A stretch of DNA of 64,000 bases from Desulfurococcales archaeon. GTDB taxonomy: Archaea; Thermoproteota; Thermoprotei_A; Sulfolobales; Desulfurococcaceae. The stretch lies in the NCBI GenBank assembly GCA_027022365.1, contig JALVYU010000026.1:416001-480000 (forward strand), in the 5' to 3' direction. Shown here piece by piece: positions 1-64,000 of this stretch. Under the pieces are notes generated by a model, which had not been told where the DNA came from, ran no database searches, and saw only the letters and a program-made list of their open reading frames with translations. The position numbers and the translations under genes are program-made. Positions within the stretch are counted from its first letter, which is position 1; each line of letters opens with the position of its first letter.

Positions 1-373
1 CGATAATCACAGCTTTGCCCACATACTCCTTGCCCGATAAGGTTCTCACGATCCATTTATCATCTTTCGGTACGACTTCTACTGCTTTCTCAACTATTAT
101 TGGCACGTCATACTTCTTGACATGGTTCACAAATTTTTTCACTAATTCATTTCCCGGCATGTCAGGTAATCCTGGATAGTCGTCGACTAGTGGTGCTTCC
201 GACATATATCCACCGATGAGCTCCGTTATCACTATAGAGCTTAGATTATACCTAGCGGAATATAGTGCCGCTGTGAGGCCCGCCGGGCCTCCACCTATTA
301 TAACTATGTCGTATTCTTTCTTCTCTTGACCAGAATCTATTGACAAGCCTGAAAGGCTAAAGCGTAGGCTCAT
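1..373 (-). CDS. trxB: Thioredoxin reductase-like FAD oxidoreductase (5' part; runs off the window start)
   Basis: Manual translation from ATG 373: MSLRFSLSG...YDIVIIGGGPAGLTAALYSARY...GGYMSEAPLVDDYPG, the TrxR Rossmann N-terminus. Confidence 0.85.
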   Translation of the reverse strand, partial: MSLRFSLSGLSIDSGQEKKEYDIVIIGGGPAGLTAALYSARYNLSSIVITELIGGYMSEAPLVDDYPGLPDMPGNELVKKFVNHVKKYDVPIIVEKAVEVVPKDDKWIVRTLSGKEYVGKAVII

Positions 374-505
374 TTTCACATCGCCTTCTTACATGGATTC
401 GTATAGGGGTTTATTTTTCTGTCTCAAATGCCTAATTATTTAAATGTAAATACAATCAAATAACGTAATACTAAATAATATGAGTTTTTAACAAAACATC
501 TACTA

Positions 506-1468
506 GTGAAGAACATGGAATACGTTGATCTCGGTAATACCGGGCTACAAATATCTAGGATCGGGCTTGGAACATGGCAGTTCAGTGAAACATGGGGAGT
601 AACAGACTATAAAATTGCAAAAGATATTGTAGAGAAAGCAGTTGAGATGGGCATTAATCTATACGACACAGCAATGGTTTACGGTAATGGGCTAAGCGAA
701 GAATTCCTGGGAAAAGCGCTCCGGGAAATTGGTGTTAAACGCGACGAGGTAGTGATCGCCACCAAAATACCTGGGGATTACCTTAATCCGGGGGATGTAT
801 TCAGGGCAGTAGAGAGATCGCTCAAAAGGCTTCAGACAACTTATATAAATATATTACAACTACACTGGCCGCCATGCTGGCATAATTTTCCCACTTGCAA
901 ATATATGAGAGCGCTTGAGCGACTCGTAAAGCTGGGCCTTATAAACCACATTGGTGTCAGTAATTATCCGATAGCACTCGTGGATGAGGTAAGAAGTTGT
1001 CTCTCAACAATAGATATTGTCAGCATGCAGTACAGATATAATATCATTGAGAGACAGGCAGAGGAAGAACCTATCCCGTACGCCGAAGAGAACGATCTTG
1101 TATTCTTGGCGTGGAGTCCACTCACTAAAGGAGCTGTAACTGGTAAATACACGTTAGAAAACCTCCCAGTATTCAACGATGTACGCAGAACTGATCCCAT
1201 ATTCCATCCCGAAAACTTTCAGAAAATAAAGCCATTGGTGGACAAACTTACTGAACTCGCGGAAAAATATGGTAGAACACCAGCTCAGATAGCACTTAAT
1301 TGGATCATCATGTATAGTGACTCTATAATCCCTATACCAGGTGCCAAGAAACCAGAACAAGTCGTGCAAAATGCTGAAAGCGTGGGGTGGCGGATGAGCA
1401 TACATGACTGGCTAGAGCTTGAGAAGTTGTCTAGAAATATTATGATAGAATACTCTGTATATTACTAG
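506..1468 (+). CDS. Aldo/keto reductase
   Basis: GLGTWQF, DTAMVYGNG, ATK, LQLHWP, IGVSNY, AWSPL, IPIPG motifs. Confidence 0.93.
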   Translation: MKNMEYVDLGNTGLQISRIGLGTWQFSETWGVTDYKIAKDIVEKAVEMGINLYDTAMVYGNGLSEEFLGKALREIGVKRDEVVIATKIPGDYLNPGDVFRAVERSLKRLQTTYINILQLHWPPCWHNFPTCKYMRALERLVKLGLINHIGVSNYPIALVDEVRSCLSTIDIVSMQYRYNIIERQAEEEPIPYAEENDLVFLAWSPLTKGAVTGKYTLENLPVFNDVRRTDPIFHPENFQKIKPLVDKLTELAEKYGRTPAQIALNWIIMYSDSIIPIPGAKKPEQVVQNAESVGWRMSIHDWLELEKLSRNIMIEYSVYY

Positions 1469-1505
1469 GCGAAATACTGGCTGGTCAAGCTACGTATTTA
1501 ATGTT

Positions 1506-1940
1506 TTAATGTATTAGCTCTTTTTTAATAACCATTAAGGCTGAGACTAGGGCAGGGCTTGGCAGATTATTTGGTATTCCAGCCAATCTAATCGGTTCGA
1601 CGGTTAGGAGTTCCTTCTTGCTTGGCTCCTGATCCCCTCCATTAATTATAATACATGATCCTTCCTCGATATCCTCGATTTTCTTCTCGGAACCCCGGTC
1701 CGTGATAAAGTATCTCTTGCTAATGCCCAGCGTGGTTTCTAGATCCTCGATCTCCGGGACTAGAATAAGGGGTTTACCAAGTCTATAGGATATCCTGAAA
1801 GCCTCAGGTACACCGATCTGTGAGGCGGCGCCATAGGGCCTTATAATTATTGGGATCACATCGTTGAAAGCATACACTGTCTTGACAAAGTCCACGACTC
1901 TTTGAACACTCGATGGTGCATACAATGCTATATATAGCAT
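1506..1940 (-). CDS. Conserved archaeal DUF2122/COG4080-type (SPOUT-like) protein
   Basis: SSVQRVVDFVK...GAASQIGVPEAFR pattern; directly downstream of the C5 methyltransferase gene. Confidence 0.6.
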   Translation of the reverse strand: MLYIALYAPSSVQRVVDFVKTVYAFNDVIPIIIRPYGAASQIGVPEAFRISYRLGKPLILVPEIEDLETTLGISKRYFITDRGSEKKIEDIEEGSCIIINGGDQEPSKKELLTVEPIRLAGIPNNLPSPALVSALMVIKKELIH

Positions 1941-2914
1941 TAGATATCACCCTCGTTAAGTAGTCTGGCAACGTATTCCGCTATAGCTCTTGAAAGGGGG
2001 ACGGGGACAGCCTCACCCACTTGATTATATTGTTCGTCTCTCCCTCCATAAAATACGAATTGGTCTGGAAAACCCATTAAACGTGCTTGTTCTCTCACCG
2101 TTAGAAGCCTATTCTCATAGGGATGGATGAACCGGGAACATCCAAGCACTGTCGGGGCGGGTTTTGAGGGATCTAGACGTATTAGATTCGGTAACCTGCG
2201 TCTTGCCCCTTCATAATAGATGAGGGCCTCTCCATATCTCAGTCTCGATACGCGTTTGAGCTTCCTTAAGGGTAAAGGAGGCGGGGGCTCATGGTTTGGG
2301 AGAAGCATGCCTGGTTTGGGCATGTTGGAAAGCGCTTCTCCTACTGTTACTAATCTCTTATGCTTCTTAGGAGTGATCTTAATATTTGATATGAACACTC
2401 TAATTCTATGGCTAGGGGTCCCATAATCTTCTGCTCTCAGCACATTAAAGTAGATCTTATCATATCCTGCTCTTCTGAATTCTCTCATTAGCGCGTACTT
2501 GAGGCCGTTATCCATTATTGCCGGAACGTTTTCCATGATAAATACTCGGGGCTTGAGAATCCCAATTACTCTTATAAAATGTAGTGTCAATTGACCCTGC
2601 GGGTCTTTATAAAGCCTATTAATAGGGTCTTTCTGTCTGCGAGGGTTTGCGCCCGTATATGGCTCACAAGGGGGTGAACCGATAACCAGGTCTATTTCTT
2701 CGCTACCTAGAAGCTCATAAAGAATGGAGCTACTTATCTTCTTTATATCTTCCATTACCACAAGTGTTTGAGGAAAGTTTGCCGAAAAACTCAGGGCTGC
2801 GGGCCGGAAATTATCGATTGCTAGCAAACACTTAAATCTGCCTTGCTGATGAAATCCTTCGGAGAATCCTCCTGCTCCAGAAAATAAATCTACATATTTA
2901 TACACGTTCCCCAA
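1940..2914 (-). CDS. C5 cytosine DNA methyltransferase (orphan)
   Basis: Motif I DLFSGAGG, IV GSPPCEP, VI MENV, IX-X RLLTVREQARLMGFP and QVGEAVP. Confidence 0.92.
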   Translation of the reverse strand: MGNVYKYVDLFSGAGGFSEGFHQQGRFKCLLAIDNFRPAALSFSANFPQTLVVMEDIKKISSSILYELLGSEEIDLVIGSPPCEPYTGANPRRQKDPINRLYKDPQGQLTLHFIRVIGILKPRVFIMENVPAIMDNGLKYALMREFRRAGYDKIYFNVLRAEDYGTPSHRIRVFISNIKITPKKHKRLVTVGEALSNMPKPGMLLPNHEPPPPLPLRKLKRVSRLRYGEALIYYEGARRRLPNLIRLDPSKPAPTVLGCSRFIHPYENRLLTVREQARLMGFPDQFVFYGGRDEQYNQVGEAVPVPLSRAIAEYVARLLNEGDI

Positions 2915-2916
2915 AA

Positions 2917-3465
2917 CTAGATCGCACCCAGGAAAGCCAGATCAGCTTCGATTTCTTTTATCTTCTTCCTTAAGACCTTAATTGATTCTGAGGGATCATA
3001 TTCGTCTAGCGGTGCACCGTCTATTGGACATATGTAATCGTAGTCCATCGCCTCATCTAATGAGTATCTTCTACCACAGACCGGGCACTCGTAGAGAATA
3101 GTGTTCTCTTCATATTCTAGTCTTGTCTTGAGTTTATCTAATGTCTTCTTCAATCTGCTTATGAGTACTCCTTCTAGCTGTTCTCGATTAAGGATCCAGC
3201 CGTGAATAGTTCTATCATCTAGTTTAACCTTCCTGTACGAAATAATTGCTTCTTCGGCCAGCTTTTGGAGAATTCTGCGAGCCTCATTAGATTTTATGCC
3301 GAGTTCTTTACCCAGAGTTTCTTCGGCGACAACACCCCTGCTTCTAATAATATGTGTAATTACTTTTCTAGCATTAGGCCCGTACATCCTAGTTATTAGT
3401 TCTACTATGGCATCCTCGATGATTTTCTCACGATCTCTAATTCTTCCTTGTTTCTTTTTCGCCAA
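2917..3465 (-). CDS. tfe: Transcription factor E (TFE alpha)
   Basis: N-terminal winged helix plus YECPVC...CPIDG Zn ribbon; conserved context. Confidence 0.9.
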
Positions 3466-3991
3466 CGTTGATCACCTTTTTACCATGAGCACAGGGCTCT
3501 ATGATAACTTTAGCGTTTGGAAATGATAAATGTAGTTCACGGCCCTCGAACAGTCTGTCCAGAAACACAGCTAAGGCGGCAACCTCGGAGTGAGGCTGAT
3601 GTCCGATAGCGACATTATAGTCGGCAATATCGTAGAAATATCTAGGCACTTTCTCTGCACCCACGACGATTAATAAGTCCCTATTAGTATTTCTTATCTT
3701 GTCTATCACATCGTCGATGTGAAGCCCATACATTGTCAGATGAACAATAATTCCATTTTCTCGTTTCCATTTCTCCATATACCTCCTATGGTCAACGCCC
3801 ATCTCTACGTGGAGCTTACCGCCCCATCTCTCTTCCACCTTCCTAATAGTCTCCATTATTTTCTTGTCAACTACGTCTGTAAGGATAAACCCATTAGCGC
3901 CGAAAGCCCTGGCGACCAGTGCCACATGTGTTGTTATTCTTTTATCTCGCCCCGGTCTATGCCCGTATCTCAACACATATATTCTCCGCAT
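3437..3991 (-). CDS. trm56: tRNA (cytidine56-2'-O)-methyltransferase
   Basis: [26 protein letters not shown]; VHLTMYG; VGAEKVP; [15 protein letters not shown]. Confidence 0.95.
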
Positions 3992-5048
3992 TTAGATCAC
4001 CACTTGAAATATCGTTGATAAGCCTCTTGAGCAATTCTATATTATAGCCCGTTCTAGCAGAGATCATTATGGGTATTTCGGAAGGCTCTAATAGCTTATC
4101 GAGTTTTCTGAGTATTCCCGTCAAGTCTTGCAGATCTATAAGGTCGATTTTATTCAATGCGATAATTACTGGTTTTCCGTGAATACCTAGGCCGAGTAAA
4201 ATCTTTCTCGTCTCTCTAAGCTCTTTTAAAGTTTCATCAATCCCCTTAGAAATATCAATTACATTAACTATTATATCGGAGTAAACTATTTCTTCCAGTG
4301 TTGCATAGAATGCATCAATGATCTCGGGAGGAAGATCTCTGATAAACCCGACAGTATCTATAACAATGAATTTCTTCCCATTGAAAAAGAAGGAGCCAGT
4401 CTTAGGATTGAGTGTTGTAAACGGCTCGGGTCCTACTGGTTTATTATAGCCTGTTAATGTATTGAATAGTGTGGTTTTACCTGAGCACGTATATCCTACT
4501 ATAGAGACGTGAGGCAAGCCATATTTGATCCTCTTTTTCCTTCTTATCTCTCTCGTCTTACTCAATTTACGTAGTTCTCTCCTTATCCGTGCTTCACGCT
4601 CTTTCGCCATTTTATAGTATTTTTCATAGCCATAACGTCCCGAGCCGAGGAATCCGTGAAGTTCGCCTAGTTTTGCTCTTCTAATAGCTTCTTTGATAAT
4701 TGGCAACCTATGCTTTAATCTTGCTAATTCTATCTGCATCTTTGCTTCTTTGCTCCCAGCATGTAACGCAAATATTTCGAGGATTAGGTCGATCCGATCA
4801 ACGGGTTCTTTCCCGGTTGTCCGTAGTAGATTGATCTTTTGAACGGGTCTAAGTCTGTCTAAAACTATGATCTCAGACTCAGTATTTTTGATGTATTCAA
4901 GCCTATTCATGGGAATATAGTACTTTGGATTAGGTCTACGCACATATATTATGTCTTCGATTTCAGTATAAACCGTTCTTACCAGGGCGAGTTCTTCCTC
5001 GAGGTGACCCCTGTATTTATGCGGTATGAAAACCAGTGCTGTGTTCAT
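3957..5048 (-). CDS. hflX: Ribosome-splitting GTPase HflX
   Basis: [22 protein letters not shown]; GYTCSGKTT; DTVGFI; NKID. Confidence 0.93.
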
Positions 5049-5053
5049 TGGAA

Positions 5054-5581
5054 CTACTTCCCTTCTTTCCTAATCTTTATCAAGTCACCTATGGTGAAGT
5101 AGTCGTCCCCCTTCCTACTCTTATAGTCAAATTCAACCTCGTCTGCAATAGGCTCTAATAGAGTTATTCCCAGTACTTTTTCGAGTCTTCTAGCAAGCTC
5201 GATGCTTGGTTTTAGGCGTCCAGCCTCAATTCTCTTTATCACATTCTCTTTTTCTCTAACTTTTTGCGCCAGTACTTTCTGGGTCCATCCAAGTCTTTGT
5301 CTAGCCCTTCTTATTCTCTCGGCATAGTCTTCTATAATCTCGTAATCGTCCTCAAGTATTCTTCTAGGTATTCTCCTCGGCGGCCTGGGCTTTACGGGTC
5401 TGGGCTTCCGAGTTGCTAATGATGGGGTAGTAAATGTTCTTTGGGTGGGAACGCCTCTTTTCTTCATTAGCCTGTTATAGCATTGCGGACAAACAGTCAT
5501 TACTACTCCTTCAACCATAACAGTTCTACATAGTCGTTCATCTGGGATCTCTCTGCCGCACAACTCGCAGTAGCAGGGCAT
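5054..5581 (-). CDS. mbf1: Multiprotein bridging factor aMBF1
   Basis: CELCG/CPQC Zn ribbon plus HTH (IRRARQRLGWTQKVLA...IEAGRLKP) and C-terminal TIGD. Confidence 0.93.
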   Translation of the reverse strand: MPCYCELCGREIPDERLCRTVMVEGVVMTVCPQCYNRLMKKRGVPTQRTFTTPSLATRKPRPVKPRPPRRIPRRILEDDYEIIEDYAERIRRARQRLGWTQKVLAQKVREKENVIKRIEAGRLKPSIELARRLEKVLGITLLEPIADEVEFDYKSRKGDDYFTIGDLIKIRKEGK

Positions 5582-5653
5582 TTTCTCATCCTCAGATAGT
5601 GATATTAGATACTATGGTTTTTAGGGGTAGATATAACCATTAGTACTTAGGGG

Positions 5654-6871
5654 TTGATGCTTATGAGCACTAATGAGCCTAAGGACACGTTAACAGGTAA
5701 GATGAGCACTGATGACTATATTAGGTTCTTGGAGTCGAAGCTGAGATGGTTGGAAGTCGAGAAGGAGAGACTGAAAATGCAGATAAAGTATTATCAGACC
5801 GAGATTGAGAAACTATTATCTCCCCCACTCGTAGAGGCAATAGTGATCGATGTACTCGATGATGGAAGAGCTATTGTTAAAAGCACTACTGGGCCAAACC
5901 TGATTGTGAGTATCAGCGAGAAGATAGATAAGGAGAAGCTTCATCCGGGGATGCATGTCGCGTTAAACCAGAGGGGTTCAACGATCGTTGAAATACTTCC
6001 GGATTACGAAGACCCATACGTTAAATCGATGGAAGTGATCGAAAGACCGGAGGTTTCATTCAGTGATATAGGAGGTCTTAAGAGCCAGATCCAAGAGCTT
6101 AGAGAAGTTGTAGAACTACCCTTGAAGAACCCGGACTTATTTAGAGAAGTCGGTATTGAGCCTCCGAAGGGAGTACTCCTCTATGGCCCACCGGGATGCG
6201 GAAAAACGCTTCTAGCGAAAGCTGTAGCTCATGAGGCTGGTGCAACGTTTATCAGTATTGTTGGGAGCGAGCTTGTTCAGAAATTCATAGGTGAAGGTGC
6301 AAGAATAGTAAGAGAAGTCTTTAGACTAGCCAGGAAGAAAGCCCCTGCAATAGTATTTATTGACGAAATAGATGCTATAGCTGCAAGAAGACTTGATATC
6401 GGAACCAGTGGTGAGAGAGAAGTCCAGAGAACCCTTATGCAGCTACTTGCAGAAATAGATGGGTTTAAGTCTCTCGATAATGTTAAGATAATAGCAGCTA
6501 CTAATAGAATAGACATACTTGACCCGGCTATTCTGAGGCCTGGAAGATTTGACCGGCTAATCGAGGTTCCACTACCCGACCTAAATGCCAGGTACGAGAT
6601 ATTCAAAGTACATACACGTAGGATGAAGCTCAAAGGCGTGGATCTGTACGAATTAGCTCGCCGCACTGAAGGAGCTACGGGAGCCGAGATCAAGGCTATA
6701 GTTACCGAGGCCGGATATAATGCTATACGTGATGGACGCAAATACGTTACTATGACTGATTTCATTAGGGCTGTCGACAAGGTTATGTCGAAGAAACACA
6801 TACGTGATAATAATATGAAGTATCTGGACAACGAGCGTGAGAAAAGAAGATTCTCACCGATATTCCAGTAG
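5654..6871 (+). CDS. pan: Proteasome-activating nucleotidase
   Basis: Coiled coil/OB N-terminus, [30 protein letters not shown]. Confidence 0.95.
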
Positions 6872-6885
6872 AACGGTGTTGGTTT

Positions 6886-7371
6886 TTGCTAGTTCGTCCT
6901 CCAACTCTTTCTGAACTGAGAGAGCTAAGAACAATAGCTAAACTACAGTTTAGAGGGATACCTGATGCTTTTATTCCTGAAGATATACGTCTCGTATTGA
7001 GTCCATCTACGCATAAAATAAGATATCTTATTCTTGATGGTAAACATTATTTGTCGGTGAGAGCTAGTGATTATAGATTCGTACTTCATATTCCTGCGGG
7101 GCTAACATTACATAAATTGTTGCCTCAGCCATTCTGTAGAGTTTATGTTAGCCATAAATATGCTGGTTTCATAGCTGATGGGGGAAACGTGTTTACCAAG
7201 CATGTTGTATGGGCGGATCCAGATATAAGACCCGGCGATGAAGTTGTTGTGATAGATTATGATACAGGAGAAGTTATTGGTGTAGGGAAAGCCTCTAAGC
7301 CCGGATGGGAAATGATATATTATGGATGGGGCGAGGGAGTTAGGATTAGGGAGGGAATAAACGAGGTATAA
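6886..7371 (+). CDS. Stand-alone PUA domain protein (resembles the TGT C-terminal part)
   Basis: GGNVFTKHV...DPDIRPGDEVVV...GVG PUA signature. Confidence 0.8.
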   Translation: MLVRPPTLSELRELRTIAKLQFRGIPDAFIPEDIRLVLSPSTHKIRYLILDGKHYLSVRASDYRFVLHIPAGLTLHKLLPQPFCRVYVSHKYAGFIADGGNVFTKHVVWADPDIRPGDEVVVIDYDTGEVIGVGKASKPGWEMIYYGWGEGVRIREGINEV

Positions 7372-7375
7372 AATC

Positions 7376-8125
7376 TTGGTTGCAAGGATAAAGGCCTTTA
7401 TGCTTAAGGGATTTGATCCATCAGAACTCAAAGGCTCGATCTTCGTGACGGGTTATCAGGGCTTTGGAATGGTCGGATATCTAGCTAGTAGACACATAGC
7501 TATGGAACTGAGTCTTCAACGCGTAGGCTTTATAAAAACACAGCACATGCCCGAAGCAACATTCTATAAAAAAGGATATGGGCTCACCTATCCTTTCGAA
7601 CTGTATTATGGTGTTGTAAATAATAAGAAACTACTGGTACTCGTTAACCACGGTACACCCCATGTACGTGAAAGAACAAGATACGCCGAATATCTGGGCT
7701 CTTGGCTTAAAAGTGTAGGTGTTAGCGAAGCCATACTTATAGGCGGTTTGGACCCTGCTGTAAGGGAGAAAGAAGATGAGAAATACCGGTGGATCCCGAT
7801 AGGAGATTGTAAGAGACAGCTGGATGCACCATTGCTCGAAGAAAAACACGTTATAGGACCTCTTGCTCTAACAATGTTGTTCCTAGAAGCCAACGATATT
7901 CCAGGCGTGGCTATATTTGCTTATACGGAGCTGTACCGCCCGGATCCTAGGGCTACTGCTGTTGCTGTCGATATTATCTCAGATATACTGGGGGTTAAGA
8001 TAAAGACTGATCGCCTCCTGGAAGAAGCTAAGGTTATAGAGAGGATCGAGGAGAAGAAAAAAGAGATGCTCAAGGCTCTTGAAGGCGAGGTTGAGACCGA
8101 ACGAGAACATCCAATGTATGTCTAG
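7376..8125 (+). CDS. PAC2-family proteasome assembly chaperone
   Basis: TGYQGFGMVGYLA; IGGL; PDPRA motif. Confidence 0.85.
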   Translation: MVARIKAFMLKGFDPSELKGSIFVTGYQGFGMVGYLASRHIAMELSLQRVGFIKTQHMPEATFYKKGYGLTYPFELYYGVVNNKKLLVLVNHGTPHVRERTRYAEYLGSWLKSVGVSEAILIGGLDPAVREKEDEKYRWIPIGDCKRQLDAPLLEEKHVIGPLALTMLFLEANDIPGVAIFAYTELYRPDPRATAVAVDIISDILGVKIKTDRLLEEAKVIERIEEKKKEMLKALEGEVETEREHPMYV

Positions 8126-9653
8126 CGCATTTAATACCGTGCCCTAAAAGCATATCACATACTGTTTCTGATAGGCTTTCGGACCAGGAATCCCCAACAT
8201 AATATATTATTACCTCAACTATACTCTTTCCAACCTCCTCGAGTCTTATTATTGTATCAGCAATCTCATTTGAGCTTTCGATAATGGTATAACGGTCGAT
8301 GTTGTCATTGTATTCATGCTGGAAGAACGGGTAAGTGTTGGAAAGACTTGGTGAAAATACGCCTAGGAATGGATGATAAAATAGGCATTTTTCATCGGGA
8401 ATTATTTCTTTAACTAACTCGATGATGTTGCTATAAGGTTTCCTAATAGCTGGTACTAAGTAAATGGTATTTCCAAGATTTAGCTTAGACAAGACGAAGT
8501 CGTATACGTTCTTTTTAATTACTCTGAGTCTTGGATGATATAAGCTATCGTAGTCGTTCATCATTATAGCGAAGGTATTAGGTTTTGTGAGAGGATTATA
8601 TTTTTCGAGTAGCCTAACGTATTTCTTAACTATATTAAACGCTGATCTAAGCGATGGGTGAGCTTTGCTCTTATATTCGAGATACTCCCATAACCTACCT
8701 TCCTTTATATGTTCCTTGATTTTCCTGAGCTCCTCCATGAGGACGTATAGATTATGGGTCGCTAATAATTTGATCTGCTCTTTTCTCTTTAGACTCTTTA
8801 GCTCTGCCAGTGTATATCTGGAACATACTGGGCAATTGCATGGAAGATAGGTTAGCTCGTCTAACCGTCTTGTCCCTGTCTCAGTCATGTAGCGGCCGTC
8901 TCGAGCGTATAGAATATAGCTCGCACTATCAAAAAGATCTGCACCCAAGGCTACTAGAAAAGGTAGAATCATCGGGTGCCCGACACCGAATACGTGGAGT
9001 GGTTTCTGAGGGGGCAAATGTAATCTTGCTAGTGCGACAAGCTCTACTATGTCCGCATAATCATATCTTTCGAGAAGTACTGTAGGAGAACCTAGTGCGT
9101 GGATGTGGTAGGGATACTTCCATGCGCGTAGGCTGGAGTAGAGCACGAGATCCCTATATGGTGCCCCTTGAATAGGGAGAACCCATAATTGATCAGTATC
9201 CATTATTAGAGGTAAGGCTTCTGTTGCTCTATCAAAAGTCTCAAAGACAGCTCTACGTGCTTCTTCCCATGACATTTTAGTTCCTGTTGGTACATCAAGT
9301 ATAACGCCGATGTCAACGCCGATCTGTTTCTCATACTCGATTATTGTCTTATTATCTATTTCAATGTCTCCATAAACCAGTACTTGGTATCCCCCAGAAT
9401 CGGTCATAATTACTTTGTTCCATTTTAGCGTGTCGTGTATGTTCTTGGGTCTTCCTCTATTTCTTCTGTAGAAGAGGTATGCATTTGTAATGAAGGCGTT
9501 AAAACCCATTTTCTCGATTACATATAAGGGCACATCTTGTCGAGTAGGATCAACTACGGGAAAAAGGTAGGGTGTTTCCATTGTTCCGTTTTTTGTTTTT
9601 AGCTTTGCTATCCTTCCAGCTAGATCATATTCTTTTGGGTCATAGTATTCCAA
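8070..9653 (-). CDS. tgtA: Archaeosine tRNA-guanine(15) transglycosylase
   Basis: TDSGGYQ, LDVP, HVFG, DLFDSASY, CNCPVC...HNL Zn site. Confidence 0.93.
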   Translation of the reverse strand: MEYYDPKEYDLAGRIAKLKTKNGTMETPYLFPVVDPTRQDVPLYVIEKMGFNAFITNAYLFYRRNRGRPKNIHDTLKWNKVIMTDSGGYQVLVYGDIEIDNKTIIEYEKQIGVDIGVILDVPTGTKMSWEEARRAVFETFDRATEALPLIMDTDQLWVLPIQGAPYRDLVLYSSLRAWKYPYHIHALGSPTVLLERYDYADIVELVALARLHLPPQKPLHVFGVGHPMILPFLVALGADLFDSASYILYARDGRYMTETGTRRLDELTYLPCNCPVCSRYTLAELKSLKRKEQIKLLATHNLYVLMEELRKIKEHIKEGRLWEYLEYKSKAHPSLRSAFNIVKKYVRLLEKYNPLTKPNTFAIMMNDYDSLYHPRLRVIKKNVYDFVLSKLNLGNTIYLVPAIRKPYSNIIELVKEIIPDEKCLFYHPFLGVFSPSLSNTYPFFQHEYNDNIDRYTIIESSNEIADTIIRLEEVGKSIVEVIIYYVGDSWSESLSETVCDMLLGHGIKCARHTLDVLVRSQPRLQEP

Positions 9654-9654
9654 A

Positions 9655-10107
9655 TTACTTTCCCTTTAGAACCTTCTTTCTTTCCTCCATATATTTCTGG
9701 AAGAACTCATAGATTGTCTGTGCTAATGGGCCTGTGCCTTCCACGCCTTTCTCTGTCACCTTGTAGCGGCTCTGGATAATCACAGCTCTAGCTTCAGGTA
9801 TTATCTTGATTAAATGCTCAGGTATACGCATGTTTCTCATGATGAACTCCTTAAAGTCTTCGGGCTCGAATAATGGTATTTCTGTTGTCAGTATCTCCGA
9901 GACTCTTTCTCCCTTGATAAATACTTTAGGATACGTATTACCATTGTTATCAACAGCGTTTTCCAACAATAGGTTCAGACTCGGATGATCGAAACCAACT
10001 AGTTTTCCCTCGTAATATCGTCCATCAGCAAGAATAACCTTGATCTTCTTGTCAACTAGGCCGGCGAGCTCAGCCGCTAATCGTCTGGAAGCATCGATTA
10101 TGCCCAT
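9655..10107 (-). CDS. Lsm protein with C-terminal extension (SmAP3)
   Basis: Sm1 (YEGKLVGFD...NLLLENA) and Sm2 motifs plus crenarchaeal C-terminal domain. Confidence 0.88.
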   Translation of the reverse strand: MGIIDASRRLAAELAGLVDKKIKVILADGRYYEGKLVGFDHPSLNLLLENAVDNNGNTYPKVFIKGERVSEILTTEIPLFEPEDFKEFIMRNMRIPEHLIKIIPEARAVIIQSRYKVTEKGVEGTGPLAQTIYEFFQKYMEERKKVLKGK

Positions 10108-10196
10108 ATCGTATCACCTTTAGGGAAAACTAATATCCGAGTAGGGATATATTGAAATTGCGCTTATAATGATATGCCCTACTCGGGGGTTACAAG

Positions 10197-10547
10197 ATGC
10201 CAATATACAAGTGTAGGATTGATAGTATTGAGCCGCTCAGGTTGCCCGATGTTTATAGGGCTAAGCTTAGCTGTGATAATGTATCAATGGAAGTAGAGCT
10301 TCATGAAAAGATAATGAAGTTAAAACAAGGGACGGATGTTGAGGTATATATTGATAAGAGTAAGGATAAGTGTCTGCAACATGATTTCTGTGGCCGAGCA
10401 CATGTAGTTTCGATCAATAAATTCGAAGACTATTATCGTGTGGTATTATCTATTGCGGGGCTTCTTGTTGTTATCAAGCTTCGTGAACAGCCTAGGGCAC
10501 CGTTTAAAGTTATGAATGAAGTATATGTTGGTATTAGATATGTTTAA
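10197..10547 (+). CDS. rpo8: RNA polymerase subunit Rpo8 (RpoG)
   Basis: OB-fold-like pattern (DFCGRAHVV...SIAGLLV); position next to SmAP3 as in crenarchaea. Confidence 0.75.
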   Translation: MPIYKCRIDSIEPLRLPDVYRAKLSCDNVSMEVELHEKIMKLKQGTDVEVYIDKSKDKCLQHDFCGRAHVVSINKFEDYYRVVLSIAGLLVVIKLREQPRAPFKVMNEVYVGIRYV

Positions 10548-10656
10548 GTTATGATATAATACCTTTCTTAGCAAAAATACTCCATTCTTGATCATGTATT
10601 TAAGCATATGTAAGATAATCTTCCTAAATAAGGGAGCCAATTATAGAGGGGCGATA

Positions 10657-10992
10657 TTGAAACGTGAGACTACGATATTGGTCGAACTGCTTAGGTACTA
10701 TGATTCCACCGATGACAAGGTATTCGAAGAGCTTCTCGAGCTACAGCGGTATATAGCTCTCCGGACAGCCAAAAACAAGGATTTAGAATACTATATTATA
10801 TCTTATAGTAAGAACAAGGGGAAAGATAAGGGCGTTGTAATAGTAATTCGAGGAATACCTGAAATGACATATAGAGAATCAGAACTACTTGTAGACTATA
10901 TCAAGAGCAGATTCACCACGATCACTTGTAACCGCCTAAATCGTGGCAAGACAGTAAAGCTAGAACTTCCTGTGCCGCAAAATTTTTTCTAA
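10657..10992 (+). CDS. Hypothetical protein; probable N-terminal part of the frameshifted HerA-like ATPase
   Basis: TTG 10657 follows GAGGGG (SD-like); ORF ends CAA AAT TTT TTC TAA and overlaps the open -1 frame of the next ORF. Confidence 0.65.
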   Translation: MKRETTILVELLRYYDSTDDKVFEELLELQRYIALRTAKNKDLEYYIISYSKNKGKDKGVVIVIRGIPEMTYRESELLVDYIKSRFTTITCNRLNRGKTVKLELPVPQNFF

Positions 10993-11033
10993 GGCTCTTT
11001 AGGAGAAGATATGATCAAATAAAAGGATTTGTT

Positions 11034-12107
11034 GTGGTCAATTTTATGCAGGCGAGTATTAGATATCCTGTACAACTTATTGGTAGAAGTATTGAGAACC
11101 GCATGGGGAATAATGGAATAGTTCTAGGGAAGGCCCTCGGCTGTAAGCAGGAGCCACTTATTGTAATGCCAGTTAGTGTGCTGTATAGACATATTCTCGT
11201 GGTGGGGGCAACTGGTTCTGGCAAGACTAGGACAACGGCATTCATTATTAACTCATTACAACACGCCTATCCAGACAAGTATAGGGTGATAATCCTAGAT
11301 TGGCATGGTGAGTACAGTTCTCTTTTGAAAAAATATATTTATATAAATCCTTATAATGCCCCCATCAATATCGTTGATACTAAAACATTATCATGGATAG
11401 AAACATTATATGATGTACTGGGGCTAACAGATCCTCAAGCGTATGTTCTCCAGAAAATAATCGAGAAATCGAATATTGCTCCAAGTATTGATATCAAGAA
11501 ACTATATAGGCTAATCGAAGAAATGAATACCGAGAATGCTAAATGGATGAAAGAAGTAAAATACGCATTACTAAGAAGACTCGCCCCACTGGCCTACGGT
11601 GATAATTATAAACTCTTTACAGGGACCAAAGACTTTCTCGAGCTGTTCAAAAATAGGACTACCTATGTTATAGATCTAAGTATGATACGGGAGACAAGGA
11701 TTAAGAGAATATACGCTACATTCATTATTCGTTATGTTTTCGACTATGCTTTAAGGAATAGTATGCGCGACACTGTACTTGTGATCGAAGAAGCACATAA
11801 TCTTATGAAGAAGAGTGATTCTCTAGAAATAATTACACGTATGTTATCAGAGATACGTAAGTTTGGTGTTGGTGTTATAATAGTTTCTCAGTCCCCCAGC
11901 GGACTTAGTGATGATATTATGAAGAACACTGCTTCCAAGATAATTCACTCAATAAAATCCTCCGTAGACTTAGAAACTATATCTAGATCGCTCGTATTGG
12001 ATAAAGAACTCATTAGCATAATTCCTTATCTCGAACCGGGAGAAGCAGTCGCGGCACTACCTAATTATAAAAAGCCATTATTGGTTAAAATAGGGGGGTT
12101 TACCTGA
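11034..12107 (+). CDS. HerA/VirB4-like (DUF87) P-loop ATPase; frame open upstream to 10932
   Basis: RHILVVGATGSGKT, LDWHGEY, IEEAHN, EIRKFGVGVIIVSQSPS, L.PGEA. Confidence 0.88.
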   Translation: MVNFMQASIRYPVQLIGRSIENRMGNNGIVLGKALGCKQEPLIVMPVSVLYRHILVVGATGSGKTRTTAFIINSLQHAYPDKYRVIILDWHGEYSSLLKKYIYINPYNAPINIVDTKTLSWIETLYDVLGLTDPQAYVLQKIIEKSNIAPSIDIKKLYRLIEEMNTENAKWMKEVKYALLRRLAPLAYGDNYKLFTGTKDFLELFKNRTTYVIDLSMIRETRIKRIYATFIIRYVFDYALRNSMRDTVLVIEEAHNLMKKSDSLEIITRMLSEIRKFGVGVIIVSQSPSGLSDDIMKNTASKIIHSIKSSVDLETISRSLVLDKELISIIPYLEPGEAVAALPNYKKPLLVKIGGFT

Positions 12108-12122
12108 AAAACTTTGAAGAAC

Positions 12123-13766
12123 TTACTCTTCTTCCTCTTCACCGCTCTTTCCAGTCTCTTCGGGTTTTTCGACCTTACTTGCTGCTATAATGTCATCGAT
12201 TCTTAGAATTATTGTTGCGGCCTCTGTTCCTGCCTTTAGCGCGTTAGCTTTTATGCTTACTGGCTCAATTACGCCTAGCTCCATCATATTGGCAAGATCT
12301 CCTGTGAATACATTGACACCCGTCCACTTACCCTCTGGTGTCTCGTGGGCTGCCCTCAGCTTCATTATTATTTCTACTGGGTCTAGTCCAGCGTTCTCTG
12401 ATAGTGCCATGACTAGTCCTTCTAGTGCCTTTGCAAAAGCCTCGATTGCCAGCTGCTCCTTGCCTCCGACAGTCTTTGCAAATTTTCTGAGATGCTTTGC
12501 TAGCTCGGTCTCAACGGCTCCTCCGCCTGCAACGATCTTCCCGTCCTTGATAGCATCTGCAACAGCTGCCAGAGCATCTCGTAGGCTTCTCTCAGCCTCA
12601 TCAACCAGTCTCTCGAGTCCTCCACGTATCACTATGCTTACCGCCTTGGGGTTCTTGCATCCCTCAATGAACACCATTTTGTCTTCTCCAACTTTTCTCT
12701 CTTCAACAAGCTTTGCTTCGCCGAGATCCTCGGGTCTTAGGTCGTCGATGTTGCTTACTATTCTTCCTCCTGTTGCTCTTTCTAGTTTTTCCATGTCGCT
12801 TCTCTTTACTCTTCTTACTGCTAGTATTCCTTTCTTGGCGAGGAAGTGCTGGGCAACCTCATCAATACCCTTCTGACAAATCACAACATTAGCACCAGTC
12901 GAAGCAATCTTCTCAACCATCTTCTTGAGGATCTCTTCCTCCTGCTCCAGGAATGCTTTTAGCTGTGAAGGGTCGGTTATTCTGATCTCTGCATCGATCT
13001 CGGGCTTTTCTATCTCTAGTGGTGCATCAATTAATGCTATCTTGGCGTTTTCAACTTTTCTAGGCATACCCGGATGGACTACTTCTTTGTCAAGAACTAC
13101 ACCGTATACTAGCATCGAGTCAACTAAGCTACCGCCATACTTCTTTATGATCTGTACGTTGTCTAGGTCGATGTAGTATTTGTTACCTCTTTTCTCAACG
13201 ATCTGTTTGACGGCCTTGACGGCTAGTTCGGCGAAGTATTCTCTTGCATCGTGCACAGCTTTACTTGTGAGGCTAGTCTTAGCGATCTTCTTGAGGGTTT
13301 CCTCATCGTTTATGTCTATGGGCTCCGCGATCTCGTAGAGATACTTGAGTGCCTCATCAAGTGCCTTTCTATAACCGCTGACTATGACTGTTGGATGTAT
13401 GTTCTTATCTAGAAGCTCCTCGGCATGTCTCAATAGTTCGCCAGCAAATATTACAGCAGTCTTAGTTCCATCACCAACTTCTTCGTCCTGACCCTTTGCA
13501 ATCTGTACTAGCATTTTGGCTGCTGGATGCTGAACCTCCATTTTATCGAGAATTGTTGCGCCGTCATTGGTTATTGTTACATCTCCTAGGGCATCTACAA
13601 GCATTTTATCCATTCCTTTCGGGCCGTAAGTTGTTCTTAGGGTTTCTGAAATGGCTCTTACAGCCATTATGTTTGTTCTTAGGGCCTCTCTTCCTACGGT
13701 TCTCTTAGTGCCTTCCTTGAGTATTAGTACAGGTATTCCCATAGGCTCGACTACCATTGTGATCAC
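12123..13766 (-). CDS. thsB: Thermosome (group II chaperonin) subunit, beta type
   Basis: [28 protein letters not shown]. Confidence 0.95.
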
Positions 13767-13911
13767 CTAAGCTTGTAATGGTTATGTATTACCTCTTTTG
13801 CCATTATACCACATAAATGTGCTTCTATATAAAGTTAACTCTCGCAGGAGAACAATAATTTTAAAACCACATATATCATTCAAAATCAACAGTGCCTAAG
13901 TGGTGATAGGA

Positions 13912-14124
13912 ATGGGTAAAGTAAGAACGAAAATGATCAAAAGAACCGCTAGAGAGCTACTTGAGAAGTATCCTGACGTATTCACAAATGATTTTGAGCA
14001 CAACAAGAAAGTAGTTAGTCAGCTCGTTATAACAGGATCAAAACGTGTGAGAAATCAGATAGCGGGTTACATAACGCACCTAGTGAATATAAGGCTTAAG
14101 CGTGAAGCACGTACAATTTCTTAA
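13912..14124 (+). CDS. rps17e: 30S ribosomal protein S17e
   Basis: MGKVRTKMIKR...DFEHNKK...RNQIAGYIT; GGTGA SD upstream. Confidence 0.95.
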   Translation: MGKVRTKMIKRTARELLEKYPDVFTNDFEHNKKVVSQLVITGSKRVRNQIAGYITHLVNIRLKREARTIS

Positions 14125-14147
14125 CATATCTTAGCAATCAAGGTTAG

Positions 14148-14675
14148 TTGAAATTGGATAAAATTAAAGCATCTAATGATACATCACATCTTTCAATCAA
14201 TATCGAGATTCAAGGAAGCAGAATCCTAATTAACTACTTGGGTAAAGAGATCAAGGCATACATTTATGTATGTAATGGAACAAGAAAGACTATCGATGAA
14301 GAACTAAAGGAACTAGATATCTCCCCATATCATCCCATAGCTATTATACCTTTTACTATGATAAATTCCATTTGGCAAATAATATTTGGTATAATCAGTT
14401 ACGAAATTATATACACATATCGGAAAAACCTATATAATAAAATTAAAAACAAGGGGCTACTCCTATCTATGCTGATAACGGGCGAGCGACAGCTAAGTGA
14501 TATTATCAATAGACTAAGAGAGGAGTATGCCCGCTCTAACTCAAGATACTTTGTGGTTTCTCTTCAAGACCCCGTAATCCTGCCTGATAAATGTAGTGAA
14601 GATGTTCAGCTCAATACATCTATTGAGCCGATGCATCTTGTAAAAAACGTAAATAATTATCTGAGATTAGTATGA
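14148..14675 (+). CDS. Divergent KEOPS subunit Cgi121-like protein
   Basis: NKIKNKGLLLSMLITGERQLSDII resembles the Cgi121 G.RQI..AI motif. Confidence 0.5.
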   Translation: MKLDKIKASNDTSHLSINIEIQGSRILINYLGKEIKAYIYVCNGTRKTIDEELKELDISPYHPIAIIPFTMINSIWQIIFGIISYEIIYTYRKNLYNKIKNKGLLLSMLITGERQLSDIINRLREEYARSNSRYFVVSLQDPVILPDKCSEDVQLNTSIEPMHLVKNVNNYLRLV

Positions 14676-14689
14676 GGGCCCGGTAAAAA

Positions 14690-14782
14690 TTACCATTCTT
14701 CCTCTTCTTCCCACCACTCTTCTTCCTCTTCCCATTCTTCCTCTTCTTCTTCCCACCATTCCTCCTCGAGGTATACCACCAT
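14690..14782 (-). CDS. 30-aa Glu/Trp microprotein MVVYLEEEWWEEEEEEWEEEEEWWEEEEEW
   Basis: Manual translation; GGGGGA SD-like 6 nt before ATG; silent GAA/GAG variation; T-tract after TAA. Confidence 0.65.
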   Translation of the reverse strand: MVVYLEEEWWEEEEEEWEEEEEWWEEEEEW

Positions 14783-14868
14783 AAATTATCCCCCGTGTAT
14801 CTGTTGGCCCATAATGGAATTGGCTCCTAAATGATATTAAAACGTATGGTTGTATCAAAAAGGCCGCC

Positions 14869-14882
14869 TACTATATATAGTA
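14869..14882. promoter_or_regulatory. Perfect 14-bp palindrome TACTATATATAGTA containing a TATA-like core
   Basis: Read directly; lies between the divergent microprotein and TFS-like genes. Confidence 0.45.
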
Positions 14883-14975
14883 AGGTTCTTGTTGATAGGC
14901 AATTTTTAATAACCCATATGTTACAATCCATATGCGTAACTCTTGGTAAAAGATTAACAGTTAATGGGGACAGAT

Positions 14976-15260
14976 ATGGTCAGATTTTGTCCCAGATGTG
15001 GTGGACCAATGGTTCCCGTCAAGAAAGACAAGCAAGTATATCTTAGATGTCTCAGATGCGGCTACACGATCAGGGCCGATAAAAAAGCTGCGGAATCCTA
15101 TAGAATGAAGTACCAGGTTGAGGAAGATAAGAGAGTTATAACTTCAAAAGCCACGGAAGCTAAACGCCTTGCCCTTTCCCCAGAAGAGAGAGAAATTCTT
15201 AGGGAATACTACGAAGTATTTCTTGAAACGTTTCAGGAAGAGGAAGGCGGTGAGGATTAA
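14976..15260 (+). CDS. TFS/RpoM-like paralogue with N-terminal Zn ribbon only
   Basis: MVRFCPRCGGPM...CLRCGY; no C-terminal ribbon with the RSADE motif; acidic tail. Confidence 0.75.
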   Translation: MVRFCPRCGGPMVPVKKDKQVYLRCLRCGYTIRADKKAAESYRMKYQVEEDKRVITSKATEAKRLALSPEEREILREYYEVFLETFQEEEGGED

Positions 15261-15273
15261 AAGAGATATGTTA

Positions 15274-15335
15274 TCAGTACCTCACCCGAAGTCATCATTA
15301 GCCGTTAAGGCCTCTGTGCCGTCACCAATCATCAT
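15274..15335 (-). ncRNA. C/D-box methylation guide sRNA
   Basis: Minus strand: ATGATGA-ttggtgacggca-CAGA-hairpin-ATGATGA-cttcgggtgaggta-CTGA. Confidence 0.8.
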
Positions 15336-15460
15336 TTAGTCCGGCATAAATTACTCTACTAAAATATCCTTTAATAACTAGATTCTCGGTTTTTCTTGAA
15401 TTGAATGGATTGAACTAAGTAAACTACTCTAGGCTTTGCCTGAACATTACATATAGCGGG

Positions 15461-17293
15461 TTGATATCAATGACAAGGATAGCTGTGGTCGACAGAGAAT
15501 ACTGTAAACCTAATAAGTGTGGCTTAGAATGCATACGCTTCTGCCCAGTAAACAAGAGTCGCCGAGGAACTGCGATTGAATTATCCAACGATGGGCGCCA
15601 TGTAATAATACATGAAGATACATGTATAGGGTGCGGGATATGCGTTAGAAAATGCCCGTTCAAAGCGATAAGCATAGTCAATCTACCGGATGAGCTCGAG
15701 AAAAACGTTATCCATAGGTATGGCGAAAACATGTTCAAACTCTATAATCTCCCAATGATCCGGCCCGGTAAGATAATGGGCATAATAGGGCGGAATGGAA
15801 GTGGTAAAACGACCAGTGTGAAAATTCTGTCTGGATTATTAAAGCCGAACCTTGGGAGATACGATGATCCCCCCGAATGGGACGAGATAATTAAGGCCTT
15901 CAGAGGTACTGAGATACAGAACTATTTGAAGAAACTAGCCAATGGCGAGATCAAAGCAGTTGTTAAAATACAGTATGTCGAGCTCGCAAAACGTATGCTG
16001 AAGGGCCGTGTCGGCGAATTATTGAAGAAGGCTGATGAAAGAGGACTATATAGGGAAATCGTTGAAGCATTAGGACTTAAGCACTTGTCCGATAGAAAGA
16101 TAACCAATCTTAGTGGCGGTGAGTTGCAGAAGTTCTTAGTTGCTGCTGTACTGTTGAAAGACGCCGACTCATACTTCTTTGACGAGCCATGCAGCTATCT
16201 AGACATCAGAGAACGAATGCGTGTTGCTAGAGCTATTAGAGAATTCATCGATGTAAGTAAGAAGTATGTTGCAGTAATAGAGCACGACCTAATGATCCTC
16301 GATTACATTAGCGATCAAATATCGGTCATCTTTGGCGAGCCAGGAGTCTACGGCATTGTTTCTAAGCCCTACGGTACCAGGGCAGGTATTAATAATTACC
16401 TTGAGGGCTATCTGCCGGCGGAGAACATGAGGATTCGGAGAGAACCAATAATATTCAAGATAACTGTATCCCAACAACAACAGAGTACAGAAGAGTATCC
16501 TATTGTTAAATGGACAGATATGATGAAAAAGTATGAGAGTTCAGGTTTCATTCTACGTGTTGAGGGCGGAGAAATATATCCCGGTGAAGTATTAGGTGTG
16601 CTGGGTCCTAACGGAATAGGTAAAACAACATTTGTAAAAATACTAGCCGGGATACTCAGGCCCGATGAAGGGGATGTCATTATATCTGTCGAAAAGATAA
16701 GCGTTAAGCCTCAAGAACTTTCACCAAAGATTTTCCCCGAGGAAACAGTTGCGGCTAATCTTCGTAGAGCGTCACCAGAGGCGGTGAACCCAGCGTCTTG
16801 GATCTACGCCGAACTAGTAAGAAAACTCGGCCTTAACAAAATGATGGAGAGACGAGTTGATGAGCTCAGTGGTGGTGAGCTACAAAAATTAGCTGTTGCG
16901 GTCGCATTGGCGACGCCTGCAGATTTATATTTACTTGATGAACCATCGGCTTATCTCGATATTGAGGAAAGACTGGCTATTGCTAAAGTGATCCGGAGAA
17001 TCATTGAGGAGAAAAGGAAAACAGCGCTCGTAGTAGAGCATGATCTGATGTTGCAAAACTTTGTGGCAAATAGAATTATGGTCTTCAAAGGTATACCTGG
17101 GAAAGAAGGATACACGACATCACCGCTGGATATTAGCGCGGGATTCAATGAACTCTTGAAAGAGCTGGATGTTACGGTAAGAAGGGATCCGCAGACCGGC
17201 AGACCTAGAGTAAATAAACCGGGCTCTTATCTCGACAGGTACCAGAAAAGTATTGGACAATACTACCTCCCCGAGATTGTGTCGGAGAAATAA
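15461..17293 (+). CDS. rli: Ribosome recycling factor ABCE1 (Rli1)
   Basis: N-terminal FeS domain (CIGCGICVRKCP) plus two ABC domains (LSGGELQ twice). Confidence 0.96.
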   Translation: MISMTRIAVVDREYCKPNKCGLECIRFCPVNKSRRGTAIELSNDGRHVIIHEDTCIGCGICVRKCPFKAISIVNLPDELEKNVIHRYGENMFKLYNLPMIRPGKIMGIIGRNGSGKTTSVKILSGLLKPNLGRYDDPPEWDEIIKAFRGTEIQNYLKKLANGEIKAVVKIQYVELAKRMLKGRVGELLKKADERGLYREIVEALGLKHLSDRKITNLSGGELQKFLVAAVLLKDADSYFFDEPCSYLDIRERMRVARAIREFIDVSKKYVAVIEHDLMILDYISDQISVIFGEPGVYGIVSKPYGTRAGINNYLEGYLPAENMRIRREPIIFKITVSQQQQSTEEYPIVKWTDMMKKYESSGFILRVEGGEIYPGEVLGVLGPNGIGKTTFVKILAGILRPDEGDVIISVEKISVKPQELSPKIFPEETVAANLRRASPEAVNPASWIYAELVRKLGLNKMMERRVDELSGGELQKLAVAVALATPADLYLLDEPSAYLDIEERLAIAKVIRRIIEEKRKTALVVEHDLMLQNFVANRIMVFKGIPGKEGYTTSPLDISAGFNELLKELDVTVRRDPQTGRPRVNKPGSYLDRYQKSIGQYYLPEIVSEK

Positions 17294-17422
17294 TATTATC
17301 AATTTTGTTTTAATCAATATATTAAACTCATATATGTAATTTATTGCTGGGATACAAAGCTAGATTTAAAACCATCATTTTAATATAATATATATGGCAC
17401 AATTGTAATCGTTGAAAAATGG

Positions 17423-18580
17423 GTGATTGTAATGGCTGAGAAGATAACTCTTTCCGTGATAAAAGCAGATGTAGGGAGCCTAGCCGGGCATCACATGCCG
17501 CATCCTGACCAATTAGCAGCTGCGACAAAGGTTCTTGCTGAGGCGAAACAGAAAGGATTGATCATTGATTTCTATGTGACACACGTAGGTGACGACATAC
17601 AGCTCATAATGACGCATAGAAAGGGTGTAGATAGCCCAGAAATACATGAACTAGCTTGGAACGCTTTCCAGGCTGCTGCAAAGGTCGCACGAGAACTAAA
17701 ACTATATGCAGCTGGGCAGGATCTACTAAGCGATGCTTTCTCCGGGAATGTTAGGGGATTAGGTCCCGGAGTAGCCGAGATCGAGATGGAGGAGCGTAAA
17801 GCCGAGACCGTGATAACGTTTCACGCTGACAAGACAGAGCCTGGAGCGTTTAACCTTCCCATATTCAGGATATTCGCAGATCCGTTCAACACTGCAGGAC
17901 TGGTAATAGATCCCAGGATGCATGAAGGCTTCATCTTCGAGGTATATGATGTATTCGAAGGCAGGAGCGTCAAGCTCAAGAGCCCCGAAGAGATGTACGA
18001 CATTCTCGCATTAATTGGTACGCCAAGCCGCTATGTAATCAGACGTGTGTATAGAAAGGACGGCCTACAGGCAGCAGTTGTGAGCGTTGAAAGGCTCAAT
18101 CTCATCGCGGGCAAATACGTTGGTAAAGATGACCCGGTGGCCATTGTACGTGCACAGCACGGCCTACCAGCAGTCGGTGAAGTGCTTGAGGCATTTAGCT
18201 TCCCGCATCTAGTGGCTGGCTGGATGCGTGGAAGTCATCATGGCCCAATAATACCGGTGCCGCTAAAGTATGCTAGAGTAACAAGGTTCGATGGACCACC
18301 AAGAATAATTGCGCTGGGCTGGAACATTTGTAAGGGCAGGCTGATCGGCCCAGCAGACTTGTTCGACGATGTTGCATTCGATGAAACCAGGAGGCTAGGA
18401 AACCTGATAGCAGAATACATGAGGAGACATGGCCCATTCATGCCGCACAGACTAGGGCCTGAAGAGATGGAGTATACAACACTGCCTCAAGTACTTGAGA
18501 AGCTTAAAGACAGGTTCGTAAAGACGGAAGAAGTACATGTGATAAAGAAGCATAGTGAGCTGTTGAGCGGGAGTCAGTAA
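17423..18580 (+). CDS. fbp: Bifunctional FBP aldolase/phosphatase
   Basis: SVIKADVGS, GDDI, YAAGQDLL, DKTEPGAFN, YVGKDDP, GWMRGSH. Confidence 0.96.
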   Translation: MIVMAEKITLSVIKADVGSLAGHHMPHPDQLAAATKVLAEAKQKGLIIDFYVTHVGDDIQLIMTHRKGVDSPEIHELAWNAFQAAAKVARELKLYAAGQDLLSDAFSGNVRGLGPGVAEIEMEERKAETVITFHADKTEPGAFNLPIFRIFADPFNTAGLVIDPRMHEGFIFEVYDVFEGRSVKLKSPEEMYDILALIGTPSRYVIRRVYRKDGLQAAVVSVERLNLIAGKYVGKDDPVAIVRAQHGLPAVGEVLEAFSFPHLVAGWMRGSHHGPIIPVPLKYARVTRFDGPPRIIALGWNICKGRLIGPADLFDDVAFDETRRLGNLIAEYMRRHGPFMPHRLGPEEMEYTTLPQVLEKLKDRFVKTEEVHVIKKHSELLSGSQ

Positions 18581-18656
18581 ATAATCTAAAATTCTAGTTT
18601 TTTATTTGACTTTGTGTTAATGTAAAACAATATTTTATAACTTCCAAGGTGACAAA

Positions 18657-19352
18657 ATGCCCCGCCCAATAATTGCCGTTAACTTCAAGGCATATTATCC
18701 CTATAGCTTCGGTGAGCATGCACTTAGGATAGCCCGGGATGCAGTCAAGATTGTTGATGAGTATGATGTAGACGTTATACTTGCCCCTCCTTTCACCGAA
18801 ATATACAGGATACTAGAGATTGTACGGGGAAGCAGAGTAAAGGTCTATGCGCAACACGCTGACCCTGTGGAGCCCGGCGCTAGAACAGGCTTCATACCCG
18901 TAGAAGCAGTAAAAGAGATCGGTGCTAATGGCTTAATACTGAATCATAGCGAGCACAGGTTAAAGCTGGCGGACATTAATTGGTTGATCAAGAAAGCAAG
19001 GAAATTGTCTCTCGAGCAAATAGTCTGTGCAGACGTGCCTGAAACAGCGGCAGCAGTATCGGTTCTCAATCCCGACATCGTGGCTGTCGAGCCTCCTGAG
19101 CTCATAGGGACAGGTATCCCTGTTAGTAAGGCTAAGCCTGAAGTGATAACGAGAAGCGTTGAACTCGTTAAGAAACATAACCCGGACATAGTACTGCTAA
19201 CAGGTGCTGGTATAAGCAAAGGTGAAGACGTTTATGCCGCAATTAGACTAGGAACACTAGGCGTTCTCGTCGCTTCAGCCATAGTAAAAGCAAAGGATCC
19301 CTACACAGTTATGAAGGATATGGCGGAGAATGCATTGAAAGCATTAAAGTAA
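18657..19352 (+). CDS. tpiA: Triosephosphate isomerase (archaeal type)
   Basis: VNFKAY, NHSEH, AVEPPELIGTG, GVLVAS. Confidence 0.95.
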   Translation: MPRPIIAVNFKAYYPYSFGEHALRIARDAVKIVDEYDVDVILAPPFTEIYRILEIVRGSRVKVYAQHADPVEPGARTGFIPVEAVKEIGANGLILNHSEHRLKLADINWLIKKARKLSLEQIVCADVPETAAAVSVLNPDIVAVEPPELIGTGIPVSKAKPEVITRSVELVKKHNPDIVLLTGAGISKGEDVYAAIRLGTLGVLVASAIVKAKDPYTVMKDMAENALKALK

Positions 19353-19394
19353 ATTTTAATTTTTCCCGTAACACTAAATCCTTTCCTAGAGTCT

Positions 19395-19498
19395 GCCGCC
19401 GTAGCTCAGCCGGTAGAGCGCCGGCCTCGTAACGGGTTCCTAAAAAGCTCCGAGGTCGAGATAGCCGGTGGTCGCGGGTTCAAATCCCGCCGGCGGCT
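19395..19498 (+). tRNA. tRNA-Thr(CGT) with a 31-nt intron at 37/38 (19432-19462)
   Basis: GCCGCCG acceptor, TAGCTCAG D-arm, GGTTCAAATCC T-arm, BHB CTCG-TAA / CGAG-ATA. Confidence 0.92.
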
Positions 19499-19508
19499 TT
19501 ACTCTTAT

Positions 19509-20930
19509 CTATATAACTTGCCTGATCTTTATGGAATGTATCTCTGTTTCTTTCCTCCCGTAAGCCTCTGCTATAATGTCTCCGTATTCGATTTCTCCTA
19601 TTTGTTTCAGCATGTTATAGAGTAGCTGAACTCCCTTGTCATAGTCTATCCGCTTGTCTTCCTTCACCACTCTAATCCTATATGGCCTGATACCGTATCT
19701 AATCGTTAATTCCTCCGAGATCTTATGATCTGCCGAGCCGGCATATACATCCACTTGTGGACGGTATCTAGAAATGAGCGAGGGTATTGTTCCCGTTTTT
19801 GTATAGACCAGTATCTTTGCATTGATATGTTCGGCTAGTAAGGTTAGTCCAAGTGCATATTTTTCGCGCAGTGTGCTGGCAGAATCGGATCTTATCGACT
19901 CTATACTTGTCTTGTTGATATTTGCTTCAGCTATACGCACTATTCTTTTCAACCATCTAATAGTTTCTATCGGATATTTGCCTGTAGCGGTCTCGTTTGT
20001 TAGGAGCAATGCGTCTATGAGATCCATTACTGCATTCATAACGTCAACTACTTCGCTCCTACTTGGCCTAGGGTAGTTGACCATTGTTTCTAGGAGTTGT
20101 GTGGCTACAATGCTGGGTTTACCGTATTTTAGTGATAAATGGGCGATCCTTTTCTGCAGGAACGGTAGTTCTTCGAGAGAATAGTGCATGCCTAGGTCTC
20201 CACGAGCTATAATGACAGCGTCTGAAGCCTCTATAATGCTTCTGAGATTATTAACAGCGGATCTGGTCTCGATCTTAGCGACCAGTTTAAGGGGATCCCT
20301 GGTGAGCCTACCAACAAGATCTCTTACGACTTCCACGTCTTTTGACGTCCTAACATAGCTTAGGGCTAGGAATGTTATGTCTTTATTCACACTATACTTC
20401 ACATATTGTACATCGCGTTCGGTCAACGAGGGTAGATTGATTTCTTTTCCGTGTATGACAAGTGTTTTATGTGGTAGAAGGACGCCGTCGTTTAAAGCTG
20501 TTGCTACTGCTTGGTTTTCCGATACATCCTCTACTCTAAGCATTATTTTCCCGTCATCAAGTAGTACGAGATCACCGATCTCGAGTGTTTCGAAAACCTT
20601 CTTTATAGGTATTGGAATAGTTTTTTCTTCCGAGGCGGAATTTCCTAGGACTAGGAGTATTTTGTCCTTGGTATGTATTTCCTGAGGTTTTATGTCTCCT
20701 ATTCTTATTTGGGGGCCTGGGAGATCACCCATTATTGATACTACGGTGTCCAGCTCGGCAGAAGCGTCGCGGATATAATTGATCCATTCGTCCCAGATCT
20801 TTGGTTCTCCATGAGAGTAATTTATTCTGAAACAGCTGACGCCCTCCGATATCAGTCTCTTTATTATTTCGTAGCTATTTGTCGCTGGGCCCACTGTCGC
20901 GATTATCTTAACACGTGTCGGTGAAGCCAA
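19509..20930 (-). CDS. pyk: Pyruvate kinase
   Basis: KIIATVGPA, RINYSHG, DLPGP, AKIET, ARGDLG, ATQLL, NETATG; TTG start after AGGTGA. Confidence 0.95.
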   Translation of the reverse strand: MASPTRVKIIATVGPATNSYEIIKRLISEGVSCFRINYSHGEPKIWDEWINYIRDASAELDTVVSIMGDLPGPQIRIGDIKPQEIHTKDKILLVLGNSASEEKTIPIPIKKVFETLEIGDLVLLDDGKIMLRVEDVSENQAVATALNDGVLLPHKTLVIHGKEINLPSLTERDVQYVKYSVNKDITFLALSYVRTSKDVEVVRDLVGRLTRDPLKLVAKIETRSAVNNLRSIIEASDAVIIARGDLGMHYSLEELPFLQKRIAHLSLKYGKPSIVATQLLETMVNYPRPSRSEVVDVMNAVMDLIDALLLTNETATGKYPIETIRWLKRIVRIAEANINKTSIESIRSDSASTLREKYALGLTLLAEHINAKILVYTKTGTIPSLISRYRPQVDVYAGSADHKISEELTIRYGIRPYRIRVVKEDKRIDYDKGVQLLYNMLKQIGEIEYGDIIAEAYGRKETEIHSIKIRQVI

Positions 20931-20934
20931 AAGA

Positions 20935-21192
20935 TCACCTCTGTGATTCCTTATATTCCTTAACAGCTTCTTCTTTTGATATCTCTTTTGCACTAGTTAT
21001 CATAACGTAGCCTACATACATTATGAAACCCGAAACTCCAAATATCGCTATTAGTACAGCCGCTCTTATGAGGAGGTCAGAAAATCTGATGCCGCCGACA
21101 TACATGTCTGGAGCGATAACTAGGCCGATAAAATATACGAGAGCAAGCGTAAACCCGAGAATAATAAGTGCTATCCCTAGGGAACGGCTCAT
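20935..21192 (-). CDS. Small two-TM membrane protein
   Basis: Two hydrophobic helices with a charged C-terminus. Confidence 0.7.
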   Translation of the reverse strand: MSRSLGIALIILGFTLALVYFIGLVIAPDMYVGGIRFSDLLIRAAVLIAIFGVSGFIMYVGYVMITSAKEISKEEAVKEYKESQR

Positions 21193-21215
21193 CTTCGATC
21201 AGACCCTAATAACCA

Positions 21216-21527
21216 CTAGATTAAGCCTATTACTTCTCTTACTTTTTTGCCTGGTAGTATACCTAGTTCTTTAGCCTTAGTGGTAGAGGCCTTAATCTGT
21301 GCATCCAGCAAGTCCTCCACAGTCTTAACACCCGAAACCGTTGCGGCGATAAGACCTAGTTTCTCGCACACATCGATATTTAGATACCCGCACATAATGA
21401 AGCCTTTTTCTCCTCTTAGTAGAACCAGGTTAGGCGCGTTTGGAAGCTCTATCTCTATGCCCGTCAGACTGTGATCATTGATATTAAAGTTCTTAATTCT
21501 TATTGATGTATAGGGTAGATTATCCAT
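21216..21527 (-). CDS. DUF1805 (YunC-like) protein
   Basis: GFIMCGYLN...AATVSGVKTVEDLLDA...LGI. Confidence 0.85.
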   Translation of the reverse strand: MDNLPYTSIRIKNFNINDHSLTGIEIELPNAPNLVLLRGEKGFIMCGYLNIDVCEKLGLIAATVSGVKTVEDLLDAQIKASTTKAKELGILPGKKVREVIGLI

Positions 21528-21643
21528 ACAATCACCATTTCATATTTTTGCTTAAATACAGTATTAGAATCTTAACTGTAACTAAAAAGCTAACTACGCT
21601 ATCGATATTTTGATTTATGGCATTAAGGAGTGGAGGAGTTAAT

Positions 21644-21777
21644 GGCGGCCCGATCCCAGCTTGGGGCGGCTGCGAGGCCTCGCGGACCTCACGGCCCACC
21701 CCAACGTGGCCGGCTTAACTTCCGGGTTCGATATGAGTCCGGGTGTTGCCCGGCCACTATGGCCGGGTCGGACCGCC
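21644..21777 (-). rRNA. rrf: 5S rRNA (stand-alone, extended terminal helix)
   Basis: Minus strand: CCGGCCATAG...CACCCGGACTCATATCGAACCCGGAAGTTAAGCC...; termini GGCGGTCCGA / TCGGGCCGCC pair. Confidence 0.95.
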
Positions 21778-21804
21778 GATAACCTAGATTAGAGTGGCTA
21801 GCTT

Positions 21805-22077
21805 TTAAGTTTTTCTTTCTTCGAGTTTTACCGAGTAAATAGCTTTTATCACTAATTCTCCGCCGCACTTGGGGCATTTCCCTTTGACGAGGGATATAAA
21901 GTCTCCTGGTTCGTAGTCTCTTTCTGCTTCGTAGCCGCACTTCTTACATACAATTATTTCTTTTGGGATATACTTGGCTTGTTTGGGTTTGCGCCTATAC
22001 TCCATGTATAATTGTATGACTAGTATTGCGAGAGCGACAAGTGTTAGTATGAGCATTGTGTTCTGGTCGAATATCAT
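21805..22077 (-). CDS. Membrane-anchored Zn-ribbon protein
   Basis: N-terminal TM helix plus CKKC...CPKC; overlaps the DUF1512 stop. Confidence 0.75.
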   Translation of the reverse strand: MIFDQNTMLILTLVALAILVIQLYMEYRRKPKQAKYIPKEIIVCKKCGYEAERDYEPGDFISLVKGKCPKCGGELVIKAIYSVKLEERKT

Positions 22078-23168
22078 CCCGGTACACCTAATGTGTTCCC
22101 TATTCCGGCCACTATTATTGTGGATTTGGGCTTGGTAGACTCTATTATTATTCTACGCACATATTCGAGGGCTTTTTCGCCTGCATCATATATTTCTTTT
22201 TTCATAGTATGTATTGCTTCGCCTAAATCCATCTTAATTACTAGTGCTTTAAGAGGAATACCGTACTTTGTCGTTGCTCTCTCTATGGCTATCTTTTCGG
22301 GTCCCGGATCACCTATTGCGGCTCCAATGCCCTCGGCTATTTCGCCCGTTTCTTCTCCCTCAAGCTTTAATGCAGCATCAATTGTTATGACGAGGTCGAC
22401 TCCGCCTTTGAGTTCCTCTACTAGGTCATAAAGAACATGGCCTGGCCTCCCGACATTGCTTCCTGGCCCTTCTGCCTTGATAACATATATTCTGCGATCA
22501 TCGAGCCATAGCTCCGTTATACTTGTATCCTCTACTACTTTCTTTGAGATCACCTTTCCTAGCTCGATCAGTCTATAGGCTACGAGAGGCCCTACGCTGT
22601 CACCTATTGGCGTGCCAGTTAGGAATGCATCTAGGGATTTATGATATGTTTCGACGATCCTCATTATTTGGGGCATAGCCATTTCTAATTGCATTAAAAG
22701 TATCCAGTTGTTCTCTTTCTCTCCAGATAATAAGTAGTGGCGGACAATTTTGTATATCTGGTTAATAACTCCAACTATAGATAATCCGGTCTCAACAAGG
22801 CTCCGTTCGTACTTTGTGGATGTAGGTATAGCTCGTTCAACCATTTTCCTGAAGCTTTTATCTCCCGTTATGATCAGGTGTTCTAGGCGTTTTATTATAT
22901 CAGTGGGCTCTATGTCCACTGGCTGTATTATAAAAAAGTCCATGGCACGCTTGATGAGTAGATCAGGAGATTTTACTCCCAGGTTTTTGAGTTGTCTCTC
23001 CACACGTGCCCGGTCTTGTTCTAGGTATGATTTTATGACTGACAACTTGTTCCTTATATCATAGCTCCATAGACGCATCTGGATCTTTTGGTTGGCCCCG
23101 GTGAATATCAGTATAAACAATATTATCCATATGAGCTGTGTTGCCAGCGAGACCCAGTCGGTCGCCAA
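22074..23168 (-). CDS. DUF1512 family protein
   Basis: PIGDSVGPLVA, KAEGPGSNVG, IDAALKLEGE, GIGNTLGV. Confidence 0.85.
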   Translation of the reverse strand: MATDWVSLATQLIWIILFILIFTGANQKIQMRLWSYDIRNKLSVIKSYLEQDRARVERQLKNLGVKSPDLLIKRAMDFFIIQPVDIEPTDIIKRLEHLIITGDKSFRKMVERAIPTSTKYERSLVETGLSIVGVINQIYKIVRHYLLSGEKENNWILLMQLEMAMPQIMRIVETYHKSLDAFLTGTPIGDSVGPLVAYRLIELGKVISKKVVEDTSITELWLDDRRIYVIKAEGPGSNVGRPGHVLYDLVEELKGGVDLVITIDAALKLEGEETGEIAEGIGAAIGDPGPEKIAIERATTKYGIPLKALVIKMDLGEAIHTMKKEIYDAGEKALEYVRRIIIESTKPKSTIIVAGIGNTLGVPG

Positions 23169-23246
23169 TAACTATTACACCTTAACACTCTGTCTCTCCT
23201 AGGGTGTAATGTACTCGTATCTTAATATTTTTAATCCAAACACGCC

Positions 23247-24152
23247 TTATAGAGTTGTAACGATAATTTCATCATCATTAACAACTATTGTATGTTCGAA
23301 CTGGGCAACTATTCCTCCTCCCCTCTCAATCAGTATGGGGTAAGACAAGATCACACCGTGGCGTTCAAGCATCTTAATAGTATTTCTTAAGCCATTAATA
23401 CTCGAAAACATGTCCTTGTACCATCGCTCACAGAACGGTAGAGTGCGTCTTTCACTCCATATTTTCTCGAACAATTTTCGCTCGTACATGGTTAGCCTAC
23501 CTCGTTTCTTTTTAATTGAGTATATGGTCTTCGTTTTCCCCTCCTTTACTAGTCCAACACCGTTGGTTGCGAAAGGCTCTATAGCATATACACCGTCCTC
23601 AAGCCTCCATCTGCTGAATATGTCGTTAAAGTTAGGTATGCTTTTGCCGCTATGTATAACGTATCGGTCGATACTATGGCCTGTCAGATTTCTTACTGGT
23701 TTATAGCCGTAGCTTTCTATAGTTGTCTCAATAATGTATCCAATCTCCTTGGCTTTTATCCCGGGTTTAAGAATAGATAGTGCAGCTTCTAGTGCTTTTC
23801 TTGTAGCCTCAAGGAGAGGCTCATAAACTGGATTGAATGTCACGGTTGTTGCGGTGTCAGCGATGTAACCATCGATATGTACTCCTATATCTATCTTTAT
23901 GACGGCGTTATCGGGGACTATAGTTTCATCATTAATGACTGGTGTATAATGTGCAGCGATTTCGTTAATACTTAGATTTGTCGGGAAAGCAGGTTCACCG
24001 CCTAGCTCCCTTATCCTGTTCTCAATATGCTCTGCGAGATCAATGAGTTTCATCCCAGGTTTTACCATCTTCGCAGCTTCTTCACGAACGATCTTTGCTA
24101 TTCTTCCAGCTCTGACCAGCTTGTCTATAGCTTCGTCGTCTAGTTTACCCAA
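23247..24152 (-). CDS. map: Type II methionine aminopeptidase
   Basis: AAHYTP, KIDIGVHIDGYIADTA, NLTGH, AIEPFAT, AQFEHT. Confidence 0.96.
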   Translation of the reverse strand: MGKLDDEAIDKLVRAGRIAKIVREEAAKMVKPGMKLIDLAEHIENRIRELGGEPAFPTNLSINEIAAHYTPVINDETIVPDNAVIKIDIGVHIDGYIADTATTVTFNPVYEPLLEATRKALEAALSILKPGIKAKEIGYIIETTIESYGYKPVRNLTGHSIDRYVIHSGKSIPNFNDIFSRWRLEDGVYAIEPFATNGVGLVKEGKTKTIYSIKKKRGRLTMYERKLFEKIWSERRTLPFCERWYKDMFSSINGLRNTIKMLERHGVILSYPILIERGGGIVAQFEHTIVVNDDEIIVTTL

Positions 24153-24266
24153 TAGTTTTCACCAATATAGTAGAGCTTACCGAAGAATATTATGTTTCTT
24201 GTTTAAAGATTTATTTCGGGTATAGTCACTAAAAGAATAAACGGAATAAATGCGCAGTTCTAAGGG

Positions 24267-24962
24267 GTGATAATCATGGCCATAATAAAGTATCTGGGCC
24301 ACTCAGCATTCGAGGTAGTATTGACAGGTCTTGACGGCAAGGAGAAAACAATATTGATCGATCCATGGCTAGAAAACCCGCTTAGCCCGGTTAAAGTAGA
24401 TGATTATAAGAAAAAGCCTATTGACTACATATTTGTCACACATGATCATGGTGACCACATAGGAAATGCTATTGAAATAGCCAAAGCCACAGGCGCCAAG
24501 ATAGTCGGCGTATTTGAGGTAGCCCTTTATGCAAATGAGCAAGGAGTAGATGCTGTGGACGGAAATATTGGCGGAAAACTAAAGATTCCGGATCTAGAAG
24601 TGGTTATGACACCAGCCCTGCATAGTAGCCAGCGCGGCGTCCCCGTAGGATTTGTGATCAGAGGAAAAGACATAAGCATATATCATGCAGGCGATACCGG
24701 TCTTTTCGCTGAAATGAGCCTTATAGGCGAGCTATACTCTCCCGATATAGCAATGCTCCCGATAGGTGGGCACTATACTATGGGCGTGAAGGAGGCTGTA
24801 AAAGCAGTACATATGATAAGACCGAGAATAGCAATACCCATGCACTATAATACATTCCCACCTATAAAAACCGATCCTGAGAAGTTCAAAGAACTAGTTG
24901 AAAATACCACTACGACGAAGGTCGTAATACTAAAACCTGGAGAAACACTTACCTATCCATAA
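24267..24962 (+). CDS. UPF0173 metallo-beta-lactamase-fold hydrolase
   Basis: LGHSAF, THDHGDH, YHAGDT, PMHYNTF. Confidence 0.9.
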   Translation: MIIMAIIKYLGHSAFEVVLTGLDGKEKTILIDPWLENPLSPVKVDDYKKKPIDYIFVTHDHGDHIGNAIEIAKATGAKIVGVFEVALYANEQGVDAVDGNIGGKLKIPDLEVVMTPALHSSQRGVPVGFVIRGKDISIYHAGDTGLFAEMSLIGELYSPDIAMLPIGGHYTMGVKEAVKAVHMIRPRIAIPMHYNTFPPIKTDPEKFKELVENTTTTKVVILKPGETLTYP

Positions 24963-25036
24963 CATGTTATCTTGTTTATTTAATCAATGATAATATTTTT
25001 ATATGAAACAATATAAGAATTGAATATTCTCAGTTA

Positions 25037-25146
25037 GCGGCCCGGGGAGACAGCCCCACCCCCACTATTAAGAGCCCGTGTGAGCAGAGCCGTACGGCTT
25101 CGATGATCACGGGTGTTAGTGGTGGGGGACAGCCCTAAAGGGCCGC
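25037..25146 (+). ncRNA. Structured RNA: H/ACA-like hairpin with K-turn inside a terminal helix and BHB-like motif
   Basis: GC-rich island in an AT-rich spacer; CCCCACC/GGTGGGG lower stem, CCCGTG/CACGGG upper stem, TGA...GATGA K-turn, ACA 15 nt after the upper stem, GCGGCCC/GGGCCGC ends. Confidence 0.72.
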
Positions 25147-25336
25147 AGAATTATCGATCTATAGGTTCATGGTTTATCGGATAAATAATCATAGATCTAG
25201 ATATTGATTATATTTAATGGTGTAAACAATGATTTAATACCGTAAATGTATAATCTGAACTCTAAAATAGCTATTTACACAGCAGAATAAGCGGGCGTAT
25301 CACGCTCATCACATTACCTAAACAACTAGGAAAAGG

Positions 25337-26644
25337 GTGATGATATTGACCAAGTACTTGATAAAAGCAAAAGTCGAAGTTAACGGCGCAGTGGAAAAAC
25401 ATGATATCATAGGGGCGATATTCGGTCAAACCGAAGGCTTGCTTGGCGAACAGTTCGATTTGAGAGCACTGCAGGACAAGGGGAGAATCGGGAGGATCCA
25501 GGTAAACACACGCACATATAATGGCAAGACCGTCGGCGAGATAATAATACCGAGCAATCTTGATCGGATAGAGACAGCACTAATAGCCGCAATGATAGAA
25601 AGTGTTGAGAGAGTAGGTCCCTACAATGCAAAAATACAAGTAGTCGACATTATCGATGTCAGGATGGAGAAGATTAAACGAATAGTTGAACGCGCTAAGG
25701 AAATATTGAGAATGTGGTCACGTACTAAATCGCCAGACCTCAAAGAGATACTGCTTGAAATACAACAGGCAATGAAGACACCCGAGCCCATAAAATATGG
25801 TCCAGAAGGACTACCAGCGGGACCGGATGTTGAACGAAGCGATACAATAATACTCGTAGAAGGACGTGCCGATGTAATTAACCTACTCAGATACGGTATA
25901 ACCAATACAATCGCTCTGGGCGGTGCAAGAAAAGTTCCAGAAACAATATCTAGTCTTGCTAAGAAGAAAAAGGTGATAGCCTTCCTGGACGGAGATCATG
26001 GCGGCGACTTAATACTAAAAGAAATACTGCGAAGCATAAAGGTAGATAAAATAGCAAGAGCTCCTCCTGGAAAGGAGGTTGAAGAGCTGACCGGGAGAGA
26101 AATCAAAGAAGCACTATCAAAGGCTATTCCTACCAAGAAGTACCTCGAGGATCTTATGGCAGCTGGAAGTAAAGAAGCACAATATCTCCTACAAGTACAA
26201 GAACGCCTAAGCAGACAAGCAGCCCCCCAGCCTCTTAAGAAACATGCTCCGAAGCCCCAGTTAGTTGAAGAGACAGTCAAGGAAAAAGAGGAAAAACCCA
26301 TTGAAAAAGAAAAGACCGAAACAAGACAGGTTGTCGAAGAAGTTATCAGTATACCAAAGAACATTAGATCAGACATTAAGTCGCTTCTAGGGACACTCGA
26401 GGCAATACTTTATACTGAAGACTGGAAACCAATCAAAAGAATACCTGTTAGAGACCTAGTCAACGTTCTCGACGAGCTAGACGAAGGCGCTGTTTATGCT
26501 GTAATATTTGATGGTATCGTTACACAGAGACTTGTTGAAAAAGCAGGTGCTAAAAAAGTTAAACTATTGATAGGTGCTAAAATAGGAAAGATTAATGAAA
26601 AACCTCAAGATGTAATAATTCTTACATTTAATGATCTATTATAA
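25337..26644 (+). CDS. dnaG: Archaeal DnaG (exosome-associated)
   Basis: GAIFGQTEGLLG, TOPRIM VEGRADV and DGDHGG, FDGIVTQRL. Confidence 0.95.
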   Translation: MMILTKYLIKAKVEVNGAVEKHDIIGAIFGQTEGLLGEQFDLRALQDKGRIGRIQVNTRTYNGKTVGEIIIPSNLDRIETALIAAMIESVERVGPYNAKIQVVDIIDVRMEKIKRIVERAKEILRMWSRTKSPDLKEILLEIQQAMKTPEPIKYGPEGLPAGPDVERSDTIILVEGRADVINLLRYGITNTIALGGARKVPETISSLAKKKKVIAFLDGDHGGDLILKEILRSIKVDKIARAPPGKEVEELTGREIKEALSKAIPTKKYLEDLMAAGSKEAQYLLQVQERLSRQAAPQPLKKHAPKPQLVEETVKEKEEKPIEKEKTETRQVVEEVISIPKNIRSDIKSLLGTLEAILYTEDWKPIKRIPVRDLVNVLDELDEGAVYAVIFDGIVTQRLVEKAGAKKVKLLIGAKIGKINEKPQDVIILTFNDLL

Positions 26645-26651
26645 CACAATA

Positions 26652-29060
26652 CTATTTTTTACTGCCGAAAAAATCGAACAGGCTTTTTTGCCCGGCTGTC
26701 CGGGCAGCCATTTTTAGTTGCGTTTCAGAAACGCCGAAATAGCCTAGAATTCTCATTGCTGCAGGAATTATCTGGTGATCAATATAATACTCTGTATCAA
26801 CGACCTTGGGATCCTTGACTAGGATATATGGCTCTGCCCGACTCGAGATCTTACCACTACCCTTAGCTATGATATATCCTACTTTATCACCTGTTGAGAG
26901 CTTTAAACCTAGTCTCATCAGCTTTTTCGCGGCAACAACATGTGGTGCGTCAACGCTATATTCTTCAAGCCTCTTAGAAAGTGTTTTCCAGATTATGAGT
27001 TTGTTGAGAGGTACTTTACCCTGCTTAAGATCCGCTATTACTTTTCTCACATACTCTATTGCTTTCTCGGTACTTCTCTCCTTCAACAATATCTCTGTGA
27101 TCTTTTCCTGTACCTCCTTTGCGATCTCTGCCCAATCACCTCTAACGGCTTCAAAGCCAACAATGTCTATTCTTCCGTCGCTCAATAAGCCCGCATATCT
27201 TTTCTTTGCCTCAGTGAAGAATATGCGTTTATAGATCTTGTCGATCTTAATGTCTAGGCCGAGCTCATCCCTGATTCTCCTTATTAGTTCTTCGATTTTC
27301 TCCTTGTCATATGTAACAAATAGCGAATCGGTATCTCCATATATTACCTTAAGGCCAAGTGATTCAGCAATTTTAATGGCGTAACGTATGGTCTGGCGCC
27401 CCCACGCCGTCACGGCTTCTGCGCATTCCCTACAATACCATCTTGCGCCGACCCAGCCCATATAGCCATAAGTAGCATTAGCGAGAATCTTAACTGCTTT
27501 CTGTCTTTCATTCAATAATCTGTATTCATAGCTATCCGGGGGATACTTCTTCATTTCCTCCTTAATGGATTTCCTAAGCTCCAGAAGCGTTAACAGTACT
27601 TTCTTAAAGAACCCTTCAGGTTCCTTTCTGAAACAGTGACCTACTTCTGGTGCTACATAATGTTTTTCAGGATTGCATGCTTCGTCTCTAACTATGGTGT
27701 CCGGACCAACGTTATATTTTATCATAATACTGGGATACATGCTCGAGAAGTCGAGCACCGCGATGTTCTCATGTACTCCTTTTACCGGCTTAAGAACCAC
27801 CGCACCGCGATAAGACTCGTATGGTCTCTCGATCCTATTGGGTACTAGCTCATTATATCTATATGCCTCCCTCATTAGATACCATTCTAGCCTAAATCCG
27901 ACACTGGCTGCTCCGACCTGGTCCAGGGGTAATCCCGTTAAATTCGCTAGTTGCATGCCAAACGGAACGAATTTCTCCATTAAGCCAAAAGTCGCCTCGA
28001 CATCTTCTCTGTTGTATCTAAGGAGAAGAGGTCTGAGTTTCGGATCATCCCAGTACTTCGGCATATCTAAGTAATCTATTAGTATTCTCTCACTTTTCTT
28101 CATAACACCTAGATAGTCGGCAACATTTTCCAAAGACTTAATCTTTACCTCAGGTATTTCTTCAGCATAATCATACAGATCAACGTTTAAACGGCCGGGA
28201 ACGGATATATGTCCATATGTACTCGTCCTAGGAACTACACCTACTCGTCTTGACACATCTAGGCGTAAACCTATCTTCTTAGTTCTCTCGATCAGATATG
28301 GCCAATCGAAGCCATTACTATTATAACCAACGATTATGTCGGGATCATATGTTTTAATATAGTTAATAAAACCATTTATAGCCACACGATCATCTTTATC
28401 ATTGGCTAGAAACTGTTTGAAACCATTATCAGTATCCTTAACACCTATTATTATCACAGGATCTTTTTCGGGTTTAGGACTACCGCTTTTTGTATAAACC
28501 TCTATATCAAATGCCGCATACCTTAGATCTTTAGGCGGTGTTGTATCGTTTAGCGGCTCTATATTCCCGACTATTTCATATTCTTCGTCAACACGGTACC
28601 CCGGCTTCTTAGGGATCTTCCTTACTTCGGCTTTGTGCCACCCGCAAGGTCGGAGATCATGATCGATTATATATCTCATGCTGAACCTTATGTCTGCTTC
28701 AACAACATCCCTAATTCCCTTTATCTTCCTAATTTTTTCTCTATATCTTCTAACACTCTCCGGGATCATAGTGGTTATTTTGAGAGCCTGCACAGGCTTT
28801 CCGAAATATTTCTTTTCTGTGAAGGAGATATCTATTATCGGTGAACGTGGATCTGATAAGGATTTTATTTCTCGAATAATTCGTCCTACATCCGTGCCCT
28901 CCTCGAGGATAGCATAAAAGTACGGTCTGAACCTCTTATCTCGCAACAGAATTCTTTTTCCATCCCGAGTTACACCCCATATGATTATGTGGGGCTCCGC
29001 ACCGACAACCTCGTAGGTATTATCAAGGAAATAGAACTCTATAATCATGTAAACACCCAT
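26652..29060 (-). CDS. polB3: DNA polymerase B3
   Basis: FDIE exonuclease, DFSSMYPS, KILANATYG, YGDTDS; C-terminal PIP box QKSLFDFF. Confidence 0.93.
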   Translation of the reverse strand: MGVYMIIEFYFLDNTYEVVGAEPHIIIWGVTRDGKRILLRDKRFRPYFYAILEEGTDVGRIIREIKSLSDPRSPIIDISFTEKKYFGKPVQALKITTMIPESVRRYREKIRKIKGIRDVVEADIRFSMRYIIDHDLRPCGWHKAEVRKIPKKPGYRVDEEYEIVGNIEPLNDTTPPKDLRYAAFDIEVYTKSGSPKPEKDPVIIIGVKDTDNGFKQFLANDKDDRVAINGFINYIKTYDPDIIVGYNSNGFDWPYLIERTKKIGLRLDVSRRVGVVPRTSTYGHISVPGRLNVDLYDYAEEIPEVKIKSLENVADYLGVMKKSERILIDYLDMPKYWDDPKLRPLLLRYNREDVEATFGLMEKFVPFGMQLANLTGLPLDQVGAASVGFRLEWYLMREAYRYNELVPNRIERPYESYRGAVVLKPVKGVHENIAVLDFSSMYPSIMIKYNVGPDTIVRDEACNPEKHYVAPEVGHCFRKEPEGFFKKVLLTLLELRKSIKEEMKKYPPDSYEYRLLNERQKAVKILANATYGYMGWVGARWYCRECAEAVTAWGRQTIRYAIKIAESLGLKVIYGDTDSLFVTYDKEKIEELIRRIRDELGLDIKIDKIYKRIFFTEAKKRYAGLLSDGRIDIVGFEAVRGDWAEIAKEVQEKITEILLKERSTEKAIEYVRKVIADLKQGKVPLNKLIIWKTLSKRLEEYSVDAPHVVAAKKLMRLGLKLSTGDKVGYIIAKGSGKISSRAEPYILVKDPKVVDTEYYIDHQIIPAAMRILGYFGVSETQLKMAARTAGQKSLFDFFGSKK

Positions 29061-29106
29061 AATTCATCTATATTAATAGAGTTAGATAACTATTAATTCC
29101 TCTTGA

Positions 29107-30171
29107 GTGAGGGCTTTGAAGATATTAGAGAAGGATCTAAGGAAAGGTATAGTCAAGCTAATACCCGAGGATCAGGATGATATATGGCTACTCTATAATG
29201 TAATAACGCCGGGTGATCATGTTACAGCACAGACTACCAGAGACGTAAAAGTCGAGGGGGGCAACAGTCGACGTATACCAATGACTCTGACTATAAGGGT
29301 AAAGGCGCTAGAGTTCCAGCCTTTTACCGATAGACTAAGAATACGTGGAATAGTGGTTGAAGGCCCAGAAAGGTTCGGTGTTAAGGGGCATTACCATACA
29401 ATAAATGTTGAGCCAGGAAAACCTATAGTAATTTATAAGGAACGCTGGCCCGCACATATATTGAAAAGACTTGAGAAAGCCCTAGAGAGGAGGCCTAGGA
29501 TATTTCTAGTAGCCATTGACTATGATGATGTCGCCATAGCTCTCATGTCTGAGCAAGGCATTAAGACTTTATATGAGGAGGCATTGAGACTTCCCGGTAA
29601 GAACGAGCCAGTTGATTTCGACAAGATACTTGACAGGTTCTTAGATAGAATCGGTAAGATCATTGCAGAATATGTCTCTAGATACGGTGCTCGCTCCGTC
29701 ATAATAGGTAGCCCAAGCATGCTAAGACAGAGATTGTCATCAATTATCAAAGAAAAAATTGGAAACACAATAGTAATCAGCGATAATGTATCTATGGGTG
29801 GTATGCCTGGCATTAGGGAACTAATGCATAGAGATAGTGTTAAGAAAGCGTTGAAAGAAGCCAGTCTTATGAGGGCACAAGAGGCCTTGGCTGAATTTAG
29901 AAAGTTATTAATGACTAATGATAAAATGATCGCCTATGGGATCGATGATGTTGAACGTGCCGTCATGTTAAACGCCATCGACAAAATAGTTGTTTCGGAG
30001 GAGCTATTACGGACATACAATGAACATGAGCGGAGACGTATAGATAAAATCCTAGAAGAAGCATATAGGAGGAGGGCTGAAATAATCGTTGTTCCAAGGG
30101 AATCACCTATCTACTACGAGCTTGAAGGCCTTGGAGGTATTATTGCAATATTGAGATTTCCGATTAGCTAG
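29107..30171 (+). CDS. pelA: Pelota (Dom34)
   Basis: DDIWLLYNVI, EFQPFTDRLRIRG, GHYHT, GGIIAILRFP. Confidence 0.94.
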   Translation: MRALKILEKDLRKGIVKLIPEDQDDIWLLYNVITPGDHVTAQTTRDVKVEGGNSRRIPMTLTIRVKALEFQPFTDRLRIRGIVVEGPERFGVKGHYHTINVEPGKPIVIYKERWPAHILKRLEKALERRPRIFLVAIDYDDVAIALMSEQGIKTLYEEALRLPGKNEPVDFDKILDRFLDRIGKIIAEYVSRYGARSVIIGSPSMLRQRLSSIIKEKIGNTIVISDNVSMGGMPGIRELMHRDSVKKALKEASLMRAQEALAEFRKLLMTNDKMIAYGIDDVERAVMLNAIDKIVVSEELLRTYNEHERRRIDKILEEAYRRRAEIIVVPRESPIYYELEGLGGIIAILRFPIS

Positions 30172-30173
30172 TT

Positions 30174-30899
30174 TTAGAACAAACCGCTCCCATAGAGTTT
30201 TCTACGAACATGTGGATACTGTTTGGCTATCTTGTTAAGCGCCTCTTCGAAGCTCTCGTCTTTACCCAGATAATATTTTATGAAGACACCGGTTCTACCT
30301 ATCTTGTCTCTCCTACTAAGCACGTAAACACGTTCTAGCACAGTCTCGACACTTATACCTATTTTTTTGGCAACAACATTCTCATTACCTATGACAGGTG
30401 ATTCTCGATGCCCCCTATTAGTAGGCTCAATAAACACCAGTCTTTTATCTACGCCAGGGACTCTCTTGTTCTCGATAAGACCCTTAAGATCTAGGAGTCC
30501 GCCGAAAATATAGAACTCGTACTCTCTAGGGCTTAGTTTAGCTAATGGAAAGCTGATCATGATCCTGTCGTTGGGGTCTAGCGCAATATAAGCTTTAGGC
30601 GTGCTAGATGGGGTTGCTACCACTATGTATCTGTTCACAGGTTGTAGCCCCATAGATTCTATTGCTAATTCTACCTTGTAGCTAGGTAGAGTATATGGTA
30701 TGAATATATCAATGTCACTTTTGCTATGCACATCGCCCCTTGCAAGACTACCATGAACTATGGCGTTAATTCCATACCGGGCGAGGCCCCTAAGAATATC
30801 GATTGCTTCCCTTCTCAGCGTAGCTAGTATCTCCCACCGCTTGTCGTCGTAGATTACTTCGATATATTCTGGTGTTTTCTTTATTTTTGTTCGAGGCAA
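30174..30899 (-). CDS. Pol-beta-like nucleotidyltransferase (COG2413 type)
   Basis: HGSLARGDV..SDIDI; RVPGVDKRL; GRTGVF. Confidence 0.85.
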   Translation of the reverse strand: MPRTKIKKTPEYIEVIYDDKRWEILATLRREAIDILRGLARYGINAIVHGSLARGDVHSKSDIDIFIPYTLPSYKVELAIESMGLQPVNRYIVVATPSSTPKAYIALDPNDRIMISFPLAKLSPREYEFYIFGGLLDLKGLIENKRVPGVDKRLVFIEPTNRGHRESPVIGNENVVAKKIGISVETVLERVYVLSRRDKIGRTGVFIKYYLGKDESFEEALNKIAKQYPHVRRKLYGSGLF

Positions 30900-30963
30900 T
30901 TCTTTTTCCCATCTATTAATTAATGTGCTTCCTGCTTAGTAGATTTGATAGGTAGGTATTTGG

Positions 30964-32046
30964 GTGCGTGGTATGTATATTGGTAGTATCTATGACTTCG
31001 TGTTGTCTCTCATTAGTTTTTGGGCTTTATTGAATATTATCTATATTTCTAGGAAGGAATGGTTTGTTTCGAGAGGAATAAAACTATACTATGGGGTTGT
31101 GCTTATTTATAAGAAGCCATATGATGTTAAGCCATCACCCCTTATCAGTAAGGTATCATACGTGTCCATACCACTAGCATTGATCGGTATATACATGTTT
31201 TACTCAGCAATGATAATGTCACTAATCTCCAAACTGGGCGTGCTAAAGACAGGGGTTACGGTACAGCTATTGATACCGGGAATAAACATTACAGGGATTT
31301 TTCTCCTATACTTCGCAATCGCGGTTGTTATAGCGGCGGCAGCCCACGAGTTCGCCCACGCCTATGTCGCCAGAAGTCATAACATTCCCGTTAAGGGACT
31401 AGGATTTGCCATAATATTATTTGTACCGATAGCATTTACCGAGATAGACGAAGAAAGTTTTCCTAGGGCTTCGAAAAAAGCACGGATACTCACCTTGTCG
31501 GCGGGACCTGCAAGCAATATAGCATTGGCACTGTTCTTCATGGTTTTACTTATCCCTCTGGTCTCATCTTATGGTTACATTATAACTAATGTTGTAGAGA
31601 ACAGCCTCGCCGAACATATAGGATTGAAGCCTGGATACATTATCCTAAAAGTCAATGGGACCCAGGCAACACTCCAGGCTTTACACTCATATTTGGGTCT
31701 TAATAAAACAGTACGTCTTATATTGACAGTATATATTCCACAAAACAATAGTCTAGTTAACATATCATTCCTAAAACCAGCATCTACGCATCTACTTGGT
31801 GTGTATCTTCAAGCTTCTCCAGGCCTATGGCTTATCAAATCAGTGGGCATTAATATGGCTGAGTTCATAGTTGGGCTAGCACAATGGATATATTTGGTTA
31901 ACATGAGCTTGGGAATAATCAATATCGCGCCATTATTCATTACCGATGGAGGTAGAATAGTGTACGAGATAATAGGCAGCAAAACAGTTTCACACATTAT
32001 TAACATTCTAACGCTTCTAATACTAGTACTGGCGCTGGCTCCCTGA
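30964..32046 (+). CDS. Site-2 protease (M50) with PDZ-like insert
   Basis: HEFAH, AGPASN, NIAPLFITDGG. Confidence 0.9.
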   Translation: MRGMYIGSIYDFVLSLISFWALLNIIYISRKEWFVSRGIKLYYGVVLIYKKPYDVKPSPLISKVSYVSIPLALIGIYMFYSAMIMSLISKLGVLKTGVTVQLLIPGINITGIFLLYFAIAVVIAAAAHEFAHAYVARSHNIPVKGLGFAIILFVPIAFTEIDEESFPRASKKARILTLSAGPASNIALALFFMVLLIPLVSSYGYIITNVVENSLAEHIGLKPGYIILKVNGTQATLQALHSYLGLNKTVRLILTVYIPQNNSLVNISFLKPASTHLLGVYLQASPGLWLIKSVGINMAEFIVGLAQWIYLVNMSLGIINIAPLFITDGGRIVYEIIGSKTVSHIINILTLLILVLALAP

Positions 32047-32083
32047 AATTCTTTATAAAATCCCATAACCTATATCTCTAAAT

Positions 32084-32379
32084 GCCCGCGGGCCGTAGGT
32101 AGGGCTTCCACATAGGAAGCCAGAAAACCCTGTGCCCGTACACCGCGCCCGTTAACCCCCCGCCCAGCAATGAACCCCGCCCCGTGGGGCTGGCGGTGGC
32201 GGAGCCCTCTCTGGAGGGAGGGGGTCAACCGCCTTAGCCGGGGGAACCTGGCCAGGCCCGGAAGGGAGCAACCTAACCCTGGCCGTCAGCGTTCACGGGT
32301 CACCGGGGTTGAGCGTGGGCGTGGAAGGGCTCTGACGGGAGGGCGGTGTACGGGCACAGTGGGGCTACGGCCCGCGGGC
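32084..32379 (+). ncRNA. ffs: SRP (7S) RNA
   Basis: Helix 8 GCCAGGCCCGGAAGGGAGCAACC; 15-bp terminal helix; TTTATAAAA TATA box about 25 nt upstream. Confidence 0.93.
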
Positions 32380-32405
32380 AATTATGCACCTATCGGTGTA
32401 TGATC

Positions 32406-33542
32406 ATGCATGACGATCCTGTAGAAGTGCTCAAAACATTAATCAGTATTAAAAGTTATTCTGGAGAAGAAAGAGAGATAGCGTATGTGATCAGGGATTT
32501 TCTCGAGGAGAATGGTGTAGATAAGGCATTCATAGATAGCTATGGTAACGTAATAGGGGTTCTTAGAGGAGAGGGTAACGGGAAGATCGTTTTTGAAGGG
32601 CATATGGATGTTGTCCCACCTGGTGATCTGGAGCAATGGAGATATCCACCCTTTGAACCTAAGATCGTTGATGGTAAAATCTACGGACGTGGAGCATCCG
32701 ATATGAAAGGAGCAATCGCAGCTATGATCAGCAGTATTACACTGATCACTAAACCCTCGGCTGACATATACTACGTCTTTGTGCCTTATGAAGAGATCGC
32801 CGAGGGAGTTTGTTTCTCCAGAGCAATTGAGGAAACACTAAGGATAACTCCTGACCTGGTAGTATTAGGTGAAGCGACAGGACTAAACGTCTACAGGGGA
32901 CACCGAGGTAGAGCTGTTATCAAAATAACTGTTAGGGGTATATCCGCACATGCATCTATGCCTGAATTAGCACTTAATCCGATAAACTCTTTGGCTGATA
33001 TAATCACGAGGCTTAACTCAATAGAATTACCTGTCCATAATGTACTGGGGAGGTCTACCTTATCGCCTACGATTATTAAATGCGAGCCTCAATCTCCTCC
33101 CATGATACCGGATCGTTGTGAAATGATAATCGATTACCGTATGATACCGTCTGAAAACAAAGAAGAGATAATCTCCAGGATCAAGAACGCTATTCAGCGG
33201 GTTGAGGGCTTAATAGGTGTACAGTACCTAATAGACCGAGCGAGAATGTGGACAGGAAAAACAATTACTATAGAGCACTACTTCCCGGCCTGGATATACC
33301 AAGGCGAACTAAGCCTGCACATTCTCAGTCTTATCAAAAAATACAATAGCAAAGCAATACTTGGATACTGGAGATTCAGCACAGACGGTGTGTACTCAGC
33401 AGGAACAAGGAATATACCAACTATAGGAATCGGTCCTGGAAACGAGGAACTGGCCCATAGACCAAACGAATACGTATCGATCAAAGAATTAGAGGCTTCA
33501 CGCAAAATCTATGCAGAGCTAGCACTTCAACTATTTCATTAA
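32406..33542 (+). CDS. M20/ArgE-DapE family metallohydrolase
   Basis: GHMDVVP, GRGASDMKG, YEE, GE, AHAS, STDG, AHRPNE; start moved downstream of the SRP RNA. Confidence 0.9.
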   Translation: MHDDPVEVLKTLISIKSYSGEEREIAYVIRDFLEENGVDKAFIDSYGNVIGVLRGEGNGKIVFEGHMDVVPPGDLEQWRYPPFEPKIVDGKIYGRGASDMKGAIAAMISSITLITKPSADIYYVFVPYEEIAEGVCFSRAIEETLRITPDLVVLGEATGLNVYRGHRGRAVIKITVRGISAHASMPELALNPINSLADIITRLNSIELPVHNVLGRSTLSPTIIKCEPQSPPMIPDRCEMIIDYRMIPSENKEEIISRIKNAIQRVEGLIGVQYLIDRARMWTGKTITIEHYFPAWIYQGELSLHILSLIKKYNSKAILGYWRFSTDGVYSAGTRNIPTIGIGPGNEELAHRPNEYVSIKELEASRKIYAELALQLFH

Positions 33543-33565
33543 GAGACTAGGAGAATTAGGGGAAG

Positions 33566-33672
33566 CGCCGGGGGCGGGATTTGAACCCGCGCGGGGAACC
33601 CCCCACCGGCTCTCCACACACCGTGCCGAGGGCTTAGCAGGCCGGCGCCCTACCAGGCTAGGCGACCCCGGC
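33566..33672 (-). tRNA. tRNA-Ser(GCT) with a 23-nt intron (33612-33634)
   Basis: Cloverleaf with long variable arm; BHB CTGC-TAA / GTGG-AGA. Confidence 0.92.
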
Positions 33673-33679
33673 TCCTCAA

Positions 33680-34936
33680 TCATACCTTTTCCGCACTAAT
33701 TGGCTTATAACTTTTCTTCGAGTATAGGCATAAGATTTCCGAAGCAATTGCTAAGAATACCGTTATCTGTATTATGTTTCTAATCTGTACTATCCACTGC
33801 ACAGGCGAATTAAGGCTCCAGGGGTTAAATACTAGTCCTAGATCTAGGAAAGACAAGACCTTTCTCAAATACAGGCCGTGAAACCATAAAAGAATAATGG
33901 ACGCATTAAGAACATCAGATAATAAGATGAAGATTTTCACCCTAAGCTCTCTCGCCAGGAGTAAAAGACTTGAAGCAACAATTAAGCCATATTGTGGTAG
34001 ATAAGAAATGCTAAATAAGATAGAAGACGTGATAACCAGCAATACTTTAGCGCCTAGCTCTCTTAATCTTCTACAACACGAAGATTTCACGTTTAATCCA
34101 AGTATAAGGAAAACAAAAAACATTGTTACGATGTAAGAGAGAGGCATAATATAATCCGGGCCTATTTTCGAAGTAAGGATTAGGAATGAACAGTTAAGGC
34201 ATGATGCAGGAAAATACCTTTCTAGAAATAATGTTAGGGATTTATCGTTAAGAAATAGCGACGTATACGACAATAAAGGAATAAAAACGCCGCCGATAAA
34301 ACGTCTCATCTGATCCCTTCTTTCATAATAAATGCTGTAAATGAGTAATGGCGCCAATACAGCCGAGTATGGATTCGTAGCGATCATAAGGCCTAGCACT
34401 AATCCTGATAGAAAATAGTATTTCTTGCGAAGAAAATATATGAGAAGCATTAAGAGCACTAGCCAGAGCATTGCCCAGCCATATATAACATATATCAGTA
34501 GCGATGGCATAACAAATAGGAATATCTTTGACTTAGTATCAACGGTTTTATCGATGAAGTAGAAATAGATCAGTAAAAAGATAAAACTGAACAATGAATA
34601 CATTATATAGAATATATTATATATGAGCTCAGGAGATAAATGAATATGAGCCATCAAGAAGCAAAAATATGTAAGTCTAGTAAGAACAAGCCATAGAAAT
34701 CCTATAAGGGGAGGATATGCAAACGGGTAATCAAAGTATGGGTTTGACATCAAGTATTTCTCAGCGCTTCCGAAGCTAGATATAGATGATTTGAGATAAG
34801 CAAGAAAATCGGTATAAATAGGATGAAAGAGCTCGCTACGAAATAAGATTTTCTGCAATACTGAAGGCATATGAACAACAAAACCAATAATCCAGATTAT
34901 CAACGATATAACTAATACCTTATATAAGGTTTTCAA
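33680..34936 (-). CDS. Multi-TM GT-C-type glycosyltransferase-like membrane protein
   Basis: YTDF...NPYFDYPFAYPP loop motif and about 10 TM helices. Confidence 0.6.
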   Translation of the reverse strand: MKTLYKVLVISLIIWIIGFVVHMPSVLQKILFRSELFHPIYTDFLAYLKSSISSFGSAEKYLMSNPYFDYPFAYPPLIGFLWLVLTRLTYFCFLMAHIHLSPELIYNIFYIMYSLFSFIFLLIYFYFIDKTVDTKSKIFLFVMPSLLIYVIYGWAMLWLVLLMLLIYFLRKKYYFLSGLVLGLMIATNPYSAVLAPLLIYSIYYERRDQMRRFIGGVFIPLLSYTSLFLNDKSLTLFLERYFPASCLNCSFLILTSKIGPDYIMPLSYIVTMFFVFLILGLNVKSSCCRRLRELGAKVLLVITSSILFSISYLPQYGLIVASSLLLLARELRVKIFILLSDVLNASIILLWFHGLYLRKVLSFLDLGLVFNPWSLNSPVQWIVQIRNIIQITVFLAIASEILCLYSKKSYKPISAEKV

Positions 34937-35032
34937 GCGGTTTCCACCAGATGTGGTTATTCTTTTAATTTTATTTTTTATGGATACGATTAATACTTTA
35001 CAGGCAAATTATGTTTTTGACGGTAGATCGAC

Positions 35033-36523
35033 ATGAGCAGAGATACTGTGATCGTGGATAGAAAAGAAAAGATAGCGATCACTATATTGCTCATCATAGT
35101 GTTGGCTGTTGCAGCCTATAACTTTTATTCATTAGATCAAAAGCTCACATCAGAAGAAATTAGCAGAGGTGGTAAGGGATATGTTTCTGACGAGGTTTGG
35201 TATGTTTCGAGTGCTAGGAATATTCTAGAAAAAGTGTTTCATGCTCTACCAAGATTCTATGGAGAACCAGGTGCGTCTATCATATATACTGTGCCAGCGA
35301 ATATGTCGGCTATTTATGATGGAGCTAAACTATGTAATATTAAAATAATAGATACAAGCTATGACAAAATCAACGCGTTCTATGTGCAGGCACCAACAAT
35401 AAGCTGTATAGAAAAATATGTTTCTTATTTGAAGAATAACGGAGTTCATATTACCGATGTTATTTATGGATGGCGTATACCGGACGCCGCAAATATCAAT
35501 AATTACATGAACTACGAACACCCGCCACTCGTGAAATATTTGATAGCTTTGTCAATGACAATATTTGGAGACTATCCGCTTTTCTGGAGGATACCTAGTA
35601 TTATAGCTGGTTTGCTCGTCATCCTTTTCACGTTTTTGGTAATGAAAAACCTCACCAAAAATGAGTGGTTAGCTCTTGGTGTATCTGCTGCTTTGCTTCT
35701 CGACCCTATCCTTCGCGCTATGTCGAGCATAGCAATGCTTGACGTATTCGTAGCACTAGCAACGGTTATAGCCGTGTACTTTGCCTCTAAGAAGAGATAT
35801 AAGCTGGCAATAATAACTGGTGTTTTCGGCTCCATTGTTAAGTTTAGCGTATTGTTTGTGATGATACCTATATCGATCCTATACGTAAGGGAAGCGGTCA
35901 AAAAGGATCGGAGATTTTCGACTCTCGTATATTCAGCTATTGAGGTTGTGCTTATTAGCATCGTGCTGTTCCTACTGTTTCAGATCACTGTCTCACTGCC
36001 GTTGATCATGTACACAGGTTTTTCATCATGGTTTCAACAATCAATAACTGGAGCTATATCCTGGCATCTATCCATAAAATGTAGTGGGCCCAACTGCCCA
36101 GTGTCGTCCACGCCTATAGATTGGTTTCTCGGCGTAAACTCGTTTGTACTATATTATTTTGAAAACAACAGAGCACTGCTTGCGCAGACATTATGGCCTG
36201 CATGGGCGTTATCATTGGTAATGTTTGTTCTCCTACTACCTGCGTATAGGAAGCACCGCGGATTTGCCTTGAGTTCATTATTTTTATTTGGCGTGCTTAC
36301 AGGCTATGTTTTAGATTATGTTCTTGGCGGAAAAACACAGTATAGCTTCTATGCGGTCCAACTTGTTCCCTACGTTTACATGGTTCTAGGCTTCTCGTTG
36401 TTCGATATAATGGTTTCAAAAGAGCGCTTCAAACAAATACTGAGAGACTGGTATGCAATACTTAGTAGGATATGGGATATAATACTTAGTATCCTGGTGA
36501 TCAAGCATGGATACGAGGAATGA
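35033..36523 (+). CDS. PMT/GT39-like glycosyltransferase
   Basis: YVSDEVWYV, NYEHPPLVKYLIA, WRIPS, AMLD. Confidence 0.85.
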   Translation: MSRDTVIVDRKEKIAITILLIIVLAVAAYNFYSLDQKLTSEEISRGGKGYVSDEVWYVSSARNILEKVFHALPRFYGEPGASIIYTVPANMSAIYDGAKLCNIKIIDTSYDKINAFYVQAPTISCIEKYVSYLKNNGVHITDVIYGWRIPDAANINNYMNYEHPPLVKYLIALSMTIFGDYPLFWRIPSIIAGLLVILFTFLVMKNLTKNEWLALGVSAALLLDPILRAMSSIAMLDVFVALATVIAVYFASKKRYKLAIITGVFGSIVKFSVLFVMIPISILYVREAVKKDRRFSTLVYSAIEVVLISIVLFLLFQITVSLPLIMYTGFSSWFQQSITGAISWHLSIKCSGPNCPVSSTPIDWFLGVNSFVLYYFENNRALLAQTLWPAWALSLVMFVLLLPAYRKHRGFALSSLFLFGVLTGYVLDYVLGGKTQYSFYAVQLVPYVYMVLGFSLFDIMVSKERFKQILRDWYAILSRIWDIILSILVIKHGYEE

Positions 36524-37202
36524 CTACAGAGTATTATTGCTAGAGAAAGCCATCGATGAGCTTGCAATGCGGATAAAGAACTGGAGTTTACCTTTTCCCA
36601 TCAATAAAGGGAAATTAGAGGAGATGGTAAAACAAGCTAAAAACGCCGTCTACAGGATAAAGTACTCCTTCTTGCCAACAAAAATTCTATTGAAATCTCC
36701 CGAAATCGGTGAGTTGGAGAAGCTTGGGAAACATATACGTGAGGAGCTATTCAAAAACTACACTGCCATGAGATCTCAGATTCGGCTCACTACTAAACAA
36801 AGACTCATCATTGCTGAGATCAAATACTGTCTTTGGATGATCATGGGTTTTCGTCGAAGATTAAGGTATGGTGATGAGAATCTTCCCGAATATGCTGTGG
36901 ACGTTATTGGTGTCGAGGTATTATCAGTACAAAATCATCCTTCCGCCAATAATCTTAAAGTACTAAAGGCTGGAACCGAGAAATTTGGCTTCATAATTGT
37001 TACAAATATAAAAAACATTAAAGCAGGTGAGGTACGTGCTATTGCTATCCTTCCTCCTCGGGAGTTCATGGGAATAATTAGTGAGGCCATGATAGTATCC
37101 GATGTGCTAGATAATAATATGAAGGGAAAATTCGTGCCTTATTCTATTATCAACTTGAATGAGTTGAGATCCAAAGTTATAGAGCTCATCGAGAGTCATT
37201 AG
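36507..37202 (+). CDS. Protein with a C-terminal EMAP/tRNA-binding OB domain
   Basis: HPSANNLKV...IVTN...LPPREFMGIISEAM. Confidence 0.85.
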   Translation: MDTRNDYRVLLLEKAIDELAMRIKNWSLPFPINKGKLEEMVKQAKNAVYRIKYSFLPTKILLKSPEIGELEKLGKHIREELFKNYTAMRSQIRLTTKQRLIIAEIKYCLWMIMGFRRRLRYGDENLPEYAVDVIGVEVLSVQNHPSANNLKVLKAGTEKFGFIIVTNIKNIKAGEVRAIAILPPREFMGIISEAMIVSDVLDNNMKGKFVPYSIINLNELRSKVIELIESH

Positions 37203-37253
37203 TTTTGGGGTTTTTAAATTTTTATGCTAGCATTCTTTTAACGGTGAAAAGAT

Positions 37254-37439
37254 ATGGCTGGAAGCATTGCAAGGATGAGGTTAATTACTGTTAAAATGCC
37301 CGAGATATATGTTGAAGGATTAGACGAACTAGTAAAGATTGGTCGGTATAGTAGTAGGAGCGAAGTAATAAGAGTAGCTGTCCGTGACCTTCTTAAGAAA
37401 GAATTATGGATACAAGAGGCAGAACTTAGAGTCCAGTAA
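37254..37439 (+). CDS. Ribbon-helix-helix (CopG/CdrS-like) regulator
   Basis: ITVKMP...[25 protein letters not shown]. Confidence 0.88.
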
Positions 37440-37445
37440 CGGTTT

Positions 37446-37916
37446 TTAGGAGATAGTTGATTTGATGGATTTTCTAGCCTTTTCTATTAATAACCTATAT
37501 AGTGGCTCATCTAGTTCGAGAACTCTAAAACTTAGTGGCGGCATGAAACCTGGGAAAATCCTGCGTAGCTCATTAAGTGTAATTGGGTAGTCATACAGTT
37601 TGGGATTAACGACCTCAAGCGCCATAGCGGCTCGAGAGCCTGATATATAGCTATAATCATCTCTCCCTAGCCCTGTCTGTGCAAATTCATTTAATTTACG
37701 CCAAACAGCGTTTGAATCACCAAATATGACTTTACCAACTGTAAACTCGCCAATTATCGCTCTTACACTCCCGCTAGCATAAACTATAATTGTGGAACCG
37801 GGTTCTGGTTTGAGGCCAAACCATTTCCTCAGCTCAAACTTCTTTATGCCTGCAAATATTCTATAGGCGTATTTAGGCCTAATACTCATCAAATATACTT
37901 TCTTTTCCTTCTCCAA
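37446..37916 (-). CDS. ASCH domain protein
   Basis: LMSIRPKYAYRIFAGIKKFELRK, YAS, GEF. Confidence 0.85.
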   Translation of the reverse strand: MEKEKKVYLMSIRPKYAYRIFAGIKKFELRKWFGLKPEPGSTIIVYASGSVRAIIGEFTVGKVIFGDSNAVWRKLNEFAQTGLGRDDYSYISGSRAAMALEVVNPKLYDYPITLNELRRIFPGFMPPLSFRVLELDEPLYRLLIEKARKSIKSTIS

Positions 37917-37976
37917 TCAAATCACCCAGTCTTCTCTACTTTTAAAACGGATTATATACATCTAGTATAATTCTAG

Positions 37977-38804
37977 ATGAAGAGGGTTGGTATTACTGAG
38001 GAAAGGATGATGACTGACACCAGGACTGATAGTCTCAGTTATGGAGATATAGTCTCAATATATATTGACGAGAAGAGAAACTTCGTCATACGATTAGTCA
38101 GAGGTGGTATTCTAGGCACTGACAAGGGCTTCATTAAACATGACCATATCATTGGTAAGAGTTTTGGAGAAACAGTATATACTAGTAGAGGTGCGAAAGC
38201 ATATATCCTGCCCCCTATTCTAATCGATAAACTCAGGCTTCTTAAGAGAACAACTCAGGTAATCTATCCTAAAGACTTGTCGTTCATGATATATTTATCC
38301 GGAATACGTCCGGGCTCACGCGTTCTCGAGGCAGGTGTTGGAACAGGTTTTCTGACCATAAGCCTTGCCAATTTCGTCGGCCCTAATGGTAAGGTATACG
38401 GTTTCGATCTAAATAAAAAAAGAATTAGGATCCTAGGGGAGGCAATAGAGATTCTAGGCTATAAAGATCGTGTAGTTTTAAAAGTAGGCGATGTAAGAAA
38501 GCCCTTAGATCTACGTGGTCTGGATGCTGTTTTTCTCGACATACCGGATCCATGGAATGCCTTACAAACCATCTATGAAGTGTTGAAGCCTGGTTTTCCA
38601 GTAATAATATATGTTCCCACAGTCAACCAGCTGGAAAAGACTGTCATCGCTCTTCGGGAGCATGGTGGATTCTTATCAGTGCATGCATACGAGTTATTGC
38701 TTAGAGAATATGATGTATCCAAGGGCGCGACTCGTCCCCAGACATTAATGATAGGTCATACCGGGTACATAGTTTATGCAAGAAAAGTGTTTTGTGAGAA
38801 ATAA
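37977..38804 (+). CDS. trmI: tRNA m1A57/58 methyltransferase
   Basis: TQVIYPKD, LEAGVGTG, FLDIPDPW, GHTGY. Confidence 0.93.
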   Translation: MKRVGITEERMMTDTRTDSLSYGDIVSIYIDEKRNFVIRLVRGGILGTDKGFIKHDHIIGKSFGETVYTSRGAKAYILPPILIDKLRLLKRTTQVIYPKDLSFMIYLSGIRPGSRVLEAGVGTGFLTISLANFVGPNGKVYGFDLNKKRIRILGEAIEILGYKDRVVLKVGDVRKPLDLRGLDAVFLDIPDPWNALQTIYEVLKPGFPVIIYVPTVNQLEKTVIALREHGGFLSVHAYELLLREYDVSKGATRPQTLMIGHTGYIVYARKVFCEK

Positions 38805-38819
38805 AAACGCTCTTCGATG

Positions 38820-39143
38820 CTAGGCTGAGCCTTCGTATTCTTTGGCTCTTTTGACAATTGTTTCCAAGGCTTTCTCATAGTCTGGCTGTAATGCCTCGTT
38901 TAGCGGTAGCTGTGATAGAAGAACACGTATACTGCCGTCATCAAATTCTGCTAATAGCTGTGGAACCCAAGCCATACCGTATTCGTCGGTATCGCCGTGT
39001 TCGATTAGGTAGACGTAATCTTCGTATTTCACTTCAACCTGAGCACCTAGTCTTCTAGCAGCTTCTTCCGCAATTTTTGTCCAAAGACTATGATATGGAT
39101 GATGCGTTGCTGTTACCAGTACTAGCTTCTTTATTCTAGGCAT
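38820..39143 (-). CDS. Conserved hypothetical protein (possible thioredoxin-like fold without CxxC)
   Basis: Clean ORF in operon; EDY...GDTDEYGMAWVPQL. Confidence 0.7.
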   Translation of the reverse strand: MPRIKKLVLVTATHHPYHSLWTKIAEEAARRLGAQVEVKYEDYVYLIEHGDTDEYGMAWVPQLLAEFDDGSIRVLLSQLPLNEALQPDYEKALETIVKRAKEYEGSA

Positions 39144-39196
39144 CCTTACACCTTATTTCATTATTTTCTTAGATAGAATTTGAAGAGATAGCTACA

Positions 39197-39706
39197 TTAT
39201 ATTATTTCCGCTAAACCTGTTGATATGAGTAAATCTATTATTATTGGGATACTTGATGCGAGGTAGGGAACTCTACTCAGACTCAGCGATTCTATTCCTG
39301 GTGAAATCTCACGTGTTCTCTCAAGAAGACTATAGGGGATATCGCTATGAATCCCTGAGAGGAACAATATTTTGTCATAATTCTTGCTTATGGATGTAAG
39401 CCGGGAGCGAAAATAATGAATACTTAGTGGAGCATTTTCAGTTAGATGAATTATGTATGCGTCTTTGATTATTTTTTGTAGAAACTCCTCGATCGAGGCT
39501 TTCTCATCATGGCACTTGTGTTGTTTATTTTTGCACACAACAAGATGCATGGAGTGCTTTCGAGGATAAACTATTATCAGATTATCTAGCATTGCTGTAT
39601 GTTTGAACGAATTGATTATTCTGGGTATAATATCGTATCTGTTAAAATCGGGTTTTGTCTCAATAAAAGCGATGTTATATTGGCTGAGGCTTTGGTTTTC
39701 TCTCAT
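39197..39706 (-). CDS. Divergent SPOUT/TrmY-like protein
   Basis: C-terminal FLSGIHSDIP...SLSLSRVPYLASSI resembles the SPOUT knot region. Confidence 0.45.
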   Translation of the reverse strand: MRENQSLSQYNIAFIETKPDFNRYDIIPRIINSFKHTAMLDNLIIVYPRKHSMHLVVCKNKQHKCHDEKASIEEFLQKIIKDAYIIHLTENAPLSIHYFRSRLTSISKNYDKILFLSGIHSDIPYSLLERTREISPGIESLSLSRVPYLASSIPIIIDLLISTGLAEII

Positions 39707-39977
39707 GCTCTGGTCTGACCTTTACTATTCCTAGGTGTACCGCACATGATACACAATAGCATTTTGTTACAGGGTATCTCATAATAATGGCGCCTTTTTT
39801 CTCTAATTCTCTGGCTAGCTGTGGATTGACTGGACTATACCATCTTGTAACGCATATAGCTTTATCTTTCGGTATAAGTCTTCCACAGTTGTCACATTGT
39901 ATGTACTCGACTCGGCCTTTGGAACCCTTATGTCTTCCTCGGCTCTCCCTTTTTTTAGGCATTATATCTCTCCTCAT
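39675..39977 (-). CDS. rps26e: 30S ribosomal protein S26e
   Basis: MPKKRESRGRHKG, CDNCG..PKDKA, YCVSCA. Confidence 0.95.
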   Translation of the reverse strand: MRRDIMPKKRESRGRHKGSKGRVEYIQCDNCGRLIPKDKAICVTRWYSPVNPQLARELEKKGAIIMRYPVTKCYCVSCAVHLGIVKVRPEHERKPKPQPI

Positions 39978-40050
39978 GTAATTTCTAGTGCTGATAATGG
40001 ATAATCGAAGAAGGGCAATATAAGTTATTATGTTTTAAATATTAGTGATG

Positions 40051-42627
40051 CTATTTGAAAAAGGATAGTGGGCTGAGCTTCATAACACCTATGATGTCCT
40101 CCCAACTAACACCTAGGGCTCCTAGAAGCTGGCTTAGAGCACCGTTAATAATTTCTATGTATTTATCTGGATCGATCTCGTAGAGTCGGGTGAGTTGAAC
40201 AGCTTTATATCCATCCCTAGACTTTACCTTGACAAAGATTATTAGGTCGCCGGGAGCCACATTTATTCCATGGCGTTTCAATTGTAGTGCGGCCTTAACA
40301 TGTGGGGGTTTATTCTTAGTATAGTTCTCTACGGGCTTTGTTAATCCTACCTTGAATGCAAGCTCGTTTAGCATGACTTCTTTATTTCGGAGTTTTCTAT
40401 AGAGTGTTTTCACTTGGTTTTCAAGCCATTCTTTTAACTCGACAAAATCCTCAGGGTCTTCTGCCTGTTTTAGCCTTTCAGTTAATTCTATGAATAGTTT
40501 CTTAAGGAATTCCGGTGTGTTTCTCTTTTTAGCCACCATCCCCTTGATCTCTATGCCTCCTTCAACGTATCTACCGATGTAGTTCTTCTTAAGACCCGAG
40601 AAAAGAGCGTATTTAAAGGTCTTATCCACATCTATTTCCAGACCTAGGTTCCTTGAGACCCACTCCTGTAGTTTAGCCAACTGCTCAGGAGTAGGATCCC
40701 ATAGGAATATAGAGTCTGTGTCGCCGTATAGGACCTTGACACCTATTTCGGCCGCCTTCCTTAATATGGCGTATAGGGATCTCCTACCTAATGCTGTAAC
40801 GCTCTCAGCCATTGATGGAGAGTAGAGAGGAAATGTTGATGCCCCAAATACGCCGTAGCTAGCATTTATGAATACTTTCATAGCCCGTTGAACTACGTCG
40901 TACCAGGTCCTTTGGTCCTCTGGTATGTCCTTACTTTTAGCTCTCTTTTTGTAGAGTCCTACACGGAAATCTCTCAGCAGGCCGGTTATCTGTGCAGTTA
41001 GGCCTGGACGACTTATGCAGACGAAGTGTATCTTCTTCCCCGTCTCATCTATAACGGGGATTCTCTGGTTTTCGGGACATTTTTCGTAATCCACGGTCTC
41101 GTAGCTCAGATTATATCTCTTTATTATGCTGGGATACAGCGATGCAACGTCAAGAACAGTTATATTGAAGAAGACTCCCTTCGGAGGCTCTATAACTAGC
41201 GCTCCAGCATATTTTTTGCCCTCGATTGTTGCTTGTGTTGTGCTTGATTTGCTATGTTTCTTTATGTCTTCCGGCTCCGGTATGAGATAGCCTAGTCTTC
41301 GATGCTCCCAGTAGAACTGGTTTTGGATCCATCTGGATATACTCTTTCGACATATATCTTCTATACTGGTCTTAGCAATACGAGCTAATAGGATCATGAG
41401 CCTCCATACAAGTTCTTTATTGAACAGTGTTAGTTGCAGCGTTATTAGGGCGTCTCTAAAGTTGTATGCTATTAGCCTGCCATAGGGGAGTTCTCCTATG
41501 TTTCCTTCGACCTCGAGCTTTGATATTCCCAGTAGTGCCGAGGCTATAGTGTCAAGGTTCTCCTCCTGGTATTTTCCACCGAATGCATAGGATTTAATTG
41601 AACGGTTCTTGAAGAATTTATATAGGTCTAAATGTATTGAAGATTCAATCTTTATCATGTCCTCATGAAATCTAAAAGGTAATAGTTCCTTCGGTATTCC
41701 GATCCTCAGGGCTCTATGATATAAGTAGTTTAGGTCGAAGTTATCGCCGTTAAATGTTATTATGATTGGATATGACGCGAGAACGCGGATTGCCTCCATT
41801 ATAAGAGCTTCTTCGCTATCATAGAACTCTATTGTAGCGTCCATGGGATATTCTTCAGGGATTTCTCCCCAGTGATGTTCTCGAGCAAGAAGTAGTACTC
41901 GTTTGTATCCATCGTTCCCGACAAAAGCAATACTAGTCACGGGATACTCTGCTGCGACGGGATGTGGCACTCTTCCCCTAAACGGGGTGTATACCTCGAT
42001 GTCTACAGCAACTCTTCTCGCTTTTGGCGGTTTTTCCTCGAATAATGGTAGCCATTGAAGGGCTAGCTTTCTTGTTTCTTCATCCTCTCCTCTGAATATG
42101 TTTTTAACAGTATTCACGACTTCTTGTGGTATTATTGGTTTGATTAAGTGGAATGGGTTTTTGGTATTAGTAGAGTTGACGCGATATCTCATGCCGGGGA
42201 TTAGTTGGTAGTCAAATACATAGTTCTCGTGATATTTGATATGTGCCTCCCATGCTCGGGGCACTTTTCCTCTAAGCTTAGCAACACTAAGTGGATCTTT
42301 AGTTATTATCTTTGTTAATTGTACTTCTTCATTAGTTAATGGATTTATCTTAGTTATGGTCTCAATAGAATCGAAACCAGGATGATTAATAATTTCTTTT
42401 ATTTTACTCACTTCGTTAGGAGGTAGATCTGTGAGAAAGTATGGTTTATGCCCTGCAGGATCGGGTAAATATATGAGTTTTCCTCCATCAAGACTAATGA
42501 ACTCAAGAACAGCTTTTCCTAGTTCACCGTCGTAAAACACGCCTAATAAATAGGCTTGTTCATCAAGCTTTTTAACCCTCCTATCCGGAACAAGTCGATA
42601 AACATCCTTTATTTTATCGATTTTCAA
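40051..42627 (-). CDS. polB1: DNA polymerase B1
   Basis: HKPYFLTD, WEAHIKYH, DIEV, LDVASLYPS, KVFINASYG, YGDTDS. Confidence 0.93.
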   Translation of the reverse strand: MKIDKIKDVYRLVPDRRVKKLDEQAYLLGVFYDGELGKAVLEFISLDGGKLIYLPDPAGHKPYFLTDLPPNEVSKIKEIINHPGFDSIETITKINPLTNEEVQLTKIITKDPLSVAKLRGKVPRAWEAHIKYHENYVFDYQLIPGMRYRVNSTNTKNPFHLIKPIIPQEVVNTVKNIFRGEDEETRKLALQWLPLFEEKPPKARRVAVDIEVYTPFRGRVPHPVAAEYPVTSIAFVGNDGYKRVLLLAREHHWGEIPEEYPMDATIEFYDSEEALIMEAIRVLASYPIIITFNGDNFDLNYLYHRALRIGIPKELLPFRFHEDMIKIESSIHLDLYKFFKNRSIKSYAFGGKYQEENLDTIASALLGISKLEVEGNIGELPYGRLIAYNFRDALITLQLTLFNKELVWRLMILLARIAKTSIEDICRKSISRWIQNQFYWEHRRLGYLIPEPEDIKKHSKSSTTQATIEGKKYAGALVIEPPKGVFFNITVLDVASLYPSIIKRYNLSYETVDYEKCPENQRIPVIDETGKKIHFVCISRPGLTAQITGLLRDFRVGLYKKRAKSKDIPEDQRTWYDVVQRAMKVFINASYGVFGASTFPLYSPSMAESVTALGRRSLYAILRKAAEIGVKVLYGDTDSIFLWDPTPEQLAKLQEWVSRNLGLEIDVDKTFKYALFSGLKKNYIGRYVEGGIEIKGMVAKKRNTPEFLKKLFIELTERLKQAEDPEDFVELKEWLENQVKTLYRKLRNKEVMLNELAFKVGLTKPVENYTKNKPPHVKAALQLKRHGINVAPGDLIIFVKVKSRDGYKAVQLTRLYEIDPDKYIEIINGALSQLLGALGVSWEDIIGVMKLSPLSFFK

Positions 42628-42634
42628 TGATTAT

Positions 42635-43000
42635 TTACCCCATACTCTTTAGTTTCAATAATGCTTCAGCTATATCACCTTTTGCCTCAATGAGCGCTTT
42701 CTTTGCTTCTTCTTTGGAAACACCTGTTTGTGAGACAATGAATTCTACATCTTCATCGCTGATTTCGATCTCTACTTCTTCCTCTAGTGACTCTTCGTGT
42801 AGGCTACCGCCTGTTATCTGAAATATATTGGTGCCTCTAGCAAACATTTGGATGACTTGGGGCGAGTCTATTACTATCTTTTTCGTTGAGAGTATTATTT
42901 CAACTCTTTTTACATCTTCGAGTTCTCGTAGTTCTATCCCCATTCTTTTTAAAGCCCGTCTTAGTTCTCTTGGACTCATTCCCGGTAGCATCTTACACAC
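42635..43000 (-). CDS. nac: Nascent polypeptide-associated complex
   Basis: NAC domain plus C-terminal UBA (EDVEFIVSQTGVS...GDIAEA). Confidence 0.93.
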   Translation of the reverse strand: MCKMLPGMSPRELRRALKRMGIELRELEDVKRVEIILSTKKIVIDSPQVIQMFARGTNIFQITGGSLHEESLEEEVEIEISDEDVEFIVSQTGVSKEEAKKALIEAKGDIAEALLKLKSMG

Positions 43001-43130
43001 CTATTTCTTTTATCCTTCTCTATTCTAATAACTAGCTGGTCTTAAAGGATATTATCCATAATTAAGGAATGCATGCGAAGATACTATTAATAGTGGGATA
43101 GTTTGTAGTCTGTTACGATGGTGTTAAATC

Positions 43131-44408
43131 ATGGCAAAAATAAAGATTCTCGGTGGAGGCGGCGAAGTCGGGAGGGCCGCTTACTTGGTTAGTGATCGGG
43201 GCCAGAATATCCTTCTTGATTATGGAGTTAATTTCGACGAGAACGACAGGCCGCAGTTCCCGGGACATGTGAGACCTATAGATCTAACAGGTATTGTTAT
43301 CACACATGCTCATCTAGATCACATAGGGGCAGCCCCCATCCTCTATATTACTGGTCATCCACCAATAGTTATGACGAAACCAACCCTTGATATTGGTCGT
43401 TTACTTATCAGAGATTTTCTCAAGATAAACGCGTTCTACATAGATTATGATCTTGAGGAAGTCGAAAATATGAGTACAAAAACAATTGCTGTAGAATATG
43501 GTCAGGAGATAGAGCTTGGTGGGTTCAGAGTTCTACTAACGAGTGCGGGACACATACTTGGGAGTTCCATGGTGTATCTGGAGACCCCTTCGGGGCATAG
43601 AATCCTTTACACTGGTGATATCAATACTATTCAGACATGGACTTTGTCAAAAGCGGAATTATGGCCAATAAAGATAGATACTCTGATCATTGAGTCGACT
43701 TATGGTAGCACTAAGCACCCTCCTCGTCATGAAACCGAGCATCGTTTGGCTGGTGTTATAGAAGAGGTGCTGGATTCCGGTGGAACTGTCTTAATACCGG
43801 CATTTAGTGTTGGGAGAACACAGGAAGTCATGTGTCTTGTCCATGCAGAGGTTCCTGGGGCAGATATCTTCATAGATGGGATGAGTAGAGAGATCACTAG
43901 TATTTACTTAAGACATAAGACATATCTTCGCGACCCGGGTCTCTTCGAAAAAGTCGTTGAACATGTGAAGTTTGTCAGAGGATGGCAGGATAGGCGAAAG
44001 ATCTGGCGTAGACCAGCAGTGATTATTTCTTCTGCTGGAATGCTGAAGGGAGGCCCTAGTGTTTATTACTTGAAGAAAATCGGTGATAACCCGAGTAATG
44101 CCGTATATTTAGTTAGCTACCAGGCCGTAGATAGTCCAGGCCATAAGCTTCTGGAGACGGGAGGCATAGACGAGTTCGGGATCGATAGGGTTAATGCCCG
44201 TGTAGAATGGTTCGACTTGTCTAGTCATGCTGGTAAGGACGGCTTGTTGGATGTTGTGAAACGATATAAGAATGTTGTCCAAAACATCATCATCGTTCAT
44301 GGGGAACCTGATTCATCGAGTAATCTCGAGAGAATAATTCGTGAAGAAATAGGTGAAGATATTAGCGTATTTAGGCCGCTGAATGGCGACGAGATAGTTC
44401 TCGATTAA
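43131..44408 (+). CDS. MBL/beta-CASP ribonuclease (aCPSF2-like)
   Basis: THAHLDHIG, AGHILGS, YTGD, ESTYG, PAFSVGRTQE, SSHA, VHGE. Confidence 0.9.
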   Translation: MAKIKILGGGGEVGRAAYLVSDRGQNILLDYGVNFDENDRPQFPGHVRPIDLTGIVITHAHLDHIGAAPILYITGHPPIVMTKPTLDIGRLLIRDFLKINAFYIDYDLEEVENMSTKTIAVEYGQEIELGGFRVLLTSAGHILGSSMVYLETPSGHRILYTGDINTIQTWTLSKAELWPIKIDTLIIESTYGSTKHPPRHETEHRLAGVIEEVLDSGGTVLIPAFSVGRTQEVMCLVHAEVPGADIFIDGMSREITSIYLRHKTYLRDPGLFEKVVEHVKFVRGWQDRRKIWRRPAVIISSAGMLKGGPSVYYLKKIGDNPSNAVYLVSYQAVDSPGHKLLETGGIDEFGIDRVNARVEWFDLSSHAGKDGLLDVVKRYKNVVQNIIIVHGEPDSSSNLERIIREEIGEDISVFRPLNGDEIVLD

Positions 44409-44417
44409 AAACATTGA

Positions 44418-44627
44418 TTAGAACTCAACTACTTCAGGGCAGTTCAGTTCTCCCAGCACCTTGTCGACTTCACTGATAGGTATAACTAGGGTAACGAGCT
44501 TGCGTTTCGTGCGCACCTTGATCTTGGCTTTTCCGCTTTTCTCATCCCTTACAACCCTGCATTCTATAGCTTGCGGAATGTATTGTTTGAGCTCATCGAC
44601 ACTGCTTACCTGTATAGGAGCCAACAC
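44418..44627 (-). CDS. rpl38e: 50S ribosomal protein L38e
   Basis: ECRV...KIKVRTKRKLVTLV pattern. Confidence 0.8.
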   Translation of the reverse strand: MLAPIQVSSVDELKQYIPQAIECRVVRDEKSGKAKIKVRTKRKLVTLVIPISEVDKVLGELNCPEVVEF

Positions 44628-44694
44628 TATTTACCTCCAGCATCATTTGCTGTTCTTGCTACGAGAACTTCACGTTTACGATGATTTAAAAAGG

Positions 44695-44796
44695 TGGCGC
44701 CGGGGCGGGGATTCGAACCCCGGACCACCGGGTCTCTGCCAGGCTTCGAACCCGTGGTTAACAGCCCGGCGCTCTACCTGGCTGAGCTACCCCGGC
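44695..44796 (-). tRNA. tRNA-Asn(GTT) with a 25-nt intron (44734-44758), CCA encoded
   Basis: Cloverleaf; BHB CTGT-TAA / GCAG-AGA. Confidence 0.93.
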
Positions 44797-44893
44797 TCCG
44801 GCTATTTGATAATACTGTGTTGGGTTTTATTGTTTTCGGGAGATTCTGAAATATTTTCGTCGACCCCTCTACCATAAATATGCTATCAGGTTA

Positions 44894-45169
44894 GTGGGTG
44901 GGCTAGTATTGGCTCGATACACTGTCAATGTAACCATAGATTTGAGGCTACTAGCAATTAAGCTAAGGGAGAGCGGTAAAAGATTTGTCAAAGTCCATGA
45001 GATAGCATATGATCTGGCCGTCTCACCAAGGACTGCTGGAAAGATTCTCAACAGTATGGCGAGGCTAGGCTATCTTATCAAATGGAGTGATAGTGTGTAT
45101 ATGGTAGTCTATGAAAAACCGAGGAGAAATATTGGTATCTCCGACGACGTTATCGCTAGAAACCTATGA
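44894..45169 (+). CDS. Small winged-helix protein
   Basis: [29 protein letters not shown] pattern. Confidence 0.6.
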
Positions 45170-47375
45170 AGTCCTCCGGCTTCGGCGGCTCTGGCTTCAG
45201 GCCTTTACGCTCTCTGATCTTTCTCACTATATCCATCAACATGCTGTCAGGTACAGGCGCCCATCTACTGAACTCTTGTCCCCAGATAGCCTTGCCAGCA
45301 GTTGCTCCTCTCAGTTGTTCGGCTAAATCAAATGTCTCAGCGACGGGGATTTCCGCCAAGATCCTTGCGACTGGTCCCTGCTGGGAGACCTGCAATATTT
45401 TACCTCTCTTTTTCGTTATTATCGTTGTTATGTTGCCTAGGTACTCTATAGGCGCCTTTATATCGAGCTTCTGTATAGGCTCTAGTAGTGTGGGCTTAGC
45501 GGTTAACATGCCAGCGTAGATGGCGTTTCTTATTGCGGGATAGATCTGTCCTGGGCCACGGTGTGCGGGGTCTTCATGTACTACTGCATCGTGGAGCTTG
45601 ACCTTGACTCCTCTTACAGGCTCCATTGCTAGCGGTCCTTCACGCATGGCTAGTCTGAAGCCCTGTATGATAGTGTCTTTGACCTCGCGTAGGTGTTGTA
45701 CGCCCGAGGTTAGGTCTATGAATACATTGATTGTCTCGTCAATGGCCCATATCCTTCTTGCTTCATCAGCGGGCCATCCTGCCTGTTCACGCAATATCTT
45801 GGCACGCTCTTTTGCATCCATATCTTCGGTTATTATGCCATCGTGAATTAGCTGTATAGTCTTCTCGTCGAGAGGCTCGACGCTTATGTAGAACTTGTTG
45901 TGCTTGTTGGGTGATTTGCCTTCAAATATCTTGCTGGCGGCTCTTATGCTCTCACGGTATACGATTACTGGTGGTGAAGCAACTACTTCTAACCCGTAGT
46001 TCTCCTTCAGGAATGTCAGCGCTATTTCGATATGGAGGGGACCCATACCGCTTAATAGATATTCCCCTGTCTCCTCGTTGATCCTTACGACCAGGCTTGG
46101 ATCCTCAATGCTTAGCTTATGGAGAGCCTCTATTAGTTTTGGCAGGTCGCGTGGGTTCTTTGGCTCTATAGCTACGGTTACCACGGGCTCACTGATAGTT
46201 CTTAATTTTTCGAACGGCACCATTACGTCCTGATACTTTATATCTACAACGGTCTCTCCCGCTCTGGCTTTATCTAATCCTAATACGGCAGCAATGTTTC
46301 CTGCAACTATTTCGTCGGCTATTTCTCTGTATGGACCCATGTAGAGGCTTACCTGCAGGATCTTCTGTTTAGTCCGTGCGTTGACAAGCCATACTTCTTC
46401 GCCGGGGCGTAGTGTTCCTGAGAATACTCGTCCTGTTCCTACGAGTCCTGCGTGGGGATCTATGCGCATGTCATTAATAAGCATTACAACGGGCCCGTTA
46501 GGATCTGCTTCGAGCATTGCTTTTCCAATCTCGCTATTGAGGTCTCCATGCCAGATCTTCGGGATCCTGTATTTCTGGGCTTCTCTCGGGTTTGGTATGA
46601 ATTTCACAACCATATCCAGTATTGCTTCATGTAATGGTGCGAGTTTCTGTAGCTCTGGAAGGGCGTCTTTACCCTTCTTGTAGAGATCTATTATGTCGCT
46701 AAACTTAATTCCACGCTGCTTGGCCATTGGGACTGTGAAGCCCCACCTGTCACGTGCGGAGCCAAAAGCAACATGTCCTTTTGCAGGATCTAATTGCCAC
46801 TTAGCCTTGAACTCCGGGTCGGCGTACATTGATATTAGCTGGTTAACTTCTTTTATTATTTGTATGAATCTTTGTTGTATCTCTTGAGGACTTAGCCTGA
46901 GCTCCTTGATCAGCCTGTCTACCTTGTTGATAAATAGCACTGGTCGTACACGTTCTTCGAGAGCCATTCGTAGGTACATCTCTGTCTGGGTCATTACGCC
47001 CTCAACAGCATCAACAACTAGAATAGCACCATCTAGTACCCTTAGGCTTCTGGTAGTCTTGGCCGAGAAGTCCACGTGGCCTGGAGTGTCTATCAGGTTA
47101 ATAACATATGGTTTTCCTCGGTACTCGTGATATAGGCTCACGTTTGCTGACTTTACAGTGATCCCTCTCTTCTGCTCTACATCTAGGTAGTCAAGCGCTA
47201 GAGCTTGTCCTGCGATCTTCTCTGAGATTATTCCTGCCGCTGCTAGTAGCGAGTCTGATAATGTGGTCTTACCGTGGTCGACGTGAGCGGTTATACCAAT
47301 GTTTCTTACTTGTTCAAGATTTTTCATTATCCTGAGTATTTCAGCTACTTGTTTGTATCTAGGCATACCCATCAA
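45156..47375 (-). CDS. fusA: Elongation factor 2
   Basis: [25 protein letters not shown], diphthamide loop HEDPAHRG. Confidence 0.97.
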
Positions 47376-47430
47376 CCTTGCACTTGGCCTGTTAAATATA
47401 CTTCATTGGGTTGAAAATGTTGGTAACGGA

Positions 47431-48513
47431 TTATAAAGCTTGTTTGCTTATTCGTAATATCTTTTTCTCTAAAATCCTATGTATTATGGTGACTACATAT
47501 GTGAAATCATACTTAGCCGCTCCTTCGGCAACAGCTGCTGTGTCATGTCCTCCCCCTACACCACCGAGAAGCTCTCCTAAGTGAGGCATTAGATCTCTTC
47601 CTAGACTAATCCCTGTGCTTTTCACGAATGATTGTTTTGCCCTACCAACTACCCTAAGGTTCTTCTTCCGTTTTGATATAATAAACGCTGCATCCGCTCC
47701 TAAATCTAGAATAGCACGTGCACAACTCGACTCATATGCACTTACATGACTATATCCTATGATCCAATCCCCAATTCTTCTGATTACTAACCTTTGGGCC
47801 GCTTTCAGTCTCGCCATTCGCTCGGCAAAAGGCATTTCATGCTGGAGAACCGATTGTGCTTTTGGATAGTCTGCGTTAAAAATCGAAATTAGATTATATA
47901 CTGTTGCGAAAGTCTCTCTTGTCGCATAGAAAAATCGTCGCGTATCATAAAGTATTCCTGCCAAAAGCAGGGTTGCTGTCTCCTTACACAGGCTTAGTCC
48001 CGACGACAGTATTATCTTGGCTACTATTTCTGATGTGCTGCGAGCACTTTGATCGGTTATTGAAATAGATGCGTTTCTGCATAGTTTGCCTGGACGATGA
48101 TGATCTATTAATATATATGGTTTTGTAGCGATAGAATGTGCTAATTCACCTAGTTGTTCCGGATTATTTGTGTCGACTATAATGAACACATCAATATTTA
48201 TGGGAGGTTTTTCGCCCTTCTTAAGATCGAGAATATGACGTTTATACATCTCAATAAAGTTAAGTTCTTGTAAAATGTACTTTGAGATTTCGTTCATCCC
48301 CTCGGGCAGAACTATATATGTATTTATCTTCATTTTGGATAATAATTCGTGTAGAGCGATTGCGGAAGCAATTGCATCGGGATCAGCGTTTCGATGGACT
48401 AATATAAATATATTTTTCCCAACAAACTCTGTGAAGAGTTTTTCAAGAAGTTTTTCTATATTTTTGGAGTTCCTGTTCCAATATTTTTCTAGCCACATTA
48501 ACTGCATCCCCAA
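47431..48513 (-). CDS. DHH phosphoesterase (NrnA-like)
   Basis: HRNADPDA, VD, IDHH, YDT, GGGH. Confidence 0.9.
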   Translation of the reverse strand: MGMQLMWLEKYWNRNSKNIEKLLEKLFTEFVGKNIFILVHRNADPDAIASAIALHELLSKMKINTYIVLPEGMNEISKYILQELNFIEMYKRHILDLKKGEKPPINIDVFIIVDTNNPEQLGELAHSIATKPYILIDHHRPGKLCRNASISITDQSARSTSEIVAKIILSSGLSLCKETATLLLAGILYDTRRFFYATRETFATVYNLISIFNADYPKAQSVLQHEMPFAERMARLKAAQRLVIRRIGDWIIGYSHVSAYESSCARAILDLGADAAFIISKRKKNLRVVGRAKQSFVKSTGISLGRDLMPHLGELLGGVGGGHDTAAVAEGAAKYDFTYVVTIIHRILEKKILRISKQAL

Positions 48514-48757
48514 CTATAGCGTCGTAATCTATTATTCCAGCGAATTCTCCGTTCAAAATAATGTCTATACTGAAATTGATTCTTTTTCCATCATTTTCCA
48601 GAAGTATTATAACATCATAATCTGTTTTTGGGGGCACTTGTTTTTCAATAAAAGATTTTACTTCTTTCTCGATCTTTTCAGCAATAGATGATAGAATATC
48701 TTGATCGATAAGGTCTAGGTTAAGACCTATGGTTTTCTCCTTTTTACTGACCAACAC
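48443..48757 (-). CDS. Conserved hypothetical protein (DUF3194-like)
   Basis: Located after prefoldin beta with overlapping start/stop. Confidence 0.6.
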   Translation of the reverse strand: MLVSKKEKTIGLNLDLIDQDILSSIAEKIEKEVKSFIEKQVPPKTDYDVIILLENDGKRINFSIDIILNGEFAGIIDYDAIVGDAVNVARKILEQELQKYRKTS

Positions 48758-49112
48758 TCATCCCATATTTAGATAGCAGTTCTTTTAGCTTTGATTCAGT
48801 ATCACTTATTTGTTTCGCTAGGATATCCAATTGGTTCTTATATTTTGTTTTCTTTATTTCTAGAAGCTCTTTCTTTTCTTCAAGCTCTTTCATTATATCT
48901 TCTTTCTTTTTCTTGACCATTACATGGCCTACTAGTTTGTATATTTCTGCGTCCTCGGGTAGATCCTTAATGTTGCTGAGTATTTGCTCTATCTCCGCTA
49001 GTTCGCTCTCAACTATTTTTAGTTCCGCTTCAAGTTTTGCATATGTTTCTCTGAGTGTTTGATAACTAATCAGGGTCTGTTGGACCTCGGGTGGGAGTTT
49101 TTGTTGGCTCAT
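48744..49112 (-). CDS. pfdB: Prefoldin beta subunit
   Basis: LPPEVQ; coiled coils around IYKLVGHVMV. Confidence 0.92.
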   Translation of the reverse strand: MSQQKLPPEVQQTLISYQTLRETYAKLEAELKIVESELAEIEQILSNIKDLPEDAEIYKLVGHVMVKKKKEDIMKELEEKKELLEIKKTKYKNQLDILAKQISDTESKLKELLSKYGMSVGQ

Positions 49113-49356
49113 TTTCTAGCACCTCTAAGCAATGGAGAAGCATTGATATAACGTTAAGGTAGCTATTCAGTAGCGCTCTTAAAAGGTTTATTCGTCTGCA
49201 TGAGATAATAATTCTTATTCTGTTCTTATTATTCAGTATAATCCTACATTCTCTAGGTACATCGTGTGTGTCAGGAAATATTGAGCTAATTAGGGATTTA
49301 ACAAATAAGGGCTCACTTACAGTTATCTTCAGTCCAACCTCATATTCTCCTGTCAA
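49066..49356 (-). CDS. pcc1: KEOPS subunit Pcc1
   Basis: SIFPD...LLRALLNSYL; exosome operon context. Confidence 0.8.
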   Translation of the reverse strand: MTGEYEVGLKITVSEPLFVKSLISSIFPDTHDVPRECRIILNNKNRIRIIISCRRINLLRALLNSYLNVISMLLHCLEVLENEPTKTPTRGPTDPD

Positions 49357-49888
49357 CCTTTTTTACCTTCGATACTTTTATAACGGGCCCGCATACCTTT
49401 TTGTAAGCATTAACAAATTCGATTATCGTAAGGTTTGTAGTATCTTTCAACACGATCTCTATATCATAGTCATCATTATCTATGCAGTTGAATAATAATT
49501 CGGTAAATATGTCTGCTAGGCTGAAGCAACGCTCACTTCCGCAGAGATCATAGCTCACCCTATATTTTTCGGCTCCATAAGTTTTAATGGCATTAGGATT
49601 TTCTCTTGAGAGGGCCACTCCTTTGAGCATAATAGAATACTTATGTATTAGTGTGGGATATTTTGTTGTACTATCAATATAGAAGATCTTAATTAATGAG
49701 GGATTACCGTGTTTTTCGCTAATGACTAATATGTGTTTAGCCTTTAGTCCATATCCTATTACTGAGAGATCTTTAAGTGTTTTCTTACCTCGGGTAACAA
49801 CTTTTGCTCCTGGCAGGATGCTGGCAAGATCCTTGGCAAAGCTTCTGGTACGTTGGCTCGGTTTATGTGATGTCGTTACTATGATCAA
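49340..49888 (-). CDS. Brix domain (Imp4-like) protein
   Basis: TTSHKPSQRTRSFAKDL, RGKK, HGNP, GP. Confidence 0.9.
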   Translation of the reverse strand: MIIVTTSHKPSQRTRSFAKDLASILPGAKVVTRGKKTLKDLSVIGYGLKAKHILVISEKHGNPSLIKIFYIDSTTKYPTLIHKYSIMLKGVALSRENPNAIKTYGAEKYRVSYDLCGSERCFSLADIFTELLFNCIDNDDYDIEIVLKDTTNLTIIEFVNAYKKVCGPVIKVSKVKKVDRRI

Positions 49889-49961
49889 TTAGCATCACTT
49901 GGCTTTTCCCTAGAAAACAAAGATGGCACAGATATGCAAATATTATAGGGAAACAGTATTG

Positions 49962-50234
49962 TTACTCCCTTATAATATATTTGGGGAAGTATTTGCTTAG
50001 CTCGGTTCTCGGCACATATGCTCCTCCTGCCCATTTTGCACCGCATTTCTTGCATGTCCATATTCCTACGCTAATCCTGTAGACCTTGCCTCTTGAGCCA
50101 CAGAAGGGACATATATGGTCTGCATATCTTCTCGCTAATATATCTCTGACTTTCTTTCTTAGTGTGGAACCATATCTTGCACCATATCTACCAGCTATGC
50201 CGACCACACGTGTTCTTTTCGCCACTGGCACCAC
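49962..50234 (-). CDS. rpl37ae: 50S ribosomal protein L37Ae
   Basis: GRYGARYGSTLRK, CPFC, GIWTCKKC, GGAY. Confidence 0.96.
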   Translation of the reverse strand: MVPVAKRTRVVGIAGRYGARYGSTLRKKVRDILARRYADHICPFCGSRGKVYRISVGIWTCKKCGAKWAGGAYVPRTELSKYFPKYIIRE

Positions 50235-50245
50235 CTATTCTGCAT

Positions 50246-51109
50246 CTATTGTAAGACTAGTGGAGTAGTGTATGCATTTGGATTATTTAATACTTCCCTT
50301 ATGATCGAGTGAAGCTCTTGCGATTTCTTTAATGCTAGGTCTATGATATCGTCAAGTTGATTTGGTTTAATACCCTCCATGCCTGTCTTCTGAATACCAA
50401 CAATTCTTCCTTTTTCATCTACTCCAATGACTATCTTCGTATCAAGGACTGTTTCCTCTTCTAATGTTGGATCAACGATCATGTAGCCCTCGAGCAACCC
50501 AATAGATACCGTTACAACATTGAGATTTATCGGCAAAGGCCTCTCTTTTACTTTCTTTTCTATTATAACATCATCATCTTCAATGCTAACAATCTTGGGT
50601 ATTTTAGCCATGTTAAGCGATAACATCGTTGAAAGCATGCTGGCGTCAATAACGTTCCCATCATGATCTAGCAGATAAATATCATTGAATACTAGCCATA
50701 CCTTTTTACCCGGTATTATAACAAGGTCTTCAAGCCTAACAGCTCTGGGCTCCCTGAGACAACGATCAACTACTCTGGCCGCCTCAATAGCGTTTTCATC
50801 TGGTGGACCCGGCTCAAATGAAGGTGATGCGAGAGGAACAAACTCTGCATGTACTTGTAGAACCCCTTCATTTGGTCTGTCGCTAAATGGTGTGCCTATC
50901 TCCAGTTTAGTGCCCGTCATGACTGTTGTATCGCCTAGTTTGACAAGAGCACTCCCCTCAGCCTTGGGTACGGGGTTGAGCCATATACTTATTTTTCTAA
51001 ATTCCTCGGGTTTTCTCCCATCTATTCTCTCTCCTGATCTAATTAGGCTCTTTATGGTTTCCCTCTTTATCCTCGGAATTATTGGTTGTTTTGTTGGTGT
51101 GAGAGACAT
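50246..51109 (-). CDS. rrp42: Exosome subunit Rrp42
   Basis: RIDGR, AEGSALVKLG, FEPGPPDEN, DHDGN, VDPT. Confidence 0.95.
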   Translation of the reverse strand: MSLTPTKQPIIPRIKRETIKSLIRSGERIDGRKPEEFRKISIWLNPVPKAEGSALVKLGDTTVMTGTKLEIGTPFSDRPNEGVLQVHAEFVPLASPSFEPGPPDENAIEAARVVDRCLREPRAVRLEDLVIIPGKKVWLVFNDIYLLDHDGNVIDASMLSTMLSLNMAKIPKIVSIEDDDVIIEKKVKERPLPINLNVVTVSIGLLEGYMIVDPTLEEETVLDTKIVIGVDEKGRIVGIQKTGMEGIKPNQLDDIIDLALKKSQELHSIIREVLNNPNAYTTPLVLQ

Positions 51110-51119
51110 ATTTTTCACC

Positions 51120-51845
51120 TCACTTCTCAATAATCTTTAGATACTTGTCATGAAGAGTCTTCTTCATCTGATCATAAATCTTCCTAGCTCCTTCTTTGGC
51201 GAGCTCGATTGCTCTCCTGAACTCCTCGAGTGTGAGCACCCCGTTTAGCTGTAGTAGCATAATCTCATCGATACTTGCCGCATAACCTATAGGCATATCT
51301 GCTTCTCCATATTCGTCCTCCAGCTCATCAATATCAAGTACTAAAACACCATCAACCTTTCCTACAGCGACGCCTGCTATTAGGTCTCTCATGGGTATAC
51401 CCGCATCGGCTAATGCTAGCGAAGCCGCTGTTAGACCTGTTGTTCGTGTGCCTCCGTCTGCTTGTAGTACTTCTATGAATATATCTATACTTGTACGCGG
51501 GAATAGTTCACTGAATATGACGGCTTCGAGAGCTTCTCTGATCACCTTAGATAGCTCTATTTCCCTCCTGCTTGGAGCAGGGCTTTTCCTATCACTGGTT
51601 GAGAATGGTGCCATATGGTATCTGCATCTAATTAGTGCTCTATCGGGTAATGCCAAGTGTCTAGGGTGTACCTCCCTTGGCCCATACACTGCTGCAACGA
51701 CCTTTGTTCCACCATACTCCACGTAGGCTGAACCATCCGCATTCTTTAGGATTCCGACCTGCATTTTTATCGGTCTAAGCTCATCAGGTCTTCTGCCATC
51801 ATGCCTTAGCCCGTCATCTCTGATCAGAACGGGTTTTTCAATCAT
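51120..51845 (-). CDS. rrp41: Exosome subunit Rrp41
   Basis: [32 protein letters not shown]. Confidence 0.96.
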
Positions 51846-51865
51846 ATACTCTCACCTATCATGAT

Positions 51866-52591
51866 TTAAGCAAGTTCTTTGTCTAGAAACATTCTTACAT
51901 ACTCGGTTAACCCACGCATATGGGCTCTTGACTCTATTAGTCTTATCGCTTTGACCGCTACCTCGCTGCTTCTTTCGTCTTTGCATCTTATCCATACAAC
52001 GCCATTCTGGGCAACCAGAATATTGCATCCTGTCTTACTTGTTAGAAGGTTTAGCATACTACCTTTTTTCCCAATGACTCTAGGTACTCTGCTAGGCTCT
52101 ATCTCTATTACAATGCCCTCGGTTATTTTCCCTAATCCTTTACCCTTGACTGTTAGCAAAAGATCTCGAGTTCTATCAAATACAGCTATTTTTGCGACAA
52201 TATAGTCGCCTACATCGATATAGTCTCTAAGGTTAGTTGTTATAGGGCTGAAGTTCTCAATCACTTCGCCAGCATTAAGCACGGCCTTGTACGGAGCCCT
52301 TATGTCTAGTAGCCAGTTTGTTATCCCGACACCAACTACTAATCCGATGACGGTATCTCCTACTCTCGGAAAATATCTGCCTTCAAGAGGTATAACTGAT
52401 ATATCGTTGTCATTGACAGAGGCTAGTCCAAGCACTGCCGATATGATCTTGTCTTCGTAGATGTAGACGTGTTTCTCGGGGTTATAGCTGGGCCTCCGGA
52501 TCTTTTGTTCCACTATAGCTAATATATCTCCTGGTCTGACGATTTGCCTATCTGCTACCAATATCTTTAGTTGACTAGACATAGTGTTCAC
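51866..52591 (-). CDS. rrp4: Exosome subunit Rrp4
   Basis: S1 plus KH domains (RVIGKKGSM, NGVVW). Confidence 0.94.
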   Translation of the reverse strand: MNTMSSQLKILVADRQIVRPGDILAIVEQKIRRPSYNPEKHVYIYEDKIISAVLGLASVNDNDISVIPLEGRYFPRVGDTVIGLVVGVGITNWLLDIRAPYKAVLNAGEVIENFSPITTNLRDYIDVGDYIVAKIAVFDRTRDLLLTVKGKGLGKITEGIVIEIEPSRVPRVIGKKGSMLNLLTSKTGCNILVAQNGVVWIRCKDERSSEVAVKAIRLIESRAHMRGLTEYVRMFLDKELA

Positions 52592-53283
52592 CTTACATGT
52601 AGGATCTTTACTTGTGAGGAGCCATGAGTCACTTTATTTAATCTGTCTATGACTTCATCTTGCATTCCAGCGGGTATTTCTAGTTCTACAAGAAGGCTTC
52701 CATCGCTAAGCCAATTAGTTCGCTTAATAGTGCCGAGCGATGGAAGGATCTTGTACGCCTTCCCCGAATATTGTGGTGGGATCTTAACCGCGATATACGC
52801 CTTTGCCACTTTGATAGGTATTATCCTAGATATTTTTGATATTATTTCTTCAAACTGTGCCTCGGGTGGCTTGAAGGGATCTATGGATACTCGAGCCTGC
52901 TCCATAGCTAACTCTATTCTCTTAGGAGGTATGGGGAGTTTAGTCTTAGGGTCTATTACGTTCTTTGCTATGAGATTAATTATCTGCCTCTTCTTTAGTT
53001 CGAGTAGTTTTCTCCTCTGCTCAGCTGTTAAATGAATCTCTCCTCTTTTAATGATCTCTATGGCTACTTTTTTAATGTCGTCGGTGCCAAAAACGCTTTT
53101 GAGGGATTCGGGCGAGGCTTTTAGCCCTTTTCTAGCGTCTTTATACACTATGTCGCCTACAAGTAATTCATCAATGTTAACTTGTTTTCCTTCTTTTACC
53201 TTGAGGGCTAAATCAGGATTGACTAGAATCTCAAATCTATGACCCTTGTATTCAAAACGGGCAATTACATATTTCCCGGACAT
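52588..53283 (-). CDS. sdo1: Ribosome maturation factor SBDS/Sdo1
   Basis: RFEILV, FGTDD, LTAEQRR, IDPKTKLPIPP.RIE. Confidence 0.95.
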   Translation of the reverse strand: MSGKYVIARFEYKGHRFEILVNPDLALKVKEGKQVNIDELLVGDIVYKDARKGLKASPESLKSVFGTDDIKKVAIEIIKRGEIHLTAEQRRKLLELKKRQIINLIAKNVIDPKTKLPIPPKRIELAMEQARVSIDPFKPPEAQFEEIISKISRIIPIKVAKAYIAVKIPPQYSGKAYKILPSLGTIKRTNWLSDGSLLVELEIPAGMQDEVIDRLNKVTHGSSQVKILHVR

Positions 53284-53342
53284 GTTATCACCAAGAAAAC
53301 CCTGCTGTTAAATAATTATTGTAAGCAATAAAATCCTCTAGA

Positions 53343-54080
53343 CTATGTTTGTTGTTCTTTGAGTTCCTCTAGGTACTTGGCGATTTCTTCAGTGCTGAGT
53401 ATTTTGAATGTTCTGGTCTTAGTGTCAACATATCCTATTTCTAAATTAGACGCTTCTAGCTTCTTTTCTAGAGCTTTTATTAGAGCGGATATTCCGATCT
53501 TTATTGTTTCTTTTATTGGAACATCGTATTTGTAGTGTTTTTCAAGGTATTCTGTAGCTGCGTTGCTTTTTGCGCCTAGAGCGACCGCATAATAGCTCAT
53601 GTACCTACCGCTAGGCTCGGTCATAATTAGTTGCGGGCCGTTCTCATCAACACCGACAAATATCACTGCTACACCAAAAGGTCTAACGCCAGCATGTTGT
53701 GTGTATGCTTGTTTTATATCACATATTTGCTTAGCAAGGTACTCAACCGTTATTGGTTCGTCATAGTAGAATCTATGTAATAAAGCGAGCTGACGTGCAT
53801 AGTCAACGAGTACTCTACCATCACTTGCTATTCCTGCGAAGCTAGCACCTATGTGGTCGTCTACCTTAAAGATCTTTTGTATTGGTGAAGTATCCATTAA
53901 AGGCGATATCTTTCTTTTCTCAACGATTACGGCAGCACCTTCTTTTCCTCTAATGCCAATAGTCGTCCATCCTTGCCTTACTGCCTCGAATGCATACTCT
54001 ACTTGGTATAGACGCCCGTCAGGCGAGAATATCGTTATTGCTCTATCGTATGCTGCTGCGGCCGATATACCTAGACCCAT
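53343..54080 (-). CDS. psmA: Proteasome alpha subunit
   Basis: YDRAITIFSPDGRLYQVEYA; RPFGV. Confidence 0.97.
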   Translation of the reverse strand: MGLGISAAAAYDRAITIFSPDGRLYQVEYAFEAVRQGWTTIGIRGKEGAAVIVEKRKISPLMDTSPIQKIFKVDDHIGASFAGIASDGRVLVDYARQLALLHRFYYDEPITVEYLAKQICDIKQAYTQHAGVRPFGVAVIFVGVDENGPQLIMTEPSGRYMSYYAVALGAKSNAATEYLEKHYKYDVPIKETIKIGISALIKALEKKLEASNLEIGYVDTKTRTFKILSTEEIAKYLEELKEQQT

Positions 54081-54174
54081 GAAAGCATCCCTCGATATTA
54101 AAATATTATTCTACCTCTAAACCCTAATGTTTTAGAGAGCAATATTAAATTTGTTACAGAAGACTGTTCGCCCT

Positions 54175-54227
54175 ATGATGAAGAGTCCGACTACTGAGCC
54201 CTGCAATGAGGAGATAACGGGTTCTGA
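54175..54227 (+). ncRNA. C/D-box guide sRNA
   Basis: ATGATGA-agagtccgacta-CTGA-gccctgca-ATGAGGA-gataacgggtt-CTGA. Confidence 0.85.
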
Positions 54228-54250
54228 GGATATGAATACTCTATATAAAA

Positions 54251-54357
54251 TGGTGCGGGGGGTGGGATTTGAACCCACGCAGGCCTACGCCAGCGGATCT
54301 CCCCCCAGGCACCTGGACTTAAGTCCGCCCCCTTTGACCAGGCTCGGGCACCCCCGC
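54251..54357 (-). tRNA. tRNA-Leu(TAA) with a 19-nt intron (54299-54317), CCA encoded
   Basis: Cloverleaf with variable arm; relaxed BHB. Confidence 0.92.
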
Positions 54358-54400
54358 ACCTAAATGTTGTACAACTATTTTTTGTCCTTTTATCTTTTAT

Positions 54401-54459
54401 AGGAGTCAGTTCGTCGCGAGGTCTTCATCGTCTCGTGTTTGGAGCGGCCTCATCATCCT
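54401..54459 (-). ncRNA. C/D-box guide sRNA
   Basis: Minus strand: ATGATGA-ggccgctccaaac-ACGA-gacg-ATGAAGA-cctcgcgacgaa-CTGA, with a short AGG/CCT terminal stem. Confidence 0.8.
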
Positions 54460-54498
54460 GTCCTAGTAAATGATTGTTAGGGCTTTTTATTATTATTT

Positions 54499-54984
54499 TT
54501 ATTTTGGCTGAAGATCACGGCGTAGCATGTAAAGTTTCTTCTGAGCTCTCTTTAGAGTTCCCGAAACTGTTATTGGTATGAGCAGGCATTTCACACCGTT
54601 TATTTCATGAATTATTCCAAGCAGTGCTAAACACTCCTTTTTATATACATGCCTTATTCTAATAATTCCCCTTTGTATTGATGGTTCAAAGTATATGAGC
54701 TGGGGATCAGCCCTAGAAAGTGATAATTCACCGAAAATTTCTCTCCACATATTCCGTATTGCTTTCTCGATATCCTTCTTACCTAGATCTTGTTCTGAAA
54801 CTACTGCGAATACTATGTATCTCTTTCTTATTCTGCCATGCTTCTTTCTCCTCTTCATTGTAATTAGATCATAAATATATCTTAGTCTGCGTTCTACTAT
54901 CTTTATTCTATTGATAACAAGCACCAATGTTGCCACACTAAACATTACTGCAATAAATGAAATTATTAGTGGTAATGAAATCAT
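54499..54984 (-). CDS. rnp2: RNase P protein Pop5/Rpp14 with an N-terminal hydrophobic extension
   Basis: RKRYIVF, FGEL, GIIR, VSGTLKRA. Confidence 0.88.
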   Translation of the reverse strand: MISLPLIISFIAVMFSVATLVLVINRIKIVERRLRYIYDLITMKRRKKHGRIRKRYIVFAVVSEQDLGKKDIEKAIRNMWREIFGELSLSRADPQLIYFEPSIQRGIIRIRHVYKKECLALLGIIHEINGVKCLLIPITVSGTLKRAQKKLYMLRRDLQPK

Positions 54985-55598
54985 ATGTGTACACCATTCT
55001 TAACCATGAGTTCTCGCGTGTAATTAGTAAGCATTACTAGAACATCTTTCATAGGTATACGTAGGAGTATGCTTCCCAATGCAGTATAAGATATTGGGGC
55101 CGGTATCTCATTCCATTCATGAGCCCACGAACTAAGTATTATTGTTACATTGTATTTCAACGCTAAATCTATTCTACGTATAATCATTGCTTTAACACTT
55201 GATGGGCTAGTAATTAAGGTATTGATGGGTACTTCTAATGGTTTAGAGAAGCGTTTCAGCATTGCTATTTCGGTCTTATCAATATACCTTACACTGTCTG
55301 AGACTAATACGACCGTATCAACTCTCCCATCGCGTGCGGCAAAACGTGCAGCTTCAATTGATAAAGGGACTACAGCAGTAATGAATGAGCGCGATTTTTC
55401 ATTCCTAATATCGTGTTTCAAACTCTTTTGTGATTCGCTATAAATTGTTGATTTTCTGACGGCTATGAAATTGTTTTTTCTGATAATTTTACGATTGAGT
55501 CCCTCTATGCAAGCGGCTCTATAACCTAGAATTGTATAGGTTTCAATACATTTTTCGTTGTTGCAAAAACTCCCTATATCTATTAATGGGATATTCAA
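54981..55598 (-). CDS. rnp3: RNase P protein Rpp30
   Basis: ARFAARDGRVD, ILSSWA...P; operon context. Confidence 0.82.
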   Translation of the reverse strand: MNIPLIDIGSFCNNEKCIETYTILGYRAACIEGLNRKIIRKNNFIAVRKSTIYSESQKSLKHDIRNEKSRSFITAVVPLSIEAARFAARDGRVDTVVLVSDSVRYIDKTEIAMLKRFSKPLEVPINTLITSPSSVKAMIIRRIDLALKYNVTIILSSWAHEWNEIPAPISYTALGSILLRIPMKDVLVMLTNYTRELMVKNGVHI

Positions 55599-55602
55599 TA
55601 CC

Positions 55603-56055
55603 TTAGATCAGCCCCATTTCCCTTAATATGTTCTTTACATCATTTAATCTGTGTTTACCTCTAAAAGATACTACAACCTTGATTACATCATCAGAGTCAT
55701 CTATTGATAATCTGTTTCTATAGGCTTGTTGTTTACTAAATCTCAGATATAGTTTGTTTGATTTAGTATCATACCTTAGATCGAGGCTAGCCCTTATTAT
55801 TGACTTATCAATGCTAGAGAGAGTGCTCGATATGTGCTTTAGTATCATTAGTGTTTTTTCGCCCGATATTTTCAGAGTCAGAATTTTTATTTCGTTTCCA
55901 TAGAATCCATGTACTGTTTCGACCTTGAGTCTAGAAGAGAGTTCATATCTAAGCTCCGATGGAATAATGTTTAAAATTGCCTTTTTTACCTTATTGAGAT
56001 CTTCTGTTGAATGACAATGACTAGAAATTATTAATTCATTTATTTTAGGTTCCAT
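55603..56055 (-). CDS. COG1325-type RNA-binding protein of the exosome operon
   Basis: HSTEDLNKVKKA, GFYGNEI, LYLRFSKQ. Confidence 0.85.
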   Translation of the reverse strand: MEPKINELIISSHCHSTEDLNKVKKAILNIIPSELRYELSSRLKVETVHGFYGNEIKILTLKISGEKTLMILKHISSTLSSIDKSIIRASLDLRYDTKSNKLYLRFSKQQAYRNRLSIDDSDDVIKVVVSFRGKHRLNDVKNILREMGLI

Positions 56056-56057
56056 CT

Positions 56058-56720
56058 TTACTCTTCAGCCTTTTTAGCAGCTACCTGCCACGGATCGCGT
56101 GCTCCACGGCTGGCTTCATGTCTCTTTCTTAGCATTCTCTCACGTTGTTTCTTCTTCCACTTATGTTTTATAGTGTACTTTAGTCCTCTACTCTTTCTCA
56201 GCCCTCTCATCTTCTTGCCTGCACTTGTTAAACCCCTGAACACGCGTCCCTTGTGCTGTTTCTCACAGATCCAACCGATGTCTTTATCATTACATATAGC
56301 TGGATGATGTGGGTCGACGAGGATTACTTCGTACCACTTGTAATTCCCATCTTCTCCCACATAATAGCTGTTGAGCACTTCTAGGTTAGGGTACTTCCTA
56401 GCTGCTCTTTCCTCAGCTATTAGTCTTAGGCTCTTGGCGGGTGCGAATCCGTAGATACCCATTCTCTTCGGGCGCCTACCCTTGTTGGGCCTTGGTTTTC
56501 TTAGTCCGCCTTTTCTAATACGCACCCTTACCACTACGAAGCCCGGCTTAGCTTTGTAGCCTAGTGCTCTAGCTCTGTTTAGACGTGTGGGTTTGGCGAT
56601 CCTTATTACCGCGGGCTCTTTTCTCCATTTTATAAGCCTCTGCTTCATAACCTCTTTCATTTCGCCATCATATGGTCGCTTCCATAGTTCTGCGATGAAG
56701 TGATACATGCTTTTTACCAT
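56058..56720 (-). CDS. rpl15e: 50S ribosomal protein L15e
   Basis: [35 protein letters not shown]. Confidence 0.97.
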
Positions 56721-56838
56721 TATCCTTACACCATTCCTGCTCCTAGCTAGTCCAATATCATATTAGATTTGGGTTTATAAAGCTTGAACACCCTTTTCTT
56801 ATATAGCTATATCATTGCAACACCTATGGTGAGAGTTT

Positions 56839-58065
56839 TTGCCGCCACCCGAAAAAATAGTTGGGATTATCGGTAAAACCAATGTTGGTAAGTCAACATT
56901 ATTTACAGCACTAACATTGGCTCCCGCACAGATAGCCAATCATCCTTTCACAACTATTAAGCCCAATATCGGCGTTGGTTATGTGAGGAAACAATGTGTT
57001 CATGTGGAACTTGGTCTCAAAGGCTGTAATCCTAGGACTGGTATGTGTATAAATGGTAATCGATTCATACCGGTTAAAATAATGGATGTGGCTGGCCTCA
57101 TACCTGGGGCCAGCGAGGGACGCGGACTAGGTAACAAGTTCATGGATGATCTAAGGCAAGCCGACGTGCTGGTCCATGTTGTAGACGCTAGCGGTTCAAC
57201 AGCTCCCGATGGTACACCTGCCTCGCCGGGCACGTACGATCCTGTTGAAGAAGCCAAACTTATTCAGGAAGAGGTAGACAAATGGTTTATAAACATAATC
57301 CTCCGCATATGGGAAAATAAGATCTCAAGATACATATATACTATACGTGACCCGATAGATTATCTCTCACAGACTCTTTCCGGCCTAAGTATTAGTAAGC
57401 AATACATAGTAGAGACAGTGAACAAGCTGGGTCTCCCAACAAAGCTAATGAAATGGAGTAAGGATGACGTCATCAAATTCGCTAGAACGCTCAGACGCCT
57501 AAGCAAGCCCATTATAATAGCGGCAAACAAGATGGATCTGCCACATGCCGAGGAAAACATCCGGAGACTAAAAGAAGAATTCGGGGAACACATGGTAGTC
57601 CCAATAAGTGCTCTCGCAGAGCTTATTCTAAGGAAAGCCTCTGCTGCAGGCCTAATACGCTACTTGCCCGGAGATAAAGATTTCGAAGTAATTGCTCCCG
57701 AAAAACTATCAGCTCAGCAAAAAAAAGCCCTAGAGCTTGTCAGAAAGAAGGTGCTTGAAAAATATGGTTCCACAGGTGTGCAAGAACTTCTGAACAAGGC
57801 AATATTTGATGTCCTCAAACTAATAGTGGTTTATCCTGTCGAGGATCACAAGAAGTATACTGACCACTCAGGCAGGATTCTTCCCGACGCGTATCTGGTG
57901 CCTAAGGGTACAACAGCTATTGAACTAGCGTACATGATACATACCGACCTAGGTAAAACATTCCTATACGCTATCAATGCTAAGACTGGTGAAAGGTTAG
58001 GTGAAGACTATGTTCTCAGAGACAATGATGTTATCAAGATTGTTGCTGCCGCCGCCCATAGATAG
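56839..58065 (+). CDS. ychF: YchF/Obg-family translation-associated GTPase with TGS domain
   Basis: GKTNVGKST, PFTTI.PN, DVAGL, NKMD, IHTDL. Confidence 0.92.
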   Translation: MPPPEKIVGIIGKTNVGKSTLFTALTLAPAQIANHPFTTIKPNIGVGYVRKQCVHVELGLKGCNPRTGMCINGNRFIPVKIMDVAGLIPGASEGRGLGNKFMDDLRQADVLVHVVDASGSTAPDGTPASPGTYDPVEEAKLIQEEVDKWFINIILRIWENKISRYIYTIRDPIDYLSQTLSGLSISKQYIVETVNKLGLPTKLMKWSKDDVIKFARTLRRLSKPIIIAANKMDLPHAEENIRRLKEEFGEHMVVPISALAELILRKASAAGLIRYLPGDKDFEVIAPEKLSAQQKKALELVRKKVLEKYGSTGVQELLNKAIFDVLKLIVVYPVEDHKKYTDHSGRILPDAYLVPKGTTAIELAYMIHTDLGKTFLYAINAKTGERLGEDYVLRDNDVIKIVAAAAHR

Positions 58066-58417
58066 ATTTTCTACGTAGGTTGTTCCAGAAGTCCTGGGCT
58101 CTCTTATAATAATAATCATCCTCTTTCCTAGGGCCGAAATAAGATAGGCCTTTCTCAGTAAGTAGCTTCCTATACTCGGCCGCTTCACTCGCCCTGATCT
58201 CACCGTGTTTCTCGAGGTAATCTATGACTTTCAATGCTTCATCGATGCTTTTGCATCTACGAATATAATCCTCAATACCGGGTGTATAGCCCCGCCATGG
58301 ATCAGGTACTCCTATGTTTACTCGAAGACTCAATTGTTGTTCGTTATCAAGGATCTCATTGGCTAAGTGGGGGAATTTTTTCTTAAAGTCTTCGATCCGC
58401 ATCTTCATGGTCTTCAT
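58034..58417 (-). CDS. DUF2095 family protein
   Basis: FKKKFPHLA.E, GYTP...DYIRRC, FGPRKE.DYY. Confidence 0.82.
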   Translation of the reverse strand: MKTMKMRIEDFKKKFPHLANEILDNEQQLSLRVNIGVPDPWRGYTPGIEDYIRRCKSIDEALKVIDYLEKHGEIRASEAAEYRKLLTEKGLSYFGPRKEDDYYYKRAQDFWNNLRRKSIYGRRQQQS

Positions 58418-59705
58418 CTCCTTTCTCGTTTTTAATCGGTGTTATATAGGGTTTTATCGATACCTTGTAAAAGCTATGTGATGGCACATCTTGGGCAACT
58501 ATAACACCTGGGTAAATCCAAGAATAACATCCGATCTTAACTCCCGGCAGTACCGAAACATTCACACCAGTCTTAGCGTAAGAGCCTATCACGCTGCCAA
58601 ATTTTCTTCTTCCGCTTGAGATCATTTTTCCCCTGATAAGAGACTTGACTGGTTTATCGTCGAATCGAAGATTTGCGATCATTGTACCAGCGCCTAGATT
58701 TACATGGTCACAAATAATGGAGTCACCTACGTATGCGAAATGGCTGATCTTTGCGTGCTCCATTATTAGGCTACTTTTTATTTCGACTGAAAACCCTATT
58801 CGTGTATTATTACATATTACAGTATATGGTCTGATTCTAGTGTTCGGCCCTATCTTGGCATTTTCACCTATATATACCGGTCCTTCTATGTATGTTCCAG
58901 GCTTTATAGTGGTTTTATCGCCTATATATGCTGGTCCCTCAATGTATGCTGGGCATTCTTTAGAGTTCGAACCGAGTATATCCTCTAGGAACTTATCAAG
59001 AGCTAATTTGTTGGCCTCCAGTAAATTCCATGGTAGTCCAATATCAATCCATGACTCTTTATCTATTGTTTTGACAGCAATAGATAAACCGCCTTCAGAT
59101 ACTGCTTTATTTATCGCGTCCGTGAACTCTATTTCGCCGCGGGGGCTAGGTGGTGTATTAATGTATTTGATTATCTCGTTTGGCCTAATAACATATATAC
59201 CAGCATTTATTAAATTTGATGACGGCTTTGATGGTTTCTCGACTATCTTCTCTAACTGATTATTATCCCTAAGATACAAGACACCATAATTCTCTGGATC
59301 GGGAACCGGCACACCTACTATTACATTCTCACCTGAGCTAGCCAATGTAGAGTATAGATCCCATTCACCAAGAAATAGATCACTATAGGTTATTAGTATA
59401 GGTTCGCTGGTCACATCTATTTTTTCGAGGGCTGTTTTTACAGCGTGGCCTGTGCCGAGCTCATCTTCTTGTTCTACATAACGGATCTTTTTCTTCAGGG
59501 AGAATGAATTGACTAGTGATATAATCTTTTCCTTCATATAGCCTATAACAATGATTATCTCATCGATCTCAGGTACTTGTTCTAAAGCATCTAGGTGCCA
59601 TCGAATTAATGGCTTACACATTACCGGAATACATGGCTTAGGTATTGTTTCTGTTATTGGCCAGAGTCTTTCCCCCTTCCCCGCCGCCAATATTATTGCC
59701 TTCAA
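58383..59705 (-). CDS. glmU: Bifunctional sugar-1-phosphate nucleotidyltransferase/acetyltransferase (GlmU-like)
   Basis: ILAAGKGERL.P.T...PKP, VEKP, RGEIE, hexapeptide repeats, ANLRFD. Confidence 0.9.
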   Translation of the reverse strand: MKAIILAAGKGERLWPITETIPKPCIPVMCKPLIRWHLDALEQVPEIDEIIIVIGYMKEKIISLVNSFSLKKKIRYVEQEDELGTGHAVKTALEKIDVTSEPILITYSDLFLGEWDLYSTLASSGENVIVGVPVPDPENYGVLYLRDNNQLEKIVEKPSKPSSNLINAGIYVIRPNEIIKYINTPPSPRGEIEFTDAINKAVSEGGLSIAVKTIDKESWIDIGLPWNLLEANKLALDKFLEDILGSNSKECPAYIEGPAYIGDKTTIKPGTYIEGPVYIGENAKIGPNTRIRPYTVICNNTRIGFSVEIKSSLIMEHAKISHFAYVGDSIICDHVNLGAGTMIANLRFDDKPVKSLIRGKMISSGRRKFGSVIGSYAKTGVNVSVLPGVKIGCYSWIYPGVIVAQDVPSHSFYKVSIKPYITPIKNEKGDEDHEDADRRL

Positions 59706-60780
59706 TTTTATCCAACCTGTTATAAAGGACTGTGGCTAGAGCTATAAGTCCTGCGGCTGCAGCATAATCTGTAGATAAAGTGATTCCGGGTGCTATGTCT
59801 ACTACTAGATCGGCGAACCTGTAGATCCCGAGAGGAATCCCTTCTCTCGAGCCAAATAAGAGGTTAACTCTTTTCTTCGACTTCAATATAAGGTCTTGGA
59901 GCTCATCTGCCGCATCCAATATATATTTTCCTTCAGGCTCAAACACTATTATCACTTCATCAGCACGATCACGTATAAGCTGGTGGATATCTTGTACCTT
60001 GATCGGCACCTTACGTGTTTTACGATGATAACTCCTCTTCTGTATCTCATATCTTGAACGTATTCCTTCTTCTACACTAAGAATGAACTCGGCGAGTTGT
60101 ACACCATCGATAATGCCTGCAGGCGCGATAACGAGTTCACCGATCTCAAAATTCTGTACTTCTCTCCCTATTCTTCTACCCATGTTTCTGATCGCATCTG
60201 TAGGGCCCAAGTAGGGCATCTGTACAACTGCGAATCTCTTGAAAAGACAGTGAATAGTTTTCTTTCCGGGTGATATTTTATGGTATTCAAAACTACCCGG
60301 AAGAATACTGATATAGGCTTTGTCCTGTATTATCTCAACTAAGACTATTTTATCTGGATATCTAAGGTTGACAGAAGCATTGGTTGCACGACGTACATAG
60401 TCTCCAACTATTATATTGACATCTATACTTGTAAAGTTGTGTCTTCCACGTCGAGTGGTTCTAACAGCAAATGTTTCAGAAGGACCAATATGCTCTTTAG
60501 CCAGCTCTGCAGCTATCTCGGCTATTTTATGTGGGTCCGCAGGGGATTCAGCTAGAATCGGAATGATCTTATCGGCCTCAACAACGTTCTTTTCGATGTA
60601 ATCCATTAGTTCATCTACACTGTGCTCACCATATCTTACTAGAACGAGTCCTTTGAACTTTCGCGGACAAGCTATAACAACGGCTTTTTCATCGTATTCC
60701 TTTATTCTCGACGCAACAATTTTTTCGAAGCCCAGCCCCGTCTTTATAAGTATGTCAAAGGATCCTTCCTTCAAAGACAT
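59638..60780 (-). CDS. THUMP + SPOUT RNA methyltransferase
   Basis: FAVRTTRRG.HNFTS, VNLRYPD, QMPY, GSREGIPLG. Confidence 0.85.
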   Translation of the reverse strand: MSLKEGSFDILIKTGLGFEKIVASRIKEYDEKAVVIACPRKFKGLVLVRYGEHSVDELMDYIEKNVVEADKIIPILAESPADPHKIAEIAAELAKEHIGPSETFAVRTTRRGRHNFTSIDVNIIVGDYVRRATNASVNLRYPDKIVLVEIIQDKAYISILPGSFEYHKISPGKKTIHCLFKRFAVVQMPYLGPTDAIRNMGRRIGREVQNFEIGELVIAPAGIIDGVQLAEFILSVEEGIRSRYEIQKRSYHRKTRKVPIKVQDIHQLIRDRADEVIIVFEPEGKYILDAADELQDLILKSKKRVNLLFGSREGIPLGIYRFADLVVDIAPGITLSTDYAAAAGLIALATVLYNRLDKIEGNNIGGGEGGKTLANNRNNT

Positions 60781-60845
60781 TATAGATTCCTCTACTAATT
60801 CGAGGAATAAAGGATCTGAAAGACGAATTATTGTTGTCTTTACGG

Positions 60846-61487
60846 CTATCTTCTCCTCAGCTGTAGCGGTGATACCACTACTGCGGGCTTAGGGCCCTCG
60901 GGTGTCGGTATCATTAATAATTTTGATTTGTATATCTCGACTTTACGTATCGGGTAGATCTTGCGTGCTCTCTCCATGATTTCTGCGCTCATTCTACCAA
61001 ATAGCATTTCTTGGATTAGCTCGTCAAGCGTAAGTTGTGGTACTTTTGATTTTACGTATTCTTCCATTATCTTCCTTATAGCTCTCTTCTGGCTTGTTTT
61101 GCACCTATAGCTTGTTAGAGCTACTACTGTTAGGCGTAAGCGATACTGATCCTTTGTCTCAACATTGAATATGCCTTGGATTTTACTGCTTTTTCTTCTG
61201 ATTAGGCTCTTCATATAGTCTCTTGATATTTCGTGTCCTTTGAATCTCGTATATGCTTTGTCGCCTTCTACTTTGATTATTTGGAAGTACAACCTTATAT
61301 GAACCTGTGTTATGTCACCTGTAATATCATATAACGTTGTCTCCATAACTCTGCCGATAAGTTTTAATGGATCATCAGCGGGTGTGGTTCCTATGGATAT
61401 TTCGCCAAATATTGGTGGTGCGATTACAGTATACCATTTCTTGAGCTTCCATTTATCACGTATAGCAAACTTTCTCCGAGCGGGCAT
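60846..61487 (-). CDS. rps3ae: 30S ribosomal protein S3Ae
   Basis: DKWKLKKWY, IGRVMETTLYDITGD, KIYPIRKVEI. Confidence 0.96.
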   Translation of the reverse strand: MPARRKFAIRDKWKLKKWYTVIAPPIFGEISIGTTPADDPLKLIGRVMETTLYDITGDITQVHIRLYFQIIKVEGDKAYTRFKGHEISRDYMKSLIRRKSSKIQGIFNVETKDQYRLRLTVVALTSYRCKTSQKRAIRKIMEEYVKSKVPQLTLDELIQEMLFGRMSAEIMERARKIYPIRKVEIYKSKLLMIPTPEGPKPAVVVSPLQLRRR

Positions 61488-61560
61488 AATCCTTCCTCTC
61501 ACACTTCTACTTACTAAGACTCTTACCATTTAATTGGGGCTATATAAGACTTTATGAATT

Positions 61561-61821
61561 TTACCTTATTTTGAGACATTTGATCGTATCTTCAATTAGC
61601 TCTAACATACATGTAACATCGTCGAGAGTTCCTCTAAGGCTATCAAAATGCTTCGGTGAGCTATCCTTTATCTTTATTTCGATAATGTATTCATTTTCGG
61701 ATATCTCTTCATTGATCTCCATGAAGCCCGGTGTTACCATGTTGTCCGGATGTAATGCTTTCCATACAGCACGGATTTTTCTATTATCTTCAGCCCTTAT
61801 TCTGAAATATGCTTCAAACAA
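61561..61821 (-). CDS. Second Pcc1-family paralogue (Pcc2-like)
   Basis: ALHPDN...SLRGTLDD; S15-DHH-Pcc-S3Ae context. Confidence 0.72.
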   Translation of the reverse strand: MFEAYFRIRAEDNRKIRAVWKALHPDNMVTPGFMEINEEISENEYIIEIKIKDSSPKHFDSLRGTLDDVTCMLELIEDTIKCLKIR

Positions 61822-61833
61822 ACATACTCAACC

Positions 61834-62979
61834 TCATATTTTACACAATTGTAGTTCATCACAGACAGATAATGCATACTCAATATCTTTTCCGATACGA
61901 AGTAGTTCTCTTAGAACAGTAATACTACGTCCATTACTGATTATACTTACTGGCTTCTGATTTAGCAATCCTAGGCTCCTTAATATATCTACATATATAT
62001 CGGGCCTCTCAATACGATCGGTATCTATGCTCCTGCCACTTAACCATAATCTTATTCCATGCGAAATTTCATTTGCAAGCATGTCTATGTAATAATCGTA
62101 GAGCGAGATAATGCTGTATAGAATATTAGGATCAAGCGATAAATTGGATAATATGTTCACAGTTCCTCGCTCTAGCGACTCGTAGATTATCAAAGAACCA
62201 AGCGTTTCAAAACTTTCAAGCCGAGTATCCCCTATATAGAAGTAGTATGTGAATCCTATGAGTTTCAATAGGATGGTTTTCCGCGTGTTTTCATCTATTT
62301 CTAATGCTTCATAAAGAGCTGCTGCGAATTTCTTGGCCCTCTCCGGCTCCTCTTCGAGGAATATTGAAGATGAATTCAATGATTCGACGCTTTCTGTGTT
62401 GAATAATTTCTTTAGAAAGGCCAGTACTTGGCCGCGTTCACCAGTTAGACCTGGTAGGAATGGTATTAGTGTACGAGTAATCATTTCAACTAAACTTCTT
62501 TTCCTCCAGCCCCAGAATCTGAAACCAAATTCTATCTCGGCTTTATCGTTGTCGATAAGTTCTTGTAGAAACTTCTTTTCAGTTCCTTGGAACCCTTCTT
62601 TTCCTAGATCTCTCTCTTTGTAAATTCCTGCTAGGATAGCCAAGATCTTGTCGTAATCTGATACTATCCAATAGTTTTCAAGGCCTGTAACAATGTATGA
62701 GGATAGACTGCTATCCTGTTTATCCCATACGAGTTCTTGGCACCACTTTTTCGCCTGTGATGGCTTAGGAATATTGAGAAGTATTGTTGGTTCATCGGTC
62801 TCTAGACATGTTTTTACATCAAGGTTTATTACAGTATGTATGTCGTGTTCGCCGAGGTTTCTTGCCAGAATACTTGCAGCAATTAATGAATCGATATCAG
62901 TGAGTGGTATTATTCTCAAGAAACCATATTCACGGGCAGTATTGATAAGCACGGGTATACTCTTCTCCAAGAGATACAA
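61834..62979 (-). CDS. Degenerate RecJ/DHH (Cdc45/GAN-like) protein
   Basis: TDIDSLIAASIL remnant of DHH motif I, no DHH triad; conserved position between S15 and Pcc/S3Ae. Confidence 0.6.
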   Translation of the reverse strand: MYLLEKSIPVLINTAREYGFLRIIPLTDIDSLIAASILARNLGEHDIHTVINLDVKTCLETDEPTILLNIPKPSQAKKWCQELVWDKQDSSLSSYIVTGLENYWIVSDYDKILAILAGIYKERDLGKEGFQGTEKKFLQELIDNDKAEIEFGFRFWGWRKRSLVEMITRTLIPFLPGLTGERGQVLAFLKKLFNTESVESLNSSSIFLEEEPERAKKFAAALYEALEIDENTRKTILLKLIGFTYYFYIGDTRLESFETLGSLIIYESLERGTVNILSNLSLDPNILYSIISLYDYYIDMLANEISHGIRLWLSGRSIDTDRIERPDIYVDILRSLGLLNQKPVSIISNGRSITVLRELLRIGKDIEYALSVCDELQLCKI

Positions 62980-63097
62980 CCCTTGTATTTATACGTTAGT
63001 TCAATTATTGATTCGCAAAAATATCTTAGTATCTTTGCTTGTTATTATAGATTTTAGAACGAATTCGTTTAATTGTAAAAATAGCTGTGTAGTAGCG

Positions 63098-63562
63098 CTA
63101 GATGTAGCTTGATACTATTAATCTTGCCTGATCTGGTGTATACTTCCAGTCTGGCGGCAGTCTCCCTATTCTCTTATAGTATTTTACTAGCCTATGTATC
63201 TTAGACTCTAGATCCATTAATCCTTTTTTAGCATGGTAATCCTTCGGATGTTCTTCTAGATGTCTTCTAAGGTTAACTGCTTTCTTCATTAGGAATAATA
63301 GGTCTTCAGGTATTGGTAGGTTAGCACCGTGTTTTTCGAGTATTTTCACTAGTTTTTTACCTGTTACTTGCTTGACTAGGGGTATCCCGTACTGGTCACG
63401 AAGTATTATTCCGATCATTGATGGTGTATAGCCCTTCTTAGCTAGCTCTACCACAAGTAGCTCTACATCGTTAGGGCTCATATCGAGTTTTAGCCATTTT
63501 GGCGGTCCAGCCCTAGCAGGTCGTGTTGAGTGTGATTGTCCCTTGTCTCGTTTCTTGTTCAC
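63098..63562 (-). CDS. rps15: 30S ribosomal protein S15/S13e
   Basis: [36 protein letters not shown]. Confidence 0.96.
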
Positions 63563-63610
63563 GGCTAAGCACCAGTATTGTTTTATTTCTCACCTATCCC
63601 GGTTAATAGT

Positions 63611-64000
63611 TTACGGGGCATTTAAATTTATGTCGGATAACGATTCTAATAGCTTTTTTAGTTTATATAATGCTTTTCTCACAGCTTTTGCTCGGTGTGA
63701 GAAAACGTTTTTCTCGTTTACACTCATTTCTGCAAAGGTTCTTTCTTCTCCCAAGGGGATGAATATAGGATCGAAACCAAATCCTTTATCTCCTCTTTTT
63801 TCGTAAGCTATGCTTCCTCTACACTCTCCTCTCTCCACAATGATGAACGGTGGATATATTATGGTAACCACCGATCTAAATGTTGCATATCGCTCAGTCT
63901 TGTTCATCATTAACTTTAGTATTCCATCACATCCAATGGTTTTGTATACATAGCTACTATATGGGCCGGGAAAACCGTTTAGTGCATCAATGAATAGACC
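63611..64000 (-). CDS. rdgB: XTP/dITP diphosphatase (Ham1/RdgB), 3' part
   Basis: [15 protein letters not shown]...GFGFDPIF...SHRAKA; frame continues beyond the window end. Confidence 0.92.

What the first reader, a model, noticed from the sequence alone, without database searches (positions are those of the whole stretch)
10657..12107. Candidate programmed -1 frameshift building a full-length HerA/VirB4-like ATPase
Seen in sequence: the upstream ORF ends CCG CAA AAT TTT TTC TAA (stop 10990-10992). This puts an in-frame X_XXY_YYZ heptamer A_AAT_TTT at 10980-10986 and a second, T_TTT_TTC, at 10983-10989, immediately before the stop. The ATPase is in the -1 frame, which is stop-free from 10932 through the site (KFFLRLFRRRYDQIKGFVVVNFMQ...). 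A weak hairpin TTCTAAG-GCTC-TTTAGGA overlaps or follows the site. A slip would give a fusion of about 483 aa. Established knowledge: A-AAT-TTT is the slippery site of Saccharolobus solfataricus fucA1, one of very few validated archaeal -1 frameshifts, and crenarchaeal HerA/VirB4-like ATPases include the Ced DNA-import ATPases. Inference: recoding sets the ratio of a short N-terminal protein to the full motor, possibly in a DNA-transfer or repair system next to thsB.
Basis: partly seen in the sequence, partly recalled or inferred. Interest (0 to 1): 0.85.

Follow-up and report, generated by a model that had tools for sequence, protein, structure and literature searches.

The report
Conserved frameshift in archaeal cedD
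This archaeon and 38 related species encode a CedD-type DNA-import motor in two overlapping reading frames that meet at a short run of Ts, so the full protein most likely needs a programmed one-base backward slip, which is rarely documented in archaea.

Summary
An ORF from 10657 to 10992 ends ...AAT TTT TTC TAA. The ATPase frame is -1 and open from 10932. A slip would give 483 aa.

The two ORFs are the N-terminal domain and the ATPase domain of one protein. It is a CedD-like DNA-import ATPase, and it is a single chain in other families.

The family (Desulfurococcaceae, by relatives' record titles) holds 63 species genomes, and 47 have the orthologue. Of these, 39 (14 genera, 7 closed genomes) have the same -1 split at a T5 or T6 run. 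Three are +1 at the same run, four are in frame and one is partial.

- All 39 -1 loci carry an in-phase X_XXY_YYZ heptamer.
- The smallest overlap of the two frames is 10 nt.
- 17 of 39 have no ATG, GTG or TTG for the ATPase.
- Phe codons at the site are TTT in 71 of 71 cases, against 48% elsewhere in the same ORFs.
- Codon-position bias switches frame at the run.

Independent metagenome contigs show no indel at the site. The fucA1 heptamer is A-AAA-AAT, not A-AAT-TTT.

No RNA or protein data exist. Recoding is strongly inferred. Ribosomal slippage is favoured over transcriptional slippage but is not proven.

The parts
10657..10992 (+). 0-frame ORF: N-terminal domain (NTD) of the CedD-like protein, 111 codons plus TAA stop
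   Evidence: An HMM built from such upstream ORFs hits the in-frame N-termini of single-chain relatives that were not in the seed: L014 3e-26, L016 7e-21, L055 1e-17, L061 1e-18. Other families score 2e-11 to 2e-3. Third-position bias in the 0 frame is 8/3/13 variable columns.
10980..10989 (+). Slip site: overlapping heptamers A_AAT_TTT (10980-10986) and T_TTT_TTC (10983-10989)
   Evidence: The homologous T5/T6 run is present and in the same phase in 39 of 39 -1 loci, and 39 of 39 have an in-phase heptamer. Phe codons at the site are TTT in 71 of 71 cases, against 240 TTT: 258 TTC elsewhere.
10990..10992 (+). 0-frame stop TAA directly after the second heptamer
   Evidence: The 0-frame stop ends within 4 nt of the T-run in 27 of 39 loci.
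10983..11045 (+). Linker read in the -1 frame (FF-x-R...RR motif). No start codon lies in it in the three nearest congeners (L002-L004); the window has GTG 11034.
   Evidence: In L001-L004 the variable columns by -1-frame codon position are 3/2/6. Five variable codons are synonymous only and five are conservative. The other two frames hold stops. The motif aligns with the in-frame FFRR of fused relatives.
11046..12107 (+). ATPase domain (-1 frame) from the genus-conserved ATG to TGA
   Evidence: Pfam DUF87 1e-22. NCBIfam CedD 1e-86, 292 bits. 29 invariant columns in 17 orthologues. The fold of the fused orthologue matches HerA 4d2i and VirB4 4ag5.
11205..11228 (+). Walker A motif (G-A-T-G-S-G-K-T)
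   Evidence: G58, T60, G61, G63 and K64 are invariant in alignment A1.
10197..10547 (+). rpoG (RNA polymerase subunit G/Rpo8), conserved upstream neighbour
   Evidence: Pfam PF16992 5.8e-20. A homologue lies upstream on the same strand in 24 of 26 -1 loci, 4 of 4 +1 loci and 16 of 55 fused loci, within 1.5 kb flanks.

Best explanation
The two ORFs are one gene, the orthologue of cedD. CedD is the second HerA/VirB4-type ATPase of the crenarchaeal Ced DNA-import system. Here it lacks the membrane anchor.

One mRNA is translated from about 10657. Most ribosomes stop at TAA 10990 and release a 111-aa N-terminal domain. A fraction slip back one base on the U-run. The slip could be tandem slippage on A_AAU_UUU or U_UUU_UUC, or P-site slippage of tRNA-Phe while the stop codon waits in the A site. 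All three routes give the same product. These ribosomes continue through an Asn-Phe-Phe-Leu-Arg junction into the ATPase domain and make a 483-aa full-length protein.

Shown: the one-gene ancestry, the conservation of the split and of the slip site, and the switch of coding frame at the run. Inferred: that the slip is ribosomal, its efficiency, and any separate role for the short product.
For: 1. One gene. The NTD HMM finds the same domain in frame in single-chain relatives. The CedD model is the top NCBIfam hit for the ATPase (292 bits) and for fused L014 over profile positions 68-526 (300 bits).

2. Ancient and retained. 39 of 46 readable orthologues in the family are -1. They span 14 genera and 7 single-contig genomes, including two Thermogladius chromosome records (L046, L047). 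In the tree the 26 -1 rows then available form one side of a branch (SH-aLRT 88). Identity to the window's ATPase is about 35-45% outside its genus.

3. The shift is pinned to the run. The -1 frame has a stop 3 nt before the run in 10 of 39 loci. The 0-frame stop ends within 4 nt after it in 27 of 39. The smallest overlap is 10 nt.

4. Heptamers. An in-phase X_XXY_YYZ is present in 39 of 39 loci. T6 loci have T_TTT_TTC (22) or T_TTT_TTA (10). All 7 T5 loci have A_AAT_TTT, against 14 of 32 T6 loci with an N_NNT_TTT heptamer. The loci are not phylogenetically independent.

5. Nucleotide-level constraint. Phe codons at the site are TTT in 71 of 71 cases, against 48% TTT elsewhere in the same ORFs. 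This holds in GC-leaning loci such as L015 (1 TTT: 13 TTC).

6. No way to start. 17 of 39 loci have no ATG, GTG or TTG from the opening of the ATPase frame to 24 codons past the run. The ORFs of 9 of these 17 were aligned in A1, where the Walker A residues are invariant.

7. In the window's genus, third-position bias moves from the 0 frame (8/3/13) to the -1 frame (3/2/6) at the run, upstream of any start codon in L002-L004.

8. No assembly error.
Against: - No RNA or protein evidence exists. No RNA run holds the locus.
- No conserved or unusually stable 3' structure was found (mean z +0.1 over 26 loci), and no 5' stimulator was identified.
- ATG 11046 is conserved in 5 of 5 loci of the window's genus. 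An NTD-less ATPase could therefore also be made there.
- 6 of 39 loci have an ATG overlapping the TGA stop right after the run, which suits termination-reinitiation.
- The junction lies in a low-confidence inter-domain linker of the modelled fused orthologue (residues 125-134 have pLDDT below 50). Two separate chains are structurally plausible.
- The four in-frame relatives and the four +1 loci also keep T6. The run predates the split, or is kept for other reasons as well.
Confidence: 0.6

Rival explanations
1. Transcriptional slippage. RNA polymerase adds a U at the T-run in a fraction of transcripts in the -1 lineages, or drops one in the +1 lineages. Standard translation of these edited mRNAs then gives the full-length protein.
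For: Sister clades use the same T6 run with opposite frame offsets: 39 loci are -1 and 3 are +1 in the family, with one more +1 locus in family f4. A polymerase that stutters either way would explain both. The run itself, rather than its flanks, is the invariant feature.
Against: The run is only 5-6 nt. In bacteria, selection against slippage-prone A or T runs sets in at about 9 nt in a large share of genomes (abstract and passages of PMC1088944). All 7 T5 loci carry A_AAT_TTT, which matters for tRNA re-pairing and has no obvious role in polymerase slippage. A search listed no paper on archaeal transcriptional slippage.
Confidence: 0.12
2. True gene fission. The NTD and the ATPase are made as two polypeptides and work together in trans. 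The ATPase would start at an internal codon (ATG 11046 in this genus), by termination-reinitiation, or at a non-canonical start.
For: ATG 11046 is conserved in 5 of 5 genus loci. An ATGA stop-start overlap occurs in 6 of 39 loci. The break falls in a predicted flexible linker between two well-folded domains. Published CedD orthologues already vary at the N-terminus (PMC11823120 passages).
Against: 17 of 39 loci have no canonical start codon, and the positions of starts in the others are not conserved. The linker is conserved as protein, and in the genus evolves as coding sequence, right up to the run and upstream of every start. TTT is fixed in 71 of 71 site codons, which fission does not explain.
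Confidence: 0.2
3. Decaying pseudogene, or a homopolymer sequencing or assembly error.
For: Homopolymer runs are indel hot spots. Most of the genomes are MAGs.
Against: The same state is found in 39 species, including 7 single-contig genomes. Independent contigs are free of indels at the site. Both halves are intact and evolve under codon-position bias, at about 35-45% identity to the window's ATPase outside its genus.
Confidence: 0.03

Closest known systems
CedD (Saci_0667 / SiRe_1715), DNA-import ATPase of the Ced system; NCBIfam NF053655
   Same: It is the top family hit. The NTD plus HerA/VirB4-like ATPase architecture is the same. In the tree it sits with Sulfolobaceae proteins that pass the CedD cut-off (L094 718 bits, L059 657 bits). 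The genome also has an adjacent CedA-like and CedB-like gene pair.
   Different: It scores 292 bits, below the 600-bit equivalog cut-off. It has no membrane helix. The gene is written in two frames. Neither CedD paper mentions a frameshift (0 occurrences). The function is untested here.
Saccharolobus solfataricus fucA1, the experimentally shown cellular archaeal -1 programmed frameshift
   Same: A crenarchaeal cellular gene is split into two ORFs, with the downstream ORF in the -1 frame and an in-phase heptamer in the overlap.
   Different: The fucA1 site is A-AAA-AAT. According to the 2021 review passages, that site is not conserved in the full-length homologues the review names. The site here is U-rich and conserved across 14 genera, but has no experimental support.
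Magnesium chelatase A_AAA_AAR frameshift cluster (bacteria, Methanocaldococcus, Methanococcus)
   Same: A cellular gene has overlapping ORFs and a shift site under purifying selection across genera. Fused homologues exist (passages of PMC3711429 and PMC5009743).
   Different: The protein and the heptamer differ. That case was tested in E. coli cassettes; this one is untested.
U_UUU_UUA retroviral-type heptamer (HIV-1 gag-pol; recalled, from no call)
   Same: 10 of 39 loci carry T_TTT_TTA in phase.
   Different: The viral sites rely on a 3' structure. None is detectable here.
HerA (PDB 4d2i) and VirB4 (PDB 4ag5) hexameric ATPases
   Same: The fold of the ATPase domain of the modelled fused orthologue matches both: Foldseek E 1e-18 for 4d2i, and target-normalised TM 0.72 for 4ag5.
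   Different: The N-terminal domain differs. The genome has a separate HerA orthologue (380 bits).

Membership tests
Programmed -1 ribosomal frameshift (heptamer type) | Downstream ORF in the -1 frame, overlapping the upstream ORF | tested here: met
   the overlap is 10932-10992.
Programmed -1 ribosomal frameshift (heptamer type) | In-phase X_XXY_YYZ heptamer inside the overlap | tested here: met
   There are two in the window. 39 of 39 orthologous -1 loci have one.
Programmed -1 ribosomal frameshift (heptamer type) | Site and frame arrangement conserved among relatives, beyond protein-level need | tested here: met
   39 of 46 readable loci are -1. TTT is used in 71 of 71 site codons against a 48% background.
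Programmed -1 ribosomal frameshift (heptamer type) | Stimulatory element (3' hairpin or pseudoknot, or 5' rRNA-pairing site) | tested here: not met
   Mean z is +0.1 for the 60 nt 3' of the run in 26 loci. The 13 later loci were not folded. A 5' element was not tested formally. A 0-frame stop next to the run (27 of 39) may act as the pause.
Programmed -1 ribosomal frameshift (heptamer type) | Trans-frame protein product observed | not testable with these tools
   No RNA holder was listed. No proteomics is available.
CedD (NF053655 equivalog) | Score at or above the curated cut-off (600 bits) | tested here: not met
   292 bits for the ATPase ORF and 300 bits for fused L014. Only the Sulfolobaceae loci pass.
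CedD (NF053655 equivalog) | Best and unique match in the genome; groups with bona fide CedD | tested here: met
   In the own genome the window gene scores 290 bits and the next hit 86 bits. The tree includes L094 and L059. No paralogue outgroup was included, so orthology is inferred.
CedD (NF053655 equivalog) | Architecture of TM helix + NTD + HerA/VirB4-like ATPase | tested here: inconclusive
   The NTD and the ATPase are present. By eye (no TM predictor was run), there is no hydrophobic N-terminal segment in the window ORF, while L021 and L029 have one. PMC11823120 says some orthologues lack it.
CedD (NF053655 equivalog) | Co-occurrence with CedA and CedB | tested here: inconclusive
   Adjacent CedA-like (110 bits, cut-off 330) and CedB-like (98 bits, cut-off 700) genes lie at G000:C26:347-351 kb.
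CedD (NF053655 equivalog) | Required for DNA import | not testable with these tools
   Genetics exists only for Sulfolobales.
HerA/FtsK-superfamily P-loop ATPase (Pfam PF01935 DUF87) | Pfam gathering score and Walker A | tested here: met
   81.6 bits against 23.2. The Walker A motif lies at 11205-11228, and five of its residues (G58, T60, G61, G63, K64) are invariant in A1.

The most novel reading that the evidence does not exclude
The U-run is an ancient, obligatory recoding site that works without any RNA structure and in both directions: -1 in 14 genera and +1 in two sister genera at the homologous T6. This would mean that the translation or transcription machinery of hyperthermophiles slips efficiently on U5-6 alone. 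The cell would use the slip to make a fixed ratio of free N-terminal domain to full-length CedD, with the free domain acting as a working subunit or regulator of the DNA-import machine.
Probability: 0.25. Interest if true: 0.85.

Novelty: new member of a known kind. Interest (0 to 1): 0.72.

Why it matters
In the two reviews consulted (passages of PMC8211752 and PMC5009743), cellular -1 frameshifting in archaea rests on one experimental case (fucA1) plus a few predictions. This would be a second cellular case. It would be the first with deep conservation (39 species, 14 genera), and chromosome records of Thermogladius strains are available for testing (L046, L047).

It also corrects the picture of the Ced system. 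In these genomes cedD is written in two frames. Annotation would therefore probably show a short unnamed ORF plus an NTD-less ATPase, although no annotation was inspected here. Surveys of CedB/CedD/VirB4 distribution could then misread the gene (bioRxiv 10.1101/2024.09.27.615246, section 15).

The paired -1 and +1 clades at one U-run offer a natural experiment on slippage at high temperature.

Tried and rejected
- **Hairpin as stimulator.** Rejected: it is not stable beyond shuffled controls and not conserved (26 of the 39 loci folded).
- **GTG 11034 with AAGGA as the ATPase start.** Rejected as a conserved start: GTG is absent in the 4 congeners.
- **Assembly error.** Rejected.
- **RNA evidence.** No RNA holder was listed, so expression and U-run heterogeneity could not be examined.
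- **scan_promoters_terminators.** Not used, because it models bacterial sigma-70 promoters.
- **The search for homologous proteins, the search of protein representatives, the protein-atlas search.** Not used. The genome searches already gave the needed orthologues.
- **NTD HMM.** It gave no hit at E <= 0.01 in the upstream ORFs of L022, L027 and L030. Their assignment as split forms rests on position and on the junction motif only.

**Literature.** No paper describing a frameshift in cedD or in a Desulfurococcales HerA-like ATPase was found (searches; term look-ups). For every paper I saw search listings and passages only, except section 15 and the outline of the bioRxiv CedD preprint. Supplements are closed. 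Table S1 of PMC11823120 (the CedD homologue list) and the GeneTack cluster tables of PMC3711429 could mention these split genes, and I could not see them.

**Rows dropped.**
- Tree: 89 of 91 distinct loci. L028 and L073 were left out as partial.
- 4 of the 5 genus loci. L005 was left out.
- 3 of 5. L001 was left out for a one-codon indel, and L005 for divergence.
Full report
**What is in the window**

A 111-codon ORF starts at TTG 10657 and ends AAT TTT TTC TAA (stop 10990-10992). The A4T6 run (10979-10988) holds two overlapping in-phase heptamers: A_AAT_TTT (10980-10986) and T_TTT_TTC (10983-10989). The -1 frame is open from 10932, after TAA 10929-10931, to TGA 12105-12107. Its first start codons are GTG 11034 and ATG 11046. 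A slip at the run gives 111 + 372 = 483 residues.

The downstream part is a P-loop ATPase of the HerA/FtsK superfamily (Pfam DUF87, 81.6 bits). The upstream ORF matches no Pfam or NCBIfam model.

On its own the pattern is not remarkable. In-phase heptamers occur at 0.0031 per codon in the window's long ORFs, and 1 of 60 such ORFs has one ending within 9 nt of its stop.

**What the gene is**

The best NCBIfam match of the ATPase is CedD, 'DNA-translocating ATPase' (E 1e-86, 292 bits). This is far ahead of HerA (88 bits) and CedB (60 bits), but below the 600-bit equivalog cut-off.

CedD was described in 2024-2025 as the second ATPase of the crenarchaeal Ced DNA-import system. It is essential for import in Sulfolobus acidocaldarius (passages of PMC11823120) and in Saccharolobus islandicus. 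It is built of a membrane helix, an N-terminal domain and a HerA/VirB4-like ATPase (bioRxiv 10.1101/2024.09.27.615246; outline, section 15 and passages).

Sulfolobaceae loci in my set pass the cut-off: L094 scores 718 bits and L059 657 bits. Other families score 213-310 bits.

In the window's own genome this gene is the only strong CedD match (290 bits, against 86 for the next). An adjacent pair of CedA-like (110 bits) and CedB-like (98 bits) genes lies about 78 kb away on the same contig. Both are below their cut-offs.

**The two ORFs are one protein elsewhere**

I built an HMM from the upstream ORFs of split loci. It hits the N-terminal part of the same open frame as the ATPase in relatives that were not in the seed:
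- L014, 3e-26
- L016, 7e-21
- L055, 1e-17
- L061, 1e-18
- many loci of other families (Sulfolobaceae, Ignisphaera, Aeropyrum, Pyrodictiaceae), 2e-11 to 2e-3

Among the 91 distinct loci then in hand, 55 are single-chain proteins of about 480-600 aa.

**Census**

Record titles of relatives place the window's family in Desulfurococcaceae (Thermogladius, Staphylothermus, Thermosphaera). The family holds 63 species genomes, and 47 have an orthologue at E <= 1e-30. I read the junction in 46 of them.

| Junction state | Genomes | Notes |
|---|---|---|
| -1 split | 39 | 14 genera; 7 single-contig genomes |
| +1 split at the same T6 | 3 | G007, G022, G041 |
| In frame | 4 | G008, G016, G042, G043 |
| Cut by a contig end | 1 | G056 |

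Two genera lack the gene: g13 (0 of 4 genomes) and g17 (0 of 3).

In a maximum-likelihood tree of the ATPase domain (89 rows, quick search), the 26 -1 rows then available lie on one side of a branch (SH-aLRT 88). Their sister is a clade of 4 in-frame and 3 +1 rows (99). The -1 state therefore looks like one old event kept through a radiation. Identity to the window's ATPase outside its genus is about 35-45%.

**Anatomy of the junction in the 39 -1 loci**

- Every locus has a T-run inside the overlap: T6 in 32 and T5 in 7. It is always in the same phase, with the first T as the third base of a 0-frame codon. That codon is AAT in 33 loci, AGT in 3, CGT in 2 and GGT in 1.
- Every locus has at least one canonical in-phase heptamer. 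T_TTT_TTC occurs in 22, T_TTT_TTA in 10 and N_NNT_TTT in 21. All 7 T5 loci, which cannot have the first type, have A_AAT_TTT.
- The ATPase frame carries a stop 3 nt before the run in 10 loci. The 0-frame stop ends within 4 nt after the run in 27. The overlap is as small as 10 nt, so the only place common to all loci where the frame can change is the run.
- 17 loci have no ATG, GTG or TTG in the ATPase frame from its opening to 24 codons past the run. Where starts exist, their positions differ.
- 6 loci have an ATG overlapping the TGA stop right after the run.

**Selection**

Phe codons at the site are TTT in 71 of 71 cases. Elsewhere in the same two ORFs they are 240 TTT to 258 TTC. Loci that strongly prefer TTC still use TTT at the site.

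In the window's genus, the N-terminal ORF varies mostly at 0-frame third positions (8/3/13; L002-L004). The 63 nt from the run to ATG 11046 vary at -1-frame third positions (3/2/6; L001-L004). Five variable codons there are synonymous only and five are conservative, and the other two frames hold stops. The ATPase body gives 42/27/81. The coding phase therefore switches at the run, upstream of any start codon in L002-L004.

The linker carries a conserved FF-x-RR motif. It matches the in-frame FFRR of the fused relatives.

**Not an artefact**

Contigs of four metagenome runs cover the site. They come from three other studies and from another sample of the first study. No inserted or deleted letters were listed, and every laid piece has 0 gaps. 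One of them, X10, is a diverged strain whose differences include the variants seen in the congeners.

**What does not fit a textbook site**

The 60 nt after the run are no more structured than shuffled controls (mean z +0.1, range -1.9 to +1.7, 26 loci).

The AlphaFold model of the natural fused orthologue L014 (pLDDT 89) shows a compact N-terminal domain (residues 23-111) and the ATPase from about residue 144. FFRR (128-131) lies in the least confident stretch (125-134, pLDDT below 50). The break is therefore at a domain boundary, and two chains would be structurally tolerable.

The four in-frame relatives and the four +1 loci also keep T6.

**Mechanism**

I favour ribosomal -1 slippage (0.6). 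All three possible routes in the window give the same Asn-Phe-Phe-Leu-Arg junction: tandem slippage on either heptamer, or P-site slippage with the stop codon in the A site.

The 2016 review notes that differences in tRNA-Phe position-37 modification in thermophilic archaea are relevant to frameshifting at U-rich sites (passage of PMC5009743). Weak A-U pairing at growth temperature is my own inference.

The rivals are as follows.
- **Transcriptional slippage (0.12).** It would explain the -1 and +1 sister clades neatly. However, a 5-6 nt run is well below the roughly 9 nt at which slippage-prone runs are selected against in many bacteria (PMC1088944).
- **True fission (0.2).** It fits the 6 ATGA loci and the genus-conserved ATG 11046. 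It does not fit the 17 loci without a start, nor the TTT constraint.

**Comparison with what is known**

The 2021 review of archaeal recoding lists fucA1 as the experimentally shown cellular -1 case and does not mention ATPases or Desulfurococcales (passages). The 2016 review adds halovirus tail genes and magnesium chelatase.

I found no paper on a frameshift in cedD. Supplements that might list it are closed.

**Verdict**

This is a new, deeply conserved member of a known kind of recoding, in a newly described archaeal DNA-import gene. It is inferred from comparative genomics only.

Noticed in passing
L012 (G007), L018 (G022), L057/L142 (G041); also L022 (G027, family f4): In the sister clade of the -1 group, three species have the ATPase in the +1 frame at the homologous T6 (GGC/TCA/GGG TTT TTT CGA/CGG...). 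The codon after the run is CGA or CGG, which is rare in these ORFs where AGA and AGG dominate. This may be a +1 frameshift site. L022 has T6 followed by CTT.
   Followed up: partly
L030 (G038) and L027 (G026), family f3: Two more split cedD-like loci have the ATPase in the -1 frame but no T-run. L030 has an in-phase C_CCT_TTA in a 31-nt overlap. L027 has no heptamer and has an ATG in the ATPase frame. The NTD HMM gave no hit at E <= 0.01 in either.
   Followed up: partly
L019, L134-L138: Six -1 loci have ...TTT TTA TGA, with ATG of the ATPase frame overlapping the stop (ATGA). This is the classic arrangement for translational coupling. These lineages may have moved toward true fission.
   Followed up: partly
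window 10197-10547, and upstream in other loci: rpoG (Rpo8) lies directly upstream on the same strand. This holds in 24 of 26 -1 loci, 4 of 4 +1 loci and 16 of 55 fused loci within 1.5 kb flanks. The rpoG-cedD order is conserved across families.
   Followed up: partly
G000:C26:347-351 kb (L114), outside the window: Adjacent CedA-like (435 aa, 110 bits) and CedB-like (561 aa, 98 bits) genes are both far below their equivalog cut-offs. A VirB4/TraC-like 591-aa ATPase lies at about 356-358 kb, and a HerA orthologue (380 bits) on contig C30.
   Followed up: partly
Family census, genera g13 and g17: Seven near-complete genomes of two genera have no cedD orthologue at E <= 1e-30. This fits the preprint's statement that Desulfurococcus carries VirB4 instead of CedB/CedD. 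I did not name these genera.
   Followed up: no
G059:C1:1200307-1201332 (L140): the genome search flagged one TGA inside the match. In L140 the ATPase frame is open for 373 codons, so the stop probably lies at the C-terminal edge of the match.
   Followed up: no
window 9655-10107 (-) and 8070-9653 (-): An Lsm protein with an Lsm_C domain (Pfam). By eye only, the next ORF is a 527-aa archaeosine tRNA-guanine transglycosylase-like protein. These are ordinary neighbours.
   Followed up: no
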